NCBI GenBank assembly: GCA_964413715.1 | Contig: CAYPSN010000003.1 | Span: 1 to 64,000, forward strand | DNA length: 64,000 nucleotides | Source of the DNA: an uncultured Candidatus Saccharibacteria bacterium | GTDB taxonomy: Bacteria > Patescibacteriota > Saccharimonadia > CAILAD01 > JADZBC01 | Reading direction: 5' to 3' | Shown: piece by piece, positions 1 through 64,000 of the stretch | How the letters are laid out: each line of letters opens with the position of its first letter | Numbering within the stretch: the first letter of the stretch is position 1 | Notes under the pieces: generated by a model | What the model was told of the DNA's origin: nothing | What the model saw: only the letters and a program-made list of their open reading frames with translations | Databases searched by the model: none | Made by a program: the position numbers and the translations under genes

Positions 1-11500: not shown

Positions 11501-11952
11501 GTCAATCAGCCGTTATTGCCCTGATCGTTTTGAGTGGCTTGGCGTATGTGCTTATTCGACAGTCAGCCAAAACCAGCCTTAAGAAAAAACCATATCGTGG
11601 CATGAAAGTCGAAAGTCATGGCGAGGTTTATGATTTAGCGCGTGTTGCGCCAAAGTGGCACGAGATTCAAGCAATGCTCAAAAACGGCCCGAGCGGTCTG
11701 CGCAGCGCTTTGTTCGAAGCCGATAAATTGCTTGACTATGTTATGCAAGCACGGGGCTTTCAAGGTGAAACTATGGGAGAGCGGCTGAAAAATAATGGTA
11801 AAAGGCTCAGTAATCTGAACGACGTTTGGGCAGCGCATAAACTGCGCAATCAGTTTGCACATAGTTTGGATCACGACATTGTGCCAGCACAGGTTCAGAA
11901 GGCAGTGCAAGACTTAGGTAAAGCAATTGTGAGTTTGGGGGTGCGGATATGA
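11497..11952 (+). CDS. hypothetical membrane-anchored protein (151 aa) inserted between gatA and gatB
   Basis: N-terminal TM helix; C-terminal Rx4H (RNQFAH); start and stop overlap the gatA and gatB reading frames. Confidence 0.55.
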   Translation: MSQSAVIALIVLSGLAYVLIRQSAKTSLKKKPYRGMKVESHGEVYDLARVAPKWHEIQAMLKNGPSGLRSALFEADKLLDYVMQARGFQGETMGERLKNNGKRLSNLNDVWAAHKLRNQFAHSLDHDIVPAQVQKAVQDLGKAIVSLGVRI

Positions 11953-13364
11953 GCGATTATAAGCCAACCATCGGCATTGAAATCCACGTGCAGCTGGCTA
12001 CCAAATCAAAGATGTTCTGTGGCTGTGACAACGATTCACGAACTGCCGAGCCAAATACGAATATTTGCCCTGTCTGCATGGCCTACCCGGGTACGTTACC
12101 AGTTGTAAATAAGCGCGCTGTCGAACTAGCCATAAAGCTTGGCGAAGGTCTGAACGCCGAGATCGCTCGACATACGAGTTTTGATAGGAAAAACTACTTT
12201 TACCCCGACTCGCCCAAAGGCTATCAAATTACCCAGATGGACGAGCCGATTATTGGCCCAGGCTACGTGGAAATCTTGGTTGGCGGCGAATTTAAGCGCA
12301 TTGGCATTCATCACGCCCATTTAGAAGAAGATGCCGGTAAGTCGACACATCCGGATGGTGCCAACTATTCATTGGTCGACTTTAATCGCGCTGGCACGCC
12401 GTTGATCGAAATTGTTTCGGAGCCAGACATGCATACGCCCGAAGAGGCCCGACGATACTTGCAGGAAGTCTACAATATTGCCTCGGCAATTGGTGTAACG
12501 CATGGTGATTTGGAGCATGGTAATTTTAAGTTCGACCTGAACGTGTCGGTTAGCAAAACTGACAAACTCGGTACGCGTACAGAGCTAAAAAACCTAAACT
12601 CATTCAGGAACGCCGAACGCGCGCTTTCGTACGAGATACAGCGCCAAATTGATGTGCTGGAAAGTGGCGAAGTAGTGGAGCAAGAAACTCGAGGCTATAA
12701 CGATGCAAAAAACATTACGTTTTCGCAGCGTGGCAAAGAAATGGCGCATGATTATCGTTACTTCCCAGAGCCAGATTTGCCACCACTCGTAATTACAGAC
12801 GCCATGATATCTGAAGCGAAGCAAGAGATTGTAACCCTGCCAATTGTGGTGCGCAAAGAGCTGGTTGATGCAGGTGTTGGTGTCGACGAACAAGATGTTC
12901 TGATTGGCCAACCAAGCACCCTTGCGTTATTTCAAGAAGCTCGCGAAATCGTCAGAGACAAGGCGTTGACTTCGAAGCTCGTAAATTGGCTAGTGGGTGA
13001 CTACCAGGCATTGCTTGGGAGCGGCGTAGCTTCAAAACTTAAGCCCCAGGCGCTCGCAGAACTCGTAAACTTAGTAGACATGGGCAAGATAAGTTCTAAA
13101 ATAGCCAAGGATATATTTGCCGACGTTGTGGCTGGCGCAATGCCGCGAGAGGTTATTGCTGCCAAGGGCATTAGTCAGGTTTCGGACACTAACGAGCTGA
13201 CGGCGATTGTGAAAAAAGTTATAGAAGAGAACCCTACCGTTGTGGAACAATATAAGGCGGGTGAAGAAAAGGTGCTCGGCTTCTTGGTTGGTCAGATTAT
13301 GAAGGCCACGCAGGGCCAGGCAAATCCTGGGCTTGTTAACCAGATTCTACGCGAGCAGCTGTAA
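11949..13364 (+). CDS. gatB: Asp/Glu-tRNA amidotransferase subunit B
   Basis: 471 aa, GatB N-terminal Cys cluster and GatB/YqeY C-terminal region. Confidence 0.9.
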   Translation: MSDYKPTIGIEIHVQLATKSKMFCGCDNDSRTAEPNTNICPVCMAYPGTLPVVNKRAVELAIKLGEGLNAEIARHTSFDRKNYFYPDSPKGYQITQMDEPIIGPGYVEILVGGEFKRIGIHHAHLEEDAGKSTHPDGANYSLVDFNRAGTPLIEIVSEPDMHTPEEARRYLQEVYNIASAIGVTHGDLEHGNFKFDLNVSVSKTDKLGTRTELKNLNSFRNAERALSYEIQRQIDVLESGEVVEQETRGYNDAKNITFSQRGKEMAHDYRYFPEPDLPPLVITDAMISEAKQEIVTLPIVVRKELVDAGVGVDEQDVLIGQPSTLALFQEAREIVRDKALTSKLVNWLVGDYQALLGSGVASKLKPQALAELVNLVDMGKISSKIAKDIFADVVAGAMPREVIAAKGISQVSDTNELTAIVKKVIEENPTVVEQYKAGEEKVLGFLVGQIMKATQGQANPGLVNQILREQL

Positions 13365-13420
13365 ACGTTTGGCAAGGCGACGCAGGAGTTCTATAATATT
13401 AGAGTAAAAAGAGAAGCAAT

Positions 13421-13681
13421 ATGGATACAGCATTCTTAGTGTGGGCAGTAGTCTTATCGATTGCGACGTTGGTGTTGCTCGTGTTGGCTATTATTGCCGC
13501 GGTGTTTAGTGTAAAAATACTCAAATCCGTACGTCATATCGCTGAAAAAGCACAGGAAAGTGCCGACGCGGTGACAGAAGTAGTCGAAGGTGTACGTGAC
13601 AGCGTAGTGAGTCCTAGCATCGTAGCGGCGTTCATTAGCAATTACATTAATAAACAGGCAAGTAAACGGAGGAAAAAATGA
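13421..13681 (+). CDS. small membrane protein (86 aa)
   Basis: single TM helix. Confidence 0.45.
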   Translation: MDTAFLVWAVVLSIATLVLLVLAIIAAVFSVKILKSVRHIAEKAQESADAVTEVVEGVRDSVVSPSIVAAFISNYINKQASKRRKK

Positions 13682-14121
13682 GTAAAGACCGAGAAGAGAA
13701 AAAACACGGTTCTGGTGGGGCATTTGCGATTGGCGCTGCGGTAGGGGCAATTGCTGGAGCGGTGGCAGGCGTGTTTTTAGCACCAAAGAGCGGTAAAGAA
13801 AACCGAGAAGCCGTCGTACAGAAGGCCAAACAAATGAGTCATCAGCTCGAGGGCCAAATGAAAGAGCTTAAAAAGAACGGCTCAAAAGAAGCTCAAGAAC
13901 TGCTCAAGAAGGCCGAGAAGCTGCAGGCTCAGTTGGCCAGCAAGACACGTGAGCTGGCAGATAGCGGCCAAGACCTTTCAGAAGCTGCACTTAAAGAAGC
14001 TAAAGACTTGATCCATGATGCCCAAAAGCTTATCAAGGAACTCGGTGAATCTGCCGAGGTTGTTGGCGCAACCATTAAGCAAGAAGCCAAGAAAATCACT
14101 AAGACTCACAGTAAAAAATAG
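13678..14121 (+). CDS. YtxH-like general stress protein
   Basis: Gly/Ala-rich TM helix then a Lys/Glu-rich helical region. Confidence 0.5.
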   Translation: MSKDREEKKHGSGGAFAIGAAVGAIAGAVAGVFLAPKSGKENREAVVQKAKQMSHQLEGQMKELKKNGSKEAQELLKKAEKLQAQLASKTRELADSGQDLSEAALKEAKDLIHDAQKLIKELGESAEVVGATIKQEAKKITKTHSKK

Positions 14122-14405
14122 TGGCTAAGTCAGAGAAAAATAGACAGCTTGACGCAGCTACGGCTGTAGCAGGCAAGGTGAGCCTAAACGAGTTTGTTGA
14201 ATTGCTTAATAGCCCAAAGCGCTTAGCCTGGCTTAACTTTTATACTGGCTTTATACGTGGCGTGGCGAGCGTTATAGGTGTAGCGATTGCGATCGTATTG
14301 CTTGGACTTGCCGTAACGTATTTAGGTGGCATACCGCTGATCGGTGAGTTTATACAAAAGGTTGGCCAAGCGGCTAGCCAAGGTGTGCCTCCATCTGGAG
14401 TATAG
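14121..14405 (+). CDS. small membrane protein (94 aa)
   Basis: hydrophobic core. Confidence 0.45.
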   Translation: MAKSEKNRQLDAATAVAGKVSLNEFVELLNSPKRLAWLNFYTGFIRGVASVIGVAIAIVLLGLAVTYLGGIPLIGEFIQKVGQAASQGVPPSGV

Positions 14406-14442
14406 CTTTCCGACATTAATATTCTTTGGATCCAATAACGAT

Positions 14443-14475
14443 AAAACCGCACCTTGTAGTGCGGTTTTGTTGTTC
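14443..14475 (+). terminator. rho-independent terminator (aaaaccgcac cttgta gtgcggtttt + T-run)
   Basis: hairpin plus U-tract. Confidence 0.65.
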
Positions 14476-14498
14476 AGTAGTTGTGTATAATTGCGTTT

Positions 14499-14532
14499 TC
14501 TCCACTTAGGCCCCGAAGAGCCTAAGTGGAGA
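14499..14532 (-). terminator. 13-bp perfect hairpin (tctccacttaggc cccgaaga gcctaagtggaga) 3' of the high-GC minus-strand gene
   Basis: inverted repeat, no U-tract. Confidence 0.5.
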
Positions 14533-14548
14533 GGGTGCCTGGGTGTGA

Positions 14549-15046
14549 TCAGGCGACCGGCTGGTCTTCCAGCTCCCAGGAGGTTCGGGTGGTGAACTCC
14601 GACAGCCGCGGCGCCTTGAGCTCCTTGGCCTTGTGGTCCAGCCACAGCACGATGGCTTGCTGCTGCTTGAGCTGGTCGGGAGAGACGTTCGCTTGCATGG
14701 TGGTCTCCCAGCCGATCTGCGAGTTCGCTCGGTCGATGAGCTTGGCGACGAAGTCGTCGCCCATCAGCTTGCCGATGGCGGTACGCATGCGATCGTCGCC
14801 GATGACGTGCATGAACTGGCCACCAGGACTGGTACGCAGCAGCGTCTTGAGCGGAACGGACAGCTGGATGATGCTGCCGTCAGCCTTGGCTGCGATGGTG
14901 ATGCTCTCGACCGTCGTCTCGATCGCGACGTCGTTGTCGGGGTCGCCCTGGTTTCGGAACTGCACCACCAGCAGATCGCCGTGGCTGTAGCCCTTGCCCG
15001 AAGCGATCTTGCCTGGCATGGGGATTCTCTGGAGTGTTGCTTGCAT
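14549..15046 (-). CDS. hypothetical protein (166 aa), high GC, unknown family
   Basis: GAGAGGAAG RBS then ATG (MQATLQRIPMPGK...); the longer ORF to 15130 runs into low-GC flank. Confidence 0.6.
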   Translation of the reverse strand: MQATLQRIPMPGKIASGKGYSHGDLLVVQFRNQGDPDNDVAIETTVESITIAAKADGSIIQLSVPLKTLLRTSPGGQFMHVIGDDRMRTAIGKLMGDDFVAKLIDRANSQIGWETTMQANVSPDQLKQQQAIVLWLDHKAKELKAPRLSEFTTRTSWELEDQPVA

Positions 15047-15220
15047 TGACTTCCTCTCGTGTCGATTGCAACAGTAATTCATTTTGCCGAAGAATGCTGA
15101 TTTTTGCAAGTAAACCATACGATGATACAAAAAATCTTACTTTTCAAGACTTATGTTGCTTAAGGTTTGGGCATATAATGTATGTAATATGCAAAAGTGG
15201 GGTGAGGAGGGGTAACCTGC

Positions 15221-18200
15221 GTGTCGTCTAGTACGGAAACAAAAACCGATACACAAAAGCCAGCTGCCAGTTCAGCCGTGGTTGATTTTGTGCATTTACA
15301 TAATCACACACACTATAGCTTGCTCGATGGCTTGCAGAAGATACCGCAGCTGCTTGATCAAGTAGAGGCTCTTGGGCAAAAGGCTGTAGCCATTACTGAC
15401 CATGGTACACTCTCGGGCGCAATTGAGTTTTATAAGGAGTGTAAGAAGCGCGACATTAAACCCATTATCGGCATGGAGGCGTATGTTGCGCCGAGAAAGC
15501 ATACCGACAAAAGCTCCAAAGAAGATCGTACGCCGTATCACTTGACCTTGCTCGCTAAGAACGAACAAGGCTACAAGAACCTCTTGAAGCTTTCGACCAT
15601 TGCTTGGCTCGATGGTTTTTATTACAAGCCACGTATTGATCGTGATTTATTAATGAAATACCACGAAGGCTTGGTGTGCCTGTCGGGCTGCATCGGTGGC
15701 GAACTGGGCACTCATATTCTTAATGGCGACCCGGATGATGCCATGGAGGCTGCCGAGTGGTACAAGAATCTATTCGGCGCAGAAAACTATTTTCTGGAAG
15801 TTCAGCCACACATTGGCTGGAAGCCGCAAGACCGCGTGAATGCAGGCTTGCAGGTTATTGCTAAGACCCTTGGCTTGGGCTTGGTGGCAACTGGCGATGC
15901 TCATTACACCAAAGACACTGACCACTATGCCCATGATATTTTGCTCTGCGTGCAGACTGGCAGCTTACTGGAAGATCCGAACCGCATGAAGCTTGACCAA
16001 GATCTGTCGGTGCGTAGCGGGGAATTTTTTGCTGAGAAATTTCCCAATCTACCAGAAGCCATTACAAATACAGTGAAGATTGCCGATATGTGCGATTTGT
16101 ACATCGAACTTGGCCAGATTCTGATTCCAAAATTCGACGTGCCCGAAGGTGAGACAGAAAAGAGTTACTTACGAAGATTGGTATTTACGGGCGCAGCTTG
16201 GCGGTACCTGAAAGTACCCAAGGAAGATTTGGCAACTATGAAAGAGAGCGACATAAAGCCAAAACTTGAGGCCAAAGTGGTCGAGCGGATTGAATACGAG
16301 CTAGAGGTGATCGGCAAAATGGGTTACGAAGGTTACTTCTTGATCGTGGCGGACTTGATTAACTGGAGTAAGAATCAGGGGATAATCTGCGGGCCTGGTC
16401 GTGGTAGCGCCGCAGGCTCGATTGTGGCATACCTTACTAACATTACCGACCTCGATCCACTGGAGTATGACCTGCTGTTCGAACGATTCCTAAACCCAGA
16501 CCGTATATCCATGCCTGATATTGATATGGACTACGCCGACGATAGACGTGAAGAAGTGATTGCTTATGCGACCGAGAAGTATGGACAGGAGCGAGTTGCT
16601 CAAATCATTACCTTCGGTGTTATGGCGGCACGTAACGCCGTGCGCGATACGGGCAGAGTACTAGGTATGCCGTACGCTGAAGTCGACGCCATTGCAAAAC
16701 TAATTCCTGCTCCAGTGCAAGGCCGACACATTCCGCTAGCCAAGTCGATTGTGGAAGATCAAGATTTATCACGAGAGTATAATTCAAACCCGCGTGCTAA
16801 AAACGTGATTGATGTGGCTATGCAGCTGGAAGGTACAATTCGCAATGCAGGTACGCACGCGGCTGGTGTAGTGATTGCCCCCGAGGCATTAGTCGAGCGC
16901 GTGCCACTTACGCGGGCGTCGAAAGGCGGCATTGCCACACAATACACCATGGGGCCGGTAGAAGAATTAGGGCTTCTCAAATTCGACTTTTTGGGTCTGT
17001 CGAACTTAACGATTATCAAAAACACCCTGCGTATTATTCGAAAAGTTTATGGTGTGGAGTTGGATCCGGCTCACATTCCGCTGGATGATGAAAAGACTTA
17101 TGAGCTGCTGGCGCATGGCGACACAACTGGCGTGTTTCAGTTGGAGTCTTCTGGTATGAAACGATACTTAAAAGAACTCAAACCAGATCGATTTGATGAC
17201 ATTATCGCCATGTGTGCGTTGTATCGACCGGGTCCACTCTCGGCCGGGCTGACCGATAGTTTTGTGCGACGCAAAAACGGACTTGAAGAAGTCACCTACG
17301 ACCATCCCTCGATGGAGCCATCGCTGAAGACCACCTATGGCGTTTTGGTTTACCAAGAGCAGGTTATGCAATTCTCTAAAGACGTCTGCGGCTTTACTGG
17401 TGGTGAGGCCGATACTCTGCGTAAGGCGATTGGTAAAAAGCAAGTTGAGACTATGGCCAAAATGAAAAAAGCCTTCATAGAAGGCGGCGTGACCCATTCT
17501 AAAGTACCACGTGATATTATGGAGCGATTTTGGGATCACTTACTGGGCTTTGCCGACTACTGTTTTAATAAATCGCACTCCGCTTGCTACGCCTTAATCG
17601 TGGTTCAAACTGCTTATCTTAAGGCTCACTACCCGGCAGCATTCATGGCAGCGCTGATGACCAGCGATTACGGCAATCTCGACCGCATTGCCATAGAGGT
17701 AACAGAGTGCCGCAAGATGGGCCTAGAATTATTGCCCCCAGATGTGAACGAGAGCTACTATGAGTTTGCAGTTGTGCCAGAAACCAACAATATTCGTTTT
17801 GGCCTGGCGGCGGTTAAGAACGTTGGCTCGGGGCCGATCGCAGCGATCGTTGCAGCGCGTGACGAAGGTGGCTCGTTCAAATCTGTCGAGGATTTTGCCA
17901 AGCGCGTAGATGCTGCCCACGTAAACCGTAAAACCATGGAAAGCTTAATTAGGGCCGGGGCATTCGACAGCATGGGTGAACGTGATACGTTGCTGGAAAA
18001 CGTGGACAAAATTACTTCCTATGCCACTCGGGCGCAAAAGAATGCGCTATCTGGTCAGATTGATATTTTTGGCGCTATTGGCATGCAAGACGAAATGCCT
18101 CCACTCCAGTTCGACATTCCTAATTCTAAGCCTGATTTACGGCAACACTTGATGTGGGAGAAGGAGTTGCTTGGATTGTACATATCCTCGCACCCACTCG

Positions 18201-18850
18201 ATGAGTATGATAACTATTTGTACGACCAGACGATGCCACTCAGTAAGCTCAATTCAAGCCTCGAGAATCGCTCGGTCCACATTGGCGGAATCATTACTAC
18301 CTTCCGTAAAATTACCACTAAGGCCGGCTCGAGCATGGCATTCGTGGGTATAGAAAGTAAAGACGGCGAAGTCGAACTCATTGTCTTTCCGCGGCCGTTT
18401 GAAAATTACCAGGCGATTTTGGCCGTTGATAATGTGGTCGAAGTTGAGGGTAAGGTTAGTACAAAAGATCGCGACGGTAAGTTGGGTGGCGAATTAAAAA
18501 TCCTAGTTGATAAGGTAAAGCTGATCGATATAGAAAAAGCGCGCAAGTGGCTTCCCAAAAAGCGCGAAGAAGCGGTCGAAGACGAAGCGCCAGCGGTAGC
18601 GCATCAGGAGCTCTTTGTGCACCTTGATAGCCTCAAGGACAGCTCGCAGCTCTTGGCAGTTAAGAAAATCTTAGAACGCCAAAAAGGACCATGTGCGAGT
18701 TATTTGGTCTTGGGCGGGCCAGAGCGTAAGTTGATTAAATTACCATATAAGGTGGCGATTAATGACATTGTTACGAGCGAACTGAATGAGCTGCTCGGCG
18801 CTGATCATGTAGTGGTAAAAGAAGCTAGCACGCAGCATGCCACGGCATAA
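15221..18850 (+). CDS. dnaE: DNA polymerase III alpha subunit
   Basis: PHP domain at the N-terminus, polymerase core and OB fold; 1209 aa; GTG start with GAGGAGG RBS. Confidence 0.9.
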   Translation: MSSSTETKTDTQKPAASSAVVDFVHLHNHTHYSLLDGLQKIPQLLDQVEALGQKAVAITDHGTLSGAIEFYKECKKRDIKPIIGMEAYVAPRKHTDKSSKEDRTPYHLTLLAKNEQGYKNLLKLSTIAWLDGFYYKPRIDRDLLMKYHEGLVCLSGCIGGELGTHILNGDPDDAMEAAEWYKNLFGAENYFLEVQPHIGWKPQDRVNAGLQVIAKTLGLGLVATGDAHYTKDTDHYAHDILLCVQTGSLLEDPNRMKLDQDLSVRSGEFFAEKFPNLPEAITNTVKIADMCDLYIELGQILIPKFDVPEGETEKSYLRRLVFTGAAWRYLKVPKEDLATMKESDIKPKLEAKVVERIEYELEVIGKMGYEGYFLIVADLINWSKNQGIICGPGRGSAAGSIVAYLTNITDLDPLEYDLLFERFLNPDRISMPDIDMDYADDRREEVIAYATEKYGQERVAQIITFGVMAARNAVRDTGRVLGMPYAEVDAIAKLIPAPVQGRHIPLAKSIVEDQDLSREYNSNPRAKNVIDVAMQLEGTIRNAGTHAAGVVIAPEALVERVPLTRASKGGIATQYTMGPVEELGLLKFDFLGLSNLTIIKNTLRIIRKVYGVELDPAHIPLDDEKTYELLAHGDTTGVFQLESSGMKRYLKELKPDRFDDIIAMCALYRPGPLSAGLTDSFVRRKNGLEEVTYDHPSMEPSLKTTYGVLVYQEQVMQFSKDVCGFTGGEADTLRKAIGKKQVETMAKMKKAFIEGGVTHSKVPRDIMERFWDHLLGFADYCFNKSHSACYALIVVQTAYLKAHYPAAFMAALMTSDYGNLDRIAIEVTECRKMGLELLPPDVNESYYEFAVVPETNNIRFGLAAVKNVGSGPIAAIVAARDEGGSFKSVEDFAKRVDAAHVNRKTMESLIRAGAFDSMGERDTLLENVDKITSYATRAQKNALSGQIDIFGAIGMQDEMPPLQFDIPNSKPDLRQHLMWEKELLGLYISSHPLDEYDNYLYDQTMPLSKLNSSLENRSVHIGGIITTFRKITTKAGSSMAFVGIESKDGEVELIVFPRPFENYQAILAVDNVVEVEGKVSTKDRDGKLGGELKILVDKVKLIDIEKARKWLPKKREEAVEDEAPAVAHQELFVHLDSLKDSSQLLAVKKILERQKGPCASYLVLGGPERKLIKLPYKVAINDIVTSELNELLGADHVVVKEASTQHATA

Positions 18851-18851
18851 C

Positions 18852-18884
18852 AAAAACTACCACCCCTCAGGATGGTAGTTTTTA
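18852..18884. terminator. bidirectional terminator hairpin (aaaaactacca...tggtagttttt)
   Basis: hairpin flanked by A-runs and T-runs. Confidence 0.6.
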
Positions 18885-18889
18885 AATAA

Positions 18890-19535
18890 TTGCTGTAGGG
18901 CGGCGGTGGAAAGAGCGTGAGCTCTCACCACCACCGGGACGGTGCTTGGACCCGCGAAAGTCCAGGTCGGCGTGCCGGCCGACGGAAACCCTTGCGGGTC
19001 TCCCGAGGGTACCATGCAGGTTATAACCGAAAGCGGTTATAAACTTTTGACCGCATGGCGGCGAAGCTTCGCTTGGTGGGCGCAGCCTGCCCTGCAAATT
19101 ACCTGGTGCTTTACAGCACAAGGGGTCGAGTTCCGCATCATCTTCATCCGAACCGCTAAGCTCAGATTAGGAATCTACTTTCCCCAGAGCGACTTGCAGC
19201 CGTCGCTCCAGCACAACCTATAGGCTAACCGCTTTTACACCTGCGGCTAATTGTGCTGACTTTTTGTCTGGTGCCCGGGCATCCTCGGGGCTACTACAAG
19301 TTGCGCTTCGGGCCAAACCGTGCGCTCACTCCTGCGTAGTAGGCGTAATTTTTCGGGATAAGGTTTTCCTGCGGCTGCCGGCCGCTGGTTACCTCTGCTG
19401 TTGGCAGAAACTTCAGCGGTGCGGCCGCACCTCCCTAGACAAGCTTTTGAGTGGGGAGTCGCCTCCCCAGGTGCCTCCATCGGCCCGGTGCCCCGGTCCT
19501 TTAGCTGCTTCCTTCGCGCTCATTCGCACTGTCAG
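18890..19535 (-). ncRNA. candidate structured ncRNA (family unassigned); GC-rich, ORF-poor region driven by a minus-strand promoter
   Basis: about 58% GC against about 48% background; only short Ala/Arg/Pro-rich junk ORFs; dense hairpins; TTGACA-17-TATTAT upstream on the minus strand; ends at the bidirectional dnaE terminator. Confidence 0.3.
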
Positions 19536-19541
19536 GACAAC

Positions 19542-19570
19542 ATAATATCATACTAAATATAAAATGTCAA
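19542..19570 (-). promoter_or_regulatory. sigma70-like TTGACA-17-TATTAT, minus strand
   Basis: consensus -35, exact 17 nt spacer, 5/6 match at -10. Confidence 0.4.
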
Positions 19571-19589
19571 TACTTTTTTGGCATATCTA

Positions 19590-19618
19590 TTGCCTAGGTG
19601 GGGCAAATATGTTAGACT
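19590..19618 (+). promoter_or_regulatory. sigma70-like TTGCCT-17-TAGACT upstream of rplS; the ATG lies about 10 nt downstream, so the mRNA may be leaderless
   Basis: motif spacing; no SD sequence before the rplS ATG. Confidence 0.3.
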
Positions 19619-19627
19619 CATAAAGTT

Positions 19628-20251
19628 ATGAACGCAATAGAACTCGTCGAAAAGAAGAATTATAAAACCAAAGTGGTAGACGTACGCCCTGGTGACACTG
19701 TTCGTGTGCACCAGATGATCCGCGAAGGCAATAAGCAGCGTGTGCAGGTGTTCGAAGGTGTCGTTATTCGCCGCAAGAGCATGAATGGCTTACAGGCAAG
19801 CATTACTGTACGCAAGATTGCCTCGGGCGTAGGTGTAGAAAAAACTTGGTTCCTACACTCACCAAATGTTGTGAAGATCGAGGTAATGCGTCGCGCTAAA
19901 GTGCGTCGAGCATTCTTGGGCTACATGCGTGGTTTGCGCGGTAAGGCTGCCCGTATGGCTGAGCAAGAGTTTGACCGAGCGGCTGCCAATGAAGCCGATG
20001 CTCGCACAGCTGGTCAGATAGCTGCCGAAGCCGAGGCCGAAGCTGCTGCTACCGAAGCCCCAGCCGAAAACGCTGGCGAAGATGTAATGCAGCAAGCTGA
20101 TACAGTTTCCGCCGAAGAAGTTGCTAAGCAAGAAGAAAAAGAAGCTAAGCAAGCTGATCCGGAAAAAGACGCTACTGCCAAAGACGACGAAGCCGTCGCT
20201 GAAAAGGTAGAGGCCGAAGCTGGCGAAGCCAAAGCCGAGCCAAAAGCTTAA
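19628..20251 (+). CDS. rplS: 50S ribosomal protein L19 with an Ala/Glu/Lys-rich C-terminal extension of about 95 aa
   Basis: L19 core followed by a low-complexity tail. Confidence 0.85.
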   Translation: MNAIELVEKKNYKTKVVDVRPGDTVRVHQMIREGNKQRVQVFEGVVIRRKSMNGLQASITVRKIASGVGVEKTWFLHSPNVVKIEVMRRAKVRRAFLGYMRGLRGKAARMAEQEFDRAAANEADARTAGQIAAEAEAEAAATEAPAENAGEDVMQQADTVSAEEVAKQEEKEAKQADPEKDATAKDDEAVAEKVEAEAGEAKAEPKA

Positions 20252-20265
20252 ACGAGAAGCTCTGC

Positions 20266-20300
20266 AAAAAAACCGCCCAATATTGATTAGGGCGGTTTTT
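20266..20300. terminator. bidirectional rho-independent terminator (aaaaccgccc...gggcggtttt)
   Basis: hairpin with A-tract and U-tract. Confidence 0.65.
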
Positions 20301-20975
20301 GATTAGTAATTGCGGGAGAAATAGTACCGAAAATGAAGAACGCCTCCCTGTGAGGGGAGGCGACCAGAGCCAGGAAGCCTGGATGGATTTCGAAGTTAGG
20401 CGGGCATTGCCCGCCGGTGGAGAGACGTTGACTGAGGTCAGCTAGGCTGAAGTCCTCGTATGGGTTTATTGGGGCGGTATTTCCGCGCGCCACCCATACC
20501 TTCTCTGTCTCAAGAAGGGGGAGGAAAGAGCCGACTATTCGGTTAGTCGTCCTGAATGCTCTTGCTGGCAACACCACGAGGGAGTCCTCCATAAACTACC
20601 AGCTTTGTTTGCTCACCGGTACTCCGGTCCAAACACTCCCATTTCTTCGACGGCAAGGGTGCTGATTCCGTGATCCGATTGTAGCCCTAGGAGCCACGTA
20701 GAGTTCTCCTCTATCAGATCGATAGTCCGCAGGCACTCCGGCCCGGCTATCCATTTGCAACAGGCCCGCTGCTGCTCGGGTCCACCGCTGGGGTGAACGA
20801 TCCACCCGCTGTTCCTTGCGGGGTCATCCAGTATGCTCCTGTCGGAACTCCCCACTTGCGTGGCAGGAGCATCTCCCTCACCTAGAGGAAAGTCAGGTCT
20901 GAAGTCAGGTGCTTCATTCCCTAGCCAAGCAAAGGTGTAAGCTCGGCAGTTTGGTAGCCCGAAGGCGACCGAACA
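20300..20975 (-). ncRNA. candidate minus-strand transcript, GC-rich (about 60%); either a structured ncRNA or a frameshifted remnant gene
   Basis: TTGACA-17-TATTAT promoter at 20981-21009 on the minus strand; ends at the rplS bidirectional terminator; two adjacent ORFs (125 aa and 101 aa) in different frames; many hairpins (ggcgggcaatgcccgcc, ccaggcttcctgg, cctcccctcacagggagg). Confidence 0.3.
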
Positions 20976-20980
20976 TAGGC

Positions 20981-21009
20981 ATAATAGCACAGCATAACAA
21001 TAATGTCAA
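20981..21009 (-). promoter_or_regulatory. sigma70-like TTGACA-17-TATTAT, minus strand
   Basis: consensus -35, exact spacer. Confidence 0.4.
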
Positions 21010-21022
21010 TAGCCTTTGACGA

Positions 21023-21655
21023 ATGGCGCAGTGTCTCTGCTATACTTCGGATATGAAGTGGGCAACATATGATTATGAACAGTCCATGAGGGCACAGGGA
21101 CTCTTCAATATAGCTGGTGCGGATGAGGTCGGCCGTGGCTGTTTGGCTGGTCCGCTGGTGGTGGGCATGGTGGTGCTGCCGGCAGACTGTGAATTACACG
21201 TGGCTGACTCCAAACTGCTGTCAGCAAAAAAACGCTTAGTTTTAGCCGAGCAGATTCGATCAGAGGCCGAATTCTGGTCGCTCGGCAGGGTGGAGCATAC
21301 TGAGATTGACGAACTAGGCTTGAGTGCAGCAATCACTTTAGCTTACTCACGAGCGCTTGAGGGGCTAAAAGTTATCCCAGATAGATTAGTTATTGATGGC
21401 CCAAATCGCATACTAGACCGAGATTTTGTAGAACCAATCGTCAAGGCCGACCAGAAGATTGCTTCCGTAGCGGCAGCGTCAATCCTTGCCAAAGTTGCTA
21501 GGGACGAATGGATGCAGGCACAAGCTACGTTGTATCCTGAGTATGGCTTTGCCACGAACGTGGGCTATGGGAGCGCTCAACACCTAGCAGCACTCAGACA
21601 ATATGGCCCGAGTCCGATTCACCGATTAAGCTTCAAGTTAAAGAGCCATGGTTAA
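21023..21655 (+). CDS. rnhB: ribonuclease HII
   Basis: IAGADEVGRGCLAGPLVV active-site motif; the true start is probably internal (M11 or M22). Confidence 0.85.
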   Translation: MAQCLCYTSDMKWATYDYEQSMRAQGLFNIAGADEVGRGCLAGPLVVGMVVLPADCELHVADSKLLSAKKRLVLAEQIRSEAEFWSLGRVEHTEIDELGLSAAITLAYSRALEGLKVIPDRLVIDGPNRILDRDFVEPIVKADQKIASVAAASILAKVARDEWMQAQATLYPEYGFATNVGYGSAQHLAALRQYGPSPIHRLSFKLKSHG

Positions 21656-22010
21656 AAACACCACTGCAGTAGGGCATCGAGCCGAAGCATTAGCGGCAGA
21701 ATATCTGATGCAGAAGGGATACCGGCTGCTTGCGCGAAACGACCGAACTCGTTTTGCGGAGATCGATTTGATTATGCTGGGCCACGGCGAGATTCTATTC
21801 GTAGAAGTTAAGTACCGTAAAAGTGATAGATACGGTGGTGGCAGTGGTGCTATTACGCCTGATAAGCTACGCCGTTTGCGCAATGCTGCCGAAGCTTGGC
21901 TGGCGGAGCATGAGGATTACGCCGACCTTCAGCCCAGGATAGATGTCGTCACAGTTACTGGTTCGCTATCGGCGCCCCAGGTAGATCGCATTGAAAACAT
22001 AACGGCTTGA
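21648..22010 (+). CDS. YraN/UPF0102 family endonuclease
   Basis: about 120 aa; GEIDLI...VEVK motif; the conserved rnhB-yraN pairing. Confidence 0.75.
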   Translation: MVKNTTAVGHRAEALAAEYLMQKGYRLLARNDRTRFAEIDLIMLGHGEILFVEVKYRKSDRYGGGSGAITPDKLRRLRNAAEAWLAEHEDYADLQPRIDVVTVTGSLSAPQVDRIENITA

Positions 22011-22142
22011 CTGGAGTAAAGATTTTCGCTAGAATGAGTTTATTCTGATAGTTACTACTTCAGTCGGCACCTTGGCCGGCTTTTTTTGACCCCGCACCTG
22101 CGGTGGGTAGTGTTAACCCCTATCAAGAGAAAGGAGTCACTT

Positions 22143-23264
22143 ATGACAAATCAATTTATTTCTGCAATCGAGCAGATATGTGATGAAAAGGGCTTGAGCA
22201 AAGACATCGTACTCGAAGCAGTCGAACAAGCTCTGGCTGCTGCATACAAAAAAGACTACGGCGATCGCGACCAAGAAGTTCGCGTTGAACTTGACGCCAA
22301 CACAGGCGAACCACGTATATTCGTAAGCAAAGAAGTGGTGGAAGAGGTAGAAAACCCATTCTTGCAGATTAGTTTGGCTGACGCTCAAAAGCACAAAAAG
22401 GGCGCTAAGCTCGAAGACGTAATTGAATACGAAGAAGACAACAAAGACTTTGGTCGAGTTGCGGCACAGACTGCTAAGCAGGTTATCGTGCAGCGTATTC
22501 GCGAAGCTGAGCGCGAAGTGGTATTTACCGAGTATAGCGACAAAGAAGGTGTAATCCTTAATGCCGTCGTGCAGCGTGTAGAAGGCAATAATGTATTTGT
22601 TGACCTTGGTAAGGCTTCGGGCATTATGTTCCCAGCTGAACAGATTCGCGGCGAGCACTACTACCCAGGACAACGACTTAAGGTGTACATTGTGCGTGTC
22701 GAGCAAACTGCTCGTGGCCCACAGATCGTTGTGAGTCGTTCACACCCGGACATGATTCGTCGGTTGTTCGAAATGGAAGTACCAGAAATCGAAGCTGGTA
22801 CGGTGGAGATAATGGGTATTGCTCGCGAAGGTGGAGCACGTACCAAAATTGCCGTAAAGTCGAACGCTGATGGCGTAGATGCCGTAGGTACTTTTGTGGG
22901 TGGCCGTGGTGCGCGTGTGCAGGCAGTAATGGCTGATTTGGGTGAAGAAAAAATCGACATTATTCCTTTCAGCGAAGATCCAAAGCAATTTATCGCTGCG
23001 GCTCTAAGCCCTACGAAAGTATTGAATGTGGAACTTGACGAGGACGAGAAGAAGGCCGTTGTGAAAGTTCCAGAAGATCAGCTGTCATTAGCTATTGGTC
23101 GCCAGGGCCAGAACGTTCGTTTGGCTGCCAAGCTGACCGGTTGGAACGTCGACATCGACGGCGCAGACGATGCTGGCATTGAGGCCACTGCAGATGCTGC
23201 CGCAGGTGACGCTGAAGTTGCTGTCGAAGAAGGCGAAGCCACAGAGCCAAAAACCGACGCTTAA
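22143..23264 (+). CDS. nusA: transcription termination/antitermination factor NusA
   Basis: NusA N-terminal domain, S1 and two KH domains; GGAG RBS before the ATG at 22143; acidic C-terminus. Confidence 0.9.
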   Translation: MTNQFISAIEQICDEKGLSKDIVLEAVEQALAAAYKKDYGDRDQEVRVELDANTGEPRIFVSKEVVEEVENPFLQISLADAQKHKKGAKLEDVIEYEEDNKDFGRVAAQTAKQVIVQRIREAEREVVFTEYSDKEGVILNAVVQRVEGNNVFVDLGKASGIMFPAEQIRGEHYYPGQRLKVYIVRVEQTARGPQIVVSRSHPDMIRRLFEMEVPEIEAGTVEIMGIAREGGARTKIAVKSNADGVDAVGTFVGGRGARVQAVMADLGEEKIDIIPFSEDPKQFIAAALSPTKVLNVELDEDEKKAVVKVPEDQLSLAIGRQGQNVRLAAKLTGWNVDIDGADDAGIEATADAAAGDAEVAVEEGEATEPKTDA

Positions 23265-23303
23265 AATTAGCACTGTCAAGCCCCGAGTGCTAATTCCAGA
23301 TAT

Positions 23304-23332
23304 AAACCGTACGTATTTTGTACGGTTTTTTG
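23304..23332 (+). terminator. rho-independent terminator (aaaccgtac gtatttt gtacggttt + T-run)
   Basis: hairpin plus U-tract. Confidence 0.6.
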
Positions 23333-23378
23333 GTTAGCAATATGCTATAATGAATATAGTAATACAAGGAGTGAGTTG

Positions 23379-25856
23379 ATGTCTCCAGAATTTGATCGAT
23401 TTACCGAAAACGCCAAGCGTAGCCTGCAGAACGCTGGCGAACTGGCTATGGGCATGGGTGCAGCTTATGTCGGTACCGAGCATCTCTTGCTTGGTGTGCT
23501 CAAGCAGCAAACGTCAATTGGATCAAAAATTCTGACCGATATGGGGGTATCACTCGACAAACTCAATTTGGCCGCCGTACCAAATCTGCAAGCCTCGCAG
23601 TCTGGGGCAGTACCACAGGCGCTTAGCGCCACGGCCCGCAAGACCATTACCTTGGCACTTCGGGTGGCGCAGGAGTTCGGGCAGCCCTATGCTGGCACCG
23701 AACATTTACTCTTTGCAATTTTAGGCCAAGATAATGCGCGGGCGAATGTGTTGCTGCGCGGTATTAAAATCGACCCAGCTGATATTCGTGGTGAGCTGGA
23801 AAACTACCTTAGCGCCCAGTCGTATGCGTACGAAGAGCAGGCTGCGCGCCAGGGCAATAAGAAACAAAAGGGCAACAAAACTCCGATGCTCGATCATTTT
23901 GGTATTGATTTAACAGCGCGAGCAGCCTCGGCTGAGCTTGATCCTGTAGTAGGGCGTGAAAAACAAATTGATCGCATGATCGCGATTTTGAATCGCAGAA
24001 GCAAGAACAACCCAGTTTTGATTGGTGAGCCAGGCGTCGGGAAAACGGCGATTGTTGAAGGCCTCGCCCAGCGCATTGTGTCCGAACAAGTGCCAGAAAT
24101 GCTGCTTGGCAAGCGAGTCGTAATGCTTGATATGGCGAGCGTGATAGCAGGCACAAAGTACCGTGGTGAGTTCGAGGAAAGACTCAAGAAATTGATTGAA
24201 GAAGCCAAGACCCACAAAGAAGTGATTCTCTTCGTCGACGAGCTGCACACCGTAGTAGGGGCTGGTTCGGCCGAAGGTGCAATTGATGCTGCCAACATTC
24301 TTAAGCCAGCTTTGGCACGCGGCGAGGTCCAGACGATTGGTGCCACCACGCTCGAAGAGTATCGCAAACACATCGAAAAAGACACTGCTTTGGAGCGCAG
24401 ATTCCAGCCGGTTATCGTTCCTGAAACTACCGTTGAGGAAACGATTGATGTGCTTAAAGGCTTGCGTGCTCACTACGAAGAATTTCATAAGGTAGAAATT
24501 AGTGATGAAGCTCTAGAAGACGCGGCTAAGTTGGCTGCTCGATATGTGGCGGATCGGTTTATGCCAGACAAGGCAATTGACTTGGTGGACGAGGCTGCTT
24601 CACTTGCGCGGATTCGCAAGGGTGGAACGAGTAGGAAGCTCAAGGACTTACAAGCTAAACTCAGTAGTGTGATGGAGCAAATTGATGACGCTGTATACAA
24701 TCAAGATTTTGAATATGCGGCGCGCCTCAAGTCAGAAGCCAGTGTGCTCGAGCAAAAGATTTCGGCTCAACTTTCGAAGGACGAGCAGCAGGCTAAAATA
24801 ACCATTACTAGCGAAGACATTGCTGCAGTTGTGAGCCAGATGACAGGCGTTCCGCTTACCAAGCTCATTAAAACCGAGTCGGACAATTTGATTAAGCTAG
24901 AAAAAACTCTTCAGAAGCGCATTATTGGCCAAAACGAGGCAGTTAGTGCGGTTGCGCACGCGATTCGCCGTTCTCGCACTGGCATTGCAGACATTAATCG
25001 GCCAATTGGCTCATTTATGTTCTTGGGTCCCACTGGAGTTGGTAAAACCGAACTTGCGCGCACGTTGGCCGAAGAAGTCTTTCACGACAAAGACTCTTTG
25101 ATAAAGGTGGATATGAGCGAGTTCATGGAGCGGCATAATGTGGCACGTTTGGTCGGCGCGCCTGCCGGCTACGTTGGCTACGACGATGGTGGCCAGCTAA
25201 CGGAAAAAGTACGACGTAAACCATATAGCCTGATTCTATTCGATGAAATCGAGAAAGCCCATCCAGAAGTCTTCAACATGCTCTTGCAGGTGCTCGAGGA
25301 TGGATTCCTTACTGATGCTAAGGGTCGCAAAGTAGACTTTCGGAATACCATCATAATCATGACCTCTAACGTGGGCGCTAAGCTGCTGCACCAAGAGGCG
25401 GTGCTTGGTTTCGCTACCGAAACGGTAGAAGAGGAGCGCAAGCTCGAAGCCATGCATGATCGTATGGAAAAGACCATCCACACTGAACTTAAAAAGTCAT
25501 TCCGACCGGAGTTTTTAAATCGCGTTGACCACATTGTGATATTTCGGGCATTGTCCAAAGCAGACGTCCGATCAATTGTAGATCTACAGTTGCAGAATCT
25601 AGCGCAACGCTTGCTCGCCAAAGGCGTTGGTGTAAAGTTTTCGCGTAACCTCAAAGATCTTCTAATTGAAAAGGGCTATGAAGTAGAGCAGGGTGCCAGA
25701 CCATTACGCCGTGCTATACAGAGACTGGTTGAAGACCGGTTGGCGCTTGAAATGCTCGAAGGCAAAGTGAATGCTGGTGATAATGTGGTGATTTCTGCTC
25801 GTGCAGGCGAAGTACAGATCCGAACAAACAATGAGCAGAAGGCGGCTGCGGCTTGA
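23379..25856 (+). CDS. clpC: ATP-dependent Clp protease ATP-binding subunit ClpC-like (class III AAA+)
   Basis: duplicated Clp-N repeats, two Walker A motifs ([16 protein letters not shown]), UVR-like middle region. Confidence 0.85.
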
Positions 25857-26455
25857 GAATAGCAGTTGATATTGATGAAGTATTGGCTCGTGGCTTGGCA
25901 ACCTACCTGAATTACTTCAACTCAACGTATAATACGAACTTTTCTGAAGCCGACTTCACGCCCAACAAAGGCTTTTGGGAAGTACTAGGTGTGGCCGAGG
26001 GGGACATTGACCAAATTAGCAAACACTACCGGGCGAGTCACCATTCGAAAGACTGGTTGCTTGTGCCTGGTGCGGTTGATGCGGTCACAGAGTTAGCAAA
26101 ACAGCATGAGTTAATTATCATCTCAAACCGCGAAGCAGCCGGTCATGAGCCAACCAGGCAATGGCTGAAGCGTAACTTTGGCGACGCATTTAGCAAGGTG
26201 ATTTTTACAAAAGCAGAAATGAAGAATGGAGAGCAGCCAACCAAGGCGTCGATATGTTTACGGGAAAAGGCAGATGTCTTACTAGAGGACGAAATTAAGG
26301 AGATTGTTGCTTGCAATGAGGAGGGCGTGCCGGTGGTAATATTTGAAACACGGTTGAATAAGGAAAAAGTACAGAATATGCCACACCGGGTGCACAGTTG
26401 GCAAGAGGCCCTAAACGAGCTTAAGGGATTACATCTACGGCACGATGTAGCCTGA
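25853..26455 (+). CDS. HAD-like 5'(3')-deoxyribonucleotidase family protein
   Basis: N-terminal DIDEVL (DxDxV/T-like) motif; size about 200 aa. Confidence 0.45.
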
Positions 26456-26507
26456 ACAATTGAAAAAGTAAGTTGTTCGCAAAATATTCGCATGCTATAC
26501 TGAGGAT

Positions 26508-27851
26508 ATGGCAAAACAAAGCGTACAATATGTTTGTGAGGCGTGCGGGGCGACATTTGCAAAATGGAGTGGCAAATGCCTGAACTGCGGTGCTTGGGAA
26601 ACGATTGTGGAAATTACAAACGCTCCGAGTGCGCCAGGGCAAACCAAGGTGGCGCGCATAAAGGCTTCGAAGTTGAGCGAGGTAAAAGCTGCCAAGCTTG
26701 ATCGGATCGAGGTTGGCATTGGCGAGGTAGACACGGTGTTGGGTGGTGGTGTTGTACCAGGGTCTCTTGTTCTTTTGGCGGGGGATCCTGGAATTGGCAA
26801 GTCGACTCTTGTGCTGCAGCTGGCGAGCAACATCTCGAAGGCTCACCGAATACTTTATGTGAGTGGAGAAGAATCCCCTTCACAAATAAAATTACGGGCG
26901 GATCGATTGCAGGGCGTGAATCTTGATTTTGATTTCTTGGCGTCTACGGACGCTGACCAAATACTTGCCCAAGCAGGCAGTGGTGAGTACGACATGATTA
27001 TCGTTGACTCAATTCAGACCATGGTCAGTAATGACGCAGTCTCTGCAATTAGTACGGTTGGGCAGATTACCAACATTACGGCCCGCATAATGAACGTGGC
27101 GAAAGCTAGCCATACCGCCTTTATCATTATTGGTCATGTTACAAAAGAGGGGAATGTAGCAGGGCCAAGAGTACTTGAGCATCTCGTGGACGCCGTCTTG
27201 TATTTAGAGGGCGAAAAATACGGCGCGCTTAAAGTGCTGCGGGCCAACAAGAATCGCTTCGGCTCGACTAGTGAAGTAGGAATTCTGGAAATGACCGACC
27301 ATGGTTTGTTGCCTGTCGATAACCCCTCGGCGATTCTTTTGGCCGAACGCCAGCAATTGCCCGGCTCGGTGGTGTTTGCGGCTATGGAGGGTAGTCGGCC
27401 GATTATGGTTGAAGTGCAGGCTCTTGTGGCGCCGTCGGTCTATGGCTACCCAAAGCGCACGGCTGTTGGTGTAGACATAAATCGACTTGGCTTATTAGCC
27501 GCTGTTATGACGAAACGAGGCGGCATTAATTTGAGCTCATCGGACATTTATGTTAATATTGTCGGAGGTCTTAAGATAAGTGAGCCTGCTGTTGACCTAG
27601 CAATTATTTTGGCGATTGCCTCCGCACACAAAGGAATTATTCTCCCCGCGGACTTAACTGCATTCGGCGAAGTTGGCCTAAGTGGTGAATTACGAACCGT
27701 AAGTTTTTCGCAAAGACGGCTTGAAGAAGCCAGTAAGCAAGGTTTTGCCTCGGCTATCGTTTCGCCACAAACCAAAGTAGACTCAACAAACAGTAATATT
27801 CTTCCGCTCAAAGTGAAGACTATTGCTGAAGCTATACAAAAAATTAAGTAA
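26508..27851 (+). CDS. radA: DNA repair protein RadA/Sms
   Basis: C4 zinc finger CEACG...CLNCG, RecA-like Walker A GDPGIGKST, Lon-like C-terminal domain. Confidence 0.9.
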   Translation: MAKQSVQYVCEACGATFAKWSGKCLNCGAWETIVEITNAPSAPGQTKVARIKASKLSEVKAAKLDRIEVGIGEVDTVLGGGVVPGSLVLLAGDPGIGKSTLVLQLASNISKAHRILYVSGEESPSQIKLRADRLQGVNLDFDFLASTDADQILAQAGSGEYDMIIVDSIQTMVSNDAVSAISTVGQITNITARIMNVAKASHTAFIIIGHVTKEGNVAGPRVLEHLVDAVLYLEGEKYGALKVLRANKNRFGSTSEVGILEMTDHGLLPVDNPSAILLAERQQLPGSVVFAAMEGSRPIMVEVQALVAPSVYGYPKRTAVGVDINRLGLLAAVMTKRGGINLSSSDIYVNIVGGLKISEPAVDLAIILAIASAHKGIILPADLTAFGEVGLSGELRTVSFSQRRLEEASKQGFASAIVSPQTKVDSTNSNILPLKVKTIAEAIQKIK

Positions 27852-27866
27852 GGAATTATTAATTCA

Positions 27867-28787
27867 ATGGATACAACTGTTCTTGTTGCGCTTGGGCTTA
27901 TCGTGATATTCGTTGTTGTGCTGGGCATTATGTTTCGCACGCAACAGCAATTTATGAGCCAATTTTTAGCACGTAATAATCGTCCGCAAAAAGCAAAGGC
28001 TGACAAGGCTGAAGCTCCTCAAAACAAACCCCAGGTGCTCGTTGATACGTCGGCGATTATCGATGGAAGAATTGCTGACATTATAAAAACCGGTTTTGTA
28101 CCAGGTAAATTGTTGGTACCACGTTTTGTGCTCGCTGAACTGCAAAACATCGCCGATAGCGATGATGCGATGCGCCGCGGTCGTGGGCGCCGAGGGCTCG
28201 AAATGCTTAATCTTATGCGGCAGGACCCAAATGTGGAACTCGACATTATCGAAGAAAACCCCGAAGACGTGAAGGAGGTTGATCACAAGTTGGTTTATCT
28301 GGCTAAAAAATATCAAACTAACATTCTCACAACTGATTACAATCTTAACCGCGTAGCAACAATTGATACGGTAAAGGTGCTGAATGTAAATGAGCTTGCT
28401 AATGCAATTCGTCCTGTTGTGTTGCCGGGAGAGGAGCTGACGGTCAAAGTAGTCCAGCCAGGCAAAGAAAAAGGCCAAGGCGTTGGCTACCTTGCCGACG
28501 GCACCATGATCGTAGTTGAGAATGGCGACAAGTTGATGGGGAAAGAAGTGACCACGGAGGTTACGCGCATATTCCAAACCGTAGCCGGGAAGATGATTTT
28601 TGCCGCAGAAAAAAGAGCTAATCAGACTCAATCGCATCGTCAGCACACGAAGCCGAAGGACCGACCAAAGCGCGATATTGCTACAGTAGCAAATCCAAAT
28701 GACAAACCATATCACGCTCGTCCGGCCAAACAGAATCAACCTAAGAAGCCTCAGAGTACTCAAGCGCCTCAGCCCAGCGATAAATAG
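27867..28787 (+). CDS. PIN/TRAM-domain protein (YacL-like)
   Basis: TM anchor, PIN (LVDTSAIIDGRI), TRAM-like beta domain, basic tail; conserved position after radA. Confidence 0.7.
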   Translation: MDTTVLVALGLIVIFVVVLGIMFRTQQQFMSQFLARNNRPQKAKADKAEAPQNKPQVLVDTSAIIDGRIADIIKTGFVPGKLLVPRFVLAELQNIADSDDAMRRGRGRRGLEMLNLMRQDPNVELDIIEENPEDVKEVDHKLVYLAKKYQTNILTTDYNLNRVATIDTVKVLNVNELANAIRPVVLPGEELTVKVVQPGKEKGQGVGYLADGTMIVVENGDKLMGKEVTTEVTRIFQTVAGKMIFAAEKRANQTQSHRQHTKPKDRPKRDIATVANPNDKPYHARPAKQNQPKKPQSTQAPQPSDK

Positions 28788-28804
28788 GTTGCTCCTTGTT
28801 AGTT

Positions 28805-28832
28805 AAAAACCCCTCTAGCATGAGGGGTTTTT
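28805..28832. terminator. bidirectional terminator (aaaaacccctc tagcat gaggggttttt)
   Basis: hairpin with flanking A-runs and T-runs. Confidence 0.6.
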
Positions 28833-28861
28833 AACTAAATGAGGAACCAAGACCAGGCCAG

Positions 28862-31702
28862 CTAGAACGTATCCTCGCCTGTTCCGCCATAGGTATTATC
28901 GGTTACCTTAACACTGGCAGGGGTGCCTGATGTCCACCCTGGACTTGATTGATACGGTGCGCTCGAGTCGGTGTTCTGGGCTATCGAGTTGTAGAAGAAT
29001 GCCGCAGTGTAATTGCCGCTACCACCACTGATACTGGCCGTACACCGGCCGCCAAAGGCAGGTGTACAGGTTAGTGATACCGTAGGCCCACCAACCGCGG
29101 CTACATTCGCCGAGTTACTCAGGCCATTGTAGAGCGCCGAGTCGATAACTTTCGCACTATATTGGTGCGATCCTGTTGAGCTAGGCTTGTGTTCGATACT
29201 ATACGAACCACTGCCGTTGATGTTTTGGCTGGAGATCTCGGTGCCGTCCATATAGAAGATGAGTCGGTTGGCAGGATAGCGTCCGCTGACGACATTTGCT
29301 GTGACGGTGAAGGTGCTACCAGTAGCTTTGTCGGTTGAGACGGTTACTGTAGGCTTGGTATCGCCACAACTGTGGACGTCGTCCTTTTCAGTCGGCAGAC
29401 TACCTCCACTCATGCCAAGTGATGCGGCAATCGCTGAAACGGGTGGTTGCCATCTGCTGTAAGAAATGTCTGTCGGTGGCACCTCGGCTGTAATGAGCCC
29501 GGCGCTAATGGTGTCGATTGCCTCTGGTGGCGTACACTCGGTGGCAAGTTTGCCAGACACACGATCGACTTTGGCTTGCTGCTCGCTACTTGGTGTTGGT
29601 GTTTTGTACCATGATGGGAATATGTCGGTTCTGGTTTTCTTGGTGCCCGGCGTTGGTGCTTTACCTGTGTTGGCGTCTAGGGTCACTTCTTTTATGCCGC
29701 TTGGGCGTTTAAATGAAGCTACGGGCGTGTTGCGAGTGACGGTTGATATATATGTCTGCCAAATTGGTGCCGCTACAATACTTGAAGCTTGGTTCATTGG
29801 GCGATTGTTGTTGTTGCCTGCCCATACCCCAACGACGACGTCTGGCGTATAGCCCATGGTCCAAGCGTCTTTAAAGTCATTGGTGGTACCGGTTTTGGCA
29901 GCGACGGGTCGGTTCGGCAGCGTCAATGGGTTGGCGCAAGGGAATGTACCCAGGCTACAGCGGGCTGAGTTGTCGGATAGAATGTTAGAAATTAAATAGG
30001 CAATTTGCTGGTCAATAACTTGCTTGCCTTTGTTCTCACTTGGCTTGTTTTCTTGCAGAACCTTGCCAGATGAATCGGTTACTTTTCGAATAGCTACTTG
30101 GTCGCGTTTACGACCTTCGGAGGCAAAGACAGAGTAGGCCTCGACCATTTCGGTGAGCTTTACTTCGCCACTTCCGAGGGTAAGTGAAAGGCCATAATCA
30201 TTTTTAGCATTGAGCGTGCTTATACCGAGGTCTTTGGCGGTGTCTAGGGCGTTATCGAGCCCTGCTAAGTAGAGCGCTTTGACAGCAGGGATATTAAGCG
30301 AGCTGGCTAATGCCTGGCGCACTGACACTACACCATAGGTTCTGAGGGTGTAGTTGGTTGGCTTATAGCCACCACCAAAATCAGTCACCGCATCATATAG
30401 TGTTGTGCCTGCGCCGTAGTTCTTCTTGAATAACGTCGAGTATACGATTGGTTTGAATGATGAGCCTGGTTGGCGTTGGGCGGTTGCTGCGTTGAAGCTA
30501 CCGAACTCTTGATCGCCGTAGTCGTAGCTACCTACCATGGCTTGAATTTCGCCAGTCTTTGGATCGGCTGCTACTAATGCGGCATTCGATCCGTTTGCGC
30601 GGCGAACGCCAGCCATGCCCTTGGCCACTGCATCCTCTGCAATTTTTTGTTTTTCAATGTCTAGGGTTGTTACGACCTTTAGGCCACCTTCGTTGACGCG
30701 TTTGATGCCATACTCGGCTTCGAGCTGCTCGCGAACATACTGTACGAAATGCGGAGCAGTGATATTTGCATAGGGCTGGTATGGTTTGAGTTGGGCTAGA
30801 ACGTCTTCTTTCTTGGCGGCATCAGCTTGGGCTTGTGTAATGTAGCCTTGCTCAGCCATGTTGTTAAGGACCCTATTCTGGCGCGCTAGCAGTGCAGTGC
30901 GATTCGGCCCGTAGGGTGAATAGTAGCTTGGTGCTTGAGGCATGGCAGCCAGCAGGGCGCTTTGCGATAAGGTAAGGTCTTTGGCGTCTTTGCCAAAATA
31001 GGTCTTTGAGGCTGCCTGGATACCATAGGCAGTTGAGCCGTACGGTATCTCGTTGAGGTAGAGCTTTAAGATGTCATCTTTCTTATAGAGCTGCTCGATT
31101 TCAATTGCCAGTATTAATTCTTTGATCTTGCGCGAGACGGACCGTTCGTCGGTCAGCAGGGCATTTTTAACATATTGCTGTGTGATGGTTGAACCGCCAC
31201 CGCGGTTCACGCCCAAGACAACGCCACTAAATGCTCGACCAATTGCCTGAATGCTGAATGCACCGTGTTTATAAAAGTCTTTATCTTCGATCGCAATGGT
31301 TGCATCCTTAATCGACTTCGGCATCTCATTGAATTCAATCAAGCTACGGTTTTTATCCCCGTATACTTCGAGTAGGAGCGTTTTGCCATCGCTAGCGTAA
31401 ATTTTGGTTGTTTGCGCGTTTAGACGTGCATTGATTTTATTAGGGCTTGGTAGGTCTTTTGAGATCCACAAGAACAGCAAAGCTACTACGCCAAGACCGA
31501 TGGCCGCGAGGGTTAGAATGGTTCGTCTGCCCTTAGGGGTTTTTGCCCACGCCCAAATATTACGGGGCTTGAGCTTGTCTAAGCCCTTAACTTGTTTGAG
31601 TTTCGTATTACCAGCAGTTGCCTTGATGCGGCTGTTGACTGGCGAAGAATCACGTAATCGAACCTTGCGACCTTTGGGGAGTTTTGGCATAAAATCCTTC
31701 AA
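28862..31702 (-). CDS. class A penicillin-binding protein (PBP1A-type transglycosylase/transpeptidase) with an approximately 300-aa C-terminal extension
   Basis: GT51 motifs (EDKDFYKHGAFS, GGSTITQQ); transpeptidase SSFKP, SLN and KTGT; Ser/Thr/Gly-rich C-terminus. Confidence 0.85.
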   Translation of the reverse strand: MKDFMPKLPKGRKVRLRDSSPVNSRIKATAGNTKLKQVKGLDKLKPRNIWAWAKTPKGRRTILTLAAIGLGVVALLFLWISKDLPSPNKINARLNAQTTKIYASDGKTLLLEVYGDKNRSLIEFNEMPKSIKDATIAIEDKDFYKHGAFSIQAIGRAFSGVVLGVNRGGGSTITQQYVKNALLTDERSVSRKIKELILAIEIEQLYKKDDILKLYLNEIPYGSTAYGIQAASKTYFGKDAKDLTLSQSALLAAMPQAPSYYSPYGPNRTALLARQNRVLNNMAEQGYITQAQADAAKKEDVLAQLKPYQPYANITAPHFVQYVREQLEAEYGIKRVNEGGLKVVTTLDIEKQKIAEDAVAKGMAGVRRANGSNAALVAADPKTGEIQAMVGSYDYGDQEFGSFNAATAQRQPGSSFKPIVYSTLFKKNYGAGTTLYDAVTDFGGGYKPTNYTLRTYGVVSVRQALASSLNIPAVKALYLAGLDNALDTAKDLGISTLNAKNDYGLSLTLGSGEVKLTEMVEAYSVFASEGRKRDQVAIRKVTDSSGKVLQENKPSENKGKQVIDQQIAYLISNILSDNSARCSLGTFPCANPLTLPNRPVAAKTGTTNDFKDAWTMGYTPDVVVGVWAGNNNNRPMNQASSIVAAPIWQTYISTVTRNTPVASFKRPSGIKEVTLDANTGKAPTPGTKKTRTDIFPSWYKTPTPSSEQQAKVDRVSGKLATECTPPEAIDTISAGLITAEVPPTDISYSRWQPPVSAIAASLGMSGGSLPTEKDDVHSCGDTKPTVTVSTDKATGSTFTVTANVVSGRYPANRLIFYMDGTEISSQNINGSGSYSIEHKPSSTGSHQYSAKVIDSALYNGLSNSANVAAVGGPTVSLTCTPAFGGRCTASISGGSGNYTAAFFYNSIAQNTDSSAPYQSSPGWTSGTPASVKVTDNTYGGTGEDTF

Positions 31703-31798
31703 TAATTACAACTGTTATTATACCACGTACCGCCTTTTTCAAGGCTGAATTTTTCGCAATATGCCACAGGGCAATTAAGGTGATATAATGCGAACTAT

Positions 31799-33007
31799 AT
31801 GCTAAGTAAACATGACAAAATTGAAGAAATCCTGAGTCGATCTGTTGATACGATTTATCCTTCGCGCGAGGCTTTAGCCGAGGCTTTAAAAGGCAACAAA
31901 AGGCTTAACGTGTATATGGGTATAGACCCTACAGCAGACTACATTCATTTAGGCCATAGCACCAACTATTTACTCCTCGAACGACTTCATGAACTTGGAC
32001 ACAACATTACCGTGTTGGTAGGCGACTTTACCGCCAAAATTGGCGACCCGAGTGATAAGTCAGCTGCTCGCGTACGGCTTAGTCAAGAAGATGTGGAAAA
32101 GAACCTCAAAAGCTACAAGGAGCAAATTGGGAAAATCTTAGATTTATCAAATCGAGATAATCCAATTCACTTTAAATTTAACTCGAGTTGGTTGGCGAAA
32201 CTCAGCTTCGAAGACAGTGTTGAACTAGCGTCGAACTTTACCGTCCAGCAAATGCTCGAGCGCGATGCCTTTGCCAAGCGAGTAACTGAGGAGAAGCCAC
32301 TCTATGTGCACGAGTTTTTCTACCCGCTCATGCAGGGTTATGATTCTGTAGCCCTAGAAGCTGATATCGAAATTGGCGGTACCGACCAAACATTTAATAT
32401 GTTGGCAGGCCGCACCCTCGTAAAGAGATACTTGAACAAAGAAAAGTTTGTTATTACCACCACGCTACTAGAAGACCCTCTGACTGGTGAGAAAATGATG
32501 AGCAAAAGTCAAGGCACAGGTGTATCAATCAAGGCAGAGCCTTTCGAGATGTTTGCCGGTGTTATGCGTTTGCCAGACAGTGGCATAGTTCAGGTTTATG
32601 TGGATTGTACGCGTTTGTCGATGCAGAATATCGAACAAATAAAACACGCGCTTGTGCAGGGTGAAAACCCTCGTGACACGAAGTTGCAGCTAGCCGAGGA
32701 AGTCGTTGCTATGTATCACGGCGAAGCTGCTGCCAAGCAGGCTCGGCTTGATTGGACCAATCAAGTCAGTAACAAAGAGCTTCCTCAAGACATCGAAGAG
32801 TTAAAACTTGATGATAAGGCTTATGACATCGTGACACTTATTAGTGAGGAGTTTGAGCTCAGTAAATCAGAAGCACGTCGATTGATCGACCAGAGTGGCG
32901 TTCGAATCAATGGCCAAGCTTGTGAACTAGGCGAATATAATCCGGTTGCGGGCGACATACTGCAAGTTGGCAAAAAACGTTTTAAACAAATAGTAGTCAA
33001 AAAATGA
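31799..33007 (+). CDS. tyrS: tyrosyl-tRNA synthetase
   Basis: HLGH (HIGH) and KMSKS motifs, C-terminal S4 domain. Confidence 0.9.
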   Translation: MLSKHDKIEEILSRSVDTIYPSREALAEALKGNKRLNVYMGIDPTADYIHLGHSTNYLLLERLHELGHNITVLVGDFTAKIGDPSDKSAARVRLSQEDVEKNLKSYKEQIGKILDLSNRDNPIHFKFNSSWLAKLSFEDSVELASNFTVQQMLERDAFAKRVTEEKPLYVHEFFYPLMQGYDSVALEADIEIGGTDQTFNMLAGRTLVKRYLNKEKFVITTTLLEDPLTGEKMMSKSQGTGVSIKAEPFEMFAGVMRLPDSGIVQVYVDCTRLSMQNIEQIKHALVQGENPRDTKLQLAEEVVAMYHGEAAAKQARLDWTNQVSNKELPQDIEELKLDDKAYDIVTLISEEFELSKSEARRLIDQSGVRINGQACELGEYNPVAGDILQVGKKRFKQIVVKK

Positions 33008-35049
33008 CAGCGCGTGGGGTAAGACTCGACACCCCGCTCAAGGAACTAAAGGGAGTGGGGGACGTGCTCGAACGTGGCCTGGCTCGTTTAGGGCTTGTGA
33101 CAGTCAAGGATCTGCTTTTGTATTACCCAAGACGCTGGGATGACTATAGTGTTGTTGAACGTATTGCCGATATCCACCCTGGGCTCGTTACGGTGTGTGG
33201 GCGTATTGAACACCTAGAATCCCGCCGATCGTTTCGAAATAAGCGCCTGAGTGTAACTGAGGCTATCATTGCCGATGATACTGGCACGATTCGGGCGGTA
33301 TGGTTTAATCAGCGATTCGTTAAAGCACAGCTTAAAATGGGCGAACGATATGTTTTTAAAGGCAAGTTTGAATTCCGCAATAACAATCTGAACTTACAAA
33401 GCCCGACTTTTGAGCGAGATAACGGGCGCATGGAACCAAGTATAGTGCCGATTTATTCGGAAAACAGCGCGGTAACGAGCAAGACGCTGCGTAAGCTCAT
33501 TGCGCAGGTTATTCGTTTGGCAGACGAGCTTGATGACGAGCTGCCTGAAACGGTGCGAGATGCAGAAAATCTAGTTTCGTATGCTGAAGCTATTCGCTCA
33601 CTTCATAAGCCAGTCTCCGACCAACAACTGCAGGCTGCAAAAGAGAGGCTGGCGTTCGAAGAACTGTTCATGTTGATCGCTTCAGCGCTCGCATTGAAGC
33701 ACGATATTAAGCTCGAAACGGCACCCGCTATCGAGTTCCATGCGGCAGATGCTGAAGCTTTCTTGGGTAGTTTACCCTTTGCTTTAACAGACGAACAGAA
33801 AAAGGCAGCCTGGGCTGTTTTGCAGGACATGACGCGCATTACCCCTATGAATCGTTTGCTGGAGGGTGATGTTGGTAGCGGCAAGACGGTCGTGGCGCTG
33901 ATGGCGGCTTTCATAGCGATCCGTCGGGGCTTTCAGGCGGTTCTTATGGTGCCTACGGAAATCCTGGCACGACAGCATTTTGCTACCTGCCAGCGAGTCT
34001 TTGCCGATTTGGATGTGCAGGTTGGTTTGCTAGTTGGTAGTCTCAAACCAAAAGAAAAACAACAGGTAAAATCAAGCATAGCCGAGGGTTCTGTCCAGCT
34101 AGTAATCGGGACACATGCTTTGCTGGAGCAAGATGTTACGTTTGCCTCACTTGGCTTGGCGATTATCGATGAACAACACCGATTTGGCGTGCAGCAGCGG
34201 CGGCTATTGAAGTCGCAAGGTGCTGCCATGCCGCATGTGCTAACTATGACCGCCACGCCGATTCCACGCAGTCTGGCGCTTGTAGTGTATGGCGAGCTTG
34301 ATGTCAGCATCATCGCTGAATTGCCGCCAGGACGTAAACAAGTATCGACCAAATTAATCATGGAAAACGAGCGTGCTCAAATGGAGCAGACAGTCGATGA
34401 GGCGATCTCGACTGGTACGCAAGCCTTCATCGTCTGCCCCTTGATTGAAGAATCAGATAGCTTGGGCGTAAAAAGCGTAAAGGCGGAATATGAGCGACTC
34501 GCTAATGGCGTGTTCGCTCACCGCACGATTGAGCTCTTGCACGGCAAGCTGACGGCCGACGAGAAGCAGCATATTATGGATAGATTTAAGGCTGGTGAAA
34601 TTGACATTCTGGTAGCCACCACCGTCATTGAAGTTGGTGTGGACGTGCCGAATGCCAACATCATGATTATCGAAAGTGCTGAGCGTTTTGGCTTGGCAGC
34701 CTTGCATCAACTGCGTGGACGAGTTGGACGAGGCGACAAACAGGCTTTCTGTTATCTGCTCTGTGATACCGATAATCCTATTACACTCAAGCGCCTGCGG
34801 GCTATGGAGCGAACCAGCGATGGATTTCGTCTGAGTCAAATTGACCTCGAGATGCGTGGTCCGGGCGAAATTTATGGCGCTCGGCAGCATGGCGTGCTTG
34901 ATTTGCGTATGGCGAATGTATTGGATACCAAGCTAATTGTACGCGCCCGAACCGCGGCCGAAGCTTTCTTGGCAACAGGCAACGTGGTAGAATATCCGAA
35001 GATGCTTAAGCGCCTTAATAAGCTTAAAGCAATAACTACTCTTGATTAA
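33004..35049 (+). CDS. recG: ATP-dependent DNA helicase RecG
   Basis: wedge/OB domain, DEAD-box helicase motifs (GDVGSGKT, DEQH), 681 aa. Confidence 0.9.
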   Translation: MTARGVRLDTPLKELKGVGDVLERGLARLGLVTVKDLLLYYPRRWDDYSVVERIADIHPGLVTVCGRIEHLESRRSFRNKRLSVTEAIIADDTGTIRAVWFNQRFVKAQLKMGERYVFKGKFEFRNNNLNLQSPTFERDNGRMEPSIVPIYSENSAVTSKTLRKLIAQVIRLADELDDELPETVRDAENLVSYAEAIRSLHKPVSDQQLQAAKERLAFEELFMLIASALALKHDIKLETAPAIEFHAADAEAFLGSLPFALTDEQKKAAWAVLQDMTRITPMNRLLEGDVGSGKTVVALMAAFIAIRRGFQAVLMVPTEILARQHFATCQRVFADLDVQVGLLVGSLKPKEKQQVKSSIAEGSVQLVIGTHALLEQDVTFASLGLAIIDEQHRFGVQQRRLLKSQGAAMPHVLTMTATPIPRSLALVVYGELDVSIIAELPPGRKQVSTKLIMENERAQMEQTVDEAISTGTQAFIVCPLIEESDSLGVKSVKAEYERLANGVFAHRTIELLHGKLTADEKQHIMDRFKAGEIDILVATTVIEVGVDVPNANIMIIESAERFGLAALHQLRGRVGRGDKQAFCYLLCDTDNPITLKRLRAMERTSDGFRLSQIDLEMRGPGEIYGARQHGVLDLRMANVLDTKLIVRARTAAEAFLATGNVVEYPKMLKRLNKLKAITTLD

Positions 35050-35057
35050 AGAACACT

Positions 35058-35822
35058 ATGAATTCAGGCTTTCTTACATTCGCCGCCAAAGGCAAAGCAT
35101 TCCGATCGGTTGGCACCCACCAACGCTTCGATCGTGAAGCTTTTCGTTTGATGTCACCGTTCGTGGATCATTCACTGTTTCCTAGGCGCAAAGATATTCT
35201 TATGTTTGAGGGAGTCGGCGGGCCGGACGGTTTGAAGTTTAAAGGAAGCTACGATACCAATCACATGTGGGATCCAGTAAACGAAATAGGTTTTTTGCCA
35301 ACTTGGATCGAAAGTCACTTGGGGAGCTTAACGCAGGCTTTACGCGAGAAGGACTTGGTAGAAGCAAGCTTTCATGCTGGCTGGATGGCACATTACTTAA
35401 CCGATAGTTTGACTCCAGCCCATCATTTAAGTCACGATCTTATTGCTGCGGAATACGAGGAAAAAAGCAAGGCTCGCAAGGGTTGGCTGTACTGGGGTCG
35501 CAAGGGACTTATGAGCTCACATGTTCATTTTGAAGCAGGTATTGCTACTTCAATGGTGCTTTCGCCGATTCGGGCAAATTTCGACTGGGCGCTGTATGAA
35601 CGAATCAAGAAGCACGGCCTGGCGCATTGTGTGCGCGAAGAATCGTACCGAATTGCTCAGCTTGGTCTGTATGACAAGTTTTTGAAGAAAGGGTGGAGCA
35701 ATAAGCTGGCTCGCGAGATTAAGTTGTCGGTTGTGCCACGTATTCCTCAGCTTATTGCGGCTGCCTGGCTTTTAGCCTACGAACAGGCTGATTATTCGCC
35801 AAAACTACCGAAAGACGACTAA
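35058..35822 (+). CDS. hypothetical protein, possibly zinc-dependent phospholipase C / S1-P1 nuclease-like
   Basis: His-rich segments (WMAHYLTDSLTPAHH) resembling Zn-PLC metal ligands; weak. Confidence 0.35.
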   Translation: MNSGFLTFAAKGKAFRSVGTHQRFDREAFRLMSPFVDHSLFPRRKDILMFEGVGGPDGLKFKGSYDTNHMWDPVNEIGFLPTWIESHLGSLTQALREKDLVEASFHAGWMAHYLTDSLTPAHHLSHDLIAAEYEEKSKARKGWLYWGRKGLMSSHVHFEAGIATSMVLSPIRANFDWALYERIKKHGLAHCVREESYRIAQLGLYDKFLKKGWSNKLAREIKLSVVPRIPQLIAAAWLLAYEQADYSPKLPKDD

Positions 35823-36355
35823 TGCTGCAAATCATTTCTGGCACATTTGCACGGAGGGTGTTACAGCAGCCACCTGCTGCCATAACACGCCCAGTGAGCG
35901 AGAAAGTGCGCGGCGCAATTTTTAATAGCCTAGCGGCTGATCTTGACGGTGCTCGAGTGCTGGATCTTTTTGCAGGTAGTGGTGCTTTGGGGTTAGAGGC
36001 ACTAAGCCGCGGTGCAGCTAAAGTTGATTTTGTAGAAAAAAACAACAAGGTAGTGAGCGTCTTAAAACAAAACATTGCAATACTTGGCGTTCGCGAGGTG
36101 GCTAAGGTGCATGTAGGTTCGGTGGAGCGGTTTTTTGAGCAAGCGAATGAAGCTTACGACGTTGTGTTCATGGACCCGCCCTACGCTGATTTTGAGCAAG
36201 GTATGGTAGAGCAGGCGGTAGGTTTGCTACAATACGGTGGCACTCTTATCGTGAGCACCTCTAGTAAGGCAAATCTCGTTGCGCCAAGCGGTACTGAATT
36301 GAATCGTCAAAAGACATATGGCGATACTATGATCACGGTACTTAAAAAGGTTTGA
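35822..36355 (+). CDS. rsmD: 16S rRNA (guanine966-N2)-methyltransferase RsmD
   Basis: LDLFAGSGALGLEALSRGA SAM motif, DPPY motif, 177 aa. Confidence 0.8.
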   Translation: MLQIISGTFARRVLQQPPAAITRPVSEKVRGAIFNSLAADLDGARVLDLFAGSGALGLEALSRGAAKVDFVEKNNKVVSVLKQNIAILGVREVAKVHVGSVERFFEQANEAYDVVFMDPPYADFEQGMVEQAVGLLQYGGTLIVSTSSKANLVAPSGTELNRQKTYGDTMITVLKKV

Positions 36356-36413
36356 GTTTTCGTTGACTAAGCAGCAAACTAGTCTGAAGTAGAGTTTAGG
36401 TTTAGATATATAT

Positions 36414-36500
36414 GCGGATGTGGTGGAATTGGTAGACACGCTAGCCTTAGGAGCTAGTGAGGTAACACTCGTGAAGGTTCGAGTCCTTTCATCCGCACCA
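36414..36500 (+). tRNA. tRNA-Leu (anticodon TAG), class II, encoded CCA
   Basis: gcggatgtggtggaattggtagacacg; anticodon loop CTTAGGA; long variable arm; T-arm ggttcgagtcc. Confidence 0.85.
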
Positions 36501-36503
36501 ACT

Positions 36504-36534
36504 AAAAGCCCCCAGTGTCACCTGGGGGCTTTTA
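36504..36534 (+). terminator. rho-independent terminator (agcccccag tgtcac ctgggggct + tttt)
   Basis: hairpin plus U-tract. Confidence 0.6.
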
Positions 36535-36572
36535 GTTGGATATGGTGTTTTAAAGAAAAGTGTCATATTTCA

Positions 36573-36601
36573 TTGACAATGTTAAGCATATGTGCTAATA
36601 T
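36573..36601 (+). promoter_or_regulatory. sigma70-like TTGACA-17-TAATAT immediately upstream of the high-GC 117-aa gene
   Basis: consensus -35, exact spacer, 5/6 match at -10. Confidence 0.45.
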
Positions 36602-36651
36602 CCATTACAGTGTTCTGGTAATCGGCCGGAACTAAACATTGGGGAGGCCCA

Positions 36652-37005
36652 ATGCTGCGAAGAGCAGAGCCCAGCCCAATCCCGCGCCGTGGCACGGTCG
36701 CCATGGACGGGAACCGGATCCGGCAGTTCGACCTCGGGTCGCTCGAGCCGGGAGACGTGCTCCACGTCAAGACCCTGCAGTCGGACTGGTACTTCACCAG
36801 GACGAAGCGCAGTGTCGTGACGCGGGATCAGGTCCGCGGGATCTTCGTCCAGACGTCCTCGCGGGCGTTCGGACAGATCACCCGCGACCCTGCCAACGTC
36901 TCGATCGATCGAGTGATCGAGAAGGGTGAGCAGATCCGCATCAACGGTGCCCGTCGTACGGGCGACGTCGAGCAGATCTTCCTCAACGGTCGCGAGCTCA
37001 CCTGA
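36652..37005 (+). CDS. hypothetical small protein (117 aa), high GC, unknown family
   Basis: GGGGAGG RBS then ATG; followed by a perfect hairpin. Confidence 0.6.
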   Translation: MLRRAEPSPIPRRGTVAMDGNRIRQFDLGSLEPGDVLHVKTLQSDWYFTRTKRSVVTRDQVRGIFVQTSSRAFGQITRDPANVSIDRVIEKGEQIRINGARRTGDVEQIFLNGRELT

Positions 37006-37027
37006 GCAACTTCGCTCACGCTCCAAG

Positions 37028-37056
37028 GCCAGGGTCCCCACGCTGGGGACCCTGGT
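37028..37056 (+). terminator. 12-bp perfect hairpin (ccagggtcccca cgc tggggaccctgg), no U-tract
   Basis: inverted repeat. Confidence 0.5.
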
Positions 37057-37159
37057 ACAGGGCCCAATCAAGGATCATCTCCGAAGAGGATGGTCCTCTT
37101 TCGTTATATGGGCTTATCACCCTGTCCAATCTAGTCACTTTCTGCTAAGATATGAAACT

Positions 37160-38443
37160 ATGATTAAACACGAAATTTCCTCCACCAAAAATTCACAAGT
37201 CGAACTCAAGGTCGAACTATCAGCTGATTACCTCGAAGAGGTTAAGAAAACAGTTGTGAGTCGCATGAAAGCCGGAGTAAAAGTAGCAGGCTTTCGTCCC
37301 GGCAAAGCGCCTGAAAGTATCGTAGAGCGTCACTTAGACCAAAACCAACTGCAGGCCGAAGTGCTTGAAGCCGCAGTGTCTCGTTCATATACCGACGTTG
37401 TTGTTGAAAACAAGCTAGAAACAATCGCCGCGCCTAAAGTCGAACTGAAAAAGTTCGTGCCATATAGCGAATTAGAATATACGGCAGTGGCTGCTGTAAT
37501 GCCAAAGATTGAATTTGACCTTACTAAGCTCAAAGTTAAACAAGAGCCTGTTAAGGTTGATGCAAAAGAAGTTGATGAAACTGTCGAGGGCTTGCGCAAA
37601 CAAATGTCGAGTGAGAAGCCAAGTAAAAAACCCGCCAAGTTGGGCGACAAGGTTAAAGTTGACTTTGAAGGCACACGAGAAGGTAAGCCTGTAGAGGGTG
37701 CTGCTGCACAAAATAGCGATATTATATTGGGCGAGGGGCGATTTATCCCTGGCTTTGAAGACAACATCGTTGGACTCAAAGAAGGTGACGAAAAAGAGTT
37801 TGAGGTAACTTTCCCCAAAGACTACCATGCTAAAGATTTGGCCGGTGCTAAAGTTGTATTTAAAGTAAACATTCGAGAAGTGAACGCAGTTGAATTGCCT
37901 GTTCTTGACGACGAGTTTGCGAAAGCAATCGGTGATTTTAAGACCCTAGCAGAACTACGTAAAGACATCGAAGCTAAGATAAAAGTACAAAAATCCGATC
38001 AAGCAACACAAGACTACGAGCAGCAAGTTATGGCTGAAGCGCTAAAGCAAGCTAAGTTTGAAGTTGCGCCTCTGCTTTTGGACGAGCAAAAGCATCGTTT
38101 GCAGCATGAAGTAGAAGACAATCTACGTCAGAGCGGGTTAGACGTAGAAAAATACCTGGCCGTCAGCGGTAAGGCAAAAGACGAGTTCGAAAAAGAGCTC
38201 GGCGAAGAAGCCGAAAAACGAGTTAAGACTGGTCTGCTGATTCGTTATATCGTTGACTCAAATAGCTTAGAAGTAAGCGATGCTGAAGTTGATCAGGAGC
38301 TTGCCAAGCTGCGTGAACAATACACTGACAAACATATGCAGGAAGAAATGACGCATGGTCACTTCCGCGATGATTTGGCTCAGCACTTACTCTCTACCAA
38401 AGCGCGACAGCTCTTGGTACAATATGCTCTAGGCAAGAAGTAA
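37160..38443 (+). CDS. tig: trigger factor
   Basis: 427 aa from the ATG at 37160 (MIKHEISSTKNSQVELKVEL); FKBP-type PPIase middle domain; the longer ORF from 36926 begins inside the high-GC insert and lacks an RBS. Confidence 0.85.
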   Translation: MIKHEISSTKNSQVELKVELSADYLEEVKKTVVSRMKAGVKVAGFRPGKAPESIVERHLDQNQLQAEVLEAAVSRSYTDVVVENKLETIAAPKVELKKFVPYSELEYTAVAAVMPKIEFDLTKLKVKQEPVKVDAKEVDETVEGLRKQMSSEKPSKKPAKLGDKVKVDFEGTREGKPVEGAAAQNSDIILGEGRFIPGFEDNIVGLKEGDEKEFEVTFPKDYHAKDLAGAKVVFKVNIREVNAVELPVLDDEFAKAIGDFKTLAELRKDIEAKIKVQKSDQATQDYEQQVMAEALKQAKFEVAPLLLDEQKHRLQHEVEDNLRQSGLDVEKYLAVSGKAKDEFEKELGEEAEKRVKTGLLIRYIVDSNSLEVSDAEVDQELAKLREQYTDKHMQEEMTHGHFRDDLAQHLLSTKARQLLVQYALGKK

Positions 38444-38465
38444 CTAATACAGCGCAGGAGGTGTT

Positions 38466-39065
38466 ATGGAGCGTAATCAAATACTGGTACCAACCGTAAT
38501 CGAAAAGACTGCACTTGGTGAGCGTGCATACGATATTTATTCTCGTTTGCTCAAGGAGCGGATTATCTTCTTGGGAACAGAGATCGACGAAAACGTCGCT
38601 AATCTAGTGATCGCTCAACTTTTGTTTTTGCAGAGCGACAATGCCAATGAAGACATTAAGCTGTACGTTAACTCTCCGGGTGGCAGTGTGTCGGCTGGCC
38701 TGGCCATTTATGACACTATGCAGCATATCAAGCCAGATGTGTCGACTATTGTTGTTGGCATGGCTGCGAGCATGGGGGCTTTCCTGGCGGCTTGCGGCGC
38801 GAAAGGCAAGCGCTTCGCCCTACCTAACTCGCGCGTTATGATTCACCAACCATCAGGTGGCTTTAGTGGCACGGCATCTGATATTGAAATTACTGCCAAA
38901 GAGATTATTAAACTACGACAAAAGCTCAACGAAATAATTGCAGAAAAGACAGGCCAGAAAGTTGAGAAGATTGCCGATGACAGCGATCGCGACTTTTGGA
39001 TGGATGCAGAAGAGGCTAAAGCATATGGAATCGTCGACGCTGTACTAACAAGCGGCGACAAGTAA
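38466..39065 (+). CDS. clpP: ATP-dependent Clp protease proteolytic subunit
   Basis: Ser-His-Asp catalytic context (GMAASMGAF...IHQP); the conserved tig-clpP order. Confidence 0.9.
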
Positions 39066-39078
39066 GCGCTTAAAACTC

Positions 39079-40326
39079 GTGGCTTACCGAGACTTACTGA
39101 AAAACTGGAACTTCGATAAGCTTTGGGGTGCCCAGCTATTTTCTCAGCTGGCAGCCAACATTTTAAATTTTGCACTGATCATTCGTGTCTATGAGCTAGC
39201 GGCAGGTACGCCCTATGCCAATATCGCCGTGAGTGTGTTTATTCTGTCGTTTGGGTTTCCTTCGATTTTCTTTGCTGTGTTTGCCGGGGCCTTTATTGAT
39301 CATTTGGATCGTAAAAAAGTATTGGTATTAACTAACGTTTTGCGAGCAGTTCTGGTTTTATTATTTTTCGTAGTTGAAAAGAATCTGCTTGCCGTCTATG
39401 GGCTGATATTTGTGATCTCGACGATTACGCAGTTTTTTGTACCCGCCGAAGGCGCAACCCTCCCAAACATCGTTGATAAGAAAAACCTTGTCTCGGCAAA
39501 TTCGCTTTTCCTCTTTACTATCTACGGATCGTTCATAGTAGGTTATTCATTGGCCGGGCCGATTATTGGCAGATGGGGGATTGAGTCGATTTATTGGGTA
39601 ACGAGCATTTGTTTTGTGGTGGCAGCACTTCTAAGTAGCTTATTACCCCAATTGCGTGCCATCGACAAGCGCGACGTTTCACTTCCGTCAATTGCGCTGA
39701 AGGTAAGTCGCAGCACCAGGCACAATTTAACCGAAATTTACCGCAACCGTCGGTTATTGTTCCCGATATTACAGCTAACGATTGCCCAGGCACTTACTAA
39801 TATCATTATCGTGCTTGCTCCAGCGCTCTCGCTGTTAGTCTTGGGTAGAAGCTTAAGCCAAGCCAGTCAAGTATTTATTTTGCCGGCGGGCGCTGGAATG
39901 GTGGTTGGTGCCATCTTAATTGGTAACTTTATGCGCAAAAGCAACAAAGTTCGATTAATTGAGTTCGGGCTGCTATTGGCCGCCACTAGCCTTTTTGTGT
40001 TAGGAATTATCAAACACATTCCTGTGAAGAATATCGCAGCTTTGGTAGCGATGCTCGCACTTTCGCTCGGTTTTGCTAATGCCTTAGTGAGTGTCTCTGC
40101 ACAAACGCTTCTGCAGCTTAACAGTACTGAGGAGACAAGAGGAAAGATATTCGGCGCTCTGAATATGATGGTAAATATCGCTGCAACCGTACCTGTCTTA
40201 TTGGCAGGGGTGACGGCTGATTTAGTATCTCCACTAACGGTTCTCATTCTAGTGGCAGGCTTTATCGTGGTGTATTTGTTGTTCCAGCGGCGCAGCCTCG
40301 CAAAATTAGCCGTCAAAAACTCTTGA
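39079..40326 (+). CDS. MFS transporter
   Basis: about 12 TM segments, 415 aa. Confidence 0.75.
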   Translation: MAYRDLLKNWNFDKLWGAQLFSQLAANILNFALIIRVYELAAGTPYANIAVSVFILSFGFPSIFFAVFAGAFIDHLDRKKVLVLTNVLRAVLVLLFFVVEKNLLAVYGLIFVISTITQFFVPAEGATLPNIVDKKNLVSANSLFLFTIYGSFIVGYSLAGPIIGRWGIESIYWVTSICFVVAALLSSLLPQLRAIDKRDVSLPSIALKVSRSTRHNLTEIYRNRRLLFPILQLTIAQALTNIIIVLAPALSLLVLGRSLSQASQVFILPAGAGMVVGAILIGNFMRKSNKVRLIEFGLLLAATSLFVLGIIKHIPVKNIAALVAMLALSLGFANALVSVSAQTLLQLNSTEETRGKIFGALNMMVNIAATVPVLLAGVTADLVSPLTVLILVAGFIVVYLLFQRRSLAKLAVKNS

Positions 40327-40536
40327 CAAAGCCTAATCTACTCCTATAGGATTAGATATAAGAGGATGCTTAAACGAAAATACCGGAATAGCCATATTGG
40401 GTTTGCCGGTTTTTTGTCGGTTTAGAAAAACCTTGTTTATCACGTTTTTATTCGAACAGTAAAAAAGTGTATGCGCGCCTGATCAGCGCAGTCGTTTGAC
40501 GCTACAAATATAAACCACCTAGGAGAACAGGACTTT

Positions 40537-43500
40537 ATGCCACAAAAAGCTGCAGCAAACCGTGTCTATCTAAACCAAAACAAAGAAGTACTCCCACTAC
40601 CAAACCTTATTGATATTCAGACCGATTCGTACAACTGGTTTGTACGCGAAGGTTTGAGCGAACTTTTTACCGAAGTGTCGCCCGTACAGGACTTCACTGG
40701 TAAGAAGTTTGATTTGTATTTCAAAGATTATCACTTTGAAGAGCCGAAGCTGACTGAAGAGCAGGCTAAAGAAAAGAATCTGTCTTATGAGGCTCCGCTA
40801 CGAGCTGAAATCGAGTTGGTGATTAAAGAGACAGGCGAAGTTAGAACCCAAGAGATTTTCCTTGGCGACTTCCCAGTCATGACTGATCGCGGTACGTTCA
40901 TCATTAGTGGTGTAGAGCGTGTAGTAGTGTCGCAGTTGGTACGCAGCCCCGGCGTGTTCTTTACTAAAAGTGAGTCTGACCTCAATGACTTCTTTGGTGC
41001 CAAGATTATCCCTAGTCGTGGTGCATGGTTAGAAATCGAAACCGCAGCCAATGGCGTGATGAGCGTTAAGATTGATCGCAAGCGTAAATTGCCAGTAACG
41101 ACGCTATTGCGTGCCTTTGGTTACGGAACTGACACAGAGCTCAAAGAGCTTTTTAAAGACGTCGACACTGGTGAAGTAAAGTTCATTGACGAAACGATTG
41201 CTAAAGATTCCTCAAGCACGACTGCCGAAGCATTGATGGAAGTATACCGACGTATTCGCCCAGGCGACTTGGCTACGGTAGAAAACTCCAAGAGTTTGAT
41301 CGACAGCATGTTCTTCGACTTCAAGCGCTATGACTTCTCGAAGGTCGGTCGTTACAAAATGAATAAGCGTCTTAACCTGGACGTGCCAAACACTGCCGAG
41401 AATCGCGTTTTACGCAAAGAAGACCTCATCGCCATCATCGCCGAAACGATTCGCATGTCGAATACAGGAGCGATGAGTGAAGATATTGATCACTTGGCTA
41501 ACCGCCGACTCAAGATGGTTGGTGAGCAAATCCAACAGCGTTTCCGACTTGGTGTGCTGCGTATGGAACGCATCATCAAAGACCGCATGAGTTTGGCCGA
41601 CATCGAGACTGTTGCTCCTGGTCAGCTCATTAACGTTCGTCCAATTGTTGCAACGGTGAAAGAATTTTATGCTTCTCACCAGTTGTCGCAGTTCATGGAT
41701 CAGGTGAATCCACTCGCCGAATTGGTACATAAGCGACGCTTGAACGCTATGGGCCCAGGTGGTTTGAGCCGCGAGCGCGCAGGTTTTGAAGTCCGCGATG
41801 TACACAGAACTCACTACGGCCGAATTTGTCCGATTGAAACTCCTGAAGGACCAAACATTGGTTTGGTTTCGACTCTGGCGTCGTATGCTAAGGTTAATGA
41901 ATATGGCTTTATTGAAACACCTTACCTGAAGGTAGTAAATGAAGTAGAGGCCAGCAAGGCTGCCGGCGAAATCGTTCGTGAGAACGTGAAAGACGCCAAA
42001 GGCACCGTAGTAGCCAAGAAGGGCGAAAAGCTTACCGAGGCCGCTGCCAAAAAACTTGCTAAAGCAGGTATCGAAGTAGTTCCTGTAAAGGCACGACTTA
42101 CTAGCGAAGTGGTGTATTTGGATGCTGCCGATGAAGAAAAATGCGTTATTGCGCAGGCTAACACCCCAACTGACGAACAGGGTTACTTCCTGAAGGACCG
42201 CTTGTCAGTTCGTGGTATTAATGGTGAGGCCGACGAAGAAGCGGCTGACAAAGTGCAGTACATGGACATTTCGTCGAAACAGACGGTTAGTGTGTCGACT
42301 GCATTGATTCCATTCCTCGAGCATGATGATCCAAAGCGTGCTTTGATGGGTGCTAACATGCAACGTCAGGCTGTACCACTTGTGCGCCCTCAGGCTCCAG
42401 TAGTTGGTACTGGTATCGAAGCTAAGGCAGCCGAAGACTCAGGTCAGGTAATTTTGGCCGAGCAGGATGGTGAAGTTGTGAATGTCTCTGCTCAAGAAAT
42501 CACCGTTGCCTACAAGAAGGGCGACAAAAAGACCTACAAGTTGGCCAACTTTGTACGAAGTAATATGGGTGAAGCTATGCACCAACGGGCAGTTGTCTTG
42601 GCTGGCGATAAGGTGAAAAAGGGCGATGTATTGGCTGACGGTATGAGTACACAGCTTGGTGAACTTGCCCTAGGTCAGAACGTACTCGTTGCCTTCATGC
42701 CTTTTGACGGCTACAACTACGAAGATGCCGTGATTATCTCACAGCGATTAGTACAAGATGATCGCTACACTTCAATCCACATCGAAGACCACCAGATTGA
42801 TGTGCGCGACACTAAATTAGGCCCAGAGGTTGTGACTCGAGATATCGCAAACGTGAGCGAAGAGTCACTCAAAGATCTCGATGAAAACGGTATTGTGCGC
42901 ATTGGTGCCGAAGTAAGCGCCGGTGACATCCTCGTTGGTAAGATTACGCCAAAAGGTGAAACTGATCTTTCAAGCGAAGAGCGACTTTTGCGAGCAATCT
43001 TTGGTGAGAAAGCCCGCGACGTGAAAGACACCAGCTTGACCATGCCAAACGGTTCTTCAGGTAAAGTAGTGGGTGTTAAGATCCTTTCTAAAGAAAACGG
43101 CGATGACTTGCCAAGTGGTGTGTTGCAGCAGATTTACGTTTCAGTAGCGGAAATGCGCAAGATTTCAGTTGGTGATAAGATGGCCGGTCGACATGGTGAT
43201 AAGGGTGTGATTTCACGCATTATGCCTGTCGAGGACATGCCATACATGGAAGACGGCACGCCAGTTGATATCGTACTCAACACTCTCGGTGTCGGTACAC
43301 GTATGAACTTAGGACAAATTTTGGAAACTCACTTGGGTTGGGCAGCGAACGCACTTGGCTATACTGTGGCCACACCAGTGTTTGATGGCGTAAGTGTTGA
43401 CCAGATTAAGGCCGAACTTAAGAAAGCCGGTTTGCCAGAAGACGGTAAGGCTCAGTTGTACCACGGCTATAGTGGTGAACCATTCTCACAGAAAACAACA

Positions 43501-44076
43501 GTTGGCTACAAGTACATGCTGAAACTTCACCACATGGTTGACGATAAGATTCATGCTCGCTCAACAGGACCATACGCTATGGTTACTCAGCAGCCACTTG
43601 GTGGTAAGGCGCAAATGGGTGGTCAGAGATTCGGTGAAATGGAAGTATGGGCGCTCGAAGCGTACGGTGCCGCAAACACCCTGCAAGAAATGCTCACCAT
43701 TAAATCCGACGACGTTATCGGGCGATCCAAAGCTTATGAATCGATCATTAAAGACGAACCAATAAAGGGTTCTCGCATCCCTGAATCGTTCAACGTGCTT
43801 GTAAAAGAACTGCAGAGTTTAACGCTCGCCGTAGAACTAGAGAAAGGTCCTGGCACCGAAATTGACGCCGAAGACATGTTGGCCGATGTAACCGAAGGTG
43901 AAGCGATTGACCTTGGTGAGGCTGAATTGATGATCGGCAGAGAGCAGCAAGATGGCGATGCAATAGTAGATTTAGGTGCGCCATCGGAAGATGATTTTGA
44001 AGTATTAGCCCAAGTCTCGGAAGAAATTGGACCCGACGAAGAGGACTTGAAACAAATGGAAGGAGAGGAGGTCTAA
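40537..44076 (+). CDS. rpoB: DNA-directed RNA polymerase subunit beta
   Basis: 1179 aa, conserved RpoB blocks. Confidence 0.95.
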
Positions 44077-44077
44077 C

Positions 44078-47000
44078 ATGGGAGATAGTATGCACGAGAC
44101 TCAGGTGATTGATTTTGAAGCAATCAAGTTATCTTTAGCTTCTCCAGAACAAATTTTGCAGTGGTCGCACGGCGAAATTACAAAACCAGAAACAATTAAC
44201 TACCGCACACAGAAACCTGAAAAAGACGGTCTGTTCTGCGAAAAGATCTTTGGTCCAACCAAAGATTGGCAGTGTTACTGTGGTAAATATAAGGGTATTC
44301 GCTACAAGGGAATTACTTGCGATAAGTGTGGTGTGCTCGTTACTCGAAGCATTGTGCGTCGCGAACGACTCGGGCACATTAGTCTGGCAGTCCCTGTAGC
44401 TCACATTTGGTTCCTGCGTGGCACCCCGTCAACTATTAGCCTTGTTTTGAACATGGGCGTGCGCGATATTGAGCGCGTCGTGTATTTTGCTAACTTCATT
44501 GTAAAAAGCGTTGACGAAGACGCCAGAAAACAAGCCTTGGTTGACTTGGAAGCTGATTTCAAATCACGCCGAGCTGATATTCTGAAGAAGAGTGAGGCCG
44601 AAGAAGGCAAAGAACTGAGTGCGGAAATTACCAAAGAACTCGAAGACCTCGAGCTCAACTACACCAATGCTAAAACTGAGCTAACTTCGTTTGCTAAGTA
44701 TCAGCTGCTGCCAGAAAGTCGCTACCGTGACCTAAACCTCAAATACGGTAACGTATTTAGCGCTGGCATTGGTGCAGAAGCAATCCGTGAGCTGCTCGCC
44801 GAAATTAACCTCGAAGAGCTGGCTGATCGTTTGCGCGAAGAGAGTGAAAGCTCAGTTGGGCAAAAGAAGAAAAAGGCTCTCAAGCGTCTTAAGTCTATCG
44901 AGGGGATGATTCAAGCAGAGATTCGTCCTGAGTGGATGGTGACTACCGAGTTGCCAGTGATTCCACCTGACTTGCGACCTATGGTGCAGCTGGATGGTGG
45001 CCGTTTTGCTGCCTCTGACTTAAATGATCTGTATCGCCGAGTTATCAACCGCAACAATCGACTCAAGAAGCTCTTTGCCCTTGAAGCGCCAGAAGTAATC
45101 TGCCGTAACGAAAAGCGTATGCTTCAAGAAGCTGTTGATGCGCTGATCGATAACAATGCTCGTCGTGAACGTGCGGTAAGCGCCACAGGCAATCGTAAAA
45201 AGCTTAAAAGTCTTACCGACTTGCTAAAGGGTAAACAGGGTCGATTCCGACAAAACCTCCTTGGTAAGCGTGTTGACTACTCAGGACGATCGGTTATCGT
45301 TATTGGACCACACCTTGATATTGATCAATGTGGTTTGCCAAAACGTATGGCACTCGAACTATTCAAGCCGTTCGTAATCGGCAAGTTGATTGCACAGGGC
45401 TATGCGCATAACGTAAAGTCAGCTGCTCGTATGGTAGAGCGTGCTCGTGACGAAGTCTGGGATACACTTGATGAAGTCATCGCCGACAAGTACGTGTTGC
45501 TTAACCGCGCACCGACCTTGCACCGTTTGGGTATTCAAGCATTCAAGCCCGTACTGATCGAAGGAAAGGCTATTCAGCTTCACCCTATGGTTTGTCCAGC
45601 CTTTAACGCCGACTTCGACGGTGACCAAATGGCCGTACATGTACCTTTGAGCGAAGCTGCACAGCGCGAAGCAAGAGAGATTATGCTTTCACGTAATAAC
45701 TTGCTTAAGCCATCAAGTGGTGAGCCAATTGTGAACGCTCAGCAAGATGTCGTTTTGGGCTGTTACTTCCTAACCTCTGTTGAAGAAGGCGTGCGTGGTG
45801 AAGGTAAGGCATTCGCTGATCCAAAAGAAGCCATCTTTGCCTATCAAGAAAAGTACATTGATTTGCGTGCGCAGATTAAGGTAAAAGTTGGCGATAGCAT
45901 TGAAGATACAACTGTTGGTCGACTGCTGTTTAACGAAGTCTTGCCAGAAGGCATTGGCTTTATAAACGAAACGCAAGACAAGTCTTCGCTCAAGCAGGTG
46001 ATGGCGTTAGTATTCTCTAACTACGGTAGTGAAGAAACTGCTCGCTTGGCTGACGCGATCAAAGAACTTGGCTTCAGATACGCTACTATGTCTGGCTTCT
46101 CAATTGGAATGGATGACTTAATCACTCCTAAGCAAAAGGCCGATTTGATTGCCGAAGGTGATCAGCGAACCGTCGATTTATTGAATCAGTACAACCAAGG
46201 TTTGATTACCGACCAAGAACGTCGTGAGAAAGTTGTTGAAAACTGGAAAGACGTGGCGACAAAGATTGAAGCAGAGATTGAAAAAGAGCTCAGTCCAGAA
46301 AACTCAACCTTCGCTATCGACATTGCCTCTGGTGCTAAGTCTGGCTTGAAGCAGGTCAATCAAATGGCAGGTATGCGTGGTTTGATGCTTTCACCTACTG
46401 GACGCATTATTGAGCTGCCTGTTAAGTCGAACTACAAAGAAGGCCTTTCGGTACTGGAGTACTTCATCTCCACTCACGGTGCCCGTAAGGGTCTTACCGA
46501 TACAGCACTTCGAACAGCCGAATCTGGTTACTTGACTCGACGTCTGGTTGACGTTGCGCAAGACATCATGATTACGCAAGAAGACTGCGGTGACAAAGAA
46601 GGCTACCAGATTAACCAAGCTGAGGCTGTTGCTGCTGGTGAAGCATCGCTTGCGCCATGGGTAGTTGGTCGCACCTCACTTGAAAAGATTGTGCATCCAA
46701 AGACGAACGAAGTGATCGTGAAGAAGCACGACATCATTACCGACGAAGCAGCTCGCAGCATGATTGAAGCGAATGTGGAAAGCGTGAAGATCCGTTCAAT
46801 TCTGAAGTGTAAAGCTCCTTGGGGTATTTGTCAGAAGTGTTACGGCGTGGATCTTGCCAAAGGAACGCCAGTCATGCTTGGTGAAGCAGTTGGTATTATG
46901 GCGGCACAAAGTATTGGTGAGCCAGGTACGCAGCTGACGATGAACACGAAACACCTTGCCGGTGTTGGTACAGACATTACTCAAGGTTTGCCACGCGTTC

Positions 47001-47854
47001 AGGAAATCTTCGAAGCGCGTAATCCAAAAGGACAGGCGATATTGGCTGATGTGGCTGGCGTCATTAAGATTAAGAGTGATGACAACAAACACACCATCAC
47101 TATTACCCAGCCAGATTCGAAAGTAACTGAATACGAGCTAGGCGATATGAAGGCATTAGTGAAGAGTGGAGCCGTCGTCGAACACGGTGACGTTATGGCT
47201 CAAAGCAAAGATGGTAGCCGCACGGTGAAATCAAAAGCTGCCGGTACGGTCCAAGTGACGAAGACCCACATTAAGCTCACTCATGACGGAGGCGTTTCTA
47301 AGGAATACGTCGTGCCAACCAGTACAGGCTTGCTCGTTAAGAATGGCCAATTGGTCGCTGTGGGTGATCGCTTGAGCGAAGGTTCTATCAACCTGCAAGA
47401 TATGCTACGTTTACAGGGCGAAGAAGCAGTACAACGCTACGTTGTTGATGAAGTGCAGGCTATTTACTCCTCACAGGGTCAGTCTATTGCCTCTAAGCAC
47501 ATCGAAGTGATCATCCGACAGATGTTCTCACGCGTTCGCATAGAGGATCCGATGGACACTGACTTGATTGCTGGTGATATGGTGTCTCGTGCTGTGCTCG
47601 AAGAAGCGAATAGCGCTGCTGTGGCCGAAGGCAAGAAGCCAGCTACTTATGAACAGCTTCTGATGCCAATGACTAAGGTGTCTACTTCTTCAGACAGCTG
47701 GCTGTCGGCTGCAAGCTTCCAGGAAACCACAAAGGTTCTGATTGGTGCCGCTACCCGCGGTAAGGTCGATAAGTTACGTGGACTCAAAGAAAACGTGATC
47801 ATCGGTCGCTTGATCCCGGTCGGTACGGGATTCCGTGATGAGGAGGACTTGTAA
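44078..47854 (+). CDS. rpoC: DNA-directed RNA polymerase subunit beta'
   Basis: zinc-binding CxxC..CxxC, NADFDGD active site, 1258 aa. Confidence 0.95.
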
Positions 47855-47905
47855 GCTGCTTGACCAGGTTAGAGTAATCTGATAAAGTAACAAAGTTGTA
47901 AGACT

Positions 47906-48325
47906 ATGCCAACAATTAATCAACTCATTCGTAACCCCCGCTCCAAAGCTCGTCGCAAGAGTAAATCTCCTGCGATGGCACGGAGTTTGAATACGCTCAA
48001 GAACAAGACGACGACAAACAACTCGCCGTTCAAGCGTGGGGTTTGTGTAAAGGTGTTTACAGCCACTCCACGTAAGCCAAACTCAGCCCTTCGTAAAGTC
48101 GCCCGTGTGCGACTTACAAACGGCATGGAAGTAACGGCTTACATTGGTGGCGTTGGCCATAACCTTCAGGAACACTCTGTGGTTCTCGTTCGTGGCGGTC
48201 GTGTAAAAGACCTTGGTGGCGTGCGTTACCACATCGTGCGTGGCGCCTTGGACACCGCTGGTGTTGCAAACCGCAAGCAGGGTCGTAGTAAGTATGGTGC
48301 AAAGTTAGAGAAGGCTAAGGCCTAG
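47906..48325 (+). CDS. rpsL: 30S ribosomal protein S12
   Basis: PTINQLIR N-terminus. Confidence 0.95.
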
Positions 48326-48333
48326 AGGAAAGT

Positions 48334-48810
48334 ATGCCAAGAAAGAAGACCAAATCTTTAAAGCGTGAACTAAGCCCAGACATTGTGTATAACAATGTTA
48401 TGGTTACTCGTATGATTAACAAAGTTATGCGCAGTGGTAAGAAGCGACTTGCTGAAAAGCTCGTTTACGACGCACTCAAGGTGGCTGCAGATAAAACCCA
48501 AAAAGATGCCTTAGAGGTATTTGAGGGAGCTATTAAAAATGTTTCGCCACAGGTACAGGTGAAGAGTAAGCGCATTGGTGGTACGAACTACCAGGTGCCA
48601 ATGGAAGTGCGCGGTGATCGAAAAATCCATCTGGCAATGACATGGATTCTAACGTCTGCTCGGGGACGAAGTGGCCAGTCTTTTGATAGGCTCCTTGCTA
48701 ACGAGCTGGTGGATGCTTATAACAACACCGGCGAGTCGGTGAAGAAGAAGCAAGATACTCACCAGATGGCCGAAGCCAACAAGGCTTTTGCTCACTTCGC
48801 CCGCTACTAA
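48334..48810 (+). CDS. rpsG: 30S ribosomal protein S7
   Basis: 158 aa, S7 family. Confidence 0.95.
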   Translation: MPRKKTKSLKRELSPDIVYNNVMVTRMINKVMRSGKKRLAEKLVYDALKVAADKTQKDALEVFEGAIKNVSPQVQVKSKRIGGTNYQVPMEVRGDRKIHLAMTWILTSARGRSGQSFDRLLANELVDAYNNTGESVKKKQDTHQMAEANKAFAHFARY

Positions 48811-48834
48811 TCAGGCTTAGTAGAAAGTTTAATC

Positions 48835-48866
48835 AAAAAACTCGCCACTCAGGCGGGTTTTTTGAT
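48835..48866 (+). terminator. rho-independent terminator (short GC stem flanked by aaaaaa and tttttt)
   Basis: hairpin plus U-tract. Confidence 0.5.
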
Positions 48867-48954
48867 GCTGTTTATTGTGGATTATTACTGGTCAAATGAT
48901 AACGACCCTAGTACATTTGCATGCACTAGGGTCGTTGGGGGGGGCAGGGGTAGC

Positions 48955-49143
48955 TCAGTCGGGTGGCAGGGGAGTGCTGATCTCCCTGAACTCGGGGCTA
49001 CCGCTGGACGGGGTGGCGCGAAGTTCGCGTGCTGGCACGAGGCCTTCTGCGGCGTGTTCTTCGGTTCGGCTGAACTGAGCGCCCACGTAGGCAGCCATCT
49101 GCGCTGCCCGCGCCTTGGCGGTCTTGTCACCAGTACTCTCCAT
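48955..49143 (-). CDS. hypothetical small protein (62 aa), high GC
   Basis: GAGGAG RBS then ATG (MESTGDKTAKARAAQMAAYVGAQF...); located downstream of tdk on the same strand. Confidence 0.45.
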   Translation of the reverse strand: MESTGDKTAKARAAQMAAYVGAQFSRTEEHAAEGLVPARELRATPSSGSPEFREISTPLPPD

Positions 49144-49173
49144 GTTTGCTCCTCGCTCTATAGGACCTCAGTT

Positions 49174-49202
49174 ATCCTATACTAGCTTGCAGTCTTTGCC
49201 AA
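49174..49202 (-). promoter_or_regulatory. weak sigma70-like TTGGCA-17-TAGGAT, minus strand, between tdk and the 62-aa ORF
   Basis: motif spacing only. Confidence 0.25.
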
Positions 49203-49205
49203 GTC

Positions 49206-49754
49206 CTAACGAGCAGAGACGAAGCACTGCCTGCAGCGCGCTTCATAGCTGTAGGTGCCGTCTTCTGGCAGGATGGAGGGGAGCCCTCCGGTAACTTCTT
49301 TGCCGTCCTTGAGAACCTGACTGAAGCGTGCCTCGTAGCTCTTGCACACATCGCAAACAGCGATAAGGCACTGCACGCTTGTTGGACCAAGCTCCATCAG
49401 GGCGACGGTGCTTTCGATCAGCCTGCCTCGATAGTCCATATCGAGTCCGACAGCATGAATGACTAGCCCCTTGGCCAAGAGCGAGTTCAACGCCCCCAGG
49501 TCGTCTTGACCGAACATGTGAACTTCATCGATGCCAATGACGTCGTAATTGGCGAGCCAGTCGATGTCGAGTCTGTCGACCTTCGTCGTTTGGATGCTGG
49601 CACCTGCACGAGAACTGACTTGGGTTTCTCTGTCGTGAAGCTTGGGCTGCACAACGACCCACCGCATGTCGCTATGAGCAAGTGGCGAAAAGATTTTGAC
49701 AAGCTCGAGGGATTTCCCCGACTTCATGGGTCCCATCGTAAGGTGTAGCGGCAT
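49206..49754 (-). CDS. tdk: thymidine kinase, high GC
   Basis: P-loop GPMKSGKS; VSSRAG; DE(V)H.F; GLDMDYRG; C-terminal zinc ribbon CDVC...CRQC. All are collinear with the TK1-type family. AGGAGA RBS. Confidence 0.8.
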   Translation of the reverse strand: MPLHLTMGPMKSGKSLELVKIFSPLAHSDMRWVVVQPKLHDRETQVSSRAGASIQTTKVDRLDIDWLANYDVIGIDEVHMFGQDDLGALNSLLAKGLVIHAVGLDMDYRGRLIESTVALMELGPTSVQCLIAVCDVCKSYEARFSQVLKDGKEVTGGLPSILPEDGTYSYEARCRQCFVSAR

Positions 49755-49888
49755 TACGTGCGTCTCCTGTGGTTTGTTTGGCGTGATTCTATTCTAGACC
49801 ATGCATCCAGTCTCTCGCTAGTTCTTTAACTTGCGAGGCCTGCGGGCAGTAGAATTTTTGTTGGCAGCTCGTTCGAGCCAAACATTAC

Positions 49889-49917
49889 TTGATAAAGTTG
49901 AGCAAATTCACTATAAT
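49889..49917 (+). promoter_or_regulatory. sigma70-like TTGATA-17-TATAAT upstream of fusA
   Basis: near-consensus hexamers, exact spacer. Confidence 0.45.
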
Positions 49918-49994
49918 TACCAAGGAATAAAGCACGGAAAACCAAACCGGCTTTTTTGTTTACTAACTTAGCTTACAGAAGGAAGAACGAATTT

Positions 49995-52103
49995 ATGGCT
50001 CGCGAGTATTCATTAGAAAACACACGAAACATCGGTATTATTGCTCACATTGATGCTGGTAAAACGACCGTTACAGAAGGTATCTTGTACCGTACTGGAC
50101 GTGTCCATAAGATTGGTGAAGTGCACGAAGGTGCTGCAACCATGGACTGGATGGAGCAAGAGCAAGAGCGTGGTATTACGATTACCTCGGCAGCCACAAC
50201 TTGTTTCTGGAATGATAAGCGCATTAACATTATTGACACTCCAGGACACATCGACTTTACCGTAGAGGTAGAGCGATCGTTGCGTGTTCTTGACGGTGCT
50301 GTTACGGTTTTCGACGGCAAAATGGGCGTAGAGCCACAGAGTGAAACGGTGTGGCGTCAGGCCGACAAGTACGGCGTGCCTCGTATTTGCTTCATCAATA
50401 AGATCAATCAAACCGGCGGTGATTTTTACAAATCCCTCGAATCAATCCACGAGCGTCTCAGCAAGCGGGCGTACCCAATTCACTTGCCAATTGGTTTTGA
50501 GCAAGACATTAATGGCTTAGTCGACTTGGTTGAGATGAAGGCCTACGAGTACAAAGATTACACCGACAAAGAGCTAAAAGAGATTGAGATTCCGGAAGAT
50601 ATGAAAGAAAAGGTGGCTCACTACCGCCAGCACTTGATTGAAGCGGCCGTTGAGAGTGATGACTCGTTGATGGAAAAATACCTCGAAGGCCAAGAACTTA
50701 CGACTGAAGAAGTTAAGACTGCGATTCGTAAGTCAGTTCTTTCCGGTCAGTTCTATGCCGTTTCCGGCGGTGATGGTCGTGGCGTGATTGTAGAAAAGCT
50801 GCTTGACGCCGTAGTAGACTACTTGCCAAACCCACTCGACATTACCGCGCCACTTGGTAAAGATGTTAAAACTGGCGAAGACAAAGTCCTAGAAGTTTCT
50901 GATGAAGCACCGTTTGCTGGCTTGGCCTTTAAGATCGCAACCGACCCATTTGTCGGTAAGTTGGCTTTCTTCCGAGTGTATTCAGGTGTACTAAAGAGTG
51001 GTAGCTATATTCTCAATGCCTCAACGGGCGAAAAAGAGCGCGTCGGTCGAATCGTACGTATGCACGCCAACAATCGTGAAGAAGTAAACGAAGTGTATGC
51101 TGGTGAAATCGCTGCTGCAGTAGGACTTAAGAATACTATTACGGGCCACACCATTTGTGACCCTGCACACCCCGTGATGCTCGAGTCAATCACCTTCCCA
51201 GAGCCAGTTATTTCGATCGCAATTGAGCCAAAAACCAAAGCCGACCAAGAAAAGATGGGTATTGCCTTGTCTCGTTTGGCCGAAGAAGATCCGACCTTCC
51301 GTGTGCACTCTGACGAAGATAGTGGTCAGACCATCATTGATGGTATGGGTGAGTTGCACCTCGATGTGATTGTGGACCGCATGAAACGTGAATTTAAGGT
51401 AGAAGCCAACGTAGGGCGTCCTCAGGTTGCCTACCGCGAGACTATTCGCAAGTCTACTCAGATCGAAGGTAAGTTTGTGCGCCAATCTGGTGGTCGTGGT
51501 CAGTATGGTCATGTTTGGCTAGAACTTAGCCCGCTCGTTCACACCGATGACGATGAAGAGCGCAAGACATTCGAGTTTGAAAACGCCATTGTGGGTGGTG
51601 TGGTGCCCAAGGAATACATCAAGCCAGTTGAGGAAGGCGTTCGCGAAGCCATGGGTAATGGTGTTCTAGCCGGCTATCCAGTAGTCGATATTCATGCCAA
51701 GCTTTATGATGGTAGCTATCACGATGTAGACTCTTCGGAACTTGCTTTCAAGATTGCCGGCTCGATGGCACTTCAGGCAGGCGTACGCCAGGCTGACCCA
51801 GTTATTCTAGAGCCAGTCATGCGAGTTGAGATTACGACGCCAGAAGACTTCATGGGTGATGTGATAGGTGATATCAACGCCAAGCGTGGTCGAGTAGAGA
51901 AGATGGAAGATCGCAGCGGCGCTAAGATCATTAGCTCTTTCGTGCCGCTTTCTGGGATGTTTGGCTATGCTACAAGCTTGCGCTCGATGACACAAGGACG
52001 TGCTAGTTATGCTATGGAGTTTGACCATTACGCTGAAGTGCCACGTAACGTTGCCGATGAGCTTATTGGCAAGCGCCAGGCAGCCGTCGAAGAAGGTCGC
52101 TAA
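49995..52103 (+). CDS. fusA: elongation factor G
   Basis: G-domain AHIDAGKTT; AGGAAG RBS before the ATG at 49995. Confidence 0.95.
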
Positions 52104-52126
52104 GAGAAGGTCCTAAGGCTAAAACT

Positions 52127-52160
52127 AAAAAACAACCCCATTGACAGGGGTTGTTTTTTA
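52127..52160 (+). terminator. rho-independent terminator (aacaacccc attgaca ggggttgtt + ttttt)
   Basis: hairpin plus U-tract. Confidence 0.65.
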
Positions 52161-52169
52161 GTTTATTGT

Positions 52170-52672
52170 AGTTATTGTTCGTGCAAGTAGCTTCAGAGTA
52201 TGCGCTAGTTACCTAAGCAAGTTAGTTGAGACTTGTAGCTGTAATGAAAGCAGGCGTGCTGCAGCACACCACCTGTTGTGCAGAATCATCTCATTGTACT
52301 CGCCGCCATCAGAGTACTCCTCGCAGAGGCAGCTTCAGGAGAGCGCCCCGGGTTGAAGAGAGACTGAAGTTACGTTGCAAAAACTACGTATTCAGCGAAA
52401 GCTGAGTGCCCGGATGCGCATCTGGGCTGTGTGAGTAAAGGTGGGTCTAAGGATGATCACTTGGAGACCCTTAAAAACGCACAACGTAGTTGGTGGGGCG
52501 TCATGATCACGACGCCTTGACATCACCCCAGACAAGAAGCGTTCCACCACGCGATGGGGTCCGGTAATGATGTCCGCTCGGCCCGAAAGCTGTGTAGTCC
52601 TGCCTGAAGGACGCCGGTACACAAGCTTTCGGGCCGCCCGCCCCAGGCAACCCCTGGGGCATTTGTCATTTC
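52170..52672 (+). ncRNA. candidate structured ncRNA / structured spacer between fusA and tuf (family unassigned)
   Basis: about 55% GC; no credible ORF; composite hairpin at 52579-52636 (18-bp outer stem with one bulge, enclosing a 4-bp inner hairpin and a 5-nt internal loop); repeated (g/c)atgatcac loops; terminal hairpin ccccagg...cctgggg plus a U-rich tail; possible TTGACA-17-TATTGT promoter overlapping the fusA terminator. Confidence 0.3.
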
Positions 52673-52801
52673 CGGGCACCTACCTCTTTACATTTCGGCA
52701 ATTTTTACCTATAATCGAAAAGTCTAATGCCTAGGCATATTTTTTGTGACCTAAGCACAGCGCTTTTATAAAAAGATTAACCAAGCATTCAAGGAGAATA
52801 T

Positions 52802-53986
52802 ATGGCAGAAACATTTGATCGCAGTAAGCCCCATGTAAATGTCGGTACCATGGGTCACGTAGACCACGGTAAAACCACACTTACAGCTGCAATTACGCAC
52901 GTATTGGCTAAAAAGTTACCAAGCGCGGTAAACAAGCCAATTAACTATGATGAAATCGACAAGGCTCCAGAAGAGCGCGAACGCGGTATCACCATCGCTA
53001 CTTCACACCAAGAATACGAAAGTGAAAAGCGTCACTACGCTCACGTTGATATGCCAGGTCACGCTGACTACGTGAAGAACATGATTACCGGTGCTGCTCA
53101 GGTTGACGGCGCTATCTTGGTAGTATCTGCTGCAGACGGCCCAATGCCACAGACTCGTGAGCACGTACTGCTTGCTCGTCAGGTTGGTGTGCCTTACATC
53201 CTTGTTTACATGAACAAGATGGACATGGCTGATCCAGAACTAGCCGAATTGGTAGAAATTGAAATTCGCGAACTTCTTGCCAAAAACGGCTACGACGAAA
53301 ATGCGCCTATCATTAAGGGTTCTGCCCTTAAGGCTCTCGAGGGCGATGCAGCAGCTGAAGACTCTATTATGGAGCTCGTAAAAGCTATGGACGAAAGCGT
53401 TCCAGAGCCAAAGCGTGAAATCGACAAGCCATTCTTGATGCCAATCGAAGACGTATTCTCAATTAAAGGTCGTGGTACTGTTGCTACTGGTCGTATCGAG
53501 CAGGGTATCGTTAAAGTAGGTGAAGAAGTAGAGATCGTTGGTCTTCACGACACTAAGAAAACAACCGTAACTGGTGTAGAAATGTTCAAGAAATTGCTCG
53601 ACGAAGGTCGTGCTGGCGACAACGTAGGTTTGCTCTTACGCGGTATTGAACGAACTGACATCGAGCGTGGTCAAGTACTTGCTAAGCCAGGCTCAATCAC
53701 ACCTCACACTGAATTTGATGCAGAAGTTTACGTATTGAAGAAAGAAGAAGGTGGTCGACACACTCCATTCTTCAAAGGCTACAAGCCACAGTTCTACATC
53801 CGTACAACCGACGTAACTGGCGAAGTTACTCTACCAGACGGCGTAGAAATGGTAATGCCTGGTGATAACATTCAGATGAAGGTTAAACTCATCGCTCCAA
53901 TTGCTATGGAAGATGGTTTGCGATTCGCAATCCGTGAAGGTGGCCGAACTGTTGGCGCAGGTGTTGTAACCAAGATCAACAAATAA
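52802..53986 (+). CDS. tuf: elongation factor Tu
   Basis: GHVDHGKTT; 394 aa. Confidence 0.95.
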
Positions 53987-54013
53987 ACATCAAGGATCGA
54001 ACGGAACCTTAAC

Positions 54014-54334
54014 ATGCCAGAACAAGCCAACAAACAACGCATACGAATCAGACTAAAAGCCTACGACAGCAAGATTATCGATCAATCTGCTAAGCAGATT
54101 CTCGATACTGCTGTACGTACCGGTGCTCAAGTAGTGGGCCCAGTGCCGCTTCCTACGGACAAAAACAAGTTTACGGTGCTATCGAGCCCCCACGTTTTTA
54201 AAGACGCTCGAGAGCAGTTTGAAATGCGCACACACAAGCGTTTGATTGATATCACAGAGCCAACTCCTAAGACGATAGATTCTTTGATGAATCTTAATCT
54301 TCCAGCTGGTGTTGATATCGAAATCAAAATGTAA
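54014..54334 (+). CDS. rpsJ: 30S ribosomal protein S10
   Basis: [12 protein letters not shown]-terminus. Confidence 0.95.
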
Positions 54335-54367
54335 TTTGCCTTGGCATCTAATAGGTAAGTCCTAACT

Positions 54368-54397
54368 AAAACACCCCCTGAATAAAGGGGGTGTTTT
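54368..54397. terminator. bidirectional terminator (aaaacaccccct gaataa agggggtgtttt)
   Basis: hairpin with A-tract and U-tract. Confidence 0.65.
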
Positions 54398-54419
54398 AGT
54401 TATGCAAAAAGGCGAGTGA

Positions 54420-54492
54420 GGCGGACCAAAGTCATTAAATGGTTAATTACTTTGGTCCGCCCGCCTGACCCCCCGGTGAAGGGGTCAGGCGG
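54420..54492 (-). terminator. two tandem perfect hairpins (13-bp and 12-bp stems) at the 3' end of the high-GC 105-aa gene; the second overlaps its stop codon
   Basis: ggcggaccaaagt...actttggtccgcc and ccgcctgacccc ccggtgaa ggggtcaggcgg. Confidence 0.5.
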
Positions 54493-54800
54493 TATGGGCG
54501 TAAGGCTTCCCTGCAGGGTAGGGAGGCTCGAACACAGGGCGTTGATCGGAGATCTCCTGCATGCGTGCTCGTACCTTGAGCCGAAGCTCTTCGAGGCTCT
54601 CGCGATCCTGCGACACCCAGGTGAGAAGGAAAGACCTTCTCTCTCCTTCGAGCCGTTCTGAGACATGCACCGTAGGGCTGATCCCTTCAAGTGCTCGCTC
54701 GACCCACTCTGCGTTGTAAGAGGGCCGGTTTGTGAGCGAGAGAACAAGCCCCGTGCTCGTGCGATGGAGACTGAACCCCAGCGATTGAAACTCAACCATG
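54485..54800 (-). CDS. hypothetical small protein (105 aa), high GC, unknown family
   Basis: AGGAGG RBS then ATG (MVEFQSLGFSLHRTST...); the ORF extension to 54904 runs into low-GC flank. Confidence 0.6.
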
Positions 54801-54920
54801 ACCGAACCTCCTTTCACAGGTAGATTGTGGCTCGGTAGTCTGAAGACAAGATCTACAGGCTGCCGAGCACAAGACTGTGAAATTTGCAAAGTACTTAAGG
54901 TCATGCCTTAATGTGCACAA

Positions 54921-54949
54921 ATCATACTATAGGCAGCCAAATCTGTCAA
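54921..54949 (-). promoter_or_regulatory. sigma70-like TTGACA-17-TATGAT, minus strand; would give a structured 5' UTR of about 110 nt for the 105-aa gene
   Basis: consensus -35, exact spacer. Confidence 0.4.
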
Positions 54950-54972
54950 TAACAAAAACTTCACAAAAACAC

Positions 54973-55001
54973 TAGACAAAACAGCAAACTTGTATTATTA
55001 T
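54973..55001 (+). promoter_or_regulatory. sigma70-like TAGACA-17-TATTAT, plus strand, divergent from the preceding promoter
   Basis: motif spacing. Confidence 0.35.
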
Positions 55002-55007
55002 GTAAAC

Positions 55008-55609
55008 CTACGTTTGGTTCGCCCAAATTGCACCTTATAGCACCTTGAGCCTTCGGCTCTTGGAATCAGTCCCCGAATCATTGTTGGGAATTTATTCTAA
55101 GAGCCGAAATGTCGAAAATATAAAATGTGAAAATAAAATCGACAAAAGGCTCATAAAACTGTCTTGGCTCCTTGGCCTCCTTCGGGACGCCACTGGAGCA
55201 GTAGTAGTGCAAAGGTAGAGCGCCGCGCTTCCGTGGCTTCGGCCAGGACGCCACCGCGTCTCCTCGCACTGCTACAGCGCTCCACAGGAGCCAAGACACT
55301 CTTCGGCGCAATGACTGCGAACGTGCCCTCACGGGCTTCTCGCCTTTGCGTCGCCAGCGGGGCGGGATCCGCCGCCTGCTCCGCTCGGACTACGAGCGCT
55401 GAACCTGTGACTGGGCTGTTGCCCTGGCGCGGAGTATAGCCTCACGAGAGGTTGGCACACACGTCGACCTCTCTCGCTCGTGTCAACCAGCTTTGGTTGA
55501 CCATGAGCGCGACGCCGGGATCCGCCGCCTGGTGTCGCCGCCGGTGCGGGGCGGCCTCCGGGCCGCCCCGCACCTCGCCCTGACAATACGTCAGGGTTTC
55601 TTTTATTTT
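55008..55609 (+). ncRNA. candidate structured ncRNA (family unassigned) with an intrinsic terminator
   Basis: ORF-poor, about 65% GC core (55150-55600); four UUCG-closed hairpins; 12-bp long-range stem 55160/55285; 15-nt direct repeat gggatccgccgcctg at 55374 and 55517; 3' hairpins ggggcggcc/ggccgcccc and ccctgac aatac gtcaggg followed by tttcttttatttt. Confidence 0.35.
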
Positions 55610-55657
55610 AGGAATAATTTCTTCGACTCCTCATAGTTTTTATGCTTAAATAGGTAT

Positions 55658-55921
55658 ATGAATAACGGGCGGAAAAAGGCATACCATGAGTCTGACTTTG
55701 CGTTTTTAGTTAAAGCAGCGCTGTATTTAATCCTGGGGCTTACTTGGATTTCAGTAAATGGCCATCGGGTGATCCCAATTGGCGTAATTTTAGGCTTTCT
55801 ATTTTCCAAGGTCGACGTGCTAAAAATTGACCGTAAAATTGAATACGCCCTTCTGGTAGTTGGTGCGCTCCTCGGCTTGGTCTTTACGGGTATCGGCTTA
55901 ACAGTGGCGCTGAACTTCTAA
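55658..55921 (+). CDS. small membrane protein (87 aa)
   Basis: two TM helices. Confidence 0.45.
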   Translation: MNNGRKKAYHESDFAFLVKAALYLILGLTWISVNGHRVIPIGVILGFLFSKVDVLKIDRKIEYALLVVGALLGLVFTGIGLTVALNF

Positions 55922-55923
55922 AT

Positions 55924-56277
55924 ATGGAATTTGCACCTACACCAGCTTTTTGGGTGAGCTTGCTGCCGGCGCCCTTTTTGCTTTATCTCAACGTCCGTGT
56001 TGGCTTGCTGCTCATCGAGGTACGAAAAAAGACCAAGAAAAGCGCAAAGCATTACAGTAAGCTCTATCATCAAGGCAGGGCACTCGGCATTATTTCGGCT
56101 GGATTTGCCCTATTGCCCGCTATTGTGGAGTGGCGGATTTTTGTCCAGAGCCCATTTTGGGCTATTTCTTATCTTATTGGCGGGATATTGGGAATTTTAG
56201 CTCTGCGTATGGTGCGCAAGGGCTTGTTAGCGGAACTCGGCAGGGCCAAGCAGACTTCACGCTCAAAAAAGAGTTGA
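55924..56277 (+). CDS. small membrane protein (117 aa)
   Basis: TM helices; adjacent to and co-oriented with the previous gene. Confidence 0.45.
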   Translation: MEFAPTPAFWVSLLPAPFLLYLNVRVGLLLIEVRKKTKKSAKHYSKLYHQGRALGIISAGFALLPAIVEWRIFVQSPFWAISYLIGGILGILALRMVRKGLLAELGRAKQTSRSKKS

Positions 56278-56443
56278 CACTCCTGTTGGTTATCTGGTAA
56301 ACTAACGCTTGGTCTAAAACAATCCATCAGTCTTCATGGCTGGGAAGAGATTAGGTCCGTTTGGTCATATAGTCTTAGACGGAAACCCATCTGCTTGCCA
56401 GGATTTGTTTTTCTAAGTAAACACAGGGTATAAAGGAAACCAA

Positions 56444-57049
56444 GTGAAAGCATTGCTTGCAAAAAAAGTTGGAATGACACAGATTTTTGACGAATCTGGC
56501 GTAATGACTCCAGTTACCGTACTGGAGGCTGGTCCTTGTGTAGTTACTCAACTCAAAAGCGAAGAGCGTGATGGCTATCGTGCCGTGCAGATTGGTTTCG
56601 GTGATGCCAAGCACCAGCCAAAGCCACAGGCTGGACACCTTAAGTCGGCTAAAGCAAACAGCCGTCATATGGCAGAATACCGTATTGATAGTGAAGAAAC
56701 AGAATTCGCAGTAGGTGATGAAATCAAAGTTGATATTTTTGAAGCTGGCGAGACTGTAGCGGTAAGTGCTGTATCCAAGGGTAAAGGATTTGCCGGTACA
56801 ATTAAGCGCCATAACTTCAAACGCGGACCAAAGACTCACGGTAGTCATAACTATCGGGCACCTGGTTCGATTGGCGCTGGTTATCCTCAACACGTATTTA
56901 AAGGCCAAAAAATGGCTGGCCAAATGGGTAATGAGCAAGTAACGGTTAAGAACCTAAAGATTATGGAAGTTGACGCTGCTAATAATCTGCTTGTCGTACG
57001 TGGTGCAGTTCCTGGTCCAAAGAAAAGCTTAGTGATGGTAAAGGGTTAG
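56444..57049 (+). CDS. rplC: 50S ribosomal protein L3
   Basis: family sequence and operon order. Confidence 0.95.
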
Positions 57050-57050
57050 A

Positions 57051-57683
57051 ATGATGAAAGTAGCCACATATACAGCTTCAGGTAGCAAGGCAAGCACAGA
57101 GGTAACTCTAGACAAGTCAGTATTTGGTCGTGAGCTTAATCCTGAGCTTTTAGGGTTGGCTTATCGTCGCAGCCTAGCGAATCGACGCACCAACAACGCC
57201 AAGACGCTTACTCGAGGCCTTGTTTCAGGTGGGGGACGCAAACCATGGCGCCAAAAGGGCACAGGACGTGCTCGCGTAGGTTCGAGCAGAACTCCACTTT
57301 GGCGAACAGGTGGTATCGTTTTTGGCCCAACCGGAAACGAAAATTACAATATTACGATGACCCGTAAGATGGTCCGTAGTTCTGTGGCTCAAGCTCTCAG
57401 TGCACAGGTTGACGCAATCAGCGTGATTGAAACCTTTGCACCTAAAGAGGCGAAAACTCGTGTGGCGGTTGAGTTGTTGGCCAAACTAGGCGTAGAAGGC
57501 CGCGTGCTTATCATCGTTGCAGAAATGAACGACACACTGGTGCGTTCTGTTTCTAACCTATCTGACGTATATGCTTCTACGGTTGGTCGCGTGACCGCAT
57601 TCGACGTGCTAAATGCCGATGCAATTATTATTGAAAAGCCGGCTCTAGACGGTCTAAAGCAGTGGCTAGGGGGTAAAAACTAA
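57051..57683 (+). CDS. rplD: 50S ribosomal protein L4
   Basis: family sequence and operon order. Confidence 0.95.
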   Translation: MMKVATYTASGSKASTEVTLDKSVFGRELNPELLGLAYRRSLANRRTNNAKTLTRGLVSGGGRKPWRQKGTGRARVGSSRTPLWRTGGIVFGPTGNENYNITMTRKMVRSSVAQALSAQVDAISVIETFAPKEAKTRVAVELLAKLGVEGRVLIIVAEMNDTLVRSVSNLSDVYASTVGRVTAFDVLNADAIIIEKPALDGLKQWLGGKN

Positions 57684-58042
57684 TGAGTAGCCTTATTCTC
57701 AAGCCAGTGATTTCAGAAAAGAGTATTATGCTTGCTGCACAGCGAGTATATACCTTTGAAGTGCCAATGCAGACGAATAAGATCGAAGTTGGTCGCGCAG
57801 TGAAGGCGGCTTTCAATGTGGATGCAACTGACGTGCGCATAATTATCACTAAAGGCAAAGTTAAGCGTTTCAAGGGCAAAATGGGTAAGCGAGTTGATGT
57901 CAAAAAAGCTCTTGTAAGCCTCAAAGACGGTCAGACTATCTCTGTTTTCGAAGCAGAAGCCGAGACTAAGGAAGACAAGAAGGACAAAAAGCCCGTCAAG
58001 AAAGCTGAAGACAAAAAGTCTCAGTCTAAGGAGTTGAAGTAA
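57683..58042 (+). CDS. rplW: 50S ribosomal protein L23 with a Lys/Glu-rich C-terminal tail
   Basis: family sequence and operon order. Confidence 0.9.
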
Positions 58043-58875
58043 TGGCCGTACGCGTCTATAAACCAAATACAGCTGCCCGCCGTAATATGAGCGTGAGTGA
58101 CTTTGCCGAGATTACTAAGAAATCTCCCGAAAAATCACTGCTTTTAAAGCGCAAACAGAAGGCAGGACGCAATAATCAAGGTAAAATTACCGTTCGCCAT
58201 CGTGGCGGTGGTGCCAAGCGTGCTATTCGAATCGTTGATTTTAAACTGCAGGGCGTTGAAGGTGCAAAAGTTATTGCCATCGAGTACGACCCAGGTAGAA
58301 GTGCACGCTTAGCCTTGCTTCAGCTCAAAGAAGGCGGCAAAGCTTATGTTATTGCAAATGCTGGGATTAAAGTTGGCCAAACCATCTCTTCGGGCGAAAG
58401 TGCAGAAATCAAGGTCGGCAATCGTCTACCACTCTCAGCCATTCCGGTCGGTTCTGTAATCTCTAACATCGAGCTTACTCCTGGTCGTGGTGGTCAGCTG
58501 GCTCGCTCGGCTGGTGCACGTGCCCAGCTTGCTGCTAAAGAAGGCGTGTATGTACAAGTTAAACTGCCATCGGGTGAAGTTCGCTTGGTGCATCACACGT
58601 GCATGGCGACACTTGGTGCGATTGGTAATGCCGATCATCAGAACATTAAGGTTGGTAATGCAGGACGCAAGCGCCACATGGGTATCCGCCCAACCGTTCG
58701 CGGTAAGGCCATGAACCCGGTCGATCACCCTCACGGTGGTGGTGAAGGCGGCACTGATATTGGTATGCCTTTCCAGAAGACTCCTTGGGGTAAGCATGCA
58801 CTCGGTAAGCGTACACGCAGCCGTAAGAAGGGCGCAGATATGATTATTCGCCGACGCGGAAAGGGTAATAGGTAG
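58042..58875 (+). CDS. rplB: 50S ribosomal protein L2
   Basis: family sequence and operon order. Confidence 0.95.
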
Positions 58876-58883
58876 GATTAGTT

Positions 58884-59162
58884 ATGAGTAGATCACTGAA
58901 AAAAGGTCCATACGTAGACGCAAAATTGCTCAAAAAAGTAATGGCACTTGGTCCAAACGACAAGACTGTTATTAAAACTTGGGCACGAGCGAGTAGTATT
59001 TCTCCAGAAATGGTCGGCAAGACCATTGCGGTGCATAATGGCAAGCAGCATATCCCAGTTTTTGTAACTGAAAATATGGTTGGTCATAAGCTCGGCGAAT
59101 TTTCTCCAACCCGAAAATTCCGTGGCCATGGTGGTAAATTAGCAAAGGCACAAGGAAAGTAG
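58884..59162 (+). CDS. rpsS: 30S ribosomal protein S19
   Basis: family sequence and operon order. Confidence 0.95.
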
Positions 59163-59163
59163 T

Positions 59164-59544
59164 ATGAAGGTCCAAGCCAAAACCCGCCAGCTTCCAATCT
59201 CGGCTCGTAAGCTACGTCTTGTGGCTGATATGGTGCGTGGCAAAGATGTCGTCGCTGCCCAGCAAATTCTGGCTGCAACCAACAAGAAGGCTGCCGTCAT
59301 GGTAAGTAGTACGCTCAAAAGTGCAAGCGCAAATGCTGAGAATAACTACAACCTGAATCCTAAAGCTCTACACATCGACGAGATTCGTGTAGATGAGGGT
59401 TCAACGCTAAAGCGAATGCGTCCACGTGCTAAAGGTGCGAGTAGTGCAATTCTGCATCGTAGCTCTCATCTGTTGGTTGTTGTGAGCGATGCTAAAGAGC
59501 AAGCCAGCAGTACCCCAAAATCGACTAATAAGGAGGCAAAATAA
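59164..59544 (+). CDS. rplV: 50S ribosomal protein L22
   Basis: family sequence and operon order. Confidence 0.9.
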   Translation: MKVQAKTRQLPISARKLRLVADMVRGKDVVAAQQILAATNKKAAVMVSSTLKSASANAENNYNLNPKALHIDEIRVDEGSTLKRMRPRAKGASSAILHRSSHLLVVVSDAKEQASSTPKSTNKEAK

Positions 59545-60161
59545 TGGGTCAAAAAGTAAATCCAACGAGTTTTCGTCTCCAGGTCAATAAAGGCTGGTCA
59601 AGCAAATGGTTTGCCGAAAAAGACTTTGCTAAGAACCTCGCGAATGATATCGCAATTCGCCGTGTAATCTCTCGCACGCTCAACTTCCGCGCGGGTGTAG
59701 CCGCAGTTGATATCGAGCGCTCAACAGGAGCTGTGAGTGTGACTATTCACACCTCAAAGCCGGGTGTTGTAATCGGTCGCAGTGGTTCTGGAATCGAAGC
59801 ACTGAAAAAAGCTTTGGCAAAAGTTGCTGGCTCAAACATTAAAGTAAATATCGAAGAAGTTAAGCAGCCTGAAATGTGTGCACAGCTGATTGCTGAAAAT
59901 GTTGCTTCCCAGCTTGAGCGCCGTATTGCCTTCCGTCGCGTCATCAAGATGACGGTCGATAGTGCTGTCAAAGCCGGTGCCTTGGGTGCAAAAGTACGTG
60001 TGGCTGGTCGCTTGAACGGAGCCGAAATGGCTCGCGCCGAAGTTGCTTCACAAGGTAGTATTCCGCTCCATACCCTGAGAGCGAATATTGAGTACGGTAC
60101 GGCGGAAGCCAAGACCACCTATGGTGTGATTGGTGTAAAAGTATGGGTATACAAGAAGTAG
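59544..60161 (+). CDS. rpsC: 30S ribosomal protein S3
   Basis: KH domain; operon order. Confidence 0.95.
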   Translation: MGQKVNPTSFRLQVNKGWSSKWFAEKDFAKNLANDIAIRRVISRTLNFRAGVAAVDIERSTGAVSVTIHTSKPGVVIGRSGSGIEALKKALAKVAGSNIKVNIEEVKQPEMCAQLIAENVASQLERRIAFRRVIKMTVDSAVKAGALGAKVRVAGRLNGAEMARAEVASQGSIPLHTLRANIEYGTAEAKTTYGVIGVKVWVYKK

Positions 60162-60176
60162 GCTGAGGAAAAAGAA

Positions 60177-60608
60177 ATGCTGTTACCAAAGAAAACCAAA
60201 TTCAGAAAAGCAATGAAAGGCAAGAATGCCGGTGTTGCTACTCGTGGTACCGAAATTAACTTCGGTCGCTACGGCCTACAGGCGATGAGTAACGAACGTA
60301 TTACTTCACGTCAGATTGAAGCTGCCCGTCGTGCTATGACTCGATACATTAAGCGTGGTGGTAAAATCTGGATTCGAATTTTCCCTCACACACCTGTTAC
60401 TTCTAAACCAGCCGAAGTTCGAATGGGTAGCGGTAAGGGCGCACTTAGCCACTACGTGGCGAAAGTCCAGGCTGGTAGAATTATGTTTGAAATGGATGGT
60501 GTCACAGAAGAAATTGCCAAGGAAGCCATGCGCCTAGCAGCAATGAAACTGCCTGTGAAGACCAAGTTTATTGTGAAATCATCACCAGGAGAGAGTCATG
60601 AAGGTTAA
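60177..60608 (+). CDS. rplP: 50S ribosomal protein L16
   Basis: family sequence and operon order. Confidence 0.95.
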
Positions 60609-60810
60609 GGAAATGCGCACAAAATCTACAAAAGAGCTCGAGACTATGTTGGTAGACTTGCAGAGCAAGCTGGCTCAAACCCATATTGATATGCGTGTTA
60701 AAGAATCGCCAAACGTAAAGCAGATACGTGCACTCAAGCGCGACATTGCACGAGTTCTGACACTGCAGTGTGAAGCTGAAATCAAGGAAATGGAGAAATC
60801 AAATGAGTAG
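60598..60810 (+). CDS. rpmC: 50S ribosomal protein L29
   Basis: operon order, about 70 aa. Confidence 0.9.
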
Positions 60811-61063
60811 AGTATTAAGCGGCAAGGTCGTATCAAACAAGATGGATAAGACTGTAGTTGTGGCCGTAGAGCGCCTCAAGACTCATCCTTTGTATAAGAA
60901 ACAGTATAAGACAACTGCTAAGTTCAAAGCTCATGACGAAGAGAATCAGTTCAAAGTTGGTGATCTTGTTGAGATTACAGAAACCCGTCCATTGAGCAAG
61001 ACCAAGAAGTTTACCGTTACCAAGAAAACAGGTGAAGTAATCGTGAAAGGGGCCAGCAAATGA
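60803..61063 (+). CDS. rpsQ: 30S ribosomal protein S17
   Basis: RBS before the internal ATG at 60803 ([20 protein letters not shown]). Confidence 0.9.
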
Positions 61064-61428
61064 TACAGCCACAGACCCGATTAAAGATTGCTGACAACAC
61101 CGGCGCTAAGCAGATTATGTGTATTAAGGTGTTGGGTGGCTCACGTCGTCGTTACGCGCGCGTTGGTGATATTATTGTTGCGAGTGTGAAGACTGCCACG
61201 CCAAACGGTACGGTGAAGAAAAAAGAAGTTATTCGTGCAGTAGTAGTGCGTACACACAAAGAAACACTACGTGCCGACGGTTCTTCAATTCGTTTTGATG
61301 AAAATGCCGCAGTTGTTATAGACAAGGCGGGCATGCCACGAGGAACACGTATCTTTGGTCCAGTAACGCGTGAATTGCGCGAGCGTGGCTACATGAAGAT
61401 TGTTTCATTGGCACCGGAGGTACTGTAA
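61060..61428 (+). CDS. rplN: 50S ribosomal protein L14
   Basis: [17 protein letters not shown]. Confidence 0.95.
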
Positions 61429-61811
61429 TGGCTGGTATGAAGCTCAAATTGAAAGACAAAGTCATGGTTATTAAAGGCCGCGACAAAGGCAAGAAGGGTG
61501 AAGTGGTGGCAGTGCTGCCAAAGACGAATCAAGTGGTCGTCGAGGGCGTACAGGTTGTGAAGCGTCACACGAAGCCAAATGCAAAAACGCCACGTGGCGG
61601 GATCGTCGAAGTAGTGAAGCCAATTGATGTAGCTAAGGTCATGGTACTTGATCCATCGACTGGACGTCCAGCGCGCATTGGCTATAAGCTTGATGCCAAA
61701 GGCAACAAAGAGCGTGTTTTCAAGGTTTCGCCGTTCAAGAACAAAACCACAAAGCCAGCTACGGCAAAGGCCACCAAGGCCGATAGTACTGCAAGGAAGA
61801 GTGAGAAGTAG
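61428..61811 (+). CDS. rplX: 50S ribosomal protein L24 with a basic C-terminal tail
   Basis: KOW motif; operon order. Confidence 0.9.
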   Translation: MAGMKLKLKDKVMVIKGRDKGKKGEVVAVLPKTNQVVVEGVQVVKRHTKPNAKTPRGGIVEVVKPIDVAKVMVLDPSTGRPARIGYKLDAKGNKERVFKVSPFKNKTTKPATAKATKADSTARKSEK

Positions 61812-61813
61812 AC

Positions 61814-62362
61814 ATGAATAGACTAAAAGAACATTACCGAACTACAGTGACTAAAGACTTGGCTGACAAGCTTGGTTTGAAGAACCCCCATCAAATTCCG
61901 AAAGTGGAGAAGATTGTGGTAAGTGTTGGTGTTGGTCGTGCGCTGCAAGACAGCAAGCACCTCGACCAAGCTGTAGCTACGCTCACGAAAATTACTGGCC
62001 AGAAGCCAGTTATCACCAAAGCGCGCAAGAGTATCGCAACCTTCAAGTTGCGTGATGGCAATGAAATTGGCGCAACAGTCACTCTGCGTGGCGATAGAAT
62101 GTACTTTTTCCTTGACCAATTGGTGAACGTGGTGCTCCCTCGTATCCGTGACTTCCATGGTGTAAAGGCTGGTGCTTTTGATCCAATGGGTAACTATAGC
62201 ATTGGTATTAAGGAACAGACGGTTTTTCCACAAATTTCTTACGAAGATGCTACTACCACCCACGGGTTGCAAATTAACATAATTACAAGCGGTAAAGACC
62301 GAGAAGCCTCATATGCGCTTCTGGCTGGTCTTGGAATGCCGTTTGAGAAAGGAGCGAACTAA
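61814..62362 (+). CDS. rplE: 50S ribosomal protein L5
   Basis: family sequence and operon order. Confidence 0.95.
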
Positions 62363-62631
62363 TGGCTAGAAAAGCACTCATTCAACGAGAGTTAAAGCGA
62401 CAAAAGTTAGCAGAAAAATATGCCGTTAAGCGCGCCGAATTAAAAGCTGCAGGTGACTTGGAGGGCTTGGCAAAGTTGCCACGTAACTCAAATCCAAATC
62501 GCATGCGTAACCGCTGTGAAGTGACTGGAAGATCACGGGGCTACCTCCGTAAGTTCGGATTGTCGCGTATCACATTCCGCGAATATGCATCCAAAGGGCA
62601 GATTCCTGGCGTAACAAAATCAAGTTGGTAA
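62362..62631 (+). CDS. rpsN: 30S ribosomal protein S14 (long, non-zinc type)
   Basis: 89 aa, no CxxC pairs. Confidence 0.9.
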
Positions 62632-62647
62632 AGGAAAGGAGACAAGC

Positions 62648-63043
62648 ATGATTACAACAGATCCAATTGCAGATATGCTGACACGCATCCGAAATGCGCG
62701 TGGTGCTAGCATGTCTCGTGTCTCAATTCCTTACTCAAGGATTAAGTTTCAGATTGCCGAGATTCTTAAGGCAAGCGGCTATCTTTCTGACGTTAAAGTT
62801 TCCAAAAATGGTGCTTTTCAGGTGCTTGACCTCGGTATCGACGGCGAAGGCGTGAAGCGACCTTTGCAAAAACTCTTGCGCGTAAGCAAGCCGGGCCGCC
62901 GTGTATATGCCAAGCGTGATGAAATTCCTCACGTGCTAAGCGGTCGTGGGATCGTGATAGTTTCGACTTCGTCAGGCCTCATGACTGGTCAGCAGGCAAG
63001 ACAAAAGGGCTTGGGCGGTGAATTAATTTGTAAGGTTTGGTAG
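62648..63043 (+). CDS. rpsH: 30S ribosomal protein S8
   Basis: family sequence and operon order. Confidence 0.95.
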   Translation: MITTDPIADMLTRIRNARGASMSRVSIPYSRIKFQIAEILKASGYLSDVKVSKNGAFQVLDLGIDGEGVKRPLQKLLRVSKPGRRVYAKRDEIPHVLSGRGIVIVSTSSGLMTGQQARQKGLGGELICKVW

Positions 63044-63050
63044 GTAGAAG

Positions 63051-63590
63051 ATGAGTAGAATTGGTAAAATCCCCGTATCTATCCCCGCAGGCGTCACGCT
63101 TGAAGTGAAAGATGGTGTTATCGTGGTGACCGGCTCAAAAGGTACCCTTACACAGCCACTTTTTGATGGCTTTTCTATCGAACAGACCGAAGGAAGCCTG
63201 ACTATCGTACGTACTGAAGAAAACACTGAAACTCAGAAGCAGTTTGGGCTACTTCGTACACTGGTCGCTAACATGATCCAGGGTGTGTCTGAAGGTTTTT
63301 CAAAAACGCTCGAAATTAATGGTGTTGGTTATCGTGCAGCTGCTGAAGGTCGCGGCGTTAGTCTCAGCTTAGGCTACTCCCACAAGATTAGCTATCTTCC
63401 ACCAGAAGGCGTTGATTTAAAAGTTGAAGGCAACACTATTGTAGTGTCAGGCTTTGATAAGCAACTCGTTGGTGAAGCGGCAGCCAAGATCCGTTCATAC
63501 CGTAAACCAGAACCATATAAGGGTAAAGGCATTAAGTACGCAGGTGAACACATCAGACGCAAGGCTGGTAAGACGGCGGCAAAGGGATAA
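63051..63590 (+). CDS. rplF: 50S ribosomal protein L6
   Basis: family sequence and operon order. Confidence 0.95.
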   Translation: MSRIGKIPVSIPAGVTLEVKDGVIVVTGSKGTLTQPLFDGFSIEQTEGSLTIVRTEENTETQKQFGLLRTLVANMIQGVSEGFSKTLEINGVGYRAAAEGRGVSLSLGYSHKISYLPPEGVDLKVEGNTIVVSGFDKQLVGEAAAKIRSYRKPEPYKGKGIKYAGEHIRRKAGKTAAKG

Positions 63591-63594
63591 GATA

Positions 63595-63942
63595 ATGAAA
63601 AGAATACATTCAGAACAACTCAAGAAAAAAAGGATCCGCGCGAATATTTTCGGTACTGCTCAGCGTCCTCGTTTAGCGGTAGCAGTGTCTAACCGACAAT
63701 TGACCGCTCAGCTGATTGACGATGCTGCTGGCCAGACCTTGGCCTATGCTACGTCGACAAATCAAAAGGATTTGGCAGGTAAGAGCATGACGCAGAAGGC
63801 TGTTTGGGTAGGTGAGCAGATAGCTCAAACCGCTAAGGCAAAGAAAATTGACACAGTGGTTTTTGATCGCGGTACGCACATTTATCACGGTCGAGTGGCA
63901 GCATTAGCTGGCGCCGCACGCGAGAAAGGACTAAAATTCTAG
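63595..63942 (+). CDS. rplR: 50S ribosomal protein L18
   Basis: ATG at 63595 (MKRIHSEQLKKKRIRANI); the longer ORF from 63454 overlaps rplF. Confidence 0.9.
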   Translation: MKRIHSEQLKKKRIRANIFGTAQRPRLAVAVSNRQLTAQLIDDAAGQTLAYATSTNQKDLAGKSMTQKAVWVGEQIAQTAKAKKIDTVVFDRGTHIYHGRVAALAGAAREKGLKF

Positions 63943-63944
63943 AT

Positions 63945-64000
63945 ATGGCAGCAACAGAAGTAGTAAAAGAGTTTGAAGAAAAGATCATTGCCCTAGATCG
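63945..64000 (+). CDS. rpsE: 30S ribosomal protein S5, 5' partial (continues beyond the window)
   Basis: ATG at 63945; operon order. Confidence 0.7.
   Translation, partial: MAATEVVKEFEEKIIALD

Follow-up and report, generated by a model that had tools for sequence, protein, structure and literature searches.

A candidate accessory structured RNA gene between dnaE and rplS in a Saccharibacteria genome

The interval between dnaE and rplS in the Candidatus Saccharibacteria (TM7, Patescibacteria) genome studied here raises the question of what is encoded by a GC-rich stretch for which the source record calls no genes between dnaE and rplS, in a host whose genome we take to be roughly 1 Mb in size, with little room for useless DNA. 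The window, i.e. the whole 64,000-nucleotide stretch of DNA that was analysed, is part of a 140-kb metagenome scaffold and has a mean GC content of 0.495; its DnaE (1209 aa, 15221-18850) shares 88-90% identity with the DnaE proteins of Saccharibacteria MAGs. Our results suggest, with a probability that we put at roughly 0.7, that the interval contains a transcribed, structured non-coding RNA gene on the minus strand that is accessory and lies outside the described families, a reading that draws on two variants of the sequence and on predicted signals for transcription.

The dnaE-rplS interval and its transcription signals

The dnaE-rplS gene order is general in the class, with a gap of only 34-90 bp in most genomes. 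Alignment with loci L001, L004 and L060, where this site measures 45-79 bp, delimits the additional DNA in the window as a cassette at 18851-19585, bounded by the dnaE stop codon (18848-18850) and the conserved rplS promoter (TTGCCTAGGTGGG...TAGACT). The body of the predicted non-coding RNA, hereafter U1, spans 18890-19536 on the minus strand (~647 nt, 59% GC) and has neither an Rfam match nor a conserved ORF; the predicted RNA gene is ~650-690 nt in total. A preliminary description of this DNA had proposed an ORF-free, GC-rich gap between the two genes, and this holds on closer analysis, the GC content being 0.587 at 18901-19200, 0.600 at 19201-19500 and 0.59 over the core at 18890-19536, with a maximum ORF length of 93 aa on either strand. 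The dnaE-rplS gap appears to be an insertion hot spot in the class more generally, with inserts of 0.6-2 kb in 16 other lineages, nearly all of which carry ORFs of 140-360 aa.

The minus-strand promoter at 19542-19570 was also correctly identified in the preliminary description. It is near-perfect, being of the form TTGACA-17-TATTAT with an upstream TG and scoring 11/12, and comprises the -35 hexamer TTGACA (19570-19565), a 17-nt spacer, the TG (19550-19549) within it and TATTAT (19547-19542), with a predicted transcription start near 19535. Promoters with a score of at least 11/12 plus the TG occur only twice in the 64 kb, at 19570-19542 and 21009-20981, compared with an expectation of 0.07 per 64 kb from 100 block shuffles, none of which reached two. 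The homologous locus L002 (described below) has the same two hexamers and the same TG, with a different spacer.

At the other end, an inverted repeat (18852-18865/18870-18883) with flanking A- and T-runs lies directly after the dnaE stop codon and forms a bidirectional intrinsic terminator (18852-18883) common to U1 and dnaE, in agreement with the proposal that a dnaE terminator closes the region. The terminator hairpin is kept in L002 with a different sequence, and there the minus-strand U-run is the better of the two.

Distribution and conserved structure

Among 80 loci fetched via DnaE, blastn and nhmmer searches identified U1 in only two, L002 and L003, which carry identical copies. Look-ups using rplS variants, covering 12 contigs, added a single carrier, L095, a record that stems from a different sequencing run and whose U1 is 100% identical to that of L002. 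Since L002, L003 and L095 are the same across the element, only two distinct U1 variants are available, i.e. that of the window and that of L002/L003/L095. A search of JGI metagenomes with an 18-nt core motif gave only two chance matches. The U1 homologue in L002 occupies the identical site, flanked by the dnaE stop codon on one side and the conserved rplS promoter on the other, and is substantially diverged, ~54% of the alignment columns being identical overall and 77-81% in the alignable blocks. Kept in both variants are the -35 element, the TG, the -10 element, the 5' leader (CUGACA.UGCGAAUGAG), a 43-nt block, the 3' domain and the terminator hairpin.

The site is either empty or occupied by a protein gene in L001/L090, L004, L060, L084, L085/L086, L088, L089, L091-L093, L096 and L097, meaning that, in roughly a dozen lineages of this clade, the place of U1 is taken by just 45-90 bp or by a protein gene. 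In a tree of DnaE C-terminal sequences, L001 and L002 group as sisters (96% identity), with the window sequence being 86% identical to both. Because the sister of the carrier L002 is without U1, the distribution calls for a transfer or for two or more losses. U1 is thus an accessory element that is patchily distributed among close relatives. The preliminary description had taken the lack of both a covariance-model match and conservation in relatives as evidence against an RNA gene; there is no covariance-model match, yet L002, L003 and L095 conserve U1, in two variants.

RNAalifold analysis of the window and L002 sequences gave 123-128 consensus pairs, none of which is broken and 25-27 of which show compensatory double changes. 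The structure is derived from the same two sequences that are used to test its pairing and, as RNAalifold picks compatible pairs, two controls were run. When alignment columns were shuffled such that the conservation pattern was kept, the consensus energy was -91 +/- 6.4, compared with the observed value of -156.2, with consensus-fold z values of -10.2 for the minus strand and -7.6 for the plus strand. The number of double changes (25) was only ~1.8 sd above that in the shuffled alignments (19 +/- 3.4). With a fixed 116-pair structure, 100% of the cells pair and 24 of the 116 pairs are double-changed; on sliding the 3' partners by 1-3 columns, these values fell to 38-51% and to 3-5 pairs, respectively, and none of 500 shuffles reached the values for the fixed structure. 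The covariation signal thus lies mainly in the energy and slide control, and less in the raw count of double changes. Compensatory changes beyond those in the controls, as expected of a structured non-coding RNA, were therefore observed, within a comparison of only two distinct sequences. The minimum free energy (MFE) z score of the single U1 sequence is about -6 on both strands, which is weak evidence for structure, because GC-rich coding units and the major vault protein (MVP) gene score from -3 to -9. These latter values in part reflect mixed composition.

Folding energies are about equal for the two strands, both for single-sequence MFE and for RNAalifold. The minus strand is favoured for U1 by its consensus promoter, which is conserved, by the U-run of the L002 terminator, by the shuffle z value, which is the stronger of the two, and by 15 single changes that preserve pairing via G-U on this strand.

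The elements of the predicted fold differ in how they have changed between the two variants. The 43-nt block at 19411-19453 (minus strand; RNA CACUCAAAAGCUUGUCUAGGGAGGUGCGGCCGCACCGCUGAAG) is identical in both and is predicted to form the core of long-range helices and a multi-helix junction. It overlaps a conserved 5' junction domain (19361-19435, minus strand) with predicted helices 19426-19421 x 19378-19373, 19419-19414 x 19387-19382, 19409-19404 x 19398-19393 and 19370-19368 x 19363-19361; since these are mostly invariant, there is little covariation by which they can be tested. The predicted partner of the segment 19435-19427 (GGGAGGUGC) is GCACCGUCCC at 18945-18936, an alternative being pairing of GGGA with UCCC near 19350. 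Given the invariance of the long-range helices and the alternative partners found across alignments, the global topology of U1 is best regarded as uncertain.

The local hairpins in the middle and 3' parts of the minus-strand RNA, i.e. those at 19211-19256 and 19291-19342 and four in the 3' domain, are the best-supported elements of the modelled U1 structure. In the hairpin at 19211-19256, the arms differ wholly between the variants and yet remain paired (GCACAAUU/GGUUGUGC compared with UAGUGAUC/GAUCACUA), with five consecutive double changes in 19256-19249 x 19218-19211. The 8-bp helix at 19291-19342 (CUACUACG/UGUAGUAG; 19342-19335 x 19298-19291) encloses a variable insert and has two double changes. 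A further hairpin at 19018-19045 (UUAUAACCG/CGGUUAUAA) is specific to the window, with a CUGCA/UGCAG hairpin being present instead at the same place in L002. The 3' domain (18902-19003) has four consecutive hairpins, 19003-18996 x 18991-18984, 18983-18978 x 18971-18966, 18964-18958 x 18953-18947 and 18935-18928 x 18909-18902, with five double changes and four single changes that preserve pairing via G-U; the first has a conserved GCAA loop and one other a conserved CGGCAC loop. A covariance model of this domain (R1) matched only copies of U1. The GC-rich helices quoted in the preliminary description are real, the gtcggc/gccgac pair being that of 18966-18971 with 18978-18983, which covaries with the homologue.

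The anatomy of the cassette is conserved between the two variants, as is its structure, with compensatory changes. That U1 is transcribed, and that the folded RNA is its functional product, we infer from these sequence features; the conserved signals and the covariation support the general proposal of the preliminary description that an independently transcribed structured RNA begins at the minus-strand promoter and ends at the dnaE terminator.

Coding potential, known RNA families and other explanations

Many Saccharibacteria have small minus-strand protein genes at this site, L084 has murB there, and other GC-rich promoter-bearing units of the window encode small proteins, all of which could suggest that U1 is a protein gene or a decaying pseudogene, e.g. 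a GC-rich small-protein cassette or a murB remnant. U1 does not, however, manifest a coding signal. None of its ORFs is kept in the homologue; none of the six has a Pfam match, and comparison with murB, as the gene present at the site in L084, revealed no similarity to U1. A tblastx comparison of U1 with the L002 homologue scored all six frames equally, with matches only in the blocks conserved at the nucleotide level; stop-free segments are not the same in the two genomes, and indels of 1, 2, 6, 10 and 25 nt interrupt every frame. The 43-nt block is invariant, with no synonymous variation, between diverged flanks, and the ORFs of the two genomes read it in different frames, so the constraint on it is not on protein. 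A Shine-Dalgarno sequence and start codon with a frame conserved in relatives, as in a small-protein gene, was not found for U1, and a six-frame chimeric query, intended to find spurious ORFs annotated on homologues, had no match among 5.8 billion proteins. Maintenance of pairing through double changes is also not expected of a pseudogene. U1 is thus not protein-coding, and a coding or decayed coding origin is scarcely credible.

The GC-rich, structured nature of U1, its strong promoter and its location beside core genes led the preliminary description to consider the gap a plausible site for rnpB, ssrA or ffs, in part because of a plus-strand octamer reminiscent of RNase P CR-I. The covariance-model comparison that it proposed, for RNase P, tmRNA, 6S and SRP RNAs on both strands, gave no match, and the proposal of such a site was not borne out. 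With Rfam 15 at the gathering threshold, only three tRNAs were found in the whole window, and none of 4227 Rfam models matched either strand of 18700-19750 at E<=10; the homologous region of L002 gave only terminator-like noise far below threshold. ARAGORN likewise identified the three tRNAs but no tmRNA in the window. RNase P RNA models, including the CR-I/CR-V P4 core, matched neither the window nor L002, and the SRP and 6S RNA models gave no match at E<=10; SRP and 6S RNAs are 100-270 nt in size, and at ~650-690 nt U1 is far above the size of any such housekeeping RNA.

U1 resembles RNase P RNA (RF00010/RF00011) in being GC-rich and structured, with its own promoter, and in the octamer (GAAAGUCC), which is like part of CR-I. 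In contrast to RNase P RNA, it has no P4 elements, is ~1.7 times too long and, as judged by comparison of the dnaE/rplS flanks, is missing from this site in L001, L004, L060, L084-L093, L096 and L097 with the flanking genes intact, i.e. it is dispensable, unlike an essential gene. The octamer is indeed present, at 18956-18963 (GAAAGTCC), but lies on the strand opposite to that assigned to U1 and falls in the hairpin 18964-18958 x 18953-18947; it reads GTAAACCC in L002 (in the other notation, GAAAGUCC changes to GUAAACCC) and pairs locally, the minus-strand hairpin changing from UGGACUU/GGGUCCA in the window to UGGGUUU/GGACCCA in L002. Since it is changed in the homologue and makes up one side of a hairpin in which the substitutions are compensatory, the octamer is not CR-I of RNase P. 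The possibility that U1 is a divergent RNase P RNA, tmRNA, SRP RNA or 6S RNA is effectively refuted. The absence of a match to any known family, together with the absence of U1 from close relatives, instead points to an accessory RNA as most likely, and the region 18851-19585 should not be annotated as rnpB, ssrA, ffs or a hypothetical protein.

Three further explanations accept much of the above evidence. The patchy presence of U1 among close relatives, which implies two or more losses, or else a transfer, its location in an insertion hot spot and its composition, which is unlike that of the genome, would be compatible with a selfish or relict mobile element, such as an ORF-less intron, a MITE-like element or a phage or plasmid fragment, the structure of which is self-serving or left over. 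Such an origin is unlikely, however, given that the cassette ends have neither terminal inverted repeats nor a target-site duplication, that blastn, nhmmer and two covariance models revealed no second copy, either within the window or among related loci totalling 1.16 Mb, and that models for group I/II introns, small self-cleaving ribozymes and IS-associated RNAs gave no match. The possession of its own promoter and terminator makes U1 unlike an intron; three U1 motifs had no match in the viral contigs of IMG/VR, nor did blastn searches with 'distant' settings reveal a match in phage and plasmid collections. Further, both carriers have U1 at the identical site, and their copies have diverged roughly to the extent that vertical descent would lead one to expect.

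A role in cis or at the level of DNA, e.g. as an insulator of rplS against read-through from dnaE, as a convergent transcript at the 3' end of dnaE or as a DNA structure, would fit with the terminator common to U1 and dnaE, with the back-to-back arrangement with the rplS promoter and with the near-equal folding of the two strands. We consider it very unlikely, because a gap of 45-90 bp suffices in most relatives, because 650 nt of compensated helices greatly exceeds what an insulator or terminator needs and because the U1 transcript would overlap dnaE only at the terminator hairpin. Even less probable is a protein-titrating sponge or a base-pairing regulatory RNA, i.e. a CsrB-like RNA or a long sRNA, as might be suggested by the strength of the promoter and by several A-rich stretches that are conserved and unpaired. 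A CsrB-like sponge was rejected since GGA motifs are not enriched (14 observed, 14.1 expected; five unpaired, with no concentration in loops); there are also no internal tandem repeats, and U1 has no extended complementarity elsewhere in the 64 kb.

A possible role and the neighbouring units

In kind, U1 as a structured RNA gene is closest to ROOL, GOLLD and OLE, with respect to size, complexity, its stand-alone nature and sporadic occurrence. These RNAs are ~580-800 nt in length (compared with ~650-690 nt for U1) and, like U1, are encoded by stand-alone genes with intricate multi-helix folds and a GC content above that of their surroundings; they are sporadic and strain-variable, with functions that are not evident from context and, in the case of ROOL and GOLLD, no obligatory adjoining protein gene. 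ROOL, GOLLD and OLE have been observed by cryo-EM as homo-oligomeric RNA assemblies (PMC12286853). There are also clear differences, notably that neither the window nor L002 matched the ROOL, GOLLD, OLE, raiA or HEARO covariance models at E<=10. U1 is from another phylum (Saccharibacteria/Patescibacteria), is known from only two sequence variants, is neither beside tRNAs nor in a prophage and, in contrast to OLE, is without OLE partner genes in its surroundings.

By analogy with these RNAs, a tentative sequence of events can be proposed. A constitutive-looking sigma-70 promoter with an extended -10 element would fire away from rplS, producing a transcript that would fold with a conserved 5' junction around the invariant 43-nt block, a middle part of fast-evolving hairpins in which the sequence changes and pairing is kept, and a 3' part consisting of a row of four hairpins; transcription would then end at the terminator hairpin used by dnaE as well. 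The folded U1 RNA might act as a scaffold or as an RNA or RNP particle, as has been proposed for OLE, ROOL and GOLLD. This assignment is a guess by analogy, the data indicating no protein partner, target, ligand or constant protein neighbour; a base-pairing regulator or a housekeeping ribozyme appears less likely than a scaffold or particle.

To our knowledge, bacteria have few large, intricate RNAs beyond the universal set, and the non-coding RNAs of the Candidate Phyla Radiation are almost unexplored. OLE, GOLLD, ROOL and raiA were each biochemically unexpected. We consider U1 to be a credible new large-RNA candidate with a very narrow distribution and one of several in its clade. It is not alone, in that this clade has several RNA cassettes that are built in the same way without being related and that are gained or lost between close relatives.

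One of these, U2 (20335-21009, minus strand), has the same type of promoter (21009-20981) and its own terminator, is ORF-free with no called gene and has no Rfam match. Six further lineages have its core (~440 nt), which, in an alignment of seven homologues, has 96 consensus pairs of which 33 are double-changed; from this, U2 is probably a second, unrelated structured RNA with a conserved fold. The U2 data are also evidence that the clade carries such RNA genes. In relatives, the rplS-rnhB gap contains up to three tandem modules, termed A, B (equivalent to U2) and C, each with a TTGACA...TGnTAnnAT promoter; modules A and C have conserved folds (z = -5.5 and -8.1, respectively) and no Rfam match. 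Searches at E<=10 of U2, of 48800-55700 and of seven related loci against Rfam gave only tRNAs and terminator-like noise. U2 and modules A and C resemble U1 in having the TTGACA-17-TGnTATTAT promoter on the minus strand, in being ORF-free with a GC content of 56-58% and their own terminators, in having covarying conserved structure, in varying by presence or absence within the clade and in flanking rplS. They differ in the size of their cores (~440 nt for U2, ~360 nt for C) and in that U1 is not detectably related to A, B or C. Assignment of U1 to one family with U2 was rejected, as neither the U2 nhmmer profile nor two covariance models of U1 (R1 and R2) gave a cross-match.

If such cassettes have a function, the accessory genome of these episymbionts would consist in part of RNA and not protein. 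A more speculative and improbable extension is that U1, U2/B, A and C represent at least four unrelated families of large (350-690 nt), structured, strain-variable RNAs, with strong promoters and rapid evolution, that are exchanged as cassettes around rplS, perhaps as self-assembling particles or as partners or cargo of a vault-like shell; if true, an episymbiont with a reduced genome would keep an accessory repertoire of large RNAs.

The alternative raised in the preliminary description, that U1 belongs to the same class as other ORF-free GC-rich units of the window, applies in part. U2 is of this type, although unrelated to U1, whereas four other units, at 8090-8547 (minus), 14440-15220 (minus), 36573-37110 (plus) and 54365-54949 (minus), each have a Shine-Dalgarno sequence plus an ATG, with encoded proteins of 100-165 aa; two of these proteins (U5p and U8p) are 58-85% conserved in relatives. 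U1 and its neighbouring units have one short motif in common (CUUGnCUAGGGA), which may be due to chance. A vault-like shell protein (MVP) is encoded both in the window and in the L002 genome.

U2 and its neighbouring modules between rplS and rnhB

On the other side of rplS from U1, the predicted structured RNA gene of the dnaE-rplS gap, lies U2 (20335-21009, minus strand), a GC-rich unit without an ORF, located between rplS and rnhB, with a TTGACA-17-TGcTATTAT promoter (21009..20981, minus strand) and a terminator (20362..20341, minus strand). An Rfam search of U2 gave no match. A core of ~440 nt is kept in the related Saccharibacteria loci L004, L060, L088, L089, L091 and L092, with compensatory changes in 33 of the 96 consensus pairs of this core; L001-L003 lack U2. 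The unit looks like another unclassified structured RNA, and its comparative support is better than that of U1.

The rplS-rnhB gap of relatives (L060:2557-4221, L084:3125-4166, L085:1181-2232, L089:3098-4236 and L091:2260-3527) holds up to three modules in tandem, i.e. A, B (the equivalent of U2) and C, each with a separate TTGACA...TGnTAnnAT promoter and terminator. Modules A (~330-480 nt) and C (~360 nt) have conserved folds, with alignment-shuffle z values of -5.5 and -8.1, respectively, and neither matched Rfam. The spacer sequence GTTAYGCTATG is common to the promoters of all three modules, which hints that their promoter parts may be of common origin.

U1 repeats, the dnaE-rplS gap and ribosomal protein L19

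Two internal direct repeats are present in U1, one of 23 nt (18973-18995 and 19376-19398; 74% identity) and one of 10 nt (19041-19050 and 19441-19450; 90% identity); in each, the copies are spaced 400-403 nt apart. Similarity between the repeat copies is weaker in L002, which carries a divergent U1 homologue, than in the window. The repeats may go back to an ancient duplication within the RNA, or may be due to chance.

Across Saccharibacteria, the dnaE-rplS intergenic region is a hot spot for insertions, examples being L015, L022, L024, L027-L031, L033, L036, L038, L040, L053, L064 and L084. The ancestral gap is 34-90 bp; in many lineages the site measures 0.6-2 kb, the insertion mostly comprising one minus-strand ORF of 140-360 aa (murB in L084). 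The L029 gap is 703 bp and AT-rich, its longest ORF being at most 43 aa. The adjoining gene for ribosomal protein L19 (19628-20251, plus strand) encodes, in the clade of the window, a C-terminal Ala/Glu-rich extension of ~90 aa, within which all five differences between L095 and L002 lie.

Other GC-rich units and genes of the window

Four GC-rich cassettes (8090-8547, 14440-15220 and 54365-54949, minus strand; 36573-37110, plus strand) each have a consensus promoter and a Shine-Dalgarno sequence with ATG, and their ORFs encode proteins of 100-165 aa, none of which matched Pfam or PHROG. An N-terminal motif resembling (E)xGDxLxV is common to three of the four; L001 keeps the 104-aa and 165-aa proteins (81-85%), the latter being kept also in L058/L005 (58-59%). 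The high GC3 of the cassettes suggests that they may derive from a foreign or separate gene pool.

Two plus-strand promoter-to-terminator units, at 52141-52670 (MFE z = -5.7) and 54973-55610 (MFE z = -12.7), have no obvious Shine-Dalgarno sequence with ATG and gave only terminator-like noise matches in Rfam; the latter contains very long GC-rich hairpins. Another GC-rich stretch includes a thymidine kinase gene (49206-49754, minus strand; Pfam TK, 4.5e-22; PHROG 592) with a raised GC3 of 0.67, adjoined by a 107-aa ORF without a family match.

An 877-aa ORF (999-3632, plus strand) has 65% GC and a GC3 of 0.85, in a genome of 49.5% GC. Pfam matches to MVP_shoulder (2.5e-27), Vault repeat and SPFH/Band_7 identify its predicted product as homologous to the eukaryotic major vault protein; any link between this product and the RNA units would be pure speculation. 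More than 5500 homologues were found at E<=1e-20, and unnamed metagenome proteins account for many of these. A homologue from a Parcubacteria MAG is annotated 'major vault protein', and one homologue is 68% identical.

Follow-up and report, generated by a model that had tools for sequence, protein, structure and literature searches.

A putative structured RNA gene between fusA and tuf in Saccharibacteria

For the spacer between fusA and tuf in a 64,000-nt stretch of Saccharibacteria DNA (the window), the reading that we favor, at roughly 80%, is a stand-alone gene on the + strand for a structured noncoding RNA (ncRNA) of ~495 nt that belongs to a family outside Rfam. The same fusA-RNA-tuf arrangement is present in 18 contigs from six Saccharibacteria lineages, and five to six related lineages preserve the fold of the RNA. 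Because the fold is kept there and no known family matches it, the element looks like a new large bacterial ncRNA. Comparison of the sequences makes it very likely that the spacer holds an independent, selected, structured RNA gene, and likely, with somewhat less assurance, that the RNA is a new family. Among the options raised in the preliminary description of this DNA (an ncRNA gene, a cis-regulatory leader of tuf, or the remnant of a mobile intron or insertion), the first is now favored, since the RNA has a conserved promoter and a 3' hairpin of its own and a separate conserved tuf promoter lies downstream.

Transcription signals in the fusA-tuf spacer

The end of fusA (52103) and the start of tuf (52802) are separated by 698 nt, an unusually long gap that bears out the earlier claim of a ~700-nt spacer, and it contains no conserved open reading frame (ORF). 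The GC content had been put at about 55%, a figure that suits only the RNA body, 52176-52670 (54.3%, reaching up to 60% locally), since 52127-52790 as a whole is at 49.5%, equal to the whole window. A minus-strand ORF at 52392-52679 (95 aa), previously dismissed as junk, is present and has zero Pfam matches. The other lineages share no spacer ORF with the window, whether by position, frame, or sequence. We rejected a coding reading: ORF strand, frame, and length vary between lineages, with zero Pfam matches.

The promoter of the putative RNA gene occupies the loop and 3' arm of the fusA intrinsic terminator, with its -35 box in the loop (Table 1); the TTGACA-17-TATTGT motif noticed earlier as overlapping that loop is indeed there. 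All six lineages carry such a near-consensus promoter immediately behind the fusA terminator or within it, with TTGACA or TTGACC, a spacer of 16-17 nt, and TATGAT, TATAAT, or TATTGT. The transcript is predicted to end in the GC-rich hairpin first seen as ccccagg...cctgggg with a U-rich tail, which we recovered at 52640-52660 as GCCCCAGG-CAACC-CCTGGGGC, followed by the tail ATTTGTCATTT. A conserved upstream promoter and a covarying 3' hairpin are together the marks of an independent, sigma-70-transcribed RNA gene, as which we predict the element.

The 3' hairpin ends ~26 nt 5' of the conserved tuf promoter. An alternative that we consider unlikely is that the RNA would be a giant cis leader of tuf, in which transcription would read through past a weak 3' hairpin and the sensing of a signal (EF-Tu, tRNA, or a small molecule) would set the tuf-rpsJ message. 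The RNA always immediately precedes tuf and is oriented the same way, and the poor U-tract after the 3' hairpin in lineages B-F means that termination may be partial or regulated, which makes read-through into tuf, and hence a cis role, conceivable. A cis-regulatory leader, however, has an expression platform and no promoter between itself and its gene. Here, a near-consensus promoter intervenes, kept in all six lineages and also at L089, a fusA-tuf locus without the RNA; the folds contain no alternative terminator/antiterminator pairing; and Rfam riboswitch, T-box, and leader models gave zero matches. To our knowledge, ~500 nt with three tertiary contacts also far exceeds the size of known leaders. 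The leader option is weakened and keeps a low probability.

A second terminator had been proposed at ATGCCTAGGCAT plus T6. This palindrome lies downstream of the tuf promoter, is uncalled by the terminator scan, and departs from the form of an intrinsic terminator (a G+C-rich stem of 5 or more bp, a loop of 3-8 nt, a U-run, and the end of a transcription unit): read as ATGCC-TA-GGCAT, it would leave only 2 nt in the loop, and the actual stem has 4 bp and the loop 4 nt. The palindrome is conserved and belongs to the tuf 5' untranslated region; it does not terminate the RNA.

Table 1. Features of the fusA-tuf locus and of the predicted RNA (window coordinates)
Feature	Position	Strand	Remarks
fusA	49956/49995..52103	+	
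fusA intrinsic terminator	52122..52164	+	perfect 18-bp stem, 7-nt loop, T-run
RNA-gene promoter, sigma-70-type	52141..52169	+	TTGACA-17-TATTGT; promoter scan
Predicted RNA, ~495 nt	52176..52670	+	5' end placed from the -10 box, 3' end from the terminal hairpin and tail
5' domain	52181..52380	+	closed by long-range stem P1 (52181-52196 with 52364-52380)
5'-domain hairpin	52217-52236	+	conserved loop UAGUUGAG
5'-domain hairpin	52251-52275	+	CAGG-GUGC-UGCA-GCAC-CCUG
5'-domain hairpin	52328-52347	+	GGC-GCU-UCAGGAG-AGC-GCC
PK3 5' partner	52335..52341	+	terminal loop UCAGGAG; pairs with P6 loop GCCUGA
Conserved single-stranded linker	52374..52382	+	(U)UGCAAAA(C)
Central four-way junction	52383..52490	+	P2, P2a, P2b, P2c
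P2 stem	52383-52389 with 52484-52490	+	
P2a	52391-52406	+	GAAA-tetraloop hairpin
P2b	52408-52427	+	hairpin
P2c	52430-52481	+	long arm with internal loop; inner stem 52443-52448 with 52465-52470; 16-nt apical loop 52449-52464
PK1 partner 1	52454..52459	+	UGAUCA in P2c apical loop; pairs with P3 loop
P3	52495..52518	+	8-bp hairpin; 8-nt loop AUGAUCAC (52503-52510); 8/8 pairs change on both sides
PK1 partner 2	52504..52509	+	UGAUCA in P3 loop
P4 arm	52519..52574	+	outer GACAUCA/UGAUGUC, middle CCCCA/UGGGG, inner hairpin GCGU-UCCACC-ACGC
P4 3' bulge	52560-52567	+	UCCGGUAA; first PK2 partner
P6 arm (composite hairpin)	52580..52635	+	12-bp and 5-bp outer stem, 5-bp inner hairpin
P6 hairpin loop	52602-52607	+	GCCUGA; PK3 partner
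P6 3' bulge	52613-52617	+	GCCGG; PK2 partner
3' terminal hairpin and tail	52640..52672	+	GCCCCAGG-CAACC-CCUGGGGC, tail AUUUGUCAUUUC; stem covaries in all lineages
tuf promoter	52687..52715	+	TTTACA-17-TATAAT; 11/12 consensus matches; outside the RNA
Palindrome and T-run	52727..52746	+	ATGCCTAGGCAT-ATTTTTT; conserved; 12 nt 3' of the tuf -10 box, at about +12 of the tuf transcript
tuf	52802..53986	+	

Predicted fold and covariation

The RNA is predicted to consist of three domains, 5', central, and 3'. The P1 stem encloses only the first ~200 nt (nt ~12-211), and the 5' and 3' ends of the RNA are unpaired with each other. The four-way junction and the P3 hairpin that follows it make up the central domain, and the 3' domain comprises the P4 and P6 arms and an optional P5 helix. 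The composite hairpin reported previously at 52579-52636 is present with its one bulge; its outer stem is of 12 + 5 bp and not 18, its inner hairpin is of 5 bp and not 4 and carries a 6-nt loop, GCCUGA, and what had been called a 5-nt internal loop is the 3' bulge GCCGG.

In the window, the + strand folds with z = -5.4 against shuffles, none of 100 shuffles being as stable, and z in independent lineages is -3.8, -4.75, and -5.8. It is hardly credible that the spacer is nonfunctional and its hairpins are due to chance or are mere transcription terminators. GC-rich DNA folds well anyway, and the minus strand does so here (z = -4.8); compensatory changes, however, keep 39 + 54 pairs in the face of saturated silent sites, and the asymmetry of G-U over A-C, three covarying contacts, and the conserved promoter point the same way.

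Covariation was judged against shuffled and slid controls, in counts that ignore phylogeny. For the central domain, paired cells amount to 96.6%, and 33 of the 39 pairs have changed on both sides, levels reached by none of 500 shuffles, in an alignment that was fitted to the structure by a covariance model and is biased towards it; slid controls gave 31-43% paired cells and 2-7 double-changed pairs. The 5' domain, from a plain MAFFT alignment, is 90.6% paired with 19 of 54 pairs changed on both sides (0/500 shuffles), and its slid controls have 0-5 double-changed pairs. G-U outnumbers A-C in paired cells by 33:1 and 37:3, which marks the + strand as the RNA strand. Compensatory changes beyond those of the controls, together with this asymmetry, argue for a structured RNA under selection. 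Between lineages, fusA four-fold sites show only 30-42% identity and are saturated, and the spacers are 63-81% identical with the fold retained; given the saturation, neutral sequence is less conserved than the RNA, and unusually fast RNA evolution was ruled out. The comparison of fusA-tuf spacers in relatives, proposed in the preliminary description with loss of conserved structure or covariation as the adverse outcome, accordingly found structure kept with massive covariation.

A covariance model from lineage A alone (R1) recovers lineages B-E at full length, with E values from 1e-7 to 1e-11, and finds nothing in 795 kb of unrelated DNA. Lineage F has retained PK2, PK3, and P6 along with the promoter and the terminator. 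Its central domain fails the model, and a five-lineage model (R3) run with filters off did not find that domain in lineage F. For the 3' domain, a lineage A model (R2) left the other lineages unaligned because P4 is resized and P5 inserted. This domain was therefore worked out by hand and script; its helices and the three long-range contacts were assigned manually with support from scripts. The helices follow the same order in each lineage with differing sequences. Matches of R2 in the S10-L3 gap were rejected as topology only, a hairpin plus a terminator.

The three predicted long-range contacts, PK1, PK2, and PK3, covary between lineages. Two hairpins had been singled out for near-identical loops, and both do carry ATGATCAC (52453-52460 and 52503-52510); the look-alikes are really complementary, the predicted kissing partners of one tertiary contact, PK1. 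It has 6 bp in each lineage: UGAUCA/UGAUCA in A, GGAAUC/GAUUUC in B, GAGAUC/GGUCUC in C, GAGAUC/GAUCUC in D, and GGGGGU/ACCCUC in E. PK2 is formed between the bulges of P4 and P6. PK3 reads UCAGG/CCUGA in A, CAGGU/GCCUG in B and D, UCAGGC/GCCUGA in C, CCAGGC/GCCUGG in E, and UGGGG/CCCCA in F. In cross-lineage duplex-energy matrices, the partner from the same lineage is best or equal best for PK1 and PK2; as lineages A-D share one P6 loop, discrimination for PK3 comes from E and F only.

Pairing in cis and in trans is indistinguishable from sequence. Both PK1 loops of lineage A carry the palindrome UGAUCA, and CCGG, the core of PK2, is a palindrome too. The PK1 contact, and perhaps those of PK2 and PK3, could on this account form between separate molecules and assemble them into dimers or larger particles made of RNA only, as is reported for OLE, ROOL, and GOLLD in cryo-EM work of 2024-2025. 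We hold this decidedly unlikely: the PK1 partners are nonpalindromic in lineages B-E, the RNA has no homology to ROOL, GOLLD, or OLE, and the P2c arm and P3 are neighbors in one molecule, their bases 4-5 nt apart, which suits a cis contact.

Known RNA families and phylogenetic distribution

Rfam 15 (4,227 models), run on positions 51500-53500 and on the whole window, gave terminator-like noise and three tRNAs located elsewhere. At E<=1 with relaxed filters, the spacers of the five other lineages and of L089 yielded nothing. The Rfam/Infernal scan recommended in the preliminary description, with a clean match to a known leader as the outcome that would tell against novelty, thus produced zero family matches in six lineages. 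Models for OLE, ROOL, GOLLD, raiA, and HEARO had zero matches at E<=1, as did retron models, and we found no published description of the RNA in the literature.

Standard models can miss divergent housekeeping RNAs in candidate-phyla-radiation bacteria, and a length of ~500 nt, pseudoknots, a GNRA loop, and a translation-gene setting would all suit an RNase P RNA or a transfer-messenger RNA (tmRNA). We nonetheless regard it as improbable that the RNA is a very divergent RNase P, tmRNA, signal recognition particle, or 6S RNA. The Rfam searches came up empty in six lineages even at E<=1 with relaxed filters, and the RNase P models RF00010 and RF00011 specifically had zero matches in these lineages. 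Bacterial RNase P RNA resembles the predicted RNA in size, in a multidomain fold clamped by loops, in its GNRA tetraloop, and in presumed high constitutive expression, but its CR-I/CR-V elements, P4 pseudoknot, and end-joining P1 helix have no counterpart here, where P1 closes the first ~200 nt only and the two ends are free. ARAGORN detected no tmRNA in the window and no tRNA in the RNA region, and the RNA contains neither a tag reading frame nor a tRNA-like 3' end.

The distribution is also at odds with such a role. The RNA is found only in contigs whose tuf is >=94% identical to that of the window, and relatives at 80-90% tuf identity have no RNA at the fusA-tuf locus, which makes a universal housekeeping role unlikely. 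Among the matches listed in a tuf-protein search of genome contigs, mostly Proteobacteria, four were Saccharibacteria loci, none with the RNA. Model R3 found nothing across 90 other loci, and a conserved 20-mer of the tuf promoter had 0 hits in metagenome contigs. The motif GCTTCAGGNNAGCGCC-N20-40-TTGCA had 120 metagenome and 8 viral hits; the covariance model confirmed none of them, so all are attributed to chance, and their DNA is the 795-kb negative control used above. The 1.5-kb fusA-tuf gap of L089 was rejected as a homologue (z = -1.85, small membrane-protein-like ORFs, no model match).

Saccharibacteria fusA-tuf and S10-L3 junctions take lineage-specific inserts, and group I introns likewise use peripheral kissing loops; their P13 and P14, like the contacts here, pair the loops of separate arms over 5-7 bp, covary, and tie domains together. 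Introns are common in Patescibacteria (PMC13011429). A mobile-element remnant or passenger (a group I or II intron, a retron ncRNA, or an IS-associated guide RNA) is nevertheless very improbable. The intron models RF00028 and RF00029 have zero matches at the spacer, and the RNA is without the Rfam-detectable core (P3-P8/P7 in group I introns), exons, or host gene of an intron. It is intergenic, interrupts no gene, has its own promoter, and is present in one copy in the window by covariance-model search. We found no flanking repeats around the gene; no ORF for a reverse transcriptase, IscB, TnpB, or homing endonuclease within or adjoining it; and no phage or plasmid similarity in the RNA region. 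Its location is fixed among lineages with saturated silent sites. The earlier suggestion of an intron or insertion remnant consequently finds no support.

Candidate roles and significance

Bacterial RNAs that are both large and elaborately folded in three dimensions are rare, and those known are either ribozymes and ribonucleoprotein cores (rRNA, RNase P, tmRNA, group I and II introns) or puzzles (OLE, GOLLD, ROOL, raiA). The predicted RNA resembles the latter group in running to hundreds of nucleotides with many helices and covarying pseudoknots or kissing loops, in being noncoding, in its narrow phylogenetic range, and in lying in a long, relatively GC-rich intergenic region; it matches none of their Rfam models in sequence or structure, and its host phylum, Saccharibacteria, is a different one. 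It also differs in setting, since it is fixed in the str operon, whereas ROOL and GOLLD occur near tRNAs or prophages and OLE occurs in the ole operon. A parallel in position is the thrU-tyrU-glyT-thrT-tufB operon of Escherichia coli, in which stable RNA genes stand directly 5' of a tuf gene in the same orientation; those RNAs are tRNAs, whereas the RNA here contains no tRNA and tuf keeps its own promoter. With a stable RNA adjoining tuf in the same orientation, synthesis of the RNA and of EF-Tu may be coupled.

Under the preferred reading of a stand-alone RNA gene, the RNA would be transcribed from its own promoter and highly expressed together with EF-G and EF-Tu, would fold as a single compact body clamped by PK1, PK2, and PK3, and would act in trans. 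Most likely, it would serve as a ribonucleoprotein's RNA core or as a ribozyme-like housekeeping RNA tied to translation. If the RNA is a new structured family, we would put a trans-acting scaffold or ribozyme at about even odds; a base-pairing regulator is unlikely. We lean, with modest confidence, toward the view that the RNA founds a large pseudoknotted class in this Saccharibacteria clade, as a new ribozyme, ribonucleoprotein core, or self-assembling particle in ultra-small episymbionts.

A further class of large RNA, with ~90 covarying pairs and three contacts, would give RNA structural biology a new object. Placed in the most conserved translation-factor operon of a host-dependent phylum with reduced genomes, it could indicate unrecognized biology in Patescibacteria, whose ncRNA content is almost unexplored. 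Its length suits in vitro transcription, chemical probing, and cryo-EM, and the predicted contacts offer mutational tests.

The RNA gene also has at least one hyper-structured, RNA-like neighbor, at 55140-55615.

A probable RNA gene and its setting between fusA and tuf

The window derives from a member of Saccharibacteria (TM7), the nearest named EF-Tu clusters being "Candidatus Saccharibacteria/Saccharimonadales" MAGs. With a probability that we place at about 0.85, the spacer between fusA and tuf holds a selected, independent structured RNA gene, judging from comparative sequence data. The preliminary description had proposed an ncRNA gene, a cis-regulatory leader for tuf, or the remnant of a mobile intron or insertion; the first option is favored by the conserved promoter and 3' hairpin that the RNA has of its own and by the separate tuf promoter downstream. 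Its sequence observations were correct save small details: the ~55% GC quoted for the entire interval needed correction, an inner hairpin described as 4 bp has 5 bp, and a supposed second terminator lies at the start of the tuf 5' UTR, past the tuf promoter. The plus strand at 52170-52680 folds far above shuffled sequences (z = -5.4).

Features of the fusA-tuf spacer and of other structured or variable segments in the window
Feature	Coordinates	Details
fusA-tuf spacer	fusA end 52103; tuf start 52802	698 nt
fusA terminator	52122-52164	perfect 18-bp stem
Upstream promoter-like motif	52141-52169	TTGACA-17-TATTGT; -35 box is the loop of the fusA terminator
Predicted RNA body	~52176-52670 (+)	~490 nt; GC 54% (window overall, 49.5%)
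Central domain as modeled	52374-52519	
Paired loops of central domain	52453-52460; 52503-52510	
GC-rich 3' hairpin	52640-52660	modest T-rich tail
tuf promoter	52687-52715	TTTACA-17-TATAAT; 11/12 matches
tuf 5' UTR		80 nt, starting with palindrome ATGCCTAGGCAT + T6
Palindrome and T-run	52727-52746	~12 nt past tuf -10 box
rpsJ	54014-54334	
Variable ORF	54485-54904 (-)	139 aa; especially variable at 54500-54790
Hairpin string	55140-55615 (+)	between rpsJ and rplC; variable interior ~55190-55490; terminator 55577-55597 + T-run
Direct repeat CGGGATCCGCCGCCTG	55363-55378; 55516-55531	perfect, 16 nt, 153 nt apart
Intergenic hairpins	18851-19170 (+)	ORF-free; GC 56%

Contigs that encode an identical or near-identical EF-Tu served as relatives, giving 18 contigs in six lineages of one clade, and all 18 have the order fusA, a 693- to 722-nt spacer, and tuf. 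Spacer identity between lineages is 63 to 81%. The four-fold degenerate sites of fusA are saturated (30 to 42% identity); by that neutral yardstick the spacer is the better conserved, which rules out its fast evolution. In all six lineages, a promoter (TTGACA/TTGACC, 16-17 nt, TATGAT/TATAAT/TATTGT) directly follows fusA and a GC-rich hairpin lies immediately 5' of a conserved tuf promoter. The position of the palindrome in the tuf 5' UTR is conserved in L085, L086, and L089; its sequence is GCCTAGGC in both lineage A and L086, GCCTAGAC in L085 (one arm mismatch), and CCCGGGC in L089. It could serve tuf-rpsJ as a protein operator, or form a small hairpin or attenuator in the 5' UTR.

The element was not found at the fusA-tuf locus of relatives with 80 to 90% EF-Tu identity. 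The spacer of L007 is 110 nt long, a protein gene occupies that of L006, and tuf is not next after fusA in L090, L231, and L232. In L089, a 1.5-kb gap (fold z = -1.85; no model match) holds small ORFs; at 1500-3000, two of 65 and 70 aa that look membrane-protein-like and one of 119 aa sit where the RNA sits elsewhere, so that the junction is filled differently in different lineages. Lineages A, C, and E all occur in one metagenome assembly (ENA ERZ28656156; L001, L101, and L088), and several related RNA-carrying Saccharibacteria species thus coexist in one sample. The fusA and tuf trees conflict (window, L096, L100, L085, L086, and L094). Protein identity in fusA places A beside C (0.97) and puts B together with D, E, and F (0.97-0.98), whereas tuf pairs B with C (1.00) and D with F (0.99). 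The disagreement suggests recombination with a breakpoint that separates fusA from tuf and falls within or close to the RNA gene.

Covariation of the fold and its long-range contacts

Separate minimum-energy folds of lineages A to E converge on one architecture from differing sequences, and lineage F has it in common except for the central domain. A covariance model built from lineage A only, with a hand-drawn central-domain structure, recovers B, C, D, and E at full length (E = 1e-7 to 1e-11), with no match in 795 kb of unrelated DNA. Standard pairs fill 96.6% of central-domain cells in its alignment, which is fitted to the structure and so inflates this percentage, though not the number of different pair types. 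Both sides have changed in 33 of the 39 pairs, and none of 500 shuffles attains any of five measures; sliding the partners by 1 to 3 columns leaves 31 to 43% pairing and 2 to 7 double changes. For the 5' domain, RNAalifold on a plain MAFFT alignment yields a long-range 16-bp helix, P1, and six inner helices, with both-side changes in 19 of 54 pairs (0/500 shuffles; 0 to 5 in slid controls). The lineage-A model failed on the 3' domain because helix P4 varies in size between lineages and hairpin P5 is present or missing. A scripted check found its helices formable in the same order, from differing sequences, in every lineage checked: outer, middle, and inner P4 in A to E, and outer, middle, and inner P6 plus the terminator in all six. 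G-U exceeds A-C by 33:1 among the paired cells of the central domain and by 37:3 among those of the 5' domain, which identifies the plus strand as the functional one.

The three-domain fold is under purifying selection and has three covarying long-range contacts. Relatives sharing the spacer but lacking conserved structure or covariation, which the preliminary description had set against itself, were not seen; chance, a negligible prospect, is excluded by the covariation. Lineage F, which retains the promoter, PK2, PK3, P6, and terminator, is a remodelled variant whose central domain has no match to a five-lineage model even with filters off.

Lineages and partner sequences of the predicted long-range contacts
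Lineage	Contigs	PK1 (P2c apical loop/P3 loop)	PK2 (P4 3' bulge/P6 3' bulge)	PK3 (5'-domain loop/P6 loop)
A	window, L001-L004	UGAUCA in both	CCGGU/GCCGG	UCAGG/CCUGA
B	L096-L099	GGAAUC/GAUUUC	UCGGG/CCCGA	CAGGU/GCCUG
C	L100-L102	GAGAUC/GGUCUC	UCGGG/CCCGA	UCAGGC/GCCUGA
D	L085	GAGAUC/GAUCUC	UCGGG/CCCGA	CAGGU/GCCUG
E	L086-L088	GGGGGU/ACCCUC	read as CGAG/CUCG; 5-bp duplex, duplexfold -4.9 kcal/mol	CCAGGC/GCCUGG
F	L093, L094		CCAGA/UCUGG	UGGGG/CCCCA

These contacts were derived by manual loop assignment and scripts, not by phylogeny-aware statistics. The two central-domain loops first described as near-identical do share a palindrome in lineage A; in other lineages they are unlike but complementary. 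PK1 has 6 bp throughout A to E, a matrix of duplex energies across lineages shows no foreign partner outdoing the native one in any of them, and shuffled loops equal the observed energy in 1 to 2% of trials (14% in lineage E). Self-assembly, with complementary loops pairing in trans between molecules, fits the palindromes of lineage A, but B to E have non-palindromic neighboring arms that do not favor it, and we regard it as quite unlikely. The PK2 matrix is dominated by its diagonal, where each lineage meets its own partner. The PK3 loop is borne by a conserved 5'-domain hairpin, GGC-GCU(U)-CAGG-AGC-GCC; in its matrix E and F alone stand out, because A to D have one P6 loop in common. On this model PK3 joins the 5' domain to the 3' domain.

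Affiliation and possible role of the RNA

No Rfam family, known leader or other, matches the spacer in any of the six lineages at a relaxed E<=1, the check that the preliminary description had proposed. At the gathering threshold the entire window yields three tRNAs only, all elsewhere; ARAGORN finds no tmRNA, and blastn finds no similarity in phage and plasmid collections. A 95-aa minus-strand spacer ORF has no Pfam match, and the longest spacer ORFs vary from one lineage to the next in their frame, length, and strand. The RNA resembles the "ornate" large ncRNAs OLE, ROOL, GOLLD, and raiA in kind, RNase P RNA in architecture, and group I introns in its peripheral kissing loops; however, no covariance model of these matches, and their defining cores are missing. 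Having failed these membership tests, it is filed as a new family; full-text searches of the literature turned up no account of such an RNA, and it probably represents a previously undescribed one. Its position directly upstream of tuf recalls E. coli tufB, upstream of which tRNA genes are located.

A very divergent form of a known housekeeping RNA is improbable, given that no model matches and that P1 does not join the 5' and 3' ends. Descent from a mobile element is similarly improbable: the RNA has a single copy in the window, at a fixed locus, with no intron, retron, or guide-RNA signature and no associated protein. The poor U-tracts of B to F would permit read-through into tuf, as a giant cis leader would need, but the conserved tuf promoter intervenes and there is no expression platform, making that reading unlikely.

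As an independent gene, the RNA would be transcribed separately from its own promoter, at a high level and in step with EF-G and EF-Tu, and would fold to one compact body. Heavily constrained tertiary structure is typical where the shape of an RNA is its function, not of antisense regulators; from the amount of it here, we infer that the RNA may act in trans, either at the core of an RNP or in a ribozyme-like manner. Its interest for RNA biology is high, tempered by a narrow distribution.

Other structured or variable segments

The gap between rpsJ and rplC holds a second RNA-like element, a string of GC-rich, near-perfect hairpins that runs into a good terminator (z = -11.8; L002 equivalent, -10.3), to which no Rfam family matches. 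Its interior is 27 to 47% identical to L002 and L003, the random level, between flanks of 83 to 100%, and on these comparisons it is a hypervariable hairpin cassette. One CGGGATCCGCCGCCTG copy lies within the variable region and one just past it; the repeat could mark the cassette borders. About 400 nt away, the variable ORF (no Pfam or PADLOC match) marks a second hypervariable segment: its middle is replaced by unrelated sequence in L002 and L003, relatives otherwise 95 to 98% identical, and the called counterpart gene in relatives encodes 104 to 115 aa.

A third unannotated structured RNA may lie at 18851-19170, where ~210 nt after the terminator of the upstream 1209-aa gene fold into hairpins that carry GNRA-like loops (z = -4.8) and match no Rfam family at E<=1.

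Lineage-specific inserts occupy the S10-L3 junction in every Saccharibacteria locus seen. In L090 (6345-7185) and L091 (4346-5186), whose lineage has an EF-Tu identity of 89%, a gene for a reverse transcriptase (RVT_1 in Pfam) lies there downstream of rpsJ, beside unannotated ORFs; in L231 the junction has an MgsA-like AAA ATPase together with two ORFs that lack annotation.

Follow-up and report, generated by a model that had tools for sequence, protein, structure and literature searches.

A predicted structured RNA gene and a divergent, hypervariable protein gene between rpsJ and rplC in Saccharibacteria

Results

In the gap between rpsJ and rplC of a Candidatus Saccharibacteria genome, two transcription units are predicted to diverge: one is a small protein gene, the other a GC-rich structured RNA devoid of open reading frames (ORFs). 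As judged by sequence comparison, the RNA and the gene of the protein, NRPSY, are a single inherited module that occupies this gap in a narrow clade of Saccharibacteria. The putative RNA has the attributes of a stand-alone noncoding RNA gene, i.e., a promoter and a terminator of its own, no ORF, and a covarying structure. The features are given below with the evidence for each. Positions are those of the window, the whole stretch of 64,000 nucleotides that was analysed, and L100 is a near-isogenic locus.

54363-54402, both strands: bidirectional terminator hairpin after rpsJ (terminator scan; identical in L100)
54420-54489, minus strand: two perfect hairpins in the 3′ UTR of the NRPSY mRNA (self-complementarity and structure scan; conserved in L100)
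54485-54799, minus strand: gene of the 104-aa NRPSY protein, P0001 (exact match to a called gene on at least four contigs)
54800-54914, minus strand: structured 5′ UTR of the NRPSY mRNA (alignment fold of eight lineages)
54921-54949, minus strand: predicted promoter of the NRPSY gene, TTGACA-17-TATGAT (11 of 12 consensus matches)
54973-55001, plus strand: predicted promoter of the RNA gene, TAGACA-17-TATTAT (10 of 12 consensus matches)
55008-55153, plus strand: 5′ domain of the RNA (covarying pairs; covariance model R1)
55160-55298, plus strand: branched domain D3 of the RNA, ~140 nt (long-range closing helix)
55304-55508, plus strand: exchangeable GC-rich hairpin array H4-H8 (chain kept in each lineage, number and sequence of hairpins variable)
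55509-55612, plus strand: conserved 3′ module with H9, H10, and terminator (terminator scan; 95% identical to L100)
55622-55921, plus strand: 87-aa membrane-protein gene (coding sequence 55658-55921) with promoter TTCGAC-18-TGcTTAAAT (conservation in seven lineages)

The rpsJ-rplC gap and its promoters

The rpsJ-rplC gap measures 2109 nt in the window, and gaps of 700-4800 nt are usual across the Saccharibacteria S10 loci compared. Hence, the 2.1-kb gap is not the product of one recent insertion. It is ancestral to Saccharibacteria and is partly occupied by the widely conserved 87-aa membrane-protein gene, so that the insertion inside the S10 operon suggested by a preliminary description of this DNA is abandoned. 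The module has a GC content of 0.62-0.67, against 0.495 for the whole window, and the region contains nine promoter-like sites where 2.2 are expected.

Two of these sites stand back to back at 54921-55001, and the transcript starts predicted from them lie ~94 nt apart, without overlap. Their description as divergent, near-consensus promoters is confirmed both by the consensus matches and by conservation in homologues. For the NRPSY promoter, TTGAC-17/18-TATnnT is kept in all eight lineages examined. For the RNA promoter, the homologues have TAGACA (TTTACA in one lineage), and the spacing and a TAnnnT -10 box are kept.

The RNA gene

The RNA gene runs on the plus strand from 55008 to ~55610 (~600 nt, both ends being predicted). 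There is no credible ORF in 55008-55610, where codon-position GC lacks a period-3 signal. Among homologues no frame is conserved, translated similarity jumping from one frame to another, and no gene was called in the RNA stretch on the homologous contigs. With neither a period-3 signal nor a conserved frame, and with an intact ORF (which would mean a decayed gene) absent in every homologue, a hidden or decayed ORF was rejected, and the ~600-nt RNA without credible ORF of the preliminary description stands.

The minimum free energy of the RNA is -321 kcal/mol (z = -16 on the plus strand, -10 on the minus strand), and after GC correction no other part of the 64-kb window is as structured. In eight homologues the z-scores range from -6 to -17, the sense strand being always more stable; because only ~8 independent and mutually related sequences are available, such shuffle statistics overstate the significance. 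In the architecture of the RNA, a first hairpin is followed by an invariant single strand and a three-way junction; then come a branched domain, an array of hairpins, and the terminator. Nine lineages share the promoters and the structures of the UTR and of the RNA, and they do so with compensatory changes.

The 5′ domain is composed of hairpin H1 (55012-55028), the invariant single strand UGCACCUUAUA (55029-55039), and the three-way junction (55046-55153), which includes the long hairpin P2a. In sequence-based alignments, 97% of the cells of its pairs are paired and 9 of the 26 pairs show double changes, whereas sliding the partners as a control leaves at most 51% paired. The helix closing the three-way junction covaries (GAGCC/GGCUC versus GGAC/GUCC). 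Covariance model R1 gives 77-106 bits for the sense strand versus 18-42 bits for the antisense strand. Domain D3 is found in all lineages (119-150 nt), and its base helix, a long-range pairing of 55160-55172 with 55287-55298, has compensatory substitutions; its interior differs between near-identical genomes. Folding recovers both this helix and the chain of hairpins that had been read from the letters.

The hairpin array consists of H4 (55304-55353), H5 (55354-55388, with apical loop AUCCGCCG), H6 (55394-55443, with a GAA/AGUA internal loop), H7 (55446-55473), and H8 (55475-55508). The 3′ module then contains H9 (55509-55538), whose apical loop is again AUCCGCCG, H10 (55543-55574; GGGGCGGCC-UCCG-GGCCGCCCC), and an intrinsic terminator (55577-55597) followed by a U-tract, in agreement with the two hairpins and U-tract terminator first proposed for this end. 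Compensatory pairs are also present in H4, H5, and H10, and the H10 motif is limited to loci of the family among 111 loci compared. Two details required correction. The direct repeat exists, at 55363-55378 and 55516-55531, and is 16 nt long (CGGGATCCGCCGCCTG) instead of 15; the position 55374 given for it was off by 10. The set of UUCG hairpins holds only in part: gagccttcggctc is better read as two strands of the three-way junction, and ctcttcggcg is linker.

C-rich loops and the downstream gene

Of 21 occurrences of the motif YCCGCC, 15 are in terminal loops, and these loops account for only 12% of the nucleotides. Nearly every RNA has two or three apical loops with this motif, even though the stems differ. 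Two points weaken this observation: a GC motif of 5-6 nt is easily matched in GC-rich sequence, and each RNA contains only 2-4 copies, against 0.6-0.8 expected.

The 87-aa gene is apparently leaderless, and its promoter and start are conserved in seven lineages. It has GGCGGA at codons 4-6; more generally, GGCGG lies at +10 to +20 in five of the seven lineages, in three reading registers, and is absent in the other two. The duplex between the loop and the start of this gene (-14.9 kcal/mol) ranks 10 among 69 gene starts, which is unexceptional, and the pairing is for this reason kept just as a lead. The family of the 87-aa gene is also found in Saccharibacteria without the RNA. Comparison by eye of the invariant 5′ single strand with the NRPSY leader and start gave no convincing pairing and no covariation.

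The NRPSY protein and its messenger

The preliminary description placed a 105-aa gene at 54800; the small minus-strand gene is real, and its extent was corrected to 104 aa, 54799-54485. The codon-position GC of its coding sequence is 0.65/0.46/0.64. The protein is cytosolic and soluble-looking, with a pI of 6.3 (5.3-8.1 across the family, i.e., near-neutral), and its predicted fold is β-β-α-β-β-α (AF2 pLDDT 67). Far from being an orphan, it belongs to a small family of eight clusters sharing invariant NRPSY, FLL, and PxFE. All eight are placed in the rpsJ-rplC gap of closely related Saccharibacteria, and each adjoins a homologous gene-free RNA region. Neither NRPSY nor its neighbours match Pfam, PHROGs, PADLOC, NCBIfam, or PDB sequences. 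By these comparisons, NRPSY is a new protein family.

The 5′ UTR of the messenger, whose start is predicted from the promoter, is ~115 nt long, close to the structured ~110 nt announced for it, and its structure is conserved. It contains a 5′ hairpin, a hairpin of ~20 bp, and then the invariant GAAAGGAGGUUCGGUCAUGG translation start region. The alignment fold of eight lineages has 27 pairs, 10 of which show compensatory double changes. The 3′ UTR hairpins lie at 54420-54461 and 54464-54489, the second overlapping the NRPSY stop codon. Other lineages have one or two extra small genes at this place, among them one coding for a basic protein of 102 aa and one for an acidic protein of 122 aa. The hairpin at 54363-54402 is also the predicted last 3′ element of the minus-strand transcript.

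Distribution and exchange of alleles

The covariance model matches all nine lineages that carry NRPSY, and it gives no match in 11 further S10 loci of Saccharibacteria; these 11 lack both the RNA and the NRPSY gene at this locus, a copy of the RNA elsewhere in the genomes being possible. The homologues are 46%-81% identical over their full length, which shows that they are not one sequence assembled several times.

Between the window and L100, S10 is 100% identical, L3 99%, and the flanking DNA ~98%-99%. In contrast, the two NRPSY proteins are only 35% identical and the RNA centre is unalignable, the replacement having sharp boundaries at the coding sequence and inside the RNA. Across lineages, the alleles of the protein reassort independently of the variable RNA modules, and a search for co-variation between the two found none. 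The allele phylogeny is incongruent with that of housekeeping genes, and different alleles co-occur in the same samples. The exchangeability of the coding sequence and of the RNA centre suggests that a specificity is under diversifying or frequency-dependent selection.

The 1.2-kb element has no blastn match in plasmids and phages, and a DNA pattern derived for it has none on viral contigs. The 18-mer CCGGGATCCGCCGCCTGG has four viral matches, all of them lacking the adjacent H10 motif, and they are for this reason attributed to chance. Because the element resembles none of the other GC-rich islands in the window, it is not a repeat family. Several GC-rich islands of the window look foreign, as for example a vault-protein-like gene with 65% GC.

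Discussion

Comparison with known RNAs and systems

Rfam searches at gathering and at permissive thresholds (E up to 10 for the window, E up to 1 for seven homologous loci) gave no relevant match except a sub-threshold one to sX13. The RNA family is apparently new, being outside Rfam, and its partner protein is outside Pfam, NCBIfam, and PDB; the earlier failure to recognise a family from the letters was justified as regards Rfam. RNase P RNA, tmRNA, SRP RNA, 6S RNA, and rRNA fragments have no Rfam match, so that the housekeeping match (SRP or 6S, for instance) which would have refuted the preliminary description is absent, and ARAGORN, which detects tmRNA, found nothing. Absence from the 11 other Saccharibacteria S10 loci, the rest of those genomes aside, is also unlike a housekeeping RNA. 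OLE, ROOL, GOLLD, HEARO, and raiA have no Rfam match in the window or in the homologues.

Retron RNAs are composed of msr/msd, ~150-250 nt long and framed by the inverted repeats a1/a2. The RNA described here has ~600 nt and another architecture, there is no Rfam retron match, and no reverse transcriptase domain is found in the neighbouring ORFs of the window or in the called genes of related loci. A diversity-generating retroelement is rejected as well: there is no reverse transcriptase, the variable blocks are unalignable instead of A-mutated copies, and the sole internal repeat has 16 nt. In type III toxin-antitoxin systems, the toxin gene is preceded in the same orientation by an antitoxin RNA that consists of tandem direct repeats. 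The present locus resembles them in having a structured RNA gene beside a small protein gene and in its rapid diversification. It differs in that the genes are divergent and the RNA lacks tandem repeats (TRF reports just three trivial arrays, with scores of at most 39), and there is no PADLOC or Pfam match. Type I systems combine a small hydrophobic peptide with an overlapping antisense RNA, whereas here the protein has 104 aa and looks soluble and the predicted transcripts do not overlap. The likeness to retrons or to toxin-antitoxin RNAs seen in the preliminary description is therefore withdrawn, as there is no reverse transcriptase, nuclease, or defence domain, no tandem repeats, and no antisense overlap; the called genes of related loci, checked for a reverse transcriptase or nuclease, contain none that is recognisable. 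Of its broader likeness to riboregulated or RNA-protein pairs, the two units themselves are supported, and a riboregulatory or RNA-protein pairing may apply.

Closer parallels are found among regulatory RNAs. RNAIII of Staphylococcus aureus is a hairpin chain of ~500-600 nt with C-rich apical loops as pairing sites. In the agr locus the P2/P3 promoters are divergent, and strains of one species have hypervariable versions of the agr coding unit, whose alleles are replaced within sharp boundaries. The length, the hairpin chain, the back-to-back promoters, the C-rich loops, and the hypervariable neighbouring coding unit are thus similar. Unlike RNAIII, the present RNA has no embedded peptide ORF, has an exchangeable centre and a CCGCC instead of UCCC loop motif, and belongs to a Saccharibacterium, and there is no sequence or Rfam match between them; the divergent unit is one 104-aa protein and not a quorum-sensing operon with kinase and regulator. 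CsrB/RsmZ, which sequester CsrA through a GGA motif in 5-20 loops, are also multi-hairpin RNAs with a short motif repeated in apical loops. Here, however, YCCGCC occupies 2-3 loops, there is no CsrA-like protein, the candidate partner is near-neutral, and Rfam gives no match. OLE RNA (~600 nt, with partners OapA/OapB/OapC) shares with the present RNA its size and structured nature, dedicated small protein(s), and a small membrane-protein gene directly downstream. It has a highly conserved sequence, whereas the present RNA has an exchangeable centre and no Rfam match, and the downstream 87-aa gene is served by a promoter of its own and is found without this RNA as well. As for sX13 (RF02232), the 3′ module of one of the nine lineages (L093) aligns over the whole model with 35.1 bits, against a gathering threshold of 50; the window and the other lineages have no match. 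The C-rich loops of sX13 repress mRNAs with G-rich motifs near their start codons (PMC3771888). Both RNAs have GC-rich hairpins with C-rich apical loops (three in sX13) followed by a terminator, but sX13 has 115 nt against ~600 nt here, where there is a large extra 5′ domain, and there is no phylogenetic link.

Possible functions

Our preferred reading, held tentatively and at somewhat less than an even chance, is that of a clade-specific trans-acting regulatory RNA with C-rich interaction loops, together with the co-inherited NRPSY protein. The RNA would work in trans like RNAIII or sX13, with a stable scaffold provided by the conserved domain at the 5′ end and the hairpins at the 3′ end, and with two or three apical YCCGCC loops as interaction sites, which would base-pair with G-rich (GGCGG-like) sequence at the starts of translation. 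Foremost among candidate targets would be the leaderless 87-aa membrane-protein mRNA directly downstream, and NRPSY might be a co-regulated partner. All this we infer: the transcription of the RNA, its trans action, the base-pairing of its loops, its target, and the role of the protein. Against it count the unexceptional duplex with the start of the 87-aa gene, the two lineages that lack GGCGG there, and the ease with which the short loop motif is matched. In addition, trans-acting base-pairing RNAs normally have no dedicated protein gene, and such hypervariability is seen less in housekeeping regulators than in systems of conflict or recognition. The strict linkage with NRPSY would be accounted for equally well if the protein bound the RNA, e.g., at the YCCGCC loops or at the 5′ single strand, the complex being the active entity in a dedicated ribonucleoprotein, or the RNA serving to scaffold or sequester the protein as a sponge, in the way of CsrB/RsmZ with CsrA or of OLE RNA with its Oap proteins. 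We regard this as somewhat unlikely. Strict co-occurrence, a shared, compact, and conserved divergent promoter region, and two or three copies of one loop motif per RNA, which suit a dimeric binder, are consistent with it, as is the conserved and covarying NRPSY leader beside an invariant start region, as autoregulation would predict. Yet NRPSY is near-neutral instead of basic, has no known RNA-binding domain, and its alleles reassort independently of the variable RNA modules, which would limit any contact to the constant parts of the RNA and the constant motifs of the protein.

The exchange of alleles suggests instead a conflict or recognition module (toxin-antitoxin-like, anti-phage, or for strain or host specificity), in which the hypervariable protein and RNA centre would be the specificity determinants, with alleles both maintained and exchanged by recombination among co-occurring relatives. 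Near-identical genomes with such divergent proteins, unalignable RNA centres, and sharp boundaries would be expected from it, as would the incongruent allele phylogeny, the presence of different alleles in the same samples, and the extra small genes that come and go at the same spot in relatives. We nevertheless hold it to be quite unlikely, in view of the absence of any match to PADLOC, PHROG, Pfam, or NCBIfam families, of nuclease, reverse transcriptase, or ATPase domains in the called genes of related loci, of the tandem-repeat RNA of type III systems and of the antisense overlap or hydrophobic peptide of type I, and of similarity in phage or plasmid collections; the position of the locus is fixed, and integrase and flanking repeats were not seen. 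Because the RNA lies upstream of the membrane-protein genes and the L3-L4-L23 cluster, on the same strand, and ends in a terminator, one might see in it a cis-acting leader or attenuator of the 87-aa, 117-aa, or rplC genes, sensed for example by a ribosomal protein. This is very improbable: a conserved extended -10 promoter follows the terminator and precedes the start codon of the 87-aa gene, which is left without a leader, and rplC has its own promoter and a leader of ~140 nt (56274-56443). Moreover, some Saccharibacteria have the same downstream genes without the RNA, in one lineage (L091) the RNA is followed by different genes, and its centre is freely exchangeable. Finally, the several foreign-looking GC-rich islands of the window and a GC content above that of the genome might indicate nonfunctional DNA of foreign origin, either the remains of a gene or GC-rich junk, acquired horizontally and with incidental hairpins. 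This is scarcely credible given an architecture, promoters, and terminator conserved across nine lineages with compensatory changes, the lack of any conserved reading frame, and a sense/antisense asymmetry in stability and covariance-model score that is unexpected for decaying DNA.

Significance

Few structured RNAs as long as ~600 nt have been found in bacteria, and RNAIII, OLE, ROOL, GOLLD, and the IscB-associated HEARO each opened new biology. To our knowledge, very little is known of the noncoding RNAs of Saccharibacteria or of other CPR bacteria, in whose genomes of ~1 Mb few dispensable genes are retained. The RNA-protein pair described here suggests a new module of regulation or of conflict. 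A bolder view, which we consider unlikely, is that of an allele-specific RNA-protein system of episymbiotic Saccharibacteria, its specificity set by the hypervariable protein and the exchangeable RNA cassette. If so, the specificity might, for example, serve to tell self from non-self, to discriminate among phages or hosts, or to control a membrane protein in a strain-specific way; the polymorphism would be maintained by recombination among co-occurring strains, and none of the defence, toxin-antitoxin, or quorum-sensing systems described so far would be a counterpart. No gene cluster of the genome is more conserved than the one that holds the module, and yet the module is the sole place where near-identical strains differ wholesale. 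It may thereby offer a handle on strain-level specificity in an episymbiont, with alleles that can be typed in metagenomes and with an RNA and a protein small enough for direct biochemistry and cryo-EM.

The rpsJ–rplC Gap and Its Contents

The window is a segment of a Saccharibacteria (TM7) chromosome with a GC content of about 49.5%, carrying rpoB/C, rpsL/G, fusA, tuf, and rpsJ, followed by the S10/spc ribosomal genes. Between the end of rpsJ (54334) and the start of rplC (56444) lies a gap of 2109 nt. At loci retrieved with the same S10 protein, this gap measures 20–98 nt in Actinobacteria, Firmicutes, and other phyla, and 700–4800 nt in every Saccharibacteria relative. Because all the latter share it, the wide gap is ancestral to Saccharibacteria, with variable contents; the 2.1 kb of the preliminary description holds, but its reading as an insertion does not.

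Features of the gap
54485–54799, minus: NRPSY gene, 104 aa (exact match to the gene called in several independent metagenome contigs)
54949–54921, minus: NRPSY promoter TTGACA-17-TATGAT (promoter scan, 11/12 matches)
54973–55001, plus: RNA promoter TAGACA-17-TATTAT (promoter scan, 10/12 matches)
55577–55597, plus: terminator, followed by a U-tract (scan)
55622–55921: small membrane-protein gene, 87 aa, promoter included
55924–56277: small membrane-protein gene, 117 aa

The divergent promoter pair and U-tract terminator described earlier were thus recovered by the scan, and the region has nine promoter-like sites against 2.2 expected. The minus-strand gene, previously given as 105 aa at 54800–54485, exists, with a length of 104 aa and a start at 54799. 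The transcript was said to lack a credible ORF, and indeed none is found in 55008–55610: codon-position GC has no periodicity, and no frame is conserved among homologues, similarity in translation switching frames. Downstream, the 87-aa gene (coding sequence 55658–55921) belongs to a family of membrane proteins of ~87–100 aa with a DRKIEYA motif, which is common to many of these Saccharibacteria and occupies their rpsJ–rplC gap. Upstream of rplC (56274–56443), a promoter TTGACA-18-TAAACT with TG precedes a leader of ~140 nt, virtually identical in the related locus L100; this may be a ribosomal-protein (L4-type) autoregulatory leader, relocated since rpsJ detached from the operon in the phylum.

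Co-occurrence of the RNA and the NRPSY Protein

Eight clusters of NRPSY proteins (91–113 aa) emerged from an exhaustive HMMER search together with two profile searches, so the protein is not the orphan it was taken for. The motifs NRPSY, FLL, and PxFE are invariant across the clusters, which have no match in Pfam, NCBIfam, PHROGs, PADLOC, or PDB sequences; a predicted structure model has moderate confidence only. All members are encoded between rpsJ and rplC in close relatives (S10 identity is 96–100% among genomes carrying the gene and 73–81% for other Saccharibacteria). Upstream of each, on the opposite strand, is a GC-rich, gene-free region at least some 800 nt long, homologous to 54801–55657 of the window. 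A covariance model built on the 5′ domain of the RNA matches all nine lineages (77–106 bits in sense, 18–42 in antisense) but finds nothing in 11 further S10 loci from Saccharibacteria. Therefore, RNA and protein are either both present or both absent in this sample.

In the window and L100, only hairpins lie between the NRPSY gene and rpsJ. L085, L090, L093, L094, and L098 have one or two extra small genes of unknown family there, coding for a basic protein of ~100 aa (pI 10.2) and a very acidic one of ~120 aa (pI 4.05); in L085 these are at 6489–6797 (minus) and 6945–7313 (plus). L091 has the same RNA and protein and another terminator at the RNA end, after which a 67-aa ORF (71% GC) and a histidinol dehydrogenase gene replace the membrane-protein genes and rplC (L091 1621–1824 and downstream). 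This shows a rearrangement exactly at the RNA 3′ end.

Structure of the RNA

The RNA folds at −321 kcal/mol (plus-strand z = −16, minus-strand z = −10), and once GC content is regressed out, no other part of the window is as structured as 54300–55700. Separately folded homologues have an identical order of elements.

Elements of the RNA, 5′ to 3′
1: hairpin H1
2: invariant single strand UGCACCUUAUA
3: three-way junction, with a long arm (P2a) of 19 pairs
4: branched domain D3 (119–150 nt; 55160–55298), closed by a long-range helix
5: GC hairpins, variable in number
6: conserved 3′ module of H9, H10 (GGGGYGGCC-UCCG-GGCCRCCCC), and terminator

The long-range helix had been pointed out before; it closes D3 and recurs in homologues folded one by one. 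In MAFFT alignments built without structural information, 97% of the cells of H1 and P2a are paired, with changes on both sides in 9 of 26 pairs; with partners slid by one to three columns, pairing is at most 51%. The junction-closing helix is UGAGCCU/AGGCUCA in some homologues and UGGACUU/AAGUCCA in others, the D3 base helix varies from UUGG/CCAA to CAAG/CUUG or CGAC/GUCG, and compensatory pairs also occur in H4, H5, and H10. Against dinucleotide shuffles, eight homologues give z = −6 to −17, the sense strand being the more stable in all eight; like the covariation, these statistics rest on about eight related sequences and are indicative, not definitive. Invariant G-U pairs are consistent with the sense strand, to which the covariance-model scores likewise point.

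The motif YCCGCC occurs 21 times in eight RNAs, 15 of these in terminal loops, which make up only 12% of nucleotides. Although the closing stems differ, almost all the RNAs have two or three loops of this kind. In the window they are in H5 and H9, which accounts for a direct repeat: reported as 15 nt at 55374 and 55517, it is present, but spans 16 nt (55363–55378 and 55516–55531). The full-length Rfam sX13 model is aligned by the 3′ module of one homologue at 35 bits, short of the gathering score (50). sX13 is an sRNA of three hairpins whose C-rich loops repress mRNAs with G-rich motifs near start codons (PMC3771888).

Replacement and Reassortment of Modules

The most unexpected result is that parts of the locus behave as cassettes. 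L100 and the window are nearly identical in S10 (100%), L3 (99%), and the 87-aa protein (98%), with a few differences per 100 positions in the flanks. Two blocks, however, are wholly replaced between them. One covers the NRPSY coding sequence as far as its stop codon, beginning at about codon 4 (35% amino acid identity); the other is the RNA centre (about 55185–55505), which begins within D3 and stops where H8 does, and there identity is no higher than between unrelated sequences. The promoters, the RNA 5′ domain (90%), and H9-H10-terminator (95%) are kept. The D3 base helix shows a C-to-U change on its conserved 5′ strand, and the compensating change falls inside the replaced block. The nearest relatives of the window are L085/L089 for the NRPSY protein (63–66%), L090 for the RNA centre (86%), and L100 for housekeeping genes; by these comparisons, modules reassort across lineages. 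The same samples contain different alleles. The pattern is that of exchangeable alleles kept up within a population, not of clock-like divergence.

Leaders and Candidate Pairing Sites

The NRPSY mRNA leader (~115 nt) has two conserved hairpins (27 pairs, double changes in 10) followed by an absolutely invariant GAAAGGAGGUUCGGUCAUGG. Because CACCGARCC, on the 3′ side of the second hairpin, can pair instead with GGUUCGGU at the start codon, a translational switch is suggested. Directly 3′ of the RNA terminator, a conserved promoter TTCGAC-18-TGcTTAAAT lies 6 nt upstream of the start codon (ATG) of the 87-aa gene, whose mRNA is thus probably leaderless. Five of seven lineages have GGCGG, the complement of the loop motif, in the +10 to +20 stretch of this gene; that it stands in three reading registers (encoding NGR, KGG, or PAA) hints at nucleotide-level selection. 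Among 69 gene starts in the window, however, the predicted duplex with this one comes only 10th, so the pairing is treated as no more than a lead.

Other GC-Rich Islands and Spacers

A GC-rich island at 999–3738 contains an 877-aa ORF (999–3632, plus; 65% GC, GC3 0.85; genome 49.5% GC) matching the Major Vault Protein shoulder domain (PF11978, 2.5e-27), a vault repeat, and SPFH/Band 7. Such a vault-protein-like gene is unusual for a Saccharibacterium and was apparently acquired horizontally. Another island (8666–9668; 62% GC, GC3 0.86) has a 302-aa ORF (8744–9652, minus) that weakly matches the serpin C terminus (5.9e-6), falling slightly short of the Pfam cut-off. Further islands lie inside conserved gene clusters (14475–15070, 36591–37109, and 48883–49181); the last apparently contains a 62-aa GC-rich orphan gene (minus), wedged with a thymidine kinase gene (49206–49754, minus) between rpsG and fusA. 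No sequence is shared among the islands or between them and the RNA. The fusA–tuf spacer (52104–52801) is 700 nt long and gene-free; GC reaches 0.60 in its centre, and its predicted structure is above average. The spacer of L085 has a similar length, with conserved patches only at 52178–52277 and 52685–52801. Either a further lineage-specific RNA or the promoter/leader of tuf may be located here.

Nature of the Module

It is very probable that the locus encodes a real, functional, independently transcribed noncoding RNA, inherited together with the NRPSY gene. Specific tests disfavour its reading as a cis-leader or as junk DNA, and specific membership tests disfavour the retron-like and classical toxin/antitoxin-RNA readings raised in the preliminary description. 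As to mechanism, we infer, tentatively but in preference to its rivals, a regulatory RNA of the RNAIII/sX13 type acting in trans, in which the C-rich apical loops would be the pairing sites. Of the main rivals, a dedicated ribonucleoprotein or sponge, with the NRPSY protein binding the constant parts of the RNA, seems rather unlikely; it is weakened in that the protein is neutral in charge, lacks any RNA-binding signature, and reassorts independently of the RNA modules. Hypervariability speaks for a conflict or recognition module, yet no effector is recognisable, and we consider this reading improbable. The three are not mutually exclusive.

The module fits no RNA or protein family described so far. 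Its closest analogue in architecture is the agr P2/P3-RNAIII locus of S. aureus; sX13 is closest in loop chemistry and OLE in size and protein partnership, but it is a member of none of these. It is rather improbable that the module is categorically new; it would belong to a known kind, the large regulatory RNAs built of many hairpins and bearing C-rich loops. What is unusual for such an RNA is its obligate partner gene, its exchangeable centre, its CPR host, and its site inside a ribosomal gene cluster.
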